5,889 bases of DNA, from IMG/VR virus record IMGVR_UViG_3300045988_003806. The stretch is one strand, 5' to 3'. The notes under the pieces were generated by a model. It saw only the letters and a list, made by a program, of their open reading frames with translations, was not told the origin of the DNA and did no database searches. Both the position numbers and the translations under genes were made by a program. The stretch is from a virus. Of this stretch, positions 1 through 5,889 are shown in pieces; the stretch's first letter is position 1, and each line of letters begins with the position of its first letter.

Positions 1-99
1 CTTTTTTTTTGATACAACATAAATAGTCAAACAGCACAAAGATGTGCTCAACAAACTCTGTTTTTACAAAAATAACTTTATGAAAGAGGTGAACTGCCC
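1..99. repeat. Terminal redundancy, copy 1 (identical to 5791-5889). Circular-genome assembly overlap giving a unit length of 5790 nt.
   Basis: Base-by-base comparison shows ctttttttttgatacaacataaatag...gaggtgaactgccc at both window ends, 99/99 identical and in direct orientation. Confidence 0.95.
33..48 (+). other. Small hairpin AGCACA-aaga-TGTGCT in the leader upstream of the 120/205 ORFs. A second copy lies at 5823-5838 inside the terminal overlap.
   Basis: Perfect 6-bp inverted repeat with a 4-nt loop. It shares the GCACAAA...TGTGC core with the hairpin at 5175-5194. Confidence 0.4.
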
Positions 100-119
100 T
101 GACTCTCCAAGAAATCAAG

Positions 120-203
120 ATGCTGTTTGAAAACATCCAAAAAATCCTCGCCATGCTGGACAAAATCTACCACGCAGTAACAGGAAACGAACCGGAGGCT
201 TAA
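120..203 (+). CDS. Possible 27-aa small ORF (MLFENIQKILAMLDKIYHAVTGNEPEA), hypothetical.
   Basis: Hand translation: ATG at 120, TAA at 201-203, ending 1 nt before the ATG of the next gene. No convincing Shine-Dalgarno upstream, and below the ORF-track length cutoff. Confidence 0.2.
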   Translation: MLFENIQKILAMLDKIYHAVTGNEPEA

Positions 204-204
204 C

Positions 205-432
205 ATGGAGAACAAACCATGGAATGTAAGAGACCAGACCGAAGAGAACCTTATGCAGGAATTGATGAAAACCTACAAGGCAATAGACGCCGCATACAGT
301 ATGATCAAAAAGGCCGCAACAATCGAAGACGCAAAATACTACGTTGACCTCGCGTTTCGCAAGAAGGCGGCAGCAAACTACATTGAGGTAGAAATCCTCA
401 GGAGGGACATTAACCGTGGCAAAAAGGAGTAA
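205..432 (+). CDS. Hypothetical 75-aa protein, predicted mostly helical and charged. No family recognised.
   Basis: ATG at 205 preceded by GGAGG (194-198) at 6-nt spacing. Same strand as the core genes, and its stop is directly followed by the next ORF. Confidence 0.6.
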   Translation: MENKPWNVRDQTEENLMQELMKTYKAIDAAYSMIKKAATIEDAKYYVDLAFRKKAAANYIEVEILRRDINRGKKE

Positions 433-433
433 A

Positions 434-535
434 GTGCGAAAATCCAAAGACACAAAAATCTACAACAAGACAGCACGCAAGACCAAGGCCATTAACCTGG
501 GGAGCGGAGCGATGAGAGGGGGCATCAGACTGTGA
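434..535 (+). CDS. 33-aa highly basic peptide (M/V)RKSKDTKIYNKTARKTKAINLGSGAMRGGIRL. Candidate gokushovirus ORF8 / J-like DNA-binding (genome-condensing) protein.
   Basis: Hand translation: GTG at 434, TGA at 533-535. AAGGAG (424-429) lies just upstream. 10 of 33 residues are K/R. The C-terminal RGG-x-R-(L/F) ending matches what I recall for ORF8 proteins of Chlamydia phages and SpV4. It sits upstream of VP5/VP3. Confidence 0.55.
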   Translation: MRKSKDTKIYNKTARKTKAINLGSGAMRGGIRL

Positions 536-630
536 GTGTAGTATTCGCAGGAATCACAACGGCAGCTCTGGCAAGCGCGTTTCTATCGATTATAATCGCA
601 ATCAACATCATCAAAGAATGGTTCAAGTAA
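532..630 (+). CDS. 32-aa hydrophobic single-pass membrane peptide (M/V)SVVFAGITTAALASAFLSIIIAINIIKEWFK. Function unknown; lysis or membrane-targeting candidate.
   Basis: Hand translation: GTG at 532 overlaps the upstream TGA as GTGA. Purine-rich AGAGGGGG (515-522) lies 9 nt upstream. The TAA at 628-630 is embedded in the next gene's RBS (GTAAGGAGG). About 24 consecutive apolar residues are followed by KEWFK. Confidence 0.35.
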   Translation: MSVVFAGITTAALASAFLSIIIAINIIKEWFK

Positions 631-642
631 GGAGGCAATCAT

Positions 643-879
643 ATGAACGTATACGGAATCTTCGACAAATGCGTGATGGGTTACATCACCATCTTTACCG
701 AGCGCGAAGACAAAGTAGCCGAACGCAATTTCAAAATCGCATTAACTGACCCGGCCAACATCATGAGCAAAACGACCAGCGACTATCGGTTAGTGCGCCT
801 GGCAAAGTTTGACGAAAAAACGGGCCTGTTTGAGAACGAAAAGGAGAACATCTTCGATGGCGTATCGCTCAGTAAGTAA
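643..879 (+). CDS. VP5: Gokushovirus ORF5/VP5-like small nonstructural protein (78 aa).
   Basis: Strong RBS AAGGAGG (629-635) 7 nt before the ATG. The residue pattern (IFD near the N-terminus, A-x-R-x-F, DY-x-L, FD-x-x-TG-x-F) matches the ORF5 family as I recall it. Lies directly upstream of, and overlaps, the scaffold gene. Confidence 0.65.
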   Translation: MNVYGIFDKCVMGYITIFTEREDKVAERNFKIALTDPANIMSKTTSDYRLVRLAKFDEKTGLFENEKENIFDGVSLSK

Positions 880-1336
880 CTTCAGAGAGACTGCAACGGC
901 AAAGCCCACTGAGGCCGGAGAGACCATCAGACGGACGTATCTCTGGGAAATCAACAAGAAAGGCGAAAAGGTACTGACGCTTGACCAGACCATCGACCAG
1001 CAGGCGGAAATCGACAGCTATCTGGAAGAGACCAAGCTGGAAAACATCATCCGGCGAGCATCCATCGACCCTGACATTGCGGCCAGGCTAATTCCGGACG
1101 TGGGTGGCGGGCTTCAGGACGCAACCCAGATGCCGGAGAATCTGATGGAGCTTCAGAACATCATGCTCCGGGCCGAGCAAATCTGGAATGAAATCCCGAA
1201 GGAAATCAAGCTCAAGTTTGACAATGACGTCGACAAGTTTGTCGCAAGCTTCGGCACTGTTGATTGGGCAAAAAATCTGGGCATTTATCAGGAAAAGCCG
1301 CCTGAAGAGCCTAAAAAGGAGGAAGCCACTGAATGA
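857..1336 (+). CDS. VP3: Internal scaffolding protein VP3 (159 aa from the ATG at 857).
   Basis: The track ORF opens at a TTG (809), but the first in-frame ATG (857) has AAGGAGA (841-847) 9 nt upstream. It has the acidic, helical composition typical of gokushovirus VP3, including the segment ...LQDATQMPENLMELQN...IPKEIKLKFDND...F. Its stop overlaps the VP1 start as ATGA (1333-1336). Confidence 0.8.
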   Translation: MAYRSVSNFRETATAKPTEAGETIRRTYLWEINKKGEKVLTLDQTIDQQAEIDSYLEETKLENIIRRASIDPDIAARLIPDVGGGLQDATQMPENLMELQNIMLRAEQIWNEIPKEIKLKFDNDVDKFVASFGTVDWAKNLGIYQEKPPEEPKKEEATE

Positions 1337-2982
1337 ACAGGAACAAAGACGCAGGGTTTAACCAAGTTCCGCGACTGGACATTACGCGAAGTCGCTTCAA
1401 ACGGCGGCAGGATGTCAAGCTGACCATGAACGCAGGCCAGCTCATTCCGTTCTATGTGGACGAAGTGCTCCCAGGCGATACCTTTAGCATTGACCAAGCG
1501 GCAATTGTCCGTATGACAACGCCTATCTTTCCGGTAATGGACAACTGCCACATGGATATTTACTACTTCAACGTGCCGTGCCGTATCATCTGGGACCACT
1601 TCAAACGATTTATGGGCGAAAACGATACTGGGCCGTGGGCACAGAATCAGGAATACACCATTCCGCAGGTCAAAGTAACTGGCACGGAAGACAAGCCCGC
1701 ACCTTACGAGGGAAGCATCATGGATTACATGGGCATTCCTACCAAGGTGAGTAAAGGAACTGACAGTGCATTCAGCGTTAATGCACTACCGTTTAGAGCC
1801 TACGCTATGATTTGGCAGGAGTGGTTCCGAGACCAGAACGTAGACAATCCGGCCATCAACAGCACCGCAGACGCAACCGTAAACTATACGGACGATGAAA
1901 CCAAGGGCATGGACGCAACGACACCTGATCTTGAGTACATCCTTCAGAACGCATACACAGGCGGCAGGCCACTGCCGGTAAATAAGTACCACGACTACTT
2001 CACATCGGCTTTGCCTTCCCCGCAGAAAGCGGGGGATCCTGTAAGAATCCCGCTAAACGGCGAAGCACCAGTATACGGATACGACGATGCAAACAGAAAA
2101 AAAATAACAAGCGGCCTGTCGGTATTCTCAGACGTAAGTAACGACACTAAACCGTTAGGAATATACGGCACCGCAGGACCCAGTTACACAAGAATATATC
2201 TGGGCGCAAGTATGGATGAAGTATCGGCAACAACAGTCAACCAGCTGCGACAGGCATTCCAGGTACAAAAGTACTATGAGCAGCTGGCACGAGGCGGTAG
2301 CCGCTACCGCGAGATGATCTACAGTTTGTTCCACACCAAGATTTCGGACAAAACTGTGCAGATTCCGGAATATCTGGGTGGTACGCGCATCACTATCAAC
2401 ATGAGCCAGGTCATCCAGACCAGCGGCACGACACAAGAAAGTCCGCAGGGCAACGCCGCGGCAATCAGTGTTACGCCGTACAACGGGAGCATGTTCACCA
2501 AGAGCTTCGAAGAGCACGGCTATGTTATCGGCGTATGCTGCATCCGGCATGACCATACCTACCAGCAGGGCTTGGAGCGTATGTGGAGTCGCAAGACCAA
2601 TTTGGACTTTTACTATCCTGTCTTCGCAAATCTGGGCGAGCAGGCCATTCTGAAGAAGGAGCTGTATCTCACTGGTACGAAAGCTGATGAACAGGCATTC
2701 GGCTATCAAGAAGCATGGGCAGAATACCGAATGAAGCCAAACCGCATCAGCGGCAAGTTCCGTTCGAATGCAACGGGGACGTTGGACAGCTGGCACTACG
2801 GCGATAATTACAAAGAGACTCCGAGTCTGAGCCAGGCATGGATGAAGGAAGGAGACTCCGAAATCCAGAGGACTCTGGCCGTGGATAACGAGCCGCAGTT
2901 TATCATGGACACCGTCATTGATAACACATCTGTAAGACCTATGCCGATGTACAGTATTCCTGGACTCGTAGATCATCACTAA
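1333..2982 (+). CDS. VP1: Major capsid protein VP1 (Microviridae F-protein family, gokushovirus type), 549 aa.
   Basis: RBS AAGGAGGAAG (1316-1325). Hallmark segments are RSRF, MNAGQLIPFYVDEVLPGDTF, TPIFPVMDN...YYFNVPCRIIW, HDYFTSALPSPQK, TVNQLRQAFQVQKYYEQLARGGSRYREMIYSLF and GYQEAWAEYR. It is the longest ORF in the window. Confidence 0.97.
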   Translation: MNRNKDAGFNQVPRLDITRSRFKRRQDVKLTMNAGQLIPFYVDEVLPGDTFSIDQAAIVRMTTPIFPVMDNCHMDIYYFNVPCRIIWDHFKRFMGENDTGPWAQNQEYTIPQVKVTGTEDKPAPYEGSIMDYMGIPTKVSKGTDSAFSVNALPFRAYAMIWQEWFRDQNVDNPAINSTADATVNYTDDETKGMDATTPDLEYILQNAYTGGRPLPVNKYHDYFTSALPSPQKAGDPVRIPLNGEAPVYGYDDANRKKITSGLSVFSDVSNDTKPLGIYGTAGPSYTRIYLGASMDEVSATTVNQLRQAFQVQKYYEQLARGGSRYREMIYSLFHTKISDKTVQIPEYLGGTRITINMSQVIQTSGTTQESPQGNAAAISVTPYNGSMFTKSFEEHGYVIGVCCIRHDHTYQQGLERMWSRKTNLDFYYPVFANLGEQAILKKELYLTGTKADEQAFGYQEAWAEYRMKPNRISGKFRSNATGTLDSWHYGDNYKETPSLSQAWMKEGDSEIQRTLAVDNEPQFIMDTVIDNTSVRPMPMYSIPGLVDHH

Positions 2983-2992
2983 GAAAGGGGGA

Positions 2993-3023
2993 AGCCCGGG
3001 GCAAAACCCCGGGCTATTTTATT
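2993..3023 (+). terminator. GC-rich hairpin (9-bp stem AGCCCGGGG/CCCCGGGCT, loop CAAAA) plus a short T tract. Probable leaky terminator/attenuator between VP1 and VP2.
   Basis: Perfect inverted repeat 2993-3001 / 3007-3015 followed by ATTTTATT, ending immediately at the VP2 ATG (3024). Confidence 0.5.
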
Positions 3024-3884
3024 ATGGCGTTAGCAGCAATCGGCAGCGCACTACTCGGAATCGGCAAACAACTACTCCCGACGATCGCCGGAGGACTCAT
3101 AAACAAAGTGTTGGGCGGCAGTCTGATGGAGAGCAACGGAGGAAGCCAACAGCACAACGAAAGTTCAAGTCAGGGAGGCGGCTACAGCAGCAGCGCCAGC
3201 GGCGTAAACCGAGAACAGAACCTGAAAGACTGGAACAGTATGCTAGGGGCAATTCAAAGCAATATGCAAAGCCAGCAGAAGTTTAACCGTAAAAGCATGT
3301 TCGAGCAAATGGGCTATAACACCATGGCAGCAATCACTCAGGGTATATATAACCAGATAAGCAACAACGCGGCGATGTCCTACAACAGCGCAGAAGCAGC
3401 CAAAAACAGAGCTTGGCAAGAGCAAATGAGCAATACAGCTTATCAGAGAGCCGTGGAAGATATGCGAAAAGCAGGAATAAACCCTATCTTAGCATATCAA
3501 CAGGGCGGAGCAAGCACTCCGGGAGGTGCGCAGGGTACAATCAGCGGGGCAAGCATGGGACTCGCAAGCAGCAGTGCGGCGACCGCAAGTGCTCTTGGAG
3601 TAAGCCAGAACCACAACAACACATGGAGTAAAAGCGAAAGCAACTGGTACAACGCAGCACAAGCAGTTGGAGACGCTACAAGCTGGTCGCACACAAGCGC
3701 AGACAAAGCGTTTAAGGCATTCCAAGACGTCTTCAACGACCTCAGCAACCTAAACAGTAACGTCAACAGTAACGTCGGCGGAGGTGCAGGGAGGAACCCG
3801 AAGAAAGATGAGCTCGAATACAAACCGGGAAAAGACTTCATCGGAAGCAAAAACATCGAATTTTGGAAAGGAAAACTTAAATAA
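3024..3884 (+). CDS. VP2: Minor capsid / DNA pilot protein VP2 (286 aa).
   Basis: Hydrophobic Gly/Ala-rich N-terminus, low-complexity S/G/Q/N regions and the conserved segment WQEQMSNTAYQRAVEDMRKAGINPILAY (nt 3414-3497) typical of gokushovirus VP2. Lies directly after VP1. Confidence 0.9.
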   Translation: MALAAIGSALLGIGKQLLPTIAGGLINKVLGGSLMESNGGSQQHNESSSQGGGYSSSASGVNREQNLKDWNSMLGAIQSNMQSQQKFNRKSMFEQMGYNTMAAITQGIYNQISNNAAMSYNSAEAAKNRAWQEQMSNTAYQRAVEDMRKAGINPILAYQQGGASTPGGAQGTISGASMGLASSSAATASALGVSQNHNNTWSKSESNWYNAAQAVGDATSWSHTSADKAFKAFQDVFNDLSNLNSNVNSNVGGGAGRNPKKDELEYKPGKDFIGSKNIEFWKGKLK

Positions 3885-4904
3885 ATGGGGTGTAACAAGC
3901 CGTTAATCCGGTTTTATGTACCTCATGACAGGGAGGCGAGCGGGCGTGTATACTCGCTCGCTTCTTTTAATGCAACACATAAAACCAACATGAGATACGA
4001 AGATCTGATGTATCGTAAAGATGTGATGATGATTCCATGCGGACAATGTACAGGATGCAAACTACGCAAGCGAAAAGACTGGGCAACGCGGATGGAGCTA
4101 GAAGCATACAGCCACGACAAAGAAAGCATCTGGTTTATCACATTAACCTATGATGACGACCATGTGCCAACACAGAACACGGAAACAGGGGAAATCTTCA
4201 AGGGAGGCGTGAACGTCTGGAAAGGCGCCTCAGAGCGTCCTAGAACGGTGCAAACTTTAAGCGTGGAGGATGTCCAGTTATTCATGAAAAGGCTTAGAAA
4301 GGCCGTCAGAGAGCCTATCAGATACTTCTTAGCCGGAGAGTATGGAGACAACACCTCAAGACCACACTATCACATGATACTGTACGGGTGGTATCCAGAC
4401 GACTTAAAGCCAATTCACAAGCTATCAAGGTTTGGACACTACACGAGCGATAAGCTAGTCAAGGTCTGGGGACAAGGGACAGTTGACATAGCTCAAGCAA
4501 CGCCAGAAACGTATAACTACGTAGCTGGATATGTGACCAAGAAGCTGTACGGAAACGACAGAGACAGGTACAAGAAAATGGGACTCAGACCGCCATTCTG
4601 TGTGATGAGCCGAAAGCCAGGCCTCGGAGACAAATGGTTTCAAGAGAATCAAGAAAGGCTATGGCAACTTGGATATATCCAGCTGACAAACGGCAAGAGA
4701 GCAGCCATTCCAGAATATTATTGGCGAAAGCTGGAAGCTGAAAATCCTGAAAAGGCGTGGAGAATCAAGCAGTATCGACAAGAAAAAGCCATTGCATCCC
4801 TAATCGAAAGAAACATGGAAACTGACAAACGGTATGCCGAACAACTGGCCGATAAAGAAACAATCATGAAGAAGAAGATGTCCAAAGCAAAGGGCGTTTT
4901 TTAG
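3885..4904 (+). CDS. VP4: Rolling-circle replication initiation protein VP4 (HUH endonuclease superfamily), 339 aa.
   Basis: Motif I FITLTY (4134-4151), HUH motif PHYHMILYG (H-Y-H at 4365-4373), Tyr motif YNYVAGYVTKK (4512-4544) and N-terminal CGQCTGC (4038-4058). The ATG abuts the VP2 stop (TAAATG). Confidence 0.95.
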   Translation: MGCNKPLIRFYVPHDREASGRVYSLASFNATHKTNMRYEDLMYRKDVMMIPCGQCTGCKLRKRKDWATRMELEAYSHDKESIWFITLTYDDDHVPTQNTETGEIFKGGVNVWKGASERPRTVQTLSVEDVQLFMKRLRKAVREPIRYFLAGEYGDNTSRPHYHMILYGWYPDDLKPIHKLSRFGHYTSDKLVKVWGQGTVDIAQATPETYNYVAGYVTKKLYGNDRDRYKKMGLRPPFCVMSRKPGLGDKWFQENQERLWQLGYIQLTNGKRAAIPEYYWRKLEAENPEKAWRIKQYRQEKAIASLIERNMETDKRYAEQLADKETIMKKKMSKAKGVF

Positions 4905-4914
4905 CTCTGGTGTC

Positions 4915-4968
4915 ACTCAGCCAAGTAACTATCAAGTATATATACTTGGCTGAGTATTTTTTATTTTA
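4915..4968 (+). terminator. Long hairpin (13-bp stem, 15-nt loop) followed by a T6 tract. Intrinsic terminator after VP4, with an alternative internal palindrome.
   Basis: ACTCAGCCAAGTA (4915-4927) pairs perfectly with TACTTGGCTGAGT (4943-4955), followed by ATTTTTTATTTT. CAAGTATATATACTTG (4933-4948) is itself a perfect 16-nt palindrome that competes for the same 3' arm. Confidence 0.6.
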
Positions 4969-4977
4969 TTGAATCGT

Positions 4978-5010
4978 TCGCGCACGCGCACGAAATCGCG
5001 CACGCGCACG
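4978..5010. repeat. Two perfect direct copies of TCGCGCACGCGCACG separated by AAA. Alternating pyrimidine-purine GC block.
   Basis: Copies at 4978-4992 and 4996-5010. Strict Py-Pu alternation over 4979-4992 (14 nt) and 4997-5014 (18 nt). Bracketed by the inverted hexamers AATCGT (4972-4977) / ACGATT (5012-5017) and by AT-rich ATTTTATT tracts. Confidence 0.85.
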
Positions 5011-5042
5011 CACGATTTTTATTATTTTATTATTTACTTGTT

Positions 5043-5058
5043 GTAGTAGTAGTAGTAG
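5043..5058. repeat. (GTA)5 trinucleotide microsatellite.
   Basis: gtagtagtagtagtag read directly in noncoding sequence. Confidence 0.9.
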
Positions 5059-5062
5059 GGAG

Positions 5063-5239
5063 TGTTGAAATGTTGAAAACTATAAATTTTTATCCGTGGA
5101 ACGATATTTTTTTACTGATTTTGATATTGAAACTTTTGTTGAAAACTTGTTGAATTGTTGAAAGTATAGCAATATGCACAAAACCATTTGTGCAACTTTT
5201 TGTGGAAAACCTGTTGAAAGTGTTGAAAGTGTTGAAAAC
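5063..5239 (+). repeat. Iteron array: 8 same-orientation copies of TGTTGAA (7 of them TGTTGAAA) in three clusters, plus 2 one-mismatch copies.
   Basis: Copies start at 5063, 5071 | 5137, 5148 (TGTTGAAT), 5156 | 5212, 5221, 5230. Degenerate copies are TATTGAAA at 5125 and TGTGGAAA at 5201. Spacing within clusters is 8-12 nt. An AT-rich spacer lies at 5081-5124. Confidence 0.9.
5175..5194 (+). other. Hairpin TGCACAAA-acca-TTTGTGCA between iteron clusters II and III.
   Basis: Perfect 8-bp inverted repeat with a 4-nt loop. Confidence 0.5.
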
Positions 5240-5250
5240 TCAATCAGAGG

Positions 5251-5317
5251 CAGCTCGGCAGCTGGCCGGAAAGTTGCGTCATGCTCTTCGTGCGGCGCAC
5301 CGCGCCTAACGCATGAC
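5251..5317 (+). other. GC-rich cluster of three predicted stem-loops in otherwise AT-rich noncoding DNA.
   Basis: H1 is CAGCT-cggc-AGCTG (5251-5264). The outer stem is GTCATGC (5278-5284) / GCATGAC (5311-5317). It encloses GGCGC-acc-GCGCC (5294-5306). Confidence 0.45.
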
Positions 5318-5356
5318 CTTCAATGCAAAATTCTTCTAACTTTTTTTCAAAAAATC

Positions 5357-5385
5357 TCGACTTTCTTCTAAAAATATAGTACAAT
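5357..5385 (+). promoter_or_regulatory. Candidate sigma70-type promoter for the small two-gene cassette.
   Basis: TCGACT (5357-5362), 17 nt, then TACAAT (5380-5385), inside an AT-rich tract about 20 nt upstream of the 5405/5414 start. Motif match only. Confidence 0.3.
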
Positions 5386-5404
5386 AAAATCACAGAAAGG
5401 AAAA

Positions 5405-5599
5405 GTGAACGCCATGTTGCACAGTTATGAAATCCGAAGATTTGACAACAACGGAGATACACACATCGTCGATTGGTTCAAGGAAGAGCCAAAAGTCGCA
5501 AAGCAAAAGCTGAAAAAGTACGCAAAGAAAAATCCCGGGATATACTCGCTGTACCAAGTTCAGCACGTAGCAAGCTGCTTCACGGTAAAGGAGAACTAA
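5405..5599 (+). CDS. Hypothetical 64-aa protein (61 aa if it starts at the ATG at 5414). Lys-rich centre, no family recognised.
   Basis: GTG at 5405 or ATG at 5414, downstream of AAAGGA (5396-5401). The stop (5597-5599) is 1 nt before the next ATG, and the next gene's RBS lies inside its 3' end, suggesting a coupled pair. Confidence 0.5.
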   Translation: MNAMLHSYEIRRFDNNGDTHIVDWFKEEPKVAKQKLKKYAKKNPGIYSLYQVQHVASCFTVKEN

Positions 5600-5600
5600 T

Positions 5601-5783
5601 ATGACTAGTATACGGTTTGCAAGTAACAAACAGTTACTCTACATGAAGTACAGATACGAATATTGTAAAGGGGATTGTGAGAGCTGCCCATGCAAAGTCG
5701 AAGGACACCGTTGCAGATACGTATACGAAGAAGTCAAAAAGGAACTCGACGAACGAAATAAAAGACCGGGAAAAGGGGATTGA
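5601..5783 (+). CDS. Hypothetical 60-aa Cys-rich protein (C-x3-C-x2-C-x-C-x4-H-x-C) with a basic/acidic helical tail. Putative metal-binding small protein.
   Basis: Good RBS AAGGAG (5588-5593) 7 nt before the ATG at 5601. Cys/His cluster at aa 22-38 (nt 5664-5714). The stop codon lies in the loop of the downstream terminator. Confidence 0.55.
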   Translation: MTSIRFASNKQLLYMKYRYEYCKGDCESCPCKVEGHRCRYVYEEVKKELDERNKRPGKGD

Positions 5784-5800
5784 CGATCCCCTTTTTTTTT
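5771..5800 (+). terminator. Strong rho-independent terminator spanning the circular junction.
   Basis: AAAAGGGGAT (5771-5780), loop TGACG, ATCCCCTTTT (5786-5795), with a T9 run (5792-5800, equivalent to window nt 2-10). Confidence 0.75.
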
Positions 5801-5889
5801 GATACAACATAAATAGTCAAACAGCACAAAGATGTGCTCAACAAACTCTGTTTTTACAAAAATAACTTTATGAAAGAGGTGAACTGCCC
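5791..5889. repeat. Terminal redundancy, copy 2 (identical to 1-99).
   Basis: Same 99-nt string as the window start. See the first feature. Confidence 0.95.

Follow-up and report, generated by a model that had tools for sequence, protein, structure and literature searches.

A conserved noncoding module of gokushoviruses shares the layout of the basal unwinding system of Clostridia chromosome origins and probably carries host-type DnaA boxes

Introduction

The basal unwinding system (BUS) of oriC, found in Bacillus subtilis and many other bacteria, is defined by at least three DnaA-trios at no more than 16 bp from a DnaA box, with tandem boxes being the most common arrangement (PMC8287927). 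The DnaA-trio itself reads 3′-NAN-5′, most often 3′-GAT-5′ (PMC8287927, PMC6669920), and the orientation of the proximal box is essential, its reversal inactivating B. subtilis incC (PMC6669920). Here, we describe a noncoding phage module in which the elements of incC (DnaA boxes 6 and 7, DnaA-trios and AT-rich element) appear in the same order and with the same box-trio orientation, and in which further upstream box clusters are also present, as in the BUS. Its core is nearly identical to that of the dnaA-dnaN spacers of Oscillospiraceae, Ruminococcus and Acutalibacteraceae. In contrast to the BUS, the module resides in a 5.8-kb ssDNA phage with no dnaA or dnaN nearby, its 10–11 predicted boxes are unidirectional and occupy rigidly fixed slots, unlike those of host spacers with their mixed orientations and spacings, the trios follow a phage-specific ACTTGTTG, and a Rep-type hairpin is its neighbour.

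The P1 oriR, pSC101, F, RK2 and R6K origins likewise depend on host DnaA and contain direct repeats together with an AT-rich tract. In those replicons, however, the iterons bind the replicon's own Rep and the DnaA boxes are accessory, whereas here the repeats themselves are the predicted DnaA boxes and are accompanied by trios. In the f1/M13 origin, an AT-rich flanking region bound by IHF (the enhancer, or domain B) helps the rolling-circle nick site; it offers an analogy for a variant in which DnaA would help the phage Rep, but the f1 factor is IHF, and neither trios nor a box array are known there. The titration of DnaA by box clusters is established biology, and in Escherichia coli datA and DARS, as well as in the B. 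subtilis inc regions, clusters located outside the functional origin alter DnaA availability; these lack the trio and unwinding-element arrangement conserved in the phage module.

Among microviruses, the 30-nt origin of phiX174 (CAACTTGATATTAATAACACTATAGACCAC) was located at 4299–4328, inside gene A, and was also found in G4 and related records. These phages belong to the same family as the one studied here, whose Rep, VP4 (PF23343), is related to protein A. A motif similar to the ACTTGAT of phiX174 is found in a hairpin loop of our genome (as complement) and in that of Chp2. The phiX174 origin is nevertheless a short intragenic site with no repeats and no DnaA, to which the TGTTGAAA array described below bears no likeness. 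Gokushovirinae are the dominant microviruses of the human gut; to our knowledge, none of their replication origins has been mapped, and most gut lineages have no assigned host. A full-text search retrieved no paper linking gokushoviruses or Microviridae with DnaA, the DnaA box or oriC, and no title or abstract among the publications naming both Microviridae and DnaA concerned such a module. Chromosomes are well known to combine DnaA boxes, trios and an unwinding element; that such a module forms the most conserved noncoding segment in a group of Rep-encoding ssDNA phages, however, appears to be new.

Results

Genomic Setting of the Noncoding Region

The window, i.e., the whole stretch of 5889 nt that was analysed, is a complete gokushovirus (Microviridae) genome encoding VP1–VP5, and the identity of 99 nt at its start with 99 nt at its end indicates a circle of 5790 nt. 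VP5 (643–879), the VP3 scaffold (809–1336), the VP1 capsid protein (1333–2982; PF02305, 4.5e-142) and the Rep VP4 (3885–4904; PF23343) were identified by Pfam, and the pilot protein VP2 (3024–3884) by PHROGs. A noncoding stretch of approximately 500 nt extends from the VP4 stop (4904) to a sigma-70-like promoter on the plus strand (TCGACT-17-TACAAT, 5357–5385), which forms its 3′ limit and would serve the small ORFs downstream; closer consensus matches are found in relatives at this promoter (e.g., TTGACA-17-TATAAT in L007 and L009).

An earlier note on this DNA, prepared from the sequence alone, had placed a set of repeats in noncoding DNA after the Rep gene. This location proved right, since the sole ORF across the repeat region (5174–5371, 65 aa, spanning the third repeat cluster) had no family match in Pfam or PHROGs; its frame in the relative L001, read by eye, stops after about 24 codons. 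Scans of the whole window for Rfam families (E ≤ 1) and for tRNAs gave no match in 5016–5238. Similarly, neither a usable function nor a DNA-binding family was obtained with Pfam and PHROGs for the small downstream ORFs at 5405–5599 and 5601–5783, no dnaA or dnaN domain was found in the window, and no RepA-type initiator was detected in it by Pfam. Downstream of the module, a GC-rich hairpin (5278–5317) that is possibly part of it is kept in L001–L003 and L007–L009, with other GC hairpins instead in L004, L005 and L012.

A Unidirectional Repeat Array

The heptamer TGTTGAA occurs eight times in the whole window (5063, 5071, 5137, 5148, 5156, 5212, 5221 and 5230), always on the plus strand, compared with a mean of 1.24 and a maximum of 5 copies in 200 shuffles. 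Both these eight same-strand copies and their grouping into clusters of two, three and three with 8–12 nt spacing had been described in the earlier note and were confirmed here, as were two one-mismatch copies, TATTGAAA at 5125 and TGTGGAAA at 5201. A further degenerate box, TGTGCAACT at 5189–5197, had been overlooked, and all three degenerate copies fill slots that hold perfect boxes in relatives. Cluster I (5063–5079) is a tandem of TGTTGAAAT and TGTTGAAAA. Cluster II (5125–5164) contains the boxes at 5125 (degenerate, TATTGAAAC), 5137, 5148 and 5156, and cluster III (5201–5238) consists of TGTGGAAAA at 5201, TGTTGAAAG at 5212 and 5221, and TGTTGAAAA at 5230. With regard to the DnaA-box consensus, TGTGGAAAA at 5201 is a canonical-type box that fits the relaxed form, and TGTTGAAAA has two mismatches relative to the strict form TTATCCACA (TGTGGATAA) and one relative to the relaxed form.

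Two further elements of the array had been noted earlier and were found as described, namely an AT-rich spacer between clusters I and II (5081–5124; 77% A+T vs. 53% in the genome) and, separating clusters II and III, a perfect hairpin (5175–5194; stem of 8 bp, loop of 4 nt), the 3′ arm of which overlaps the weak box TGTGCAACT. The proposal that repeats, AT tract and hairpin together form an origin-like layout stood only in part: the layout is real, but the functionally relevant AT tract would be another one, at 5016–5043 (see below), and the hairpin is not kept across lineages, where a different hairpin or none is found. A reading of the repeats as an array of sigma-70 −35 elements (TTGAAA) was dropped, given that a promoter scan placed no promoter inside the array.

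DnaA-Trios, Unwinding Element and VP4-Proximal Hairpin

Directly 5′ of cluster I lie three elements that the earlier note had missed: five TAG repeats, a G-rich spacer and an AT-rich tract. The (TAG)5 on the plus strand (5044–5058) corresponds to five DnaA-trios (3′-GAT-5′) on one strand, where the BUS has at least three, and is followed by the 4-nt spacer GGAG (5059–5062) and then by the tandem boxes at 5063 and 5071, which therefore constitute the trio-proximal pair. The direction of the boxes relative to the trios is that of dnaA-dnaN spacers. On the far side of the trios, the tract at 5016–5043 (89% A+T) is predicted to serve as the DNA unwinding element. Of all 30-mers in the genome, the one that begins at 5016 forms the weakest duplex (rank 1 of 5889), with a stability of −28.5 kcal/mol against a mean of −40.2 and a standard deviation of 3.5 kcal/mol. 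The tract terminates in the phage-specific ACTTGTTG (5036–5043). An imperfect palindrome of GC-rich alternating CGCGCACGCG (4972–5017) adjoins it on the VP4 side; it was found in many lineages and is swapped for other GC hairpins in some.

Beyond this palindrome, directly after the VP4 stop and 108 nt upstream of the first box, the plus strand carries a GGTGTCA-hairpin (4909–4955), a candidate strand-specific origin hairpin for VP4 and/or the VP4 terminator. Irrespective of module orientation, this hairpin is found on the coding strand in 78 of the 81 genomes that carry the module, and it shows compensatory changes in five of its eight stem pairs, with the GGTGTCA leader and the loop CAAG being invariant. 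It thus appears a better VP4 site than the repeats. The complement of its loop at about 4931–4938, ACTTGATA, resembles the phiX origin when read by eye. We also considered the ACTTG beside the trios as a VP4 nick site (cf. phiX CAACTTG^A), a reading that was set aside because this motif flips together with the module in an inverted clade (see below). The association of a strand-specific hairpin with an orientation-free module suggests that the module would act on duplex DNA, i.e., the replicative form (RF), while linked to the hairpin.

Conservation among Gokushoviruses

The earlier note had proposed looking for the array in related microviruses, and it was indeed found there: the noncoding region was matched by 43 GenBank phage records, and pattern scans of IMG/VR added over 100 contigs of microvirus size that carry the array. 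In nine GenBank gokushoviruses (H13–H21), megablast matches were restricted to approximately 5015–5245 (77–94% identity), with nothing else matched in the genome. The array was present in 29 of 29 contigs with a VP4 at least 86% identical to that of the window and also in lineages where VP4 identity is only ~55% or ~36%, the full range being 36–96%.

In 46 phage modules, the boxes lie at exactly the same nucleotide distances from the upstream anchor and keep one orientation throughout, the slots being 25 and 33; 87, 99, 110 and 118; and (152, 160) 163, 174, 183 and 192. In each genome, an exact TGT[TG]GAA fills 6–10 of these slots. In the window, the boxes of cluster II occupy slots 87–118 and those of cluster III slots 163–192, the one-mismatch copies corresponding to slots 87 and 163; in L019, L034 and L113, a perfect box stands at slot 152. 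The trios, the 4-nt distance, the box orientation and the weakest duplex are conserved in every lineage. The downstream cassette, by contrast, varies among relatives sharing the module, with a peptidase M15 gene in KX513868 and unrelated sequence in others.

One divergent clade has the module in reverse orientation, between VP2 and VP4. This arrangement was found in 19 genomes (e.g., L031, L058, L402) and in GenBank KX513876; KT264784 also has an inverted module, but its nearest GGTGTC is on the other strand. Whether inverted or not, the module has its AT-rich end turned toward the hairpin. No counterpart of the array was found in phiX174, phiMH2K or SpV4, the latter two having no such module; Chp2 contains just two copies of TGTGCAAAA.

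With the phage-specific ACTTGTTGTAGNNGTAGTAG as query for integrated copies, 74 genome matches were obtained, the one real match among them being a 5.7-kb microvirus contig binned into a metagenome-assembled genome (MAG). As this is a whole microvirus contig, it provides neither prophage evidence nor a usable host link.

Chromosome Origins with the Same Layout

A scan of 185,579 species genomes with the pattern TAGTAGTAG-N0-8-TGTTGAAA yielded at least 120 loci. Among the matches listed, 42 of 120 had dnaA or dnaN within the 8-kb locus, and each of these 42 matches fell within the dnaA-dnaN spacer and ran antisense to the two genes, at 40–500 nt upstream of dnaN, or at 120–270 nt downstream of dnaA when dnaN was off the contig. 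The taxa were chiefly Oscillospiraceae, Acutalibacteraceae, Ruminococcus, Faecalibacterium, Christensenella and unclassified Clostridia. When the box was reversed (TTTCAACA) as a control of equal composition, 0 of 120 loci lay near dnaA or dnaN among the matches listed (Fisher p = 6e-15).

The likeness extends to the individual elements of the module. (TAG)3–5 is present at the equivalent place in at least 23 host dnaA-dnaN spacers, the spacer between trios and box is GGGG, GGGC or GTGG, and the AT-rich tract of host origins occupies the equivalent position. Two Oscillospiraceae origins (L319, L368) have a layout identical to that of cluster I, reading TAGTAGTAGGGGCTGTTGAAATGTTGAAAAC, and a Ruminococcus spacer (L260) holds TGTGGAAAACCTGTTGAAAGCTGTTGAAAG (TGTGGAAAACCTGTTGAAAG(C)TGTTGAAA), which is nearly the string of phage cluster III. 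In an Oscillospiraceae MAG (L190), TAGTAGTAGTAGTAGGGGG-TGTTGAAAC-TGTTGAAAAC is followed by many copies of TGTTGAAA, TGTGGAAAA and TTTTCCACA; its neighbours are dnaA (TIGR00362, 5e-145) and dnaN (TIGR00663, 5e-75), with rnpA and yidC beyond them, which identifies it as a classical chromosomal origin region. This locus came from the first genome scan, performed with TGTTGAAWTGTTGAAW; that scan was unspecific, with most matches being due to chance or to unrelated TTGTTGAAT tandem arrays in Bacteroidota.

Across the 23 complete host spacers, copies of TGTTGAAA beyond the anchoring one amounted to 4.4 per kb, compared with 0.27 per kb in the flanks, and TGTGGAAA to 2.5 per kb, compared with 0.19 per kb. 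The most recurrent 8-mers of the host spacers were GTGGAAAA, TGTTGAAA, GTTGAAAA and TGTGGAAA. The commonest repeat of the 23 spacers was TGTTGAAAA, 16-fold over the flanks and mixed with TGTGGAAA. Its dominance beside the canonical-type TGTGGAAAA suggests that TGTTGAAAA is a natural box variant of Oscillospirales-type chromosome origins, which, judging from these spacers, is used beside the canonical type. The earlier note had mentioned recruitment of host DnaA as an alternative reading, with the perfect repeats one mismatch away from the DnaA box. This alternative gained more support than had been expected, except that TGTTGAAAA appears to be a host origin variant rather than a near-miss.

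When the phage noncoding region was compared with the host origin loci by blastn, only the trio-box core of ~40 nt aligned, the longest alignment being 135 nt at 70% identity (L296). Nothing in this comparison pointed to a recent capture from any of the sampled hosts. Outside the core, the similarity to the sampled host origins appears to be at the level of motifs only, and convergence is possible. The window also differs from a chromosomal oriC locus, in which dnaA and dnaN adjoin in a bacterial chromosome: the module seems to be oriC-like in its working, yet it is not itself such a locus.

Discussion

The identity of the trio-box core with chromosomal origins, the anatomy of the region and its conservation lead us to propose that the TGTTGAAA repeats are probably host-type DnaA boxes and that 5016–5238 is a phage-borne copy of the oriC basal unwinding system. 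Since TGTTGAAA matches the DnaA boxes of Clostridia, where it lies beside the same (TAG)n and AT-rich elements, the phage probably uses the host initiator, and Oscillospirales-type Clostridia are its likely hosts on sequence grounds.

Read in this way, the anatomy suggests how the module might work. Host DnaA-ATP would bind the 10–11 same-direction boxes on the double-stranded RF, extend as an oligomer from the pair nearest the trios along the TAG strand and melt the AT-rich tract at 5016–5043, beside the conserved VP4-proximal hairpin. We infer that this opening would start phage duplex replication, either because host helicase loaders act there and theta-type RF replication follows, or because the HUH endonuclease VP4 is given a single-stranded substrate at the adjoining hairpin, or by both routes. 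Coupling to the VP4 hairpin is slightly favoured over the theta route, as hairpin and unwinding element remain adjacent, although the GC-rich block at 4972–5017 between them would hinder simple spreading of a bubble. It is also worth setting down that a Rep-encoding microvirus has no obvious need for DnaA, and that the B. subtilis dnaA-dnaN region by itself is not known to support autonomous replication.

Other functions of the array have to be weighed against this proposal. It might bind DnaA without being an origin, either titrating DnaA, which would be drawn off the chromosome so that host initiation is blocked (cf. datA and the B. subtilis inc regions), or allowing DnaA to regulate the promoter at 5357–5385. 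The presence of at least ten boxes per genome in a multicopy replicative form, and the location of the array between the VP4 terminator and the next promoter, would suit these roles. A sponge, however, has no need for (TAG)n at a fixed 4 nt, an oriented box and the weakest duplex, all of which are conserved, and the array of the inverted clade does not precede that promoter, so that we consider this explanation unlikely. A very unlikely one is that the repeats are Spo0A boxes through which, as in phi29, Spo0A~P of a spore-forming host would shut the phage down when the cell sporulates. TGTTGAA differs by a single base from the Spo0A box TGTCGAA (consensus TGNCGAA), Spo0A boxes resemble DnaA boxes and overlap with them in the oriC of B. 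subtilis (PMC5295017), and phi29-family phages reportedly use Spo0A sites (PMC2731898); in addition, Clostridia are the likely hosts. The phi29 Spo0A-box arrays are likewise phage-borne sites for a host regulator (TGTCGAA) that tie replication to host physiology, but they are scattered near promoters and origins and not joined to trios, an association specific to DnaA. Moreover, the C at position 4 was never found in the phage modules: the 376 TGTNGAA sites of the 46 modules had T in 333 cases, G in 41 and A in 2, compared with T in 72, G in 28, A in 3 and C in 2 of 105 sites in host spacers. The alternative base is thus the G of the DnaA consensus, i.e., variation is toward DnaA, and conservation reaches box position 8, past the heptamer. 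Spo0A may still be a secondary ligand of the array.

The reading preferred in the earlier note, an iteron origin of the RCR-plasmid or CRESS type bound by VP4, or alternatively by the product of the ORFs at 5405–5599 or 5601–5783 in the manner of a plasmid Rep, draws on the classical look of direct, phased repeats adjoining an AT-rich tract near a Rep gene and a hairpin. Iterons co-vary with their own Rep, whereas motif and slots here are the same at VP4 identities of 36%, ~55% and 86–96%, and the same motif fills the dnaA-dnaN spacers of bacterial chromosomes, which disfavours any phage protein as the ligand. In addition, the array neither immediately flanks the candidate nick-site hairpin nor keeps a fixed strand, being 108 nt away and flipped in one clade; that separate, covarying hairpin with its invariant motifs suits VP4 better, the downstream cassette differs among relatives with the module, and its small ORFs match no DNA-binding family. 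The claim could hence not be upheld, and we regard a phage-protein ligand as highly unlikely. That the repeats are a by-product of an encoded small protein or structured RNA is hardly conceivable: a 65-aa ORF does run across cluster III (5174–5371) and the 9-nt period fits codons, but this ORF lacks a family match and is interrupted in relatives as read by eye, Rfam (E ≤ 1) and tRNA searches of 5016–5238 gave nothing, and the module occurs in both orientations relative to the genes.

A bolder form of the DnaA proposal, possible but doubtful in our view, is that the RF is kept as a DnaA-dependent mini-chromosome that fires with the host origin. The module would then be subject to host controls (the DnaA-ATP level and perhaps, in sporulation, Spo0A), the phage would persist in Oscillospirales hosts in a non-integrated, plasmid-like carrier state, and VP4 rolling-circle synthesis at the neighbouring hairpin would be kept for virion production. 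As a weaker corollary, these phages may package the antisense strand, given that the non-coding strand bears the phiX-like ACTTGAT of the hairpin; base-composition skews favoured neither strand decisively.

Should the module function in the way its anatomy implies, a Rep-encoding ssDNA phage would also depend on host DnaA, and phage replication would be tied to the host cell cycle, which would provide a mechanism for long-term phage persistence. The boxes could furthermore serve in sequence-based host prediction, as TGTTGAAAA beside (TAG)n points to Oscillospiraceae, Ruminococcaceae and Acutalibacteraceae, and, from the sequence comparisons, TGTTGAAAA would be a working-type DnaA box variant across a large group of Clostridia.

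Finally, trio-box modules with TGTGGAAAA or TGTGGATAA boxes were also observed in a few larger viral contigs, one of them with portal and Mu F genes; origin-mimic modules may therefore occur in some tailed phages, and the phenomenon may be wider than the microviruses.

Conserved Elements within and around the Trio-Box Module

In the module of the window, the predicted DnaA-trios are directly preceded on their 5' side by ACTTGTTG (5036-5043), a motif that is near-invariant among the phage modules, where it most often reads AACTTGTTG, and that was not found in the bacterial host origins compared. This motif extends the 3-nt period of the trios (TTG TTG TAG...) and, at the same time, forms an imperfect palindrome (AACWWGTT). 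Further downstream, the spacer between box clusters I and II (5081-5124) occurred among the relatives in two unrelated versions, one with a conserved TTATCCTTGGAACGATAT and the other with a small AACGCTAAAGCGT hairpin. Since both versions are equal in length, the positions of the boxes are preserved.

The module is also flanked by GC-rich elements. Between the VP4-proximal hairpin and the AT-rich tract, we observed two copies of a GC-rich alternating purine-pyrimidine unit, CGCGCACGCGCACG, which together make up an imperfect palindrome (4972-5017) prone to adopt Z-DNA or cruciform structures. This unit is frequent among the relatives, with other GC hairpins taking its place in some of them. 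Similarly, a GC-rich hairpin (GTCATGC...GCATGAC; 5278-5317) located downstream of the box array is kept in several relatives and replaced by different GC hairpins in others.

The Hairpin behind VP4 and Its Strand

Immediately 3' of the VP4 stop codon, a conserved hairpin is present (4909-4955), consisting of an invariant GGTGTCA leader, a covarying stem of 8-14 bp and a loop that reads CTATCAAG(T/A)A. We consider this element a candidate for the VP4 origin hairpin; it also resembles a VP4 terminator, because a T-run comes after it. A similar hairpin was found in Chlamydia phage 2 (Chp2; 2905-2946), in which the loop TCTACTTGAT carries the phiX-origin-like motif ACTTGAT on the coding strand. 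By contrast, in the window (approximately 4931-4938) and in its relatives, ACTTGAT is situated on the non-coding strand, within the loop ATCAAGTA. The TCACCTAGC leader is likewise common to the Chp2 hairpin and to those of the window and its relatives, but only as the reverse complement. Either the orientation of the hairpin with respect to the genes is inverted, or it is the opposite strand that is nicked and packaged in these gut phages.

Trio-Box Modules in Other Phages and in Bacterial Loci

Nine larger IMG/VR viral contigs (L648, L663, L671, L676, L690, L696, L703, L718 and L720), mostly of 15-50 kb where the size is given, harbored (TAG)3-6 followed, within a few nucleotides, by TGTGGAAAA or TGTGGATAA and by more box clusters, with both dnaA and dnaN being absent from all of them. 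Since genes for a portal protein and a Mu F-like protein are present on L676, at least one of these larger module-bearing contigs belongs to a tailed phage. Microviruses may not be the only carriers of origin-mimic modules. In Chp2, TGTGCAAAA occurs twice in tandem, at a distance of 12 nt, in the intergenic region 3' of VP3 (2820-2840), with no trios close by; in this classical gokushovirus, the two motifs may represent a minimal pair of DnaA boxes.

With regard to the bacterial loci, TGTTGAAAA (TTTTCAACA) is, beside TGTGGAAAA, a putative main origin box in the dnaA-dnaN spacers of many Oscillospirales-type Clostridia (L260, L190, L319, L368 and others), in which the textbook box TTATCCACA is rare. 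We know of no description of the TGTTGAAAA variant. Furthermore, a Mesoaciditoga sp. MAG locus (L279) showed a complete trio-box module (approximately 2500-2900) comprising 13 boxes of the TGTTGAAA type, and no dnaA or dnaN match was found across its 8 kb; this module may be an origin unlinked to dnaA, or its DnaA may have diverged.

Genome Form and Downstream ORF

Positions 1-99 of the window are repeated exactly at 5791-5889. This terminal repeat of 99 nt is an assembly overlap, and the genome in the window is a circle of 5790 nt. A 60-aa cysteine-rich ORF (CKGDCESCPCKVEGHRC; 5601-5783), for which no family match was found, is followed on its 3' side by a good terminator-like hairpin, GGGGATTGACGATCCCC, with a T-run.
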